Shown here piece by piece: positions 1-13,303 of a stretch of 13,303 nucleotides of DNA. The stretch is from a virus. The position numbers were made by a program, and so were the translations under genes. The notes below the pieces were generated by a model. It saw only the letters and a list, made by a program, of their open reading frames with translations. It made no database searches and had not been told where the DNA came from. The stretch lies in IMG/VR virus record IMGVR_UViG_3300045988_118235; one strand, given 5' to 3'. Position 1 is the first letter of the stretch, and each line of letters begins with the position of its first letter.

Positions 1-35
1 AAATATAAATACCCCCCCCTGCTAGATGGGAATTA
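1..35. repeat. Left inverted terminal repeat (35 bp) and presumed protein-primed replication origin
   Basis: Bases 1-35 (AAATATAAATACCCCCCCCTGCTAGATGGGAATTA) are the exact reverse complement of 13269-13303. The terminus starts with AAA and reiterates AAATA at positions 1-5 and 7-11. It contains a C8 run that is unusual in this AT-rich genome. A TTTGAAAA block follows both copies at slightly different offsets, so the ITR may extend imperfectly. Confidence 0.9.
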
Positions 36-116
36 AATTTGAAAATGTAAAGAGATTGTAAATATTATAATTATATACTTGACTTTTATAAGACTTTATG
101 AACTAAACATAATAAT

Positions 117-173
117 AAATTACTACTAATATAGTACTAGTTAACAATTACTAACTACTAAATTACTACTAAT
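117..173. repeat. TACTA-rich repeat array between the left ITR and the first promoter. It includes a 14-bp direct repeat, AAATTACTACTAAT, present twice.
   Basis: AAATTACTACTAAT occurs at 117-130 and 160-173. The spacer (TAGTACTAGTTAACAATTACTAACTACTA) contains further TACTA/TTACTAA units and the small palindromes AGTACT, ACTAGT and GTTAAC. The region is non-coding. Confidence 0.6.
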
Positions 174-233
174 TTAAAACTTTCTAAAAATATTAAAATT
201 ATTGTTGACAATTCCAAAAATATTATATATAAT
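174..233 (+). promoter_or_regulatory. Early promoter P1 (sigma-A/sigma-70 type) with an AT-rich UP-like element
   Basis: -35 TTGACA at 205-210, a 17-nt spacer, and -10 TATAAT at 228-233. The upstream A/T tract is AAAAATATTAAAATTATTG. The whole block recurs almost identically at 544-604. Confidence 0.8.
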
Positions 234-264
234 GTTGTTGTCAATAAAGAAGGGAGAAAAATTT

Positions 265-516
265 ATGACACAAAATCAATTGAAAACATTACAAGACTGC
301 ATGAAAGATTTAGAAAATGTAACACAAGAAGAACAGGGAATTTATTACAGCGATTTATTAAGCGTTTTAGTTACAAACGTTGAAAAGATTAGTTATATTA
401 AATTTACTAAAAAAGTTGAACAAGCTATAAGAATTTATATAGTTAGTATTATAGCTAATAAAGATATTGATTATCGTATTAAAAATGAATTGCTAGTCAC
501 GTTTTTAAAATTCTAA
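265..516 (+). CDS. Hypothetical early protein (83 aa)
   Basis: ATG at 265 lies 8 nt after the GGGAG SD (252-256). The ORF-track start at 202 is rejected because it would run through the promoter. The stop is TAA. No motif was recognised. Confidence 0.75.
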   Translation: MTQNQLKTLQDCMKDLENVTQEEQGIYYSDLLSVLVTNVEKISYIKFTKKVEQAIRIYIVSIIANKDIDYRIKNELLVTFLKF

Positions 517-543
517 TTATAAATAGGTTAGGGGATTTATAAA

Positions 544-604
544 TTAAAACTTTTCTAAAAATATTAAAATTATTGTTGACATTTCTAAAAATATTATATA
601 TAAT
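544..604 (+). promoter_or_regulatory. Early promoter P2, a duplicate of P1
   Basis: -35 TTGACA at 576-581, a 17-nt spacer, and -10 TATAAT at 599-604. It differs from the 174-233 block by one T insertion and two substitutions. A conserved leader, TGTCAATAAAGAA, follows both promoters. Confidence 0.8.
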
Positions 605-636
605 AAGCGTGTCAATAAAGAAAGCGAGGAAATTTT

Positions 637-852
637 ATGACATTACAAGATTTTACAAAAGTTAAATACAACAAAAAAATGAAAGAAATAGCTAATATTT
701 TGCTAAGAATGGACGAAGCGGGCAATATAATAGACTTATCAGATTGCTACGGTCGTGCCTCAATTTTTAAAAGATTAGCATATAAAGAGTGTTTAGATTT
801 TTACCAATATTTAAAAAAGAAAAAAATTTGCGATATAATGAATATACTTTAA
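637..852 (+). CDS. Hypothetical early protein, zero-frame part (71 aa). The frame appears interrupted at an A-run.
   Basis: ATG at 637 follows a GAGGA SD (626-630). The ORF ends at TAA 850-852 shortly after AAAAAAGAAAAAAA (813-826). The -1 frame stays open from that run to 959. Confidence 0.75.
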   Translation: MTLQDFTKVKYNKKMKEIANILLRMDEAGNIIDLSDCYGRASIFKRLAYKECLDFYQYLKKKKICDIMNIL

Positions 853-959
853 TGCAAATAATTAGCTATAATATTAATCAATTTACAGTTGCTTTTATTT
901 TTGGCAATGAATTGTATTATATCACAAAAAATAAAAAATCATATTGTGAAATAGCCTAA
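852..959 (+). CDS. Segment in the -1 frame that probably continues the 637 gene, through a frameshift or an indel in the homopolymer run
   Basis: The -1 frame is open from 708 to TAA 957-959. Shifting at 813-819 gives ...YQYLKKEKNLRYNEYTLMQIISYNINQFTVAFIFGNELYYITKNKKSYCEIA, a fusion of 107 aa. An ATG at 852 overlaps the upstream stop (TAATG), but it has no SD of its own. Confidence 0.4.
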   Translation: MQIISYNINQFTVAFIFGNELYYITKNKKSYCEIA

Positions 960-979
960 TAAAGAAGCGTTAAAATATT

Positions 980-1144
980 ATGATAAATTTAACATTTAAA
1001 GATTTAATAAATTACTTGCGCGAAAAGCCTATAAAATGTATATATTTAAAAGATTACTTCTTAGAAAAAACAAAACATTTTAATAACATTCTTGCGCTTA
1101 TAAAATATATTCAAAATATCTATTTTGCTAAAATATTTATATAA
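980..1144 (+). CDS. Small hypothetical protein (54 aa), a short member of the small-protein paralog family. It is absent from the supplied ORF track.
   Basis: The ORF runs from ATG 980 to TAA 1142-1144 and translates as MINLTFKDLINYLREKPIKCIYLKDYFLEKTKHFNNILALIKYIQNIYFAKIFI. Its 25-nt leader, AATAAAGAAGCGTTAAAATATTATG, is homologous to the leaders of the genes at 265 and 637, but the SD is degenerate. The protein shares the IYL...FNN...I.YI.QN.Y pattern with the ORF at 1547. Confidence 0.45.
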   Translation: MINLTFKDLINYLREKPIKCIYLKDYFLEKTKHFNNILALIKYIQNIYFAKIFI

Positions 1145-1209
1145 CATTGAATGGTTAAATAGTATAGAAGATAGTATTTTAATAGGTGCTATATTTAAGG
1201 GTAATAAAT

Positions 1210-1542
1210 ATGATAACCGAGATTAATTTTAAAAATTTTAAGAAAGTGAGGAATATAAAAATGACTATTAAAAAAGAACGAGTAGAACAAGCAATGTTAC
1301 AATTCCAAATTGATTTATTACGAACAAGCACGGAACAATATCATGAATTAAAAGAACTACAAAAAGAAATAAAACAATTAAGCGAGACAGACGATACACA
1401 ACGCAAAACTATTAAGGAACTAAGAAGTATTCTTAAGCGATTTATTAGATATATTAACTATACAAAAGACCCAATATTGAATAGATTTGTTAATGAGTTA
1501 ATTAAAGAATATGGTCCTTTCTTCTTAGGTCTTGGAGATTAA
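1210..1542 (+). CDS. Hypothetical coiled-coil early protein
   Basis: The start is ambiguous. ATG 1210 lies 9 nt after AAGGG, and ATG 1261 lies 8 nt after GAGGA (1248-1252). The GTG at 1186 given in the track is less likely. The sequence is charged and heptad-like (ELKELQKEIKQLSETDD). Confidence 0.6.
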   Translation: MITEINFKNFKKVRNIKMTIKKERVEQAMLQFQIDLLRTSTEQYHELKELQKEIKQLSETDDTQRKTIKELRSILKRFIRYINYTKDPILNRFVNELIKEYGPFFLGLGD

Positions 1543-1546
1543 TAAT

Positions 1547-1759
1547 ATGAATTTAGAAGACGTTATTAAAGAATTAAATTGTGGTTTTTATATAATTCAT
1601 AAAATATATCTATACCCTGATAAATTAAGTGATAAATATATTAAATTTAATAATTTTAATGATTTTATAGACTACATACTACAAAATAATTACGATAAAA
1701 AAAGATTTTGTACATTTTTTAATGTACTTGAACTCTCAATGAGCATAGGTATATTATGA
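1547..1759 (+). CDS. Small hypothetical protein (70 aa), paralog family member
   Basis: ATG 1547 lies 9 nt after GGAG (1534-1537) and is preferred over the TTG at 1532. It carries the motif KIYL-x11-FNNFNDFIDYILQNNY...RF..F, which is shared with the ORF at 2090. The stop TGA lies within an ATGA overlap with the next gene. Confidence 0.65.
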   Translation: MNLEDVIKELNCGFYIIHKIYLYPDKLSDKYIKFNNFNDFIDYILQNNYDKKRFCTFFNVLELSMSIGIL

Positions 1760-2088
1760 CAATAAAATGCGCTGATTTTTGGTTAATTCGTGACAAAATC
1801 GATAAATCACCTAAGTTATATTTAGACGTCGTGGGCGAATATTATTTAGAGCACGTTACGACCGCATATTATTTTGAGAATGATATAGCTTATTATTATG
1901 ATAAGCATATGGTTAAATGGCATTTAGTAGATTTAAGACTACACCGGATTATTTTAACGGCTAAAAATAAAGAAGCCGTTTTACAACTAGCGCACGCAAC
2001 GCGCACAAGAATAAAAGAATATAGAAAACAAAACGAATATATTTACATGTGGCAAGAGTCACAAGAGATTTTAAGGGGGTTACAATAG
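1756..2088 (+). CDS. Hypothetical protein (110 aa)
   Basis: The ATGA overlap with the upstream gene suggests translational coupling. The segment YYFENDIAYYYD weakly resembles the paralog motif. Confidence 0.65.
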   Translation: MTIKCADFWLIRDKIDKSPKLYLDVVGEYYLEHVTTAYYFENDIAYYYDKHMVKWHLVDLRLHRIILTAKNKEAVLQLAHATRTRIKEYRKQNEYIYMWQESQEILRGLQ

Positions 2089-2089
2089 C

Positions 2090-2362
2090 ATGAAATATAC
2101 CACACTAATAAAAAATATTAAAAAGCGTAAGTTGTGGGATACTATTATATACGTTGAAAACGCTGGCAATTATAGAAGAGTATGTCATTTTTATTATTGG
2201 CAAGACTTTGAGGATTATATAAAAGCATACTATCAAAATCAAGAAAGATTTGTAGATTTTTCTCTAACTTATATTAGAAAAAGAAAAGAGCTACATATTT
2301 GGGGTAAAACACCATTTTATATCAAAAAGGAAGGGGGTATTTTATGGGTGAAAAAGAACTAA
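2090..2362 (+). CDS. Small hypothetical protein (90 aa), paralog family member
   Basis: ATG 2090 follows an AAGGGGG SD. The motif IIYV-x11-FYYWQDFEDYIKAYYQNQERFVDF aligns by eye with the ORF at 1547. Confidence 0.65.
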   Translation: MKYTTLIKNIKKRKLWDTIIYVENAGNYRRVCHFYYWQDFEDYIKAYYQNQERFVDFSLTYIRKRKELHIWGKTPFYIKKEGGILWVKKN

Positions 2363-2577
2363 AAGATACAAAAGAAAAATTAGAATTTTTAGAAAGAATG
2401 AACGACTCAAAAGAGTATAAAATAAAAAAATACGAATATTTAATAATACAATTAAACGAGCTTTTAATTAATAGTACTGATATGACACAAATAGATATAT
2501 TTAATGCCTTAGTTGGAAGTAGTGCAATTATATTAAATGACATATTAGATACTTTAGATTTAAATCTAGACTATTAA
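2344..2577 (+). CDS. Hypothetical protein (77 aa)
   Basis: ATG 2344 follows a GGAAGGGGG SD. It overlaps the upstream gene by 19 nt. Confidence 0.6.
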   Translation: MGEKELKDTKEKLEFLERMNDSKEYKIKKYEYLIIQLNELLINSTDMTQIDIFNALVGSSAIILNDILDTLDLNLDY

Positions 2578-2635
2578 ATTGCTTCTCATTCAAATTAACA
2601 TATATTAAAAGAGAAAGAAAGGAGGTTAATTTATT

Positions 2636-3088
2636 ATGAGATTAAAACTTACATTTAACATCAACACAAAGGAGGTGACCTACGAAGACGGGGGCAAAAA
2701 GAAAACTTTTAAAAGCTATTACACTTATTTAAAAGTACCATTTGAAGCACCTGAGGGCGAAGAGGTACCATTTAATTTACATTTTAGACAAGATTGTGAA
2801 AACGCTTACGGTCGTGATTTAAACGGGGTTGTTACCGCTATTGTGGATGTACCTTGGTACGTTGTAGTTAAAAAAGGCAAAACTGAAGATTACACAAAAA
2901 GAGCTTTAGAATTACAAAATGAACTACGTACTAAAGAAAGATTTGATAACATTTGGGTTCATAAAATCTTAGAATACAAACCATTTGAAAAGAAAGAAGA
3001 AAACGACGACGATTTATTAGAATTTGACGTGACAAAAAAGACTAAAGACGTTGAAAACATTAAACCAACCGACGATTTACCATTTTAA
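2636..3088 (+). CDS. Putative single-stranded DNA-binding protein (150 aa) with an acidic C-terminal tail ending in DDLPF
   Basis: The SD is very strong (AAAGGAGG). The N-terminal two thirds look beta-rich. The tail is acidic (EKKEENDDDLLEFD...TDDLPF) and its last residues resemble the bacterial SSB tip DDDIPF. The gene sits in the replication module upstream of the TP and polymerase genes. Confidence 0.45.
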   Translation: MRLKLTFNINTKEVTYEDGGKKKTFKSYYTYLKVPFEAPEGEEVPFNLHFRQDCENAYGRDLNGVVTAIVDVPWYVVVKKGKTEDYTKRALELQNELRTKERFDNIWVHKILEYKPFEKKEENDDDLLEFDVTKKTKDVENIKPTDDLPF

Positions 3089-3100
3089 GGAGATAATAAA

Positions 3101-3364
3101 ATGACAAAAGATATTAATATAACCGATTTTTTCACATATTTTGTAGTCAATTACAAGAAAGATACTAAATATATGGTTTATTTACTAGTATATGGAGGGG
3201 GCAAACTATATATTAATAACGATTTAACCTTTACATATGAACAACCTAATAAAATGAGTTTAATCGGTGTGCTTACTTTATTTGAAGAAATAATTCAATG
3301 CGATTGCGAGAATTTATTAGACATTCTTTATATAAAGGAGGTAAATAATGAAAAAGATTTGTAG
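3101..3364 (+). CDS. Hypothetical protein (87 aa)
   Basis: ATG 3101 lies 8 nt after AGGAG. No motif was recognised. Confidence 0.6.
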   Translation: MTKDINITDFFTYFVVNYKKDTKYMVYLLVYGGGKLYINNDLTFTYEQPNKMSLIGVLTLFEEIIQCDCENLLDILYIKEVNNEKDL

Positions 3365-3614
3365 TGAAGCTTTACAAAAATTTTTAGATACTATACTTCT
3401 TGAAAAAGATAATAGATACTATATTAAATTTATTGGTGAAGAAAAGTATTTATATATATCAAATATATATATAATTGGTAGTTTCGACCGAAAAGTAGAT
3501 ATACATAGCACACCATCGTACTTATATTACTGGGAGGTATTATATATTCTTAATATAATCAAAAAATATGGGGAACAAGAAGAAATAACTAATATAGAAA
3601 TAGGAAAATTTTAA
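3348..3614 (+). CDS. Hypothetical protein (88 aa)
   Basis: ATG 3348 lies 6 nt after GGAGG. It overlaps the upstream gene by 17 nt and shows possible weak similarity to the ORF at 3101. Confidence 0.6.
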   Translation: MKKICSEALQKFLDTILLEKDNRYYIKFIGEEKYLYISNIYIIGSFDRKVDIHSTPSYLYYWEVLYILNIIKKYGEQEEITNIEIGKF

Positions 3615-3616
3615 TT

Positions 3617-4381
3617 ATGCCAAAGAGACTTAAATTAAATTTATCTTACAATGATTTAAATAAAATGTCTCTTGCCGATTTAAAAACCTACGCTATAAAG
3701 CTTAACAATGTTGCAAACTTGAGAGTAAGAAAGCTTAGACAATTTGTGCCTTACTCTCCAGCGTTGTTATCTTATGAAAAAAGCGAATTAGGAACTTTTA
3801 GAATTGGTAAAGAGGCGGATATTAATAGTTTACGTAGAAGTGTTGCAAGAGCTAAACACTTTTTAGACATGGAGACTAGTACGGTTAAAGGTACTATAAA
3901 TGTTACATTACGGACTTTAAAGCGCTTTGGTATAGAGCCTCCCGATTTTAGCAAGAAAGAAAAAAGACCACGAGGGCGACCAAAAGGTTCAAAAAATAAC
4001 AAGAATAAGATTAAAGAAATAAAAGAAAAAAGACCAAGAGGGAGACCAAAAGGCTCAAAAAATAAAAATGCCTATAGTAAATATACCGAGACTATTAAGT
4101 GGTTGTATTCAAAGAGAGAATTATTAAAAGAGTTCTTTGACTTGTATAATAGATACAAAGATTTATATCATGGCGGAGAATTGCCAAGCGATACTATTAA
4201 AGTAGGTATGGATGTATTTTTAGACCTTAAAAACAATTTACTTCAAAAAGTCGGTGACGATTGGATAAATAGAGAAACGGGCGAAATAGTAGACCGAGAA
4301 CAAATTTTTTTTGATATTATGAACCAAAAAATAGAGAGAATGCACGACTATATTTATAGTTCTTACAATCAATATAACTAA
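3617..4381 (+). CDS. Putative terminal protein (protein primer, 254 aa) carrying two tandem AT-hook motifs
   Basis: It lies immediately upstream of the protein-primed DNA polymerase gene with a 2-nt gap, as phi29 gene 3 precedes gene 2. Its size is close to the 266 aa of phi29 TP. The genome has ITRs. KEKRPRGRPKGSKN occurs twice, at aa 114-127 (nt 3956-3997) and aa 136-149 (nt 4022-4063). Confidence 0.5.
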   Translation: MPKRLKLNLSYNDLNKMSLADLKTYAIKLNNVANLRVRKLRQFVPYSPALLSYEKSELGTFRIGKEADINSLRRSVARAKHFLDMETSTVKGTINVTLRTLKRFGIEPPDFSKKEKRPRGRPKGSKNNKNKIKEIKEKRPRGRPKGSKNKNAYSKYTETIKWLYSKRELLKEFFDLYNRYKDLYHGGELPSDTIKVGMDVFLDLKNNLLQKVGDDWINRETGEIVDREQIFFDIMNQKIERMHDYIYSSYNQYN

Positions 4382-4383
4382 AT

Positions 4384-6471
4384 ATGAAACAATGCAATAC
4401 GATTAAGGAGTGTTTAGCCAATGTAAAAAGCTTTAAAGTTTACAAAAAACAATATAGAAATAAATACTTTAATAATCGTATTTGCTTTGATATTGAGGTA
4501 TCTAGTTTCTATGTTGAGGGTATAGAAAAAGAGCCGGTTAAAAGAGCATGTTGTTACGCTTATATTTTGGGTATTGATGGTAACTATAAGATAGGTAGGA
4601 GCTTAGTTGAATTTGTAAAAGATATTAATTATCTTGAGTATGTTTTGCATAAAAAAGACCCTGAGGCGCATATAGTAGTTTGGGTTCATAACTTAGCCTA
4701 CGAGTTCCAATTTATAAGAAAGTATTTTGAAATTAAAGAAATTTTAGCTAACGACGAGAGAAAAATTATATACGCAGTTACTCAAAATAATATTGAATTT
4801 AGATGTAGTTACATGCTAAGTGGTTATTCTTTACGTAAAGTTGGAGAAAATCTAAGACACCATAACGCTAAAAAGATGGTAGGTGATTTAGACTATTCTT
4901 TGTTGAGAGGTTCAACAACTCCACTAACTGAGAAAGAAATAGGATATATTAGAGAAGACTACGAGGTATTAGACGCATACATTGAAGAAGAGTTAGAAAC
5001 TTATTTATATATATCTAGAGTACCATATACCAAAACTGGCAAAGTAAGAAAGTTTTGTCGTAAAGTTTGTAATGAAAAAGGTAACTATAAAAAAAGATAT
5101 ATTAAAAATTTAGTTATCAATGACGCTCAAGAGTATATGTTAATGCGTCGCGCTTTCATGGGAGGCTTTACACATGCTAACTCATTGGCTGTTAATAACT
5201 TAATTAGAGATGTAACATCTATCGACTTTACTAGCTCTTATCCCGCCGTTATGGTGAGTGAGATGTTCCCTATGAGTCGAGGTCAATTAATAGAGATTAA
5301 ATCTTTAGACCAAATAAAAGAATTATCTAAAAGAAACTGTCTTATATTTGATATAGAGTTTTGGAATTTAGAAAGTACTTTTATTTATGAGTCCTATTTG
5401 TCAAGTTCACATGGTATAACTGAGGGAGCTACTACAATTAACAATGGTAGAATAGTTATGACTAAATATTTAAAAACTACAATAACTAACATAGATTTAG
5501 ATATAATAGAGAAAGTTTATAAATGGACTAAATGTAAAATAGGTTTGTGCTACATTTATAAGAAATGGTACCTCCCTACTCCATTTGTAAAAAGTATCTT
5601 AATGTTATATAAAGACAAAACAACTTTAAAAGGTATTGACGACAAGATAGCCGAATACATGAACTCAAAAGAAATGTTAAACTCTTGTTATGGTATGACT
5701 GTTACCGATATTATTAAACCCGAGGTGGAATATGACGACGAGAAGGGATGGCATACCGAAGAAATGACACTCGATAAACGAGGAGATTTAGTAGAAAAGT
5801 ATAACAATCAGCGTTCGAGGTTTTTATTCTATCCATGGGGTGTATTTATCACAGCGTATGCAAGGCGAAACTTGTGGTCGGGTATTTTAGAATTTGGAGA
5901 AGATTATTGTTATAGCGATACCGACTCAATCAAAGGAATTAATTATGAAAAACACAAGAATTATGTTGATAAATACAACGATATATGTTATCATAAATTA
6001 GAGGTAGCAATGAGTTATCATAAACTTGATATATCATTGTGCGCTCCAACAACTATAAAAGGAGAAAAGAAAATCATAGGCGTTTGGGATTATGACGGTC
6101 ATTACGATATGTTCAAAACTTTAGGAGCTAAGCGCTATATGGTATATAACAACAAAGGATTAACATTAACTATATCAGGAGTTAATAAAACAAAGGCAGT
6201 ACCTTATTTACTCAAAAAGTATGAAAACGACATACAACAAATATTTGATAGTTTTAGTGATGGATTTGAGGTACCCTCACCGCATGCTGGCAAGCAAATT
6301 CTTACATATATTGACTACGAAACGAGCGGAGAGTTTATGGACTATTTAGGCAAGAAACAAACGTATCATGAGTTGAGCTCGGTACATATGGAAGAGGGAA
6401 GCTATACATTGACAATGAGTGACGAGTACTTAAAATTCTTAGCGGAAGGAGTGAAGATAGATTATGTCTAA
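4384..6471 (+). CDS. Family B DNA polymerase of the protein-primed (phi29 gp2-like) type, 695 aa
   Basis: Exo I is FDIE (D36, E38). Exo II is HNLAYEF (aa 102-108). Exo III is YIREDYEV. Motif A is DFTSSYP. Motif B is KEMLNSCYG. Motif C is YSDTDS (nt 5911-5928). The KxY motif is GAKRYM. Long inserts between the motifs are consistent with TPR1 and TPR2. Confidence 0.95.
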   Translation: MKQCNTIKECLANVKSFKVYKKQYRNKYFNNRICFDIEVSSFYVEGIEKEPVKRACCYAYILGIDGNYKIGRSLVEFVKDINYLEYVLHKKDPEAHIVVWVHNLAYEFQFIRKYFEIKEILANDERKIIYAVTQNNIEFRCSYMLSGYSLRKVGENLRHHNAKKMVGDLDYSLLRGSTTPLTEKEIGYIREDYEVLDAYIEEELETYLYISRVPYTKTGKVRKFCRKVCNEKGNYKKRYIKNLVINDAQEYMLMRRAFMGGFTHANSLAVNNLIRDVTSIDFTSSYPAVMVSEMFPMSRGQLIEIKSLDQIKELSKRNCLIFDIEFWNLESTFIYESYLSSSHGITEGATTINNGRIVMTKYLKTTITNIDLDIIEKVYKWTKCKIGLCYIYKKWYLPTPFVKSILMLYKDKTTLKGIDDKIAEYMNSKEMLNSCYGMTVTDIIKPEVEYDDEKGWHTEEMTLDKRGDLVEKYNNQRSRFLFYPWGVFITAYARRNLWSGILEFGEDYCYSDTDSIKGINYEKHKNYVDKYNDICYHKLEVAMSYHKLDISLCAPTTIKGEKKIIGVWDYDGHYDMFKTLGAKRYMVYNNKGLTLTISGVNKTKAVPYLLKKYENDIQQIFDSFSDGFEVPSPHAGKQILTYIDYETSGEFMDYLGKKQTYHELSSVHMEEGSYTLTMSDEYLKFLAEGVKIDYV
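6409..6436 (+). promoter_or_regulatory. Candidate internal promoter upstream of the packaging and virion genes
   Basis: TTGACA at 6409-6414, a 16-nt spacer, and TAAAAT at 6431-6436, lying 28 nt before the ATPase start. It sits inside the polymerase coding sequence and could be a chance match in AT-rich DNA. Confidence 0.3.
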
Positions 6472-7561
6472 AGAAGAACATTATAGATTAGATAAAATAC
6501 TAGCACATAAAGCACAATATTATATGATTATCGGTGAGCGTTCTAATGGCAAGACTTATGCTATCTTAGAACACTGTTTAAAGGAATATGTTAAAAGCGG
6601 ATACAAGAACGAATTTTGTATCTTGAGACGTTGGCAAGACGACTTTAAACCTAAAAATTCAATGCAAATGTTCGCGGGTCATATTCAAAATGGTGTAATA
6701 ACTAGACTCACAAAGGGAGAATTTAACTCGGTATCTTATTTAGGTGGTCGTTGGTATCTAGCATTTGTCGACGAGCACGGAGCTACAACAAAGAAAATGC
6801 AAACACCTTTTTGCTATGGTTTTGCTCTTAATGATCAAGAACACATTAAATCAATCTCATTCCCTAATATTAAAAATATTTTCTTTGACGAGTTCTTATC
6901 TAGTAATTATTATCTACCTGATGAGTTTGTTATCTTTATGAACGTATTATCAACTATTATTCGTTTGCGTAACGACGTTACTATTTTTATGGCAGGTAAT
7001 ACAATCAACCCTTATGCACCATACTTTAATGAAATGGGATTAAAACATGTTAAGAACATGAAAAAAGGTGAGATTGAGGTATATACTTATGGAGATAGTG
7101 GACTTAAAGTAGCAGTTGAATTCTCGGACTACTACGGTAAAAAGAAGAGTAACATTTATTTTGCTTTTGACAATCCTAAACTAACTATGATTACAGGTGT
7201 TGGGGGTACTTGGGAGATAGCCATCTACCCTCACCTACCTTGTAAATATAAGCCAAAAGAAATATTATTTACTTATTTTATTTTATTCGACAACGAGATA
7301 TTCCAATGTGAAATCGTTTCAACAAACGATATGACGTTCACATACATACACCGTAAGACGGGAGAGTTGAAAGACAAGGGGGATTTAATATTCGACCTTG
7401 TACCAAACGGGAAGCATAACTATGTTACTAACATCTATAGTTCGGGTAGTCCTGTAGTAAATGTGATTTTATCCTTTTTCAAACTGAGTAAGGTTTTTTA
7501 TCAAGACAATACGGTAGGTGAGTCTATAAGAAACTATTTACAAGTTTGTATGAGAGGCTAA
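6464..7561 (+). CDS. DNA packaging (encapsidation) ATPase, phi29 gp16-like, 365 aa
   Basis: Walker A is GERSNGKT (aa 24-31, nt 6533-6556). Walker B is NIFFDEF. The size and the position next to the structural genes fit the small-podovirus packaging ATPase. Confidence 0.85.
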   Translation: MSKEEHYRLDKILAHKAQYYMIIGERSNGKTYAILEHCLKEYVKSGYKNEFCILRRWQDDFKPKNSMQMFAGHIQNGVITRLTKGEFNSVSYLGGRWYLAFVDEHGATTKKMQTPFCYGFALNDQEHIKSISFPNIKNIFFDEFLSSNYYLPDEFVIFMNVLSTIIRLRNDVTIFMAGNTINPYAPYFNEMGLKHVKNMKKGEIEVYTYGDSGLKVAVEFSDYYGKKKSNIYFAFDNPKLTMITGVGGTWEIAIYPHLPCKYKPKEILFTYFILFDNEIFQCEIVSTNDMTFTYIHRKTGELKDKGDLIFDLVPNGKHNYVTNIYSSGSPVVNVILSFFKLSKVFYQDNTVGESIRNYLQVCMRG

Positions 7562-7619
7562 AATAGAAAGGAGGTATATCAAAATAAATACCACTTTAGA
7601 GAATATTGTAGATAGCTCC

Positions 7620-7859
7620 TTGATAGTCTTAACAGGAGCAGTGGGACTACAACAAATCGAGTCTATTATTGGAATTATTAGTGTGTCTTTATCAGTGTTA
7701 TGGATATTATTCAAGTTCGCTTTTAAAATGTACCAAGCTCTTAAGAATAAAGACTATAGCAACTTAGGGAATGACATTAATAAGACTAAAGAAGAACTCG
7801 AGAAGATTAAAGAAGACTTAGAAAGCAGGAGAGAAAATGGCGGACAAGATACCAAATAG
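7620..7859 (+). CDS. Small membrane protein with one clear TM helix and a charged coiled C-terminus. It is a possible holin-like protein. The true start may be upstream, at 7584.
   Basis: The TM segment is IIGIISVSLSVLWILFKFAF, followed by KTKEELEKIKEDLESRRE. The TTG at 7620 has no SD. A strong AAAGGAGG (7567-7574) lies 9 nt before an in-frame ATA at 7584. Confidence 0.55.
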   Translation: MIVLTGAVGLQQIESIIGIISVSLSVLWILFKFAFKMYQALKNKDYSNLGNDINKTKEELEKIKEDLESRRENGGQDTK

Positions 7860-8850
7860 GCAAGATTGGAGTTATGAAAAATTATTAGGTTGTGATAGAA
7901 ACCCATTGAAAGACAAAGAGCGCTTAGTATGGCAACACAAAAGTTACATGTTATCACGTCTTAATCAGTTGTTTGAATGGGACGGCTTACCAGAGACAAT
8001 ACCACAAAAAGAGTTTGAATGGATATTATTAATGCAGGGCAAAGCAACTATTGCCGACGTACCTAACAAAGGCTTATATGCTTTTCAATCCAACTTAGGA
8101 GGTATCTTGAACCCTTACTACTTACCTACTCAGTCAATTGTAGTCAATCCTTACTTACCATTTAACAAGGTACTTGAGGTTGGTAAAGATTGTGTTGTAA
8201 TTCGTAACACTTCAACATTTACTCCTATTAATGATATGTTAGATTTATACGCTAACATGCTAGCCGAGATTGATATATCTTTAAGAATTGCTACCGTTAA
8301 TAGTCGTATTAGTTCTCTTATATCCGTAGGAGACGAAGCGACCAAAGATAGTGCTACGAAGTTCTTAGAAGACATAGAAAAAGGCAAGCTAGGAGTTATA
8401 GCTACTAACAAATTCATGGAGAGTCTTAAAGGGGGTCTTAATGCAATTCAATACGCAGGTACTATTAGTAACATTCAAGACCTCATAGAATTAAGGCAGT
8501 ACATCTTAGCTACGTGGTTTAACCAACTTGGCTTAAACGCTAACTACAATATGAAACGTGAAGCTATCAATGAGAGCGAGGCTGATTTAAACGAAGAGGC
8601 TTTAATGCCATTGATAGACGATATGTTGCAATGTAGACAAGAGGGAGCCAAGAAAGTTAATGCTATGTTTGGTACTAATCTTAGTGTTAAACTCAACTCT
8701 TCATGGAAGCTCCAAAGAAAAGAAATAGAAACATCTATGGAACTTGCCGAGAAAGAATTAAATACCGAAGAAAACGAAGAAACACAAGAAGAGGGAGGAA
8801 GTAAGGAAGAACCAACCGAAGACAAGGAGAAAGAAAATGATAACGATTAA
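7837..8850 (+). CDS. Portal / upper collar (connector) protein, phi29 gp10-like, 337 aa
   Basis: The N-terminal pattern ...LNQLFEWDGLPETIPQKEFEWILLMQGKA... is typical of small-podovirus connectors as I recall them. The C-terminal tail is acidic. The size is close to the 309 aa of gp10, and the gene sits in the virion module. Confidence 0.75.
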   Translation: MADKIPNRQDWSYEKLLGCDRNPLKDKERLVWQHKSYMLSRLNQLFEWDGLPETIPQKEFEWILLMQGKATIADVPNKGLYAFQSNLGGILNPYYLPTQSIVVNPYLPFNKVLEVGKDCVVIRNTSTFTPINDMLDLYANMLAEIDISLRIATVNSRISSLISVGDEATKDSATKFLEDIEKGKLGVIATNKFMESLKGGLNAIQYAGTISNIQDLIELRQYILATWFNQLGLNANYNMKREAINESEADLNEEALMPLIDDMLQCRQEGAKKVNAMFGTNLSVKLNSSWKLQRKEIETSMELAEKELNTEENEETQEEGGSKEEPTEDKEKENDND

Positions 8851-9616
8851 AGATTATTTTGAACCATTAATGCTGGACAATAACGAGGAAATAACCGGAA
8901 TATTTAGTACACTTGAAATATTAGCAGTAAAAGAACAAATGAAACCTGATGAGATTTTAACAAAAATCTTTGATGGTAAAGGTGTTATGCTTGATCTAGA
9001 CTATGTCTATACACACGCTTATACAAAATGGATAGCTTTAGTACTAGAGAGAACAACAGAATTAGTCAAAACTCAACACCCATCTATTAGCGACAGTAGG
9101 GCAAAAGTAAATGTATTAACAGCATATATCGCACCGTTATTGTTAAATCGTTTCTCCGAGATTTGGAAGAAAAAGTATGTAGCTATTACCGCCGATTACA
9201 CTCCAACAAACGACTACAAAGAGAATGAGAAAGTTGATTACACTTCCCACGGTGTTGATACTCCTCAAACTACTACTACATCTAAAACGAGTACTGATAC
9301 TACTCAGTCAACTAGTGTAACTCAAAATGCTAATACATATGCTTTTGATAGTATAAGTGAGACTCCTACAGCTCTCAACACAGGCGACCAAAGTGTCAAT
9401 AGTACAGGTGCTCCTGATAAAAACTATACTGAGACCACTACGGGTGGAACCAATACAAGTGATGTCAACAGCACTAACACAATCACTAGAGAGGGTAAAC
9501 ACGGCTCAACCGACTATAGTGTATTAATTGAAAACGAGCTTAAACTACGTGAATACGATTTTTATCAAGAGATGTTCAAAGATATTGATAGTATATTAAC
9601 GTTATCAATTTATTAG
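8837..9616 (+). CDS. Putative lower collar / head-tail adaptor protein (259 aa) with a central Ser/Thr/Asn-rich low-complexity region
   Basis: It directly follows the portal gene, as phi29 gp11 follows gp10. AAGGAG lies 7 nt before the ATG. The central region is TPQTTTTSKTSTDTTQSTSVTQ...TETTTGGTNTSDVNSTNT. The functional call rests on synteny and a remembered C-terminal pattern (E..LR......F.DI...L...IY). Confidence 0.4.
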   Translation: MITIKDYFEPLMLDNNEEITGIFSTLEILAVKEQMKPDEILTKIFDGKGVMLDLDYVYTHAYTKWIALVLERTTELVKTQHPSISDSRAKVNVLTAYIAPLLLNRFSEIWKKKYVAITADYTPTNDYKENEKVDYTSHGVDTPQTTTTSKTSTDTTQSTSVTQNANTYAFDSISETPTALNTGDQSVNSTGAPDKNYTETTTGGTNTSDVNSTNTITREGKHGSTDYSVLIENELKLREYDFYQEMFKDIDSILTLSIY

Positions 9617-9632
9617 AAAGGAGGACACAAAA

Positions 9633-9896
9633 TTGTACGTAGGAGGATATTTATTAATCAACTTGCCTTTTGAAGCTAAGGCAGGTACACATACCGTAAA
9701 AGGTATTTATGAAAAGTTAGAAAGTAACTTATACAAAGCAACTAGAATTAGCGGTTTATATAACACCGTTGGTCAAATCAGTGATTTTTATACAACTTTT
9801 ATATTAACCACTGGTAATTATTTAGCAAAAGTTGAAAGTACCGTAGGAATTAATACTATTACAATTAAACCAACCGACGAGGTAGTATTCGCATGA
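9633..9896 (+). CDS. Hypothetical virion-module protein (87 aa) that looks beta-rich
   Basis: The TTG start at 9633 lies 6 nt after AAAGGAGGA (9618-9626). The gene sits immediately upstream of the capsid gene. Its function is unknown, and decoration or assembly factor are possibilities. Confidence 0.55.
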   Translation: MYVGGYLLINLPFEAKAGTHTVKGIYEKLESNLYKATRISGLYNTVGQISDFYTTFILTTGNYLAKVESTVGINTITIKPTDEVVFA

Positions 9897-9961
9897 CAGG
9901 TGGAATAATTGAGATTACTATACCTCAGGAATTATGGGAAAATACTATAACTTATTTATAA
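9893..9961 (+). CDS. Possible 22-aa micro-ORF (MTGGIIEITIPQELWENTITYL)
   Basis: ATG 9893 overlaps the upstream TGA in an ATGA junction, the same coupling arrangement seen at 1756 and 11420. No other support was found. Confidence 0.2.
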   Translation: MTGGIIEITIPQELWENTITYL

Positions 9962-9996
9962 AAGCGTAAATTTGAAAGGAGGAATATATATTTTAA

Positions 9997-11142
9997 ATGA
10001 CAGTAAAACAAATTTATGAATTAGTAAATGCAAGTACAAAACAAGTATTAGGAGAAACTGCTATCCTTACTGAGGATTTAGCCAATGTTGTTGATATTGG
10101 TACTGAAATCTTTAACGCTAACGCAGTAGATAACTATGTCAAAACATTAGTTGATAGAATCGGTAGAGTTATCTTTGTTAATAGACCTTATAGTGGTTCT
10201 ATTCCATCCGTTTTAATGGACTCATGGGAGTATGGCTCGGTCACTGAAAAGATACAAATGGATTTGCCTGAAGCCGAAGTAAATGAAACTTGGGAATTAA
10301 AAGACGGAGCTACATATGACCAAAACTTCTTCTATCAACCAAAAATCTCGGTTAAGTTCTTTAACCAAATGGTTACATTTGAAGTTCCAATGTCAATTAC
10401 TGAAAGACAAGTTCAAGAAAGCTTTACTTCCGCTCAAGCATTAGGAAGCTTCATTGGTATGATTTGGACAATGATTGAAAACTCTATGACCGTTAAGTTA
10501 GACAGTTTAATCTTAATGACAATCAACAATATGATTAGCTTAACTGACTCAGTTAACGGAGGTGGAGACGCTCAACACGTTCACTTATTAACCGAATACA
10601 AAGCTCTCAATCCTGACTTTACAAAAACAGGCGAGTCCGCAATGACCGACTTAGACTTCTTAAAATATTGTGCATACCGAATTAAACTTGTTGCAGGTCG
10701 TATGACACAATACTCAAAAGTCTTCAACGCTGAAAAGAAATCAAGACATACACCTAAAGACTTAATGCACATTGTATTATTATCCGACTTTAAGAACGCG
10801 GCTGATGTATACTTACAATCCGATACATTCCACAACGAACTCTCAGCTCTTCCAAATAGTGAAAGTGTTCAATATTGGCAAGGTAGTGGAGATGAAACCG
10901 AAGCATTCACATTCGCTAATACATCCAAGATTAATATCAAGGACGCTAAGGGCAATACATATACTAAGGCTAATATCATTGGCGTTATCTTTGATAGAAA
11001 CGCTTTAGGTGTTACTAAGAAGAACACTCGCATTCGCTCACACGTTGTTGATAAAGCTGAGTTCTACAACTATTGGTATAAAGCTGATGTTGGATACTTC
11101 AACGATTTAAGTGAAAACTTTGTTTGCTTCTTAATTGATTAG
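9997..11142 (+). CDS. Major capsid protein (381 aa)
   Basis: An AGGAGG SD lies upstream and an intrinsic terminator lies immediately downstream, as expected for the most abundant late product. The size and the N-terminal pattern (VLGETAILTEDLANVVDIGTEI...VDNYVKTLVDRIGRVIF) resemble small-podovirus HK97-fold capsid proteins as I recall them. Confidence 0.75.
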   Translation: MTVKQIYELVNASTKQVLGETAILTEDLANVVDIGTEIFNANAVDNYVKTLVDRIGRVIFVNRPYSGSIPSVLMDSWEYGSVTEKIQMDLPEAEVNETWELKDGATYDQNFFYQPKISVKFFNQMVTFEVPMSITERQVQESFTSAQALGSFIGMIWTMIENSMTVKLDSLILMTINNMISLTDSVNGGGDAQHVHLLTEYKALNPDFTKTGESAMTDLDFLKYCAYRIKLVAGRMTQYSKVFNAEKKSRHTPKDLMHIVLLSDFKNAADVYLQSDTFHNELSALPNSESVQYWQGSGDETEAFTFANTSKINIKDAKGNTYTKANIIGVIFDRNALGVTKKNTRIRSHVVDKAEFYNYWYKADVGYFNDLSENFVCFLID

Positions 11143-11150
11143 TTGAATTA

Positions 11151-11180
11151 GGGGGTATAGAAATATACCTCCTTTTCTTT
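11151..11180 (+). terminator. Rho-independent terminator after the capsid gene
   Basis: The stem pairs GGGGGTATA (11151-11159) with TATACCTCC (11164-11172), giving 9 bp with one G-U pair. The loop is GAAA and the tail is TTTTCTTT. It is probably partial, since the tail gene downstream has no obvious promoter of its own. Confidence 0.75.
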
Positions 11181-11201
11181 AAATAGAAGAAAGGAGAAAA
11201 T

Positions 11202-11423
11202 ATGAAATTAAAAGAAGTCTTAAAATTAATTAACAATGAATTTATTAATTATACTATATACCGTGATAAAAAAGTTGTTGCTCACTTTTCTACAAGATAT
11301 CAAAAAGAAGTAGAAGAGATATCAAGACGATACGGACACTATAACGTTACAAATATTGGAGCTTTCATGACATGTGATTATGAGAGCGTTGTAACACTAA
11401 CACTTGAGGAAGTATTGTTATGA
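11202..11423 (+). CDS. Hypothetical protein (73 aa)
   Basis: ATG 11202 follows an AAAGGAG SD. It joins the tail knob gene through an ATGA overlap. Confidence 0.6.
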   Translation: MKLKEVLKLINNEFINYTIYRDKKVVAHFSTRYQKEVEEISRRYGHYNVTNIGAFMTCDYESVVTLTLEEVLL

Positions 11424-13222
11424 AGATAACTTTATTCCAAAATGTCAGTGAACGCAACCAAATGGACAAGGATTTAACTAAAGTTAAAGATATTGACGGC
11501 AAGTTCAAACAATCCACTAATATTATGAGTCCTATATTAGTATTGAGTTATGCAACACTTCCCGATTTTAATTATATATATATTGAAGAATTAGCTAGAT
11601 ATTATTTTGTTGACAGTATCACAAGTATTAACGAGGGGTTATGGCAAATCAATTGTAGTGAGGATGTATTAGAGACTTACGGTACGGCAATTTTAAATCT
11701 TAGTGCTTATGTGACAAGAAATGAATATGAGTATAATGATTATATAGAAGATAAATATTTATTAAGAACTGCTAGAAAATTATATGATATTATAGAGCCT
11801 TTAGACCTAGACGATGGACATAACTTGTTTATGAATTTTGACTCATTCGATACTAGTAATTCTCATGACGGAGCACCTTATAATATATCTAGTGAAACAA
11901 GAGCATTTTGTTATACAATCTCTACAGCTAATAAATGGGGTGGTAGAGATGTAACTGATACTACAATCTCATCGGGTCATAGACTTGATATTATGGAAGC
12001 TTATACTGATTTTAATGATACAAACTCAAAGTATGGTATAAACAAGTACGGTAAAGCTTTTTATGGCGACTCATTTACTAAAATATGGGCAATGAATAAT
12101 ACTAATATTCAATCTTTAGGCTCTTTATTAGAAGCTGAAATGAACTCTCCAATAGGTGATAAAAGAATGTATCAAAACGTTGGTTCAATGATTAACGTTA
12201 TACGTGTATATCCTTTTTCAATACCTGAATACTATAAATATTGTGGTATTAGTGAGTCGAGATTACCTCAAGGCAACTTCCCACCTTGGATAGAAGATCC
12301 TTTAGGAGACTCAAGAAATATAGATGTTGTAACGGTTGGAGATAGTCCTATACCAAACACTATAACCGACCAAAAAAATACAATAACTCAATATCCATAC
12401 AGTTATTATCAAATAACAGGTTGGGTATTACCTCAACAAGCTATGAGTTGTAAAATAGCAACATTCCCTTTTGACAATACTAACATATTATACAATAACT
12501 ATTTGGACTTCTCACCATATACCGTATTACACTTATATGTCCCATTCTTTGGATATATCGACTTATCACCAAACATTTGTGTTGGGACTCAAGTAAATGT
12601 TTATCTATCAGTTGATTTTAATTCAGGGAACGCCACAATATATGTTACATCTAAGATTAAAGAACAAGAAACATTAATAACAACAAAACAAACAAGTATA
12701 GGATTTGACTTAGCATTTGGTGTTTCTAACATAGCTGAATTAAACCGTTCTACTAAATACACTAGTATAAAAGAAACAATAAAAACCGTAGCAGGTACTT
12801 TAGCTACTTTTGCGTCAATGACCGCTTTTGCTACAGGACATATAGGAGCGGGTAAAATGTTTGCGGTCGCAGGTGGTACTGCAATAGCAGGTGTTAATAG
12901 CGCTATAAATGTTGCTCAATCCGAGAGTATGCCCATTAATGCTACAGCTATAGATGGTGGTGGAAGTGAAAACGGAGCTTCTAACTTTATAGCTCCAAAA
13001 GGAATATTTGTTCTTAGAGAAAGAGTAGAACAATATAGACCTGCTTCTAATTATTCTAAATTCTTAGGTAGACCGCTAGAGGTACAAAGGAGAATAGGTA
13101 AATTACATGGCTTTACTCAAGTTGGTAGCATACACATTGAGGGAACTGATTTTGTTAAAGCTACTGAACAAGAAAAACAATTAATAGAAGATACTTTAAA
13201 AAATGGTTTTATAATCAGGTGA
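11420..13222 (+). CDS. Tail knob / distal tail tube protein, phi29 gp9-like, 600 aa
   Basis: The length nearly equals the 599 aa of phi29 gp9. The conserved-looking N-terminus is MKITLFQNVSERNQMDKDL...FNYIYIEELARYYFVDSI. An Ala/Gly-rich hydrophobic segment at aa 457-499 sits at the same relative position as the membrane-active gp9 loop. Confidence 0.65.
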   Translation: MKITLFQNVSERNQMDKDLTKVKDIDGKFKQSTNIMSPILVLSYATLPDFNYIYIEELARYYFVDSITSINEGLWQINCSEDVLETYGTAILNLSAYVTRNEYEYNDYIEDKYLLRTARKLYDIIEPLDLDDGHNLFMNFDSFDTSNSHDGAPYNISSETRAFCYTISTANKWGGRDVTDTTISSGHRLDIMEAYTDFNDTNSKYGINKYGKAFYGDSFTKIWAMNNTNIQSLGSLLEAEMNSPIGDKRMYQNVGSMINVIRVYPFSIPEYYKYCGISESRLPQGNFPPWIEDPLGDSRNIDVVTVGDSPIPNTITDQKNTITQYPYSYYQITGWVLPQQAMSCKIATFPFDNTNILYNNYLDFSPYTVLHLYVPFFGYIDLSPNICVGTQVNVYLSVDFNSGNATIYVTSKIKEQETLITTKQTSIGFDLAFGVSNIAELNRSTKYTSIKETIKTVAGTLATFASMTAFATGHIGAGKMFAVAGGTAIAGVNSAINVAQSESMPINATAIDGGGSENGASNFIAPKGIFVLRERVEQYRPASNYSKFLGRPLEVQRRIGKLHGFTQVGSIHIEGTDFVKATEQEKQLIEDTLKNGFIIR

Positions 13223-13226
13223 TTAT

Positions 13227-13258
13227 AGCTCATGGGATTTACTCTCATGGGCTTTTTT
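13227..13258 (+). terminator. Rho-independent terminator at the end of the single transcription direction
   Basis: The stem pairs GCTCATG (13228-13234) with CATGGGC (13246-13252), giving 7 bp with one G-U pair. The loop is 11 nt and is followed by T6 (13253-13258). Confidence 0.6.
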
Positions 13259-13268
13259 CAAATATAAA

Positions 13269-13303
13269 TAATTCCCATCTAGCAGGGGGGGGTATTTATA
13301 TTT
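13269..13303. repeat. Right inverted terminal repeat (35 bp)
   Basis: It is the exact reverse complement of bases 1-35. Confidence 0.9.

Follow-up and report, generated by a model that had tools for sequence, protein, structure and literature searches.

How a phage that encodes no recognisable lysin or fibre would enter and leave its host is the question raised by the 13,303-nt stretch of DNA analysed here (the window). The window is the genome of an uncultured phi29-like podophage, one of a tight clade found repeatedly in faecal metagenomes from humans; judged by protein sequence, its nearest kin, at 35-53% identity, are the Astrithrvirus group and many 11-14 kb gut phi29-like genomes. The account that we consider likely as a whole is that of a complete phi29-like genome that has lost its endolysin and would depend on its tail knob for entry and on a holin-like protein for exit.

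The window is a complete linear genome, as a preliminary description had proposed from its perfect terminal repeat, and its two 35-bp arms are 100% complementary:

1-35, no strand, left inverted terminal repeat (ITR), AAATATAAATACCCCCCCCTGCTAGATGGGAATTA, supported by the start of contig L058 and the homologous termini of L039 and L008
13269-13303, no strand, right ITR, complementary to 1-35 and matched by the ends of L008 and L039, which fall on the homologous position

The left ITR contains a C8 tract and starts with AAA, as does that of phi29, a start compatible with sliding-back protein-primed initiation. The ENA contig L058 (99.98% identical to the window) has window base 1 as its first base, L039 (12,602 bp) carries a homologous ITR on both ends, L008 stops at the base homologous to the window end, and the longest contig among 45 variants of one clade protein is at most 13,437 bp. 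Because independent assemblies start or stop at the same bases, the window ends are the true genome termini.

The genome had also been called unusually small, a claim that did not survive comparison: the closest cultured relatives are smaller than the window (10.4–11.9 kb in the Astrithrvirus group and 12.3 kb for Amedibacillus phages), published surveys contain many gut phi29-like genomes of 12-14 kb, among them metagenomic clusters (PMC11476376), and 13.3 kb is an ordinary size within this branch. All genes are transcribed rightward and co-directionally. Every credible gene lies on the + strand, as stated earlier; in the ORF listing, - strand ORFs reach at most 93 aa and all lie inside + strand genes, and independent gene calls on near-identical contigs are likewise all +. 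The contrast previously drawn with phi29 therefore stands as an observation and falls as an oddity, since the same layout occurs in relatives L014, L016, L047, L048, L051, and L052 and in several uncultured gut/rumen genomes of 11-14 kb; the cultured Amedibacillus phage AD70P2 has 14 of 15 genes on one strand. The GC content is low (22-37%), and TGA serves as a stop codon, and thus the standard genetic code is used.

Features of the phi29-like group seen in the window, all shared with phi29 (Salasmaviridae) itself, are AAA-start ITRs, a protein-primed family B DNA polymerase (PolB), a gp16 ATPase, a gp10 connector, a phi29-type major capsid protein (MCP), and a gp9-type knob that is not split, measures about 600 aa, and has a hydrophobic loop region. 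Phi29 differs in its size (19.3 versus 13.3 kb) and in its divergent early and late operons. It also encodes prohead RNA (pRNA), gp12 appendages, the gp13 tail-tip hydrolase, the gp14 holin, the gp15 endolysin, and the gp8.5 head fibre (PMC11476376), of which the window shows only a holin-like ORF.

[quoted passage not shown] Identities to the window are 47-53% for MCP, 47-50% for the ATPase, 39-44% for PolB, and 33-37% for the portal, and both are very small and have no fibre or spike genes. In contrast, the Astrithrvirus group uses two genes for its knob, one product having about 146 aa and the other 386-854 aa (a single 600-aa chain in the window), has an endolysin after the knob according to the annotations of Phanie, astrithr, and K58 g2 (absent in the window), and carries its small early genes on the - strand at the right end (in the window they occupy 3.4 kb at the left end, on the + strand); its members are wastewater isolates on Proteobacteria, whereas the window has a lower GC content and a gut habitat. 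At the nucleotide level, megablast gave a single match of 108 bp, 1% of the window. Genus practice of the ICTV is about 70% nucleotide similarity across the genome, here to Astrithrvirus astrithr, and membership in the genus Astrithrvirus was rejected on this coverage and on the different knob, lysin, and early-gene layout. Uncultured gut/rumen phi29-like genomes of 11-14 kb (such as L010, L041-L043, and clusters 12-14, 17, 20, 25, and 26 of PMC11476376) and AD70P2 share the size range, habitat, and core module of the window.

The left end holds duplicated promoters and small ORFs with no family assignment (orphans):

171-264, +, copy 1 of a duplicated element of 94 nt lying upstream of the first ORF, with a perfect sigma70/sigmaA-type promoter (TTGACA-17-TATAAT) at 205-233
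265-516, +, early ORF 1, orphan, 83 aa from an ATG with a ribosome-binding site; called identically (265-516) on L058
542-635, +, copy 2 of that element, carrying another perfect consensus promoter at 576-604
637-3614, +, block of about 10 small orphan early ORFs, as follows
637-852, +, small early ORF, orphan
1186/1261-1542, +, small early ORF, orphan
1532/1547-1759, +, small early ORF, orphan
1756-2088, +, small early ORF, orphan
2090-2362, +, small early ORF, orphan
2344-2577, +, small early ORF, orphan
2636-3088, +, small early ORF p150, orphan, 150 aa, C-terminal DDLPF
3101-3364, +, small early ORF, orphan
3348-3614, +, small early ORF, orphan, an insertion that most relatives do not have

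Transcription would begin at the two duplicated consensus promoters. The longest open frame of early ORF 1 reaches back to 202, and the coding status of 853-1260 is doubtful. About 11 ORFs of 50-150 aa had no family match in Pfam, PHROGs, or NCBIfam. The product of p150, which ends in DDLPF, may tentatively be a single-stranded DNA-binding protein (SSB); its structure model reached a pLDDT of 44. No pRNA was found with Rfam at E<=1, and left-end non-coding RNA folded with a z of -0.75, a search that a divergent pRNA could escape. Prohead RNA is known only from Bacillus phi29 relatives.

The replication and packaging genes follow:

3617-4381, +, putative TP, 254 aa, directly upstream of PolB; homologues at the same position in 22 relatives
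4384-6471, +, protein-primed PolB, 695 aa (PF03175, E 5e-11; phrog_1907, E 1e-61)
6464-7561, +, gp16-type DNA packaging ATPase, 365 aa (PF05894, E 3e-12; phrog_2150, E 3e-31)

The 254-aa protein matched no known TP family or structure; position and family conservation (the 22 homologues include astrithr gp02 and Phanie 0020) make it a putative TP. It contains an AT-hook-like motif in tandem (KEKRPRGRPKGSKN twice, nt 3956-4002 and 4022-4068) and has a weak HMG-I/Y match. Replication would be protein-primed from the AAA ends, with this protein as the primer.

Downstream lie a small membrane protein gene and the structural module:

7584-7859, +, holin-like small membrane protein between ATPase and portal; minimal ORF 7620-7859 (TTG, no ribosome-binding site)
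7837-8850, +, portal/upper collar connector, 337 aa (PF05352, E 1e-16; phrog_2038, E 2e-38)
8837-9616, +, probable lower collar/tail tube protein, 259 aa, always next after the portal
9633-9896, +, structural-module protein, 87 aa, TTG start with a strong ribosome-binding site
9893-9961, +, 22-codon gene remnant, MTGGIIEITIPQELWENTITYL*, left by a deletion of about 530 bp with its breakpoint at 9947/9948
9997-11142, +, phi29-type MCP, 381 aa (PF25622, E 4e-50; 47-53% identity to Astrithrvirus-group MCPs)
11150-11173, +, terminator-like hairpin 3' of the MCP gene
11202-11423, +, structural-module protein, 73 aa
11420-13222, +, single-chain gp9-type tail knob, 600 aa, from predicted structure and Foldseek
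13227-13253, +, terminator-like hairpin 3' of the knob gene

The PF05894, PF05352, and PF25622 matches all exceed gathering scores, and the interval from knob to ITR contains no gene. The gene set named in the preliminary description was thus confirmed by Pfam and PHROGs for PolB, ATPase, portal, and MCP and by structure for the knob, and its TP and lower collar stand on position and family conservation. The 259-aa protein, a probable lower collar on those grounds, shows, across 23 aligned sequences, an N-terminal helical domain, a middle part rich in Thr/Ser whose length varies, and a conserved helical C-terminus, among them astrithr gp07 and Phanie 0070, and it had no sequence-level match in the PDB or PHROGs. 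The virion would be minimal, consisting of capsid, portal, lower-collar tube protein, and knob.

The remnant at 9893-9961 had previously been passed over. The deletion was scored against L004 (94% identical); intact in L004, L036, and L038, the gene encodes 201 aa, against about 95 aa in most of the other relatives, and the 201-aa protein had no family match. Truncation of a 201-aa gene would fit a fragment, a chimera, or a defective deletion derivative in place of a functional genome. Such an origin is already largely refuted and very improbable: near-identical copies (99.8-99.98%) from at least 4 independent samples/assemblies carry the same deletion of about 530 bp, the termini recur independently, and the 201-aa gene is dispensable, since most relatives also keep only the shortened version.

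No lysin, fibre, or spike domain was found in any window protein with Pfam, PHROGs, or NCBIfam, and no peptidoglycan hydrolase or fibre/spike in the window or at least 45 clade variants. Precomputed Pfam annotation listed nothing for any knob allele, collar homologue, or p150 variant, nor for any of the non-core genes of six clade contigs. The largest unassigned core ORF is 150 aa, and no non-coding gap is large enough for a lysin gene. As a positive control, 127 relatives' proteins gave CW_7, CHAP, GH25, Amidase_2/3, lysozyme, glucosaminidase, M15, and NlpC/P60 matches; all 10 nearest non-clade relatives tested, gut/rumen genomes of 11-14 kb, carry a canonical modular endolysin directly after the knob, and in AD70P2, a cultured control, the searches recovered both a CHAP lysin and a Beta_helix spike-like protein, neither of which has a counterpart in the window. 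With these controls positive, the absence of an endolysin looks real and clade-wide; because the MCP tree (neighbor joining, drawn without support values) places the clade inside a set of lineages that bear lysins, it also looks derived, so that the whole clade would have lost the cell-wall-degrading enzyme of its nearest relatives. The earlier statement that no endolysin, tail-tip hydrolase, fibre, or appendage gene is recognisable was thereby upheld, and the same searches revealed no clear lysin or fibre homolog among the small ORFs. The Astrithrvirus group has already been reported to have no fibre or spike genes (PMC11476376).

It is possible, if not favoured, that a hydrolase and/or receptor-binding protein is encoded and too divergent or small to recognise, the candidates being the orphan early ORFs, the poorly modelled knob middle, and the collar protein. 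Tail-associated lysins are common among phi29-like phages (PMC11476376), the 11 or so ORFs with no family match and the low-confidence p150 model leave room for one, and a small novel enzymatic or binding module could sit in the knob at residues 140-330, which fall below pLDDT 50. However, the lysins of all relatives are trivially detectable, the unassigned clade-core ORFs other than p150 do not exceed 110 aa, which is short for a known muralytic domain, p150 itself lies in the replication block and ends in an acidic tail like that of an SSB, and the Foldseek matches of the knob are all knob proteins.

The apparent clade-wide loss of the lysin bears on how the phage leaves and enters its host, and the ORF at 7584-7859, also passed over in the preliminary description, concerns the first of these steps. 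It is conserved, with a codon-position pattern of 13/5/19, and was left uncalled by gene finders in every relative; its true start is probably the in-frame ATA at 7584, 9 nt past an invariant GGAGG, which would give about 91 aa. The N-terminal half of the 79-91-aa protein is hydrophobic, and the proteome has no other strong hydrophobic segment. The protein matches phrog_1009 (function unknown) at E 2e-5, and the proteins that hold its position in astrithr and Phanie match holin phrog_4898. Size, hydrophobic segment, charged tail, position, and these weak PHROG matches make it holin-like; it could also be a membrane anchor like phi29 p16.7. Under the holin-like reading, the clade would exit via this protein and a factor not visibly encoded or unrecognised, the candidates being autolysins of the host set off by depolarisation of the membrane, a small effector that escaped recognition, or a host that has little wall or none.

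A wall-less host had been suggested in the preliminary description. A host with no or much reduced peptidoglycan wall, such as an uncultured gut lineage of Mollicutes-like Bacilli with the standard code, would make endolysin and tail-tip hydrolase needless and leave a membrane-active holin and a knob loop sufficient. The derived, clade-wide lysin loss with retention of the holin-like protein and the hydrophobic-loop knob fits such a host, as do the low GC content, the Gram-positive-type lysins (CW_7) of relatives, and one cultured relative that infects an Erysipelotrichaceae host, a lineage phylogenetically near Mollicutes. We nevertheless regard it as improbable: the window showed no similarity or affinity to known Mollicutes phages, and its strong GGAGG ribosome-binding sites are also typical of walled Firmicutes. 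Use of TGA as a stop excludes code-4 mycoplasmas only, and the MAG bins in which relatives were placed carry scattered labels that are no reliable indication of host.

For entry, the evidence points to the knob. Its model (moderate quality, pLDDT 61) is a full-length phi29 gp9-type match to 5fb5/5fb4 (Foldseek E 3e-13, probability 1.0), with further matches to C1 gp12, the Andhra knob, and BFVD knob proteins. Residues 1-100, homologous to the separate gp09 of astrithr, are conserved, and the remainder is hypervariable, diverging from about nt 11728 (about codon 103); within the clade, knobs are 43-94% identical, compared with 93-99% for PolB, ATPase, portal, and MCP. As the sole hypervariable structural gene in the clade, the knob is a probable host-range determinant. 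An Ala/Gly-rich hydrophobic segment at about aa 455-500 occupies the same place as the membrane-insertion loop of phi29 gp9. In the absence of fibres, the hypervariable knob body would recognise the cell surface and the hydrophobic loop would breach the membrane. The earlier suggestion that adsorption lies with the knob or collar thus gained support for the knob.

Knob hypervariability could also reflect adaptation to something besides a host receptor, such as a helper phage tail. Phanie, the closest cultured relative by MCP (53%), is reported to need attachment to the tail of a helper myophage for infectivity, and helper dependence is suggested in the same review to extend perhaps to fibre-less relatives (PMC11476376). 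The window's clade, having neither fibre nor lysin, might similarly use another phage's tail for adsorption and possibly its lysis system for release. A fibre-less genome is a Phanie-type satellite feature of the window and is not specific to satellites; Phanie has kept a lysin, and its knob is split and bears Ig-like domains, whereas the knob of the window's clade is of the unsplit phi29 type and includes a membrane-loop-like segment, and no helper candidate is known. A helper-dependent lifestyle is accordingly unlikely.

We tentatively propose, as one possibility, that a clade of tailed dsDNA phages widespread in the human gut completes its life cycle with no peptidoglycan hydrolase or fibres of its own, either in a wall-less or wall-reduced host or because the small membrane protein alone suffices for release, as a trigger of host autolysis or a single-gene lysis protein; either way, both adsorption and penetration would fall to the hypervariable tail knob alone.

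Comparison of the two ends of the window showed perfect complementarity between positions 1-35 and 13269-13303, and assemblies of related genomes ended at the same places. The first base of L058, an ENA contig 99.98% identical to the window, was the window's base 1; the 12,602-bp IMG/VR record L039, a second complete genome of the clade of close human-gut variants, carried a homologous inverted terminal repeat (ITR) at either end (AAATATCCAAACCCCCCCCC...); and the terminus of a further related contig, L008, was the base homologous to the window end. Three independent assemblies show that the window ends are real genome ends, as the preliminary description, which reported a complete genome with a perfect 35-bp ITR, had proposed. 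Contigs encoding the 45 variants of a single clade protein reached at most 13,437 bp. A C8/G8 homopolymer lies within the ITR at 12-19 and 13285-13292, and since this tract was the exact break point of most short-read assemblies of relatives, many public clade contigs lack the last 10-20 bases.

The assignment of every credible gene to the + strand was also upheld: all sizeable ORFs were on that strand, ORFs on the - strand were at most 93 aa long and nested inside + strand genes, and independent gene calls on near-identical contigs were all on the + strand. The same co-directional layout was found in the related contigs L014, L016, L047, L048, L051, and L052, and 14 of 15 genes lay on one strand in AD70P2, a cultured Amedibacillus phage used as a control. 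Four genes, including that for the tail knob, end in TGA, which indicates the standard code and rules out genetic code 4. The gene content comprised roughly 21 genes, with about 6 structural proteins, and the core genes outside the knob were as follows.

3617-4381, + strand, putative terminal protein (TP; position, kept across relatives)
4384-6471, + strand, protein-primed PolB (Pfam, PHROGs)
6464-7561, + strand, gp16-type ATPase (Pfam, PHROGs)
7837-8850, + strand, connector (Pfam, PHROGs)
8837-9616, + strand, putative lower collar (position, kept across relatives)
9997-11142, + strand, phi29-type major capsid protein (MCP; Pfam, PHROGs)

Pfam and PHROGs thus agreed with the earlier naming of the PolB, ATPase, portal, and capsid genes. 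For the TP and lower collar genes, the position was conserved in relatives and the direct searches were negative: the product of 3617-4381 had no match, nor did the 259-aa putative lower collar in single-sequence and profile searches against the PDB and PHROGs. In the alignment of this collar-like family (A3), the Thr/Ser-rich middle varied: almost nil in astrithr and Phanie, it extended over about 200 aa of TxTxT-type repeats in the related contig L021, and the length of a beta-barrel tail tube may depend on it. The putative TP gene contains a tandem 47-nt repeat (3956-4002 and 4022-4068) encoding KEKRPRGRPKGSKN twice, an AT-hook-like motif with a weak match to an HMG-I/Y peptide (E 0.03); the TPs of relatives were about 50 aa shorter.

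No nucleotide-level relative was found among 50,697 deposited phage genomes. By protein, the nearest cultured phages were those of the Astrithrvirus group (Phanie, astrithr/Astrid, DU_PP_III, Entb_47, and Vibrio K58 g2), with genomes of 10.4-11.9 kb and identities to the window of 47-53% for MCP, about 50% for the ATPase, and 39-44% for PolB, followed by the Amedibacillus phages at 12.3 kb. Many phi29-like clusters of 12-14 kb from human metagenomes appear in a published survey (PMC11476376). With cultured relatives of 10.4-12.3 kb and these clusters, a genome of 13.3 kb is not unusually small, contrary to the initial reading; the sequence facts behind that reading were right, and its stress on small size and strand layout was misplaced.

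The window owes its greater length relative to its cultured relatives to an expanded early region. About 11 small orphan ORFs occupied the left 3.6 kb, downstream of two promoters, each a perfect 12/12 match to TTGACA-17-TATAAT and each contained in one copy of a 94-nt direct repeat (171-264 and 542-635, 83% identical) ahead of the first two ORFs. Terminator-like hairpins followed the MCP and knob genes. No tRNAs were present in the window, and no sign of a pRNA was seen: Rfam gave no match over the entire window at E<=1, and the fold of the left noncoding segment 36-204 had a z score of -0.75. An 88-aa ORF at 3348-3614 is an insertion restricted to the window, its near-identical copies, and the clade contig L038 (56% identical); in most clade members an 87-aa ORF is followed directly by the TP gene. 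Just upstream of the MCP gene, 9893-9961 is a 22-codon remnant (breakpoint 9947/9948) of a gene whose product has 201 aa in the clade contigs L004 (7948-8553), L036, and L038; in most other members the product has about 95 aa. This gene, with three truncation states in the population, is a dispensable orphan, and the intact 201-aa protein had no Pfam, PHROG, or PDB match.

The clade comprised at least 14 long contigs and at least 45 protein variants, with near-identical genomes (99.7-99.98%) in several samples; two of these, ZEEV15 and ZELL14, presumably come from human gut cohorts, as we read their record names. Faecal samples positive for this genome include ERZ27261324 and ERR10101778. The more distant relatives were found in MAG bins of rumen, rabbit, sheep, horse, and human gut origin, whose taxon labels contradicted one another. 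Among these, L010-L030 were entire 11- to 14-kb phi29-like genomes in MAGs labelled Methanobrevibacter, Muribaculaceae, Vampirovibrio, "Ca. Enterousia," and others; evidently, these viral contigs had been wrongly binned into species-representative genomes. A host assignment from such bins, whose labels ranged from Ruminococcus and Muribaculaceae to Methanobrevibacter and Vampirovibrio, was rejected as binning noise. No affinity to phages of Mollicutes was seen among 70 PolB hits.

Endolysins are considered nearly universal among tailed phages. No window protein matched a peptidoglycan hydrolase family in Pfam, PHROGs, or NCBIfam, and precomputed Pfam annotation was blank for each of the non-core genes of six clade contigs, as it was for all variants of the knob, the collar, and p150, the 150-aa protein of 2636-3088. 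No NCBI names were found for clade proteins. Apart from p150, no noncoding gap or unassigned ORF was big enough for a conventional lysin, and only a terminator and the ITR lay 3' of the knob stop codon. As a positive control, 127 unlabelled proteins of non-clade relatives were searched by the same method, with matches to CW_7, CHAP, ELLD, GH25, Amidase_2/3/5, Phage_lysozyme, Glucosaminidase, Peptidase_M15, and NlpC/P60. The post-knob genes of the nearest relatives were modular endolysins in 10 of 10 cases, most with CW_7 wall-binding repeats, and AD70P2 yielded one CHAP protein and one beta-helix protein. Because the method readily detects lysins in relatives, the negative result is meaningful, and the lack of a recognizable endolysin-type domain noted at the outset holds clade-wide. 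In a rough neighbor-joining tree of MCP, the clade was nested among lysin-bearing lineages; together with the detection of lysins in relatives, this placement makes a loss along the stem of the clade the best reading of the absence. No report of lysin-less phi29-like gut phages was found in the literature.

The p150 protein is encoded within the replication block, and its C-terminal DDLPF is similar to the acidic/aromatic tips of bacterial SSB tails. Its AF2 model had a pLDDT of 44, and with this model Foldseek returned nothing significant, the PriB OB-fold hits being nonsignificant. A profile search against the PDB gave no match, and an exhaustive HMM search over 1.84 billion representatives recovered only two remote relatives, one ending in NDFVF. 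None of these searches supported p150 as a hidden lysin or an SSB.

A candidate for the release function was present between the ATPase and portal genes, where gene finders called no ORF in any relative and left a 276-nt "gap" (window 7562-7859) in every related contig. The conserved, holin-like ORF at this place contained the sole strong hydrophobic segment of the proteome, a charged C terminus, and a coding-type substitution pattern; it matched phrog_1009, and the proteins at the corresponding position in astrithr and Phanie matched the holin family phrog_4898. An in-frame ATA at 7584 lies 9 nt after an invariant GGAGG, and the TTG at 7620, which is the earliest canonical start, lacks a ribosome-binding site; this suggests a non-canonical start. 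A holin-like ORF without an endolysin would fit activation of a host autolysin, an effector not yet recognized, a host lacking a wall, or dependence on a helper, and the data do not discriminate between these four mechanisms.

The 600-aa product of the last gene (11420-13222) had no sequence-family match. Its AlphaFold model, built with 17 homologues (pLDDT 61), matched phi29 gp9 crystal structures with a probability of 1.0 (E 3e-13), which confirmed the proposed tail knob; it also matched the phage C1 and Andhra knobs, and its hits among predicted viral structures were confined to knob or major tail proteins of podoviruses. An Ala/Gly-rich hydrophobic stretch at about aa 455-500, modelled with low confidence, appears to lie at the position that the membrane-inserting loop reportedly occupies in the 2016 structure of phi29 gp9. 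Among clade members, identity was 93-99% for PolB, ATPase, portal, and MCP and 43-94% for the knob, of which at least four allele classes occurred; residues 1-100 were 80-100% conserved and the remainder 30-70%. In genomes about 94% identical elsewhere, nucleotide similarity collapsed near 11728 (about codon 103) and returned near 13000-13150, which implies that knob cassettes are exchanged by recombination. Hypervariability in such a mosaic form typically marks a host-range determinant. Given this pattern and the absence of a fibre gene, the strongest candidate for both receptor recognition and penetration is the knob.

No window protein matched fibre or spike families in Pfam, PHROGs, or NCBIfam, so the reported lack of a fibre or appendage gene stands, as an already-known trait of this branch: the Astrithrvirus group is also without fibres (PMC11476376). 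Phanie virions, according to that source, are infectious only when attached to the tail of a helper myophage (PMC11476376), and by analogy knob variability could follow a helper phage instead of the host. The knob, the leading receptor-recognition candidate, is a single chain in the window, whereas in the Astrithrvirus group a small knob-related gene precedes the large one. In the related contigs L011, L012, L019, L044, L050, and L053, the small gene follows the large one, and this difference in order indicates that the knob was split or rearranged in differing ways across the group.

The lasting interest of these genomes is that, throughout the clade, a gut phage that is abundant and has a minimal virion shows a derived absence of any recognizable peptidoglycan hydrolase. 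With the lysin lost in the clade and kept in its nearest relatives, this well-sampled natural group offers a clean comparative system for cell entry and exit by a minimal tailed phage, a question made experimentally tractable by roughly 21 genes and about 6 structural proteins. The hypervariable single-chain knob provides a compact model of host-range switching without fibres and, if the host is a wall-less gut lineage, the clade would give rare access to the phages that infect uncultured Mollicutes-like bacteria.

Follow-up and report, generated by a model that had tools for sequence, protein, structure and literature searches.

Genome organization

The window, i.e., the whole 13,303-bp stretch of DNA analysed here, is the complete, linear, phi29-like genome of a human-gut phage. 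All its long ORFs are on the plus strand, and its GC content is 31% overall (69% AT), ranging from 22 to 38% along the window. Both genome ends carry a perfect 35-bp inverted terminal repeat (ITR), AAATATAAATACCCCCCCCTGCTAGATGGGAATTA, which begins with AAA; at each end, bp 1-11 are purely A/T, and an AATT follows the GC-rich ITR core. A/T tracts of at least 6 bp occur 428 times in the 13.3 kb. ORF254, which encodes a putative terminal protein (TP), the protein primer that stays covalently bound to genome ends, terminates 2 nt ahead of the gene for a family-B DNA polymerase, PolB (Table 1). PolB belongs to the protein-primed type by the combined evidence of Pfam and PHROG; a phmmer search of PDB sequences gave no match at 1e-3. 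Further downstream lie genes for a gp16-type packaging ATPase, a phi29-type connector, a phi29-like major capsid protein and a tail protein, recognized by Pfam and PHROG. An Rfam search of the window found neither a pRNA nor any other family, and ORF150 displayed no similarity to the phi29 SSB, p5.

By PolB, the closest isolates form the Astrithrvirus group, with 43-44% amino acid identity: Salmonella phages astrithr and Astrid, Acinetobacter phage Phanie, Pectobacterium DU_PP_III and Enterobacter Entb_47. Human-gut metagenomes contain relatives that range from near-identical to more distant. A scan of IMG/VR with the ITR core ATAAATACCCCCCCC, aimed at the relatives' ends, returned unrelated loci only. 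Related GTDB contigs are scattered over MAGs of Clostridia, Bacteroidales, Melainabacteria and even Methanobrevibacter, making the host labels unreliable.

Table 1. Coordinates of the features discussed in the text (window numbering)
Feature	Coordinates	Strand	Basis
Left inverted terminal repeat, AAATATAAATA-CCCCCCCC-TGCTAGATGGGAATTA	1..35	.	Perfect 35-bp ITR
ORF254, putative terminal protein (TP), 254 aa	3617..4381	+	ORF call; family directly upstream of PolB
N-terminal helical domain, conserved, aa 1-110, charge +11	3617..3946	+	BLASTP homology, invariant columns, AF2
T87-S88-T89, candidate priming residues	3875..3883	+	Conservation; between model helices 69-84 and 90-103
AT-hook 1, KEKRPRGRPKGSKN, aa 114-127	3956..3997	+	Translation; Pfam AT_hook
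Inter-hook spacer NKNKIKEI, basic, aa 128-135	3998..4021	+	Sequence varies between lineages (alignments)
AT-hook 2, KEKRPRGRPKGSKN, aa 136-149	4022..4063	+	Translation; 13-mer KRPRGRPKGSKNK = HMGA1 hook 2
C-terminal helical domain, variable, aa 150-254, charge -4	4064..4381	+	AF2 helices 150-250; allele comparison
PolB, family-B DNA polymerase, protein-primed (organellar and viral) type	4384..6471	+	Pfam DNA_pol_B_2, E 4.9e-11; phrog_1907, 1e-61
Right inverted terminal repeat	13269..13303	.	Partner of 1..35

A protein family adjoining PolB

Searches of Pfam, PHROG and NCBIfam assign ORF254 to no family, and tblastn against 50,697 phage records yields no match at E 0.01. Its homology to astrithr gp02 and Phanie PHANIE_0020 is visible only in pairwise comparisons and by profile: the homology covers the N-terminal ~100 residues, of which BLASTP aligns ~80 aa at 31-34% identity, and the three proteins have in common the motifs ANxR..L..SPA..F..F..TSTV.G and FFxLYN. 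A profile free of the AT-hooks described below retrieved 2,171 clustered-database proteins, and an exhaustive HMMER search puts the size of the family at 2,150 when counted as representatives at 50% identity; for 759, E is 1e-10 or lower. Members reach profile E values down to 1e-78, those of the window's clade lying between 1e-51 and 1e-83; ORF254 has both the family signature and the position upstream of PolB.

This position is a property of the family at large. Among 160 PolB-relative loci inspected (half of them from IMG/VR and half on genome or MAG contigs, 80 each), 149 contain a family member, and 140 of the 150 family genes found there end no more than 150 nt from the PolB start. PolB has a neighbor of the same family in astrithr, in Phanie and in metagenomic relatives, with synteny kept, e.g., in L001, L002, L003, L006, L008, L018 and L019. 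The family is large and has hitherto been without annotation or a model in Pfam, PHROG or NCBIfam.

An AlphaFold2 model of ORF254, computed from a 40-sequence alignment (mean pLDDT 77), depicts two helical domains joined by a disordered segment. The helices of the N-domain, residues 11-103, are modeled with pLDDT of 80-92; residues 112-149, flanked by confident helices, have pLDDT below 50, are predicted to be disordered and carry a net charge of +16. In an alignment of 139 family representatives, three hydroxyl residues, and no others, are conserved family-wide: T87 (94%), S88 (94%) and T89 (84%). The hook columns, by contrast, are filled in just 2-3% of these representatives (the window protein, P0009 and P0011), which identifies the hooks as an insertion at the domain hinge.

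Two AT-hooks in the hinge

The disordered segment contains two identical copies of KEKRPRGRPKGSKN, both of which are found in the translation exactly where the original prediction had put them. The predicted distance of 22 residues (66 nt) holds from start to start, with the 8 residues NKNKIKEI left between the copies. At the DNA level, the copies are identical at 39 of 42 nt, and the differences, CGA/AGA twice and GGT/GGC once, are synonymous in 3 cases of 3, again as predicted. An R-G-R-P core flanked by Lys/Arg is thus present twice, as KRPRGRPKGSKN; a six-frame translation of the window contains no other RGRP strings, and an exact 14-residue repeat is far beyond chance.

The resemblance to the second AT-hook of HMGA1, to which the original prediction had pointed, is real. 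The 48-aa hook segment has a single match among PDB sequences, the second DNA-binding domain of HMG-I/Y (2EZD/2EZE), in which PKRPRGRPKGSKNKGA aligns with EKRPRGRPKGSKNKNA of the window protein over an identical 13-mer, KRPRGRPKGSKNK (13/13 residues). The profile check that had been suggested gives a more qualified answer: Pfam AT_hook (PF02178), a model of 13 positions, detects both copies, at a score (16.6 bits on the 48-aa segment and 10.2 on the whole protein) slightly below the curated cut-off of 17.4. Pfam detection and identity to a structurally solved hook together argue that the motifs are canonical AT-hooks, an assignment that is sound at the level of sequence.

The further suggestion that the hooks are eukaryote-like does not single them out. 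In a back-translated scan of IMG/VR, RGRPKGSKN occurs in at least 120 loci, and in many unrelated viral proteins. The matches listed include 111 ORFs of many kinds, terminase-like and giant-virus ligase-like proteins among them; 26 of the 113 listed occurrences of RGRPKGSKN are in ORFs with two or more GRP motifs, and none of the matches listed lies next to a PolB relative. Unrelated metagenomic proteins (P0012-P0015) have 3-4 tandem copies of the same hook peptide. Because the motif is so widespread in viral and metagenomic proteins, the HMGA1 identity reflects a general extended AT-hook consensus. The claim of novelty, by contrast, stands as far as the searchable literature goes: no paper that combines AT-hooks with terminal proteins or protein-primed replication was found there, and RGR and GRP motifs are absent from the TPs of both phi29 and Cp-1.

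Distribution and evolution of the hooks

All 11 clusters (P0001-P0011) of the window's clade, whose proteins are 246-268 aa long and as little as 39% identical, have the hook pair. The pair was found in none of 109 other family proteins, in none of 147 further representatives, one of which has a weak single KKKVGRPAEP, and in none of the family genes of PolB-relative loci outside the clade, where the only semblance is a weak KVGRPKKDP. The hooks are a lineage-specific insertion, found only in the gut lineage of the window; the infectious phages astrithr and Phanie, like most family members, do without them. Since the hookless relatives include contigs with a GC content of 25-30%, hooks are no general requirement of AT-rich members, and base composition alone is an insufficient explanation for their presence.

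Within the clade, the peptide is kept while its codons drift. But for the two core changes given below, RGRPKGSK is retained in both hooks down to 39% identity with synonymous sites near saturation, which bears out the proposal, made from the synonymous differences between the two copies, that selection acts on the peptide. Compared with the divergent alleles L006, L017 and L003, the hook codons of the window have pS of 0.56-0.72 and pN of 0.12-0.23, all of the non-synonymous change being located in the flanks; in the same comparisons, pN is 0.30-0.43 for the spacer and 0.43-0.45 for the C-domain. Close relatives have accumulated many synonymous hook changes (GGG/GGA, AAA/AAG, CCA/CCT, GGT/GGC/GGG) and only two amino acid changes in the core, R to Q in hook 1 (L008, L013) and K to R in hook 2 (P0010, L017). 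Hook 1 varies as RSRGRP, KTRGRP or RPQGRP (P to S/T; R to Q) in these relatives; RPQGRP is weak evidence of relaxation at most, because H-NS employs QGR functionally (PMC8476142). Both hooks are retained in both C-domain allele types and in P0011, the 39%-identical protein. The substitution pattern indicates that the hook peptide is under purifying selection.

The duplication that gave rise to the pair is not a recent one, in line with the original prediction: synonymous codons specific to hook 1 or to hook 2 are common to relatives at ~94% nucleotide identity. Orthologous hooks of the window and L014 to L016 match at 42-43 of 45 nt, better than the paralogous copies of the window (41/45), and the duplication therefore predates L014-L016. 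The order is inverted in the L003 lineage, where paralogous hooks match at 34/45 and orthologues at just 25-29/45, a pattern that hints at concerted evolution or re-duplication.

The hinge is also where the gene is mosaic. Between the window and L006/L012, nucleotide homology is lost around the end of hook 2 or shortly beyond it (~4066-4150) and returns at 4381, from where PolB is 94.5% identical. Phages with PolB 94-97% identical to that of the window have a C-domain only ~35% identical to the window's, and two allele types of this domain are seen. These alignments indicate that the hook segment marks a recombination boundary, with the C-domain swapped as a module.

Is ORF254 the terminal protein?

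We consider it quite probable that ORF254 is the TP of Astrithrvirus-like mini-podophages; synteny, protein size and the family-wide linkage to PolB all point this way. As the original prediction noted, the gene sits where phi29-like genomes have their TP gene, the TP genes of phi29 and Cp-1 being directly upstream of PolB. ORF254 adjoins a PolB of the protein-primed type in a linear genome with ITRs, the context expected for a TP. In phi29, the TP priming residue, Ser232, is in the C-terminal domain. If the family is that of TPs, its priming residue is probably part of T87-S88-T89, in the break between two modeled helices, and priming from the N-domain would represent a domain order unlike that of phi29. 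The counterpart gene of Astrid, Phanie and DU_PP_III has been labeled the counterpart of phi29 p3 (PMC11476376).

The similarity to the phi29 and Cp-1 TPs that the original prediction proposed to look for did not materialize. The hhalign probability is below 1% for both proteins (0.2% for phi29), Pfam Phi-29_GP3 is absent from ORF254 even at E 10, and the family profile matches no PDB sequence. A Foldseek search of the PDB gave a best E of 0.9, the phi29 TP (2EX3) not being among the matches of a program for which helical bundles are hard, and against BFVD it retrieved only uncharacterized proteins of Podoviridae and Tectiviridae sp.

A family without homology to any proven TP could instead be some other replication or genome-organizing accessory cotranscribed with PolB, such as an origin-binding protein, a p6-like protein or a packaging adaptor, the DNA binding of which the hooks would strengthen. 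The N-domain is basic in such different members as the window protein (+11) and those of astrithr and Phanie (+9 each), as would suit a protein of this kind, and the C-domain is swapped between phages whose PolB is ~95% identical, which is unexpected for a priming domain that docks closely on the polymerase. We nevertheless regard an accessory role as unlikely. TPs diverge past sequence recognition, HHpred matches linking only those of phi29 and Nf (PMC11476376). The replication modules of astrithr (15 genes) and Phanie (13 genes) contain no other TP-sized candidate, the gene is nearly always contiguous with PolB, and the conserved TST hydroxyls could prime.

Proposed role of the hooks

The reading that we lean towards, by a little, is that ORF254 is the TP and that the hooks give it an AT-selective affinity for DNA that aids protein-primed initiation. 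In this lineage only, the ~40-residue, disordered, +16 segment with its two hooks has been inserted into the hinge between the N- and C-domains; from there, the R-G-R core of each hook could enter a 5-6 bp A/T tract through its narrow minor groove, like the HMGA1 peptide (2EZD); the HMGA1-DNA structures have the RGR core in the minor groove (PMC8476142). With two hooks 22 residues apart, binding would be bivalent, AT-selective and not site-specific; the ~11 residues between the cores, which could span roughly one helical turn, would allow the pair to occupy a single long A/T tract or two neighboring tracts. The hooks may play the part that falls to a basic N-terminal domain in the TP of phi29; this domain binds DNA non-specifically and is required for nucleoid localization and efficient replication, its DNA-binding mutants displaying a higher Km for the initiating dATP (PMC4974454, PMC4357725). 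By analogy, AT-rich DNA would retain the TP, be it free or in a heterodimer with the polymerase, as well as the TP-capped genome; this DNA could belong to the host nucleoid or to the phage itself, whose genome is 69% AT and has only A/T in the first 11 bp of each end. Protein-primed replication would then be initiated more efficiently. Binding of this kind would be AT-selective rather than origin-specific, and hooks alone cannot single out the ends, because A/T tracts of 6 bp or more are found at 428 places in the genome.

In phi29, origin activation is the job of a separate protein, p6. A bolder version of the proposal, which has a rather small chance of being correct, would have the TP take over this job: a modular, sequence-selective A/T minor-groove device, brought in as a cassette where a recombination junction lies, would dock the TP-polymerase complex or the parental TP on the all-A/T 11-bp termini or on the adjacent AATT tracts of the ITR. 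If true, ORF254 would be the first TP to have a DNA-targeting motif that is defined and portable, and a natural template for engineering TP-primed amplification.

Alternatively, the hooks might act on host DNA or nucleoid proteins instead of on the initiation of replication, competing with H-NS-, Lsr2- or Rok-like xenogeneic silencers before these can cover the AT-rich genome on its entry, or anchoring the end of the ejected genome to the nucleoid. The silencers Lsr2, H-NS and Bv3F insert RGR or QGR into AT-rich DNA's minor groove (PMC8476142), the phage has a GC content of just 31%, and a parental TP comes into the cell on the DNA to which it is bound, that of phi29 localizing to the nucleoid (PMC4974454). 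This role is improbable: relatives that are equally AT-rich lack hooks, and the MAG bin labels that would have to name the host are inconsistent.

Still less probable is that the segment is a flexible, polycationic hinge, used in condensation or packaging or simply tolerated as an insertion at a recombination junction, in which the appearance of AT-hooks is incidental or weakly functional. The segment does coincide exactly with the N/C mosaic breakpoint, its spacer and flanks vary freely, the flank and core of hook 1 vary in close relatives (P to S/T, R to Q), and some sites of the phi29 TP accept inserted peptides (PMC5079584). A need for positive charge alone would not, however, fix G, P, G and S, and RGRPKGSK is kept in both copies despite saturated synonymous sites and is identical to a structurally proven minor-groove binder. 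Finally, a recent horizontal acquisition from a vertebrate HMGA gene, to which a phage from the human gut with 13 residues identical to human HMGA1 hook 2 may seem to attest, is effectively refuted by the frequency of the same extended consensus in viral contigs (at least 120 IMG/VR loci) and in P0012-P0015, by a similarity that ends at the hook, by phage-like (AAA/AGA-rich) codon usage, and by the age of the hooks, which are common to lineages at 39% protein identity.

Significance and comparison with known systems

With the hooks read as an aid to protein-primed initiation, ORF254 brings a known motif and a known functional need together in a new combination. In the TPs studied so far, the DNA binding needed for nucleoid targeting and efficient initiation resides in basic helical domains that are ill-defined; a TP with a portable, mutable and well-understood motif would be a clean handle for separating DNA tethering from priming. 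The protein may also exemplify modular TP evolution, with a disordered cassette at a hinge that doubles as a recombination breakpoint, and suggests how tools for phi29-type TP-primed amplification or for gene delivery might be designed. Beyond the hooks, a large family of TP candidates is brought to light, with its TSTV motif as a candidate priming site.

The proteins of the Astrithrvirus group are the nearest points of comparison. Astrithr gp02 (YP_009857578) and Phanie PHANIE_0020 have a homologous N-domain (31-34% identity) and an identical gene position, but at 197 and 202 aa, respectively, they are shorter and lack hooks; the window protein differs from them by an insertion of ~40-60 aa and a divergent C-domain.

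The TPs of phi29 (p3) and Cp-1 resemble ORF254 in context and build: each gene immediately precedes PolB on a linear, ITR-bearing genome, and the proteins, of 266, 230 and 254 aa, are all-alpha. Their similarity to ORF254 in sequence or fold is undetectable, and both are devoid of RGR and GRP. Phi29 p3 offers a functional parallel in its basic DNA-binding element, to which nucleoid localization and initiation are ascribed (PMC4974454, PMC4357725), the roles proposed here by analogy for the hook segment. This element is an N-terminal helical domain in phi29, whereas in the window protein it would be an internal disordered insertion; likewise, the priming domain of the phi29 TP is C-terminal, whereas the conserved hydroxyls of the window's family are in the N-domain.

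HMGA1 (HMG-I/Y) matches the window protein in the 13 residues of KRPRGRPKGSKNK (hook 2; 2EZD/2EZE), in the disordered context and in having multiple hooks spaced 20-30 residues apart. The homology is confined to the hook, for which DNA binding in the window protein is predicted from the sequence, and the settings are different: HMGA1 is a free-standing chromatin protein with an acidic tail, whereas the hooks of the window protein reside inside a helical phage protein.

HMGA-like and AT-hook-like DNA binders also exist in bacteria. The C-terminal domain of Myxococcus CarD is disordered and has four AT-hooks (PMC6061681). CarD, Lsr2, H-NS and Bv3F serve as transcription factors or silencers and do not prime replication; their homology to ORF254 is confined to the motif. 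In fission-yeast Orc4 and EBV EBNA1, as cited in PMC1950889, AT-hooks direct the protein to AT-rich DNA or tether the viral genome to chromosomes. These proteins are eukaryotic and unrelated to ORF254, and the analogy is one of mechanism only; in both, AT-hooks are appended to a protein of replication initiation or genome maintenance, the arrangement proposed here for a phage TP.

Modular Exchange and a Conserved Motif in the Putative Terminal Protein

For the C-terminal half of the putative terminal protein (TP) there are two allele types or more, which are only ~35% identical to each other (the window versus relatives L006, L012 and L017) and occur across phages that share their N-domain and PolB at 94–97% identity. 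One breakpoint of the exchange lies at or just past hook 2, the other at the start codon of PolB; this pattern of alleles is modular recombination. Within the N-domain, the TSTV.G motif (T87-S88-T89) shows the top conservation in the entire TP family (~2,150 representatives) and contains the family's only conserved hydroxyl residues. TSTV.G is a candidate for the priming site, which would place priming in the N-domain of this family, unlike in phi29.

Features of the window discussed in this section
Feature	Position (nt)	Description
Inverted terminal repeat (ITR)	1–35 and 13269–13303	perfect, 35 bp
Short direct repeats	113–148 and 156–191	rich in TACTACTAAT-like units; just within the left end, ahead of the first promoter
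Long direct repeats	171–264 and 542–635	2 x 94 nt, 83% identical
150-aa ORF	2636–3088	acidic C-terminal tail, last residues DDLPF
88-aa gene	3348–3614	immediately upstream of the TP gene
TSTV.G motif (T87-S88-T89)	3875–3883	TP N-domain
TP C-terminal half	4064–4381	exchanged between allele types

AT-Hook Variation and Distribution

Among close relatives, hook 1 varies more than hook 2 does (loci L008 and L013; protein clusters P0001, P0005 and P0008) and appears as RPQGRP, RSRGRP or KTRGRP; the QGR form is used by H-NS (PMC8476142). Tandem AT-hooks, in three to five copies, are also present in unrelated metagenomic proteins (P0012–P0015) and, among the IMG/VR matches listed, in L022, L067, L075 and L114, all with the same extended consensus, (K/R)RGRPKGSKNK, repeated with a period of 25–33 residues. 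Such hooks recur, again among the IMG/VR matches listed, in a terminase-like ORF (L051) and in giant-virus ligase-like ORFs (L027, L031). AT-hook cassettes seem to have been widely added onto viral proteins that act on DNA.

Genome Ends and Early Promoters

The window is an entire linear genome. From the terminus inward, its ITR consists of an 11-mer made up wholly of A and T (AAATATAAATA), a C8 run, and TGCTAGATGGGAATTA. In the hookless isolate Phanie, the ITR (GGGTTATCCGCCCCCCTCC...; L002, 1–171) has a C-run about as far from the terminus as in the window, and CCCCCC opens the sequence of L018, a truncated contig from a hookless relative. A poly-C element close to the genome termini may be an origin feature that the phages of this group have conserved. 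Each of the 94-nt repeats contains a consensus promoter, TTGACA-17 nt-TATAAT, with a Shine-Dalgarno sequence and then a start codon downstream of it; the pair resemble a strong early promoter that has been duplicated. This consensus suggests that the host uses promoters of the sigma-70 type and is not of the Bacteroidota type.

Complete-looking mini-podophage contigs of 11–14 kb that belong to this group are found in GTDB metagenome-assembled genomes of very different phyla (L142–L221), a Methanobrevibacter bin included. Their scatter across phyla is probably a binning artefact; the contigs reveal that the group is abundant yet unannotated in gut metagenomes.

Small Genes, Lysis and Helper Dependence

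The end of the 150-aa ORF recalls the C-terminal tip of bacterial SSBs; the protein has no matches in Pfam, PHROG or NCBIfam and no similarity to phi29 p5. It is conserved in relatives: L006 and L008 have a gene of 150–151 aa in the corresponding place. The 88-aa gene has no nucleotide-level alignment to L006, L008 or L014, which are elsewhere 84–96% identical to the window, and its place is taken by an 84-aa gene in L006 and L008, identifying a variable slot.

Rfam finds neither a pRNA nor any other family in the window. No endolysin is recognised in 11420–13303 or elsewhere in the whole window, which ends directly past the gene for a 600-aa tail protein; in the hookless relatives L018, L019, astrithr and Phanie, by contrast, the large tail gene is followed by one for a CHAP/CW_7 or amidase lysin. 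Phanie reportedly requires the tail of a helper myophage (PMC11476376), and a similar helper dependence is therefore worth considering for the window's clade.
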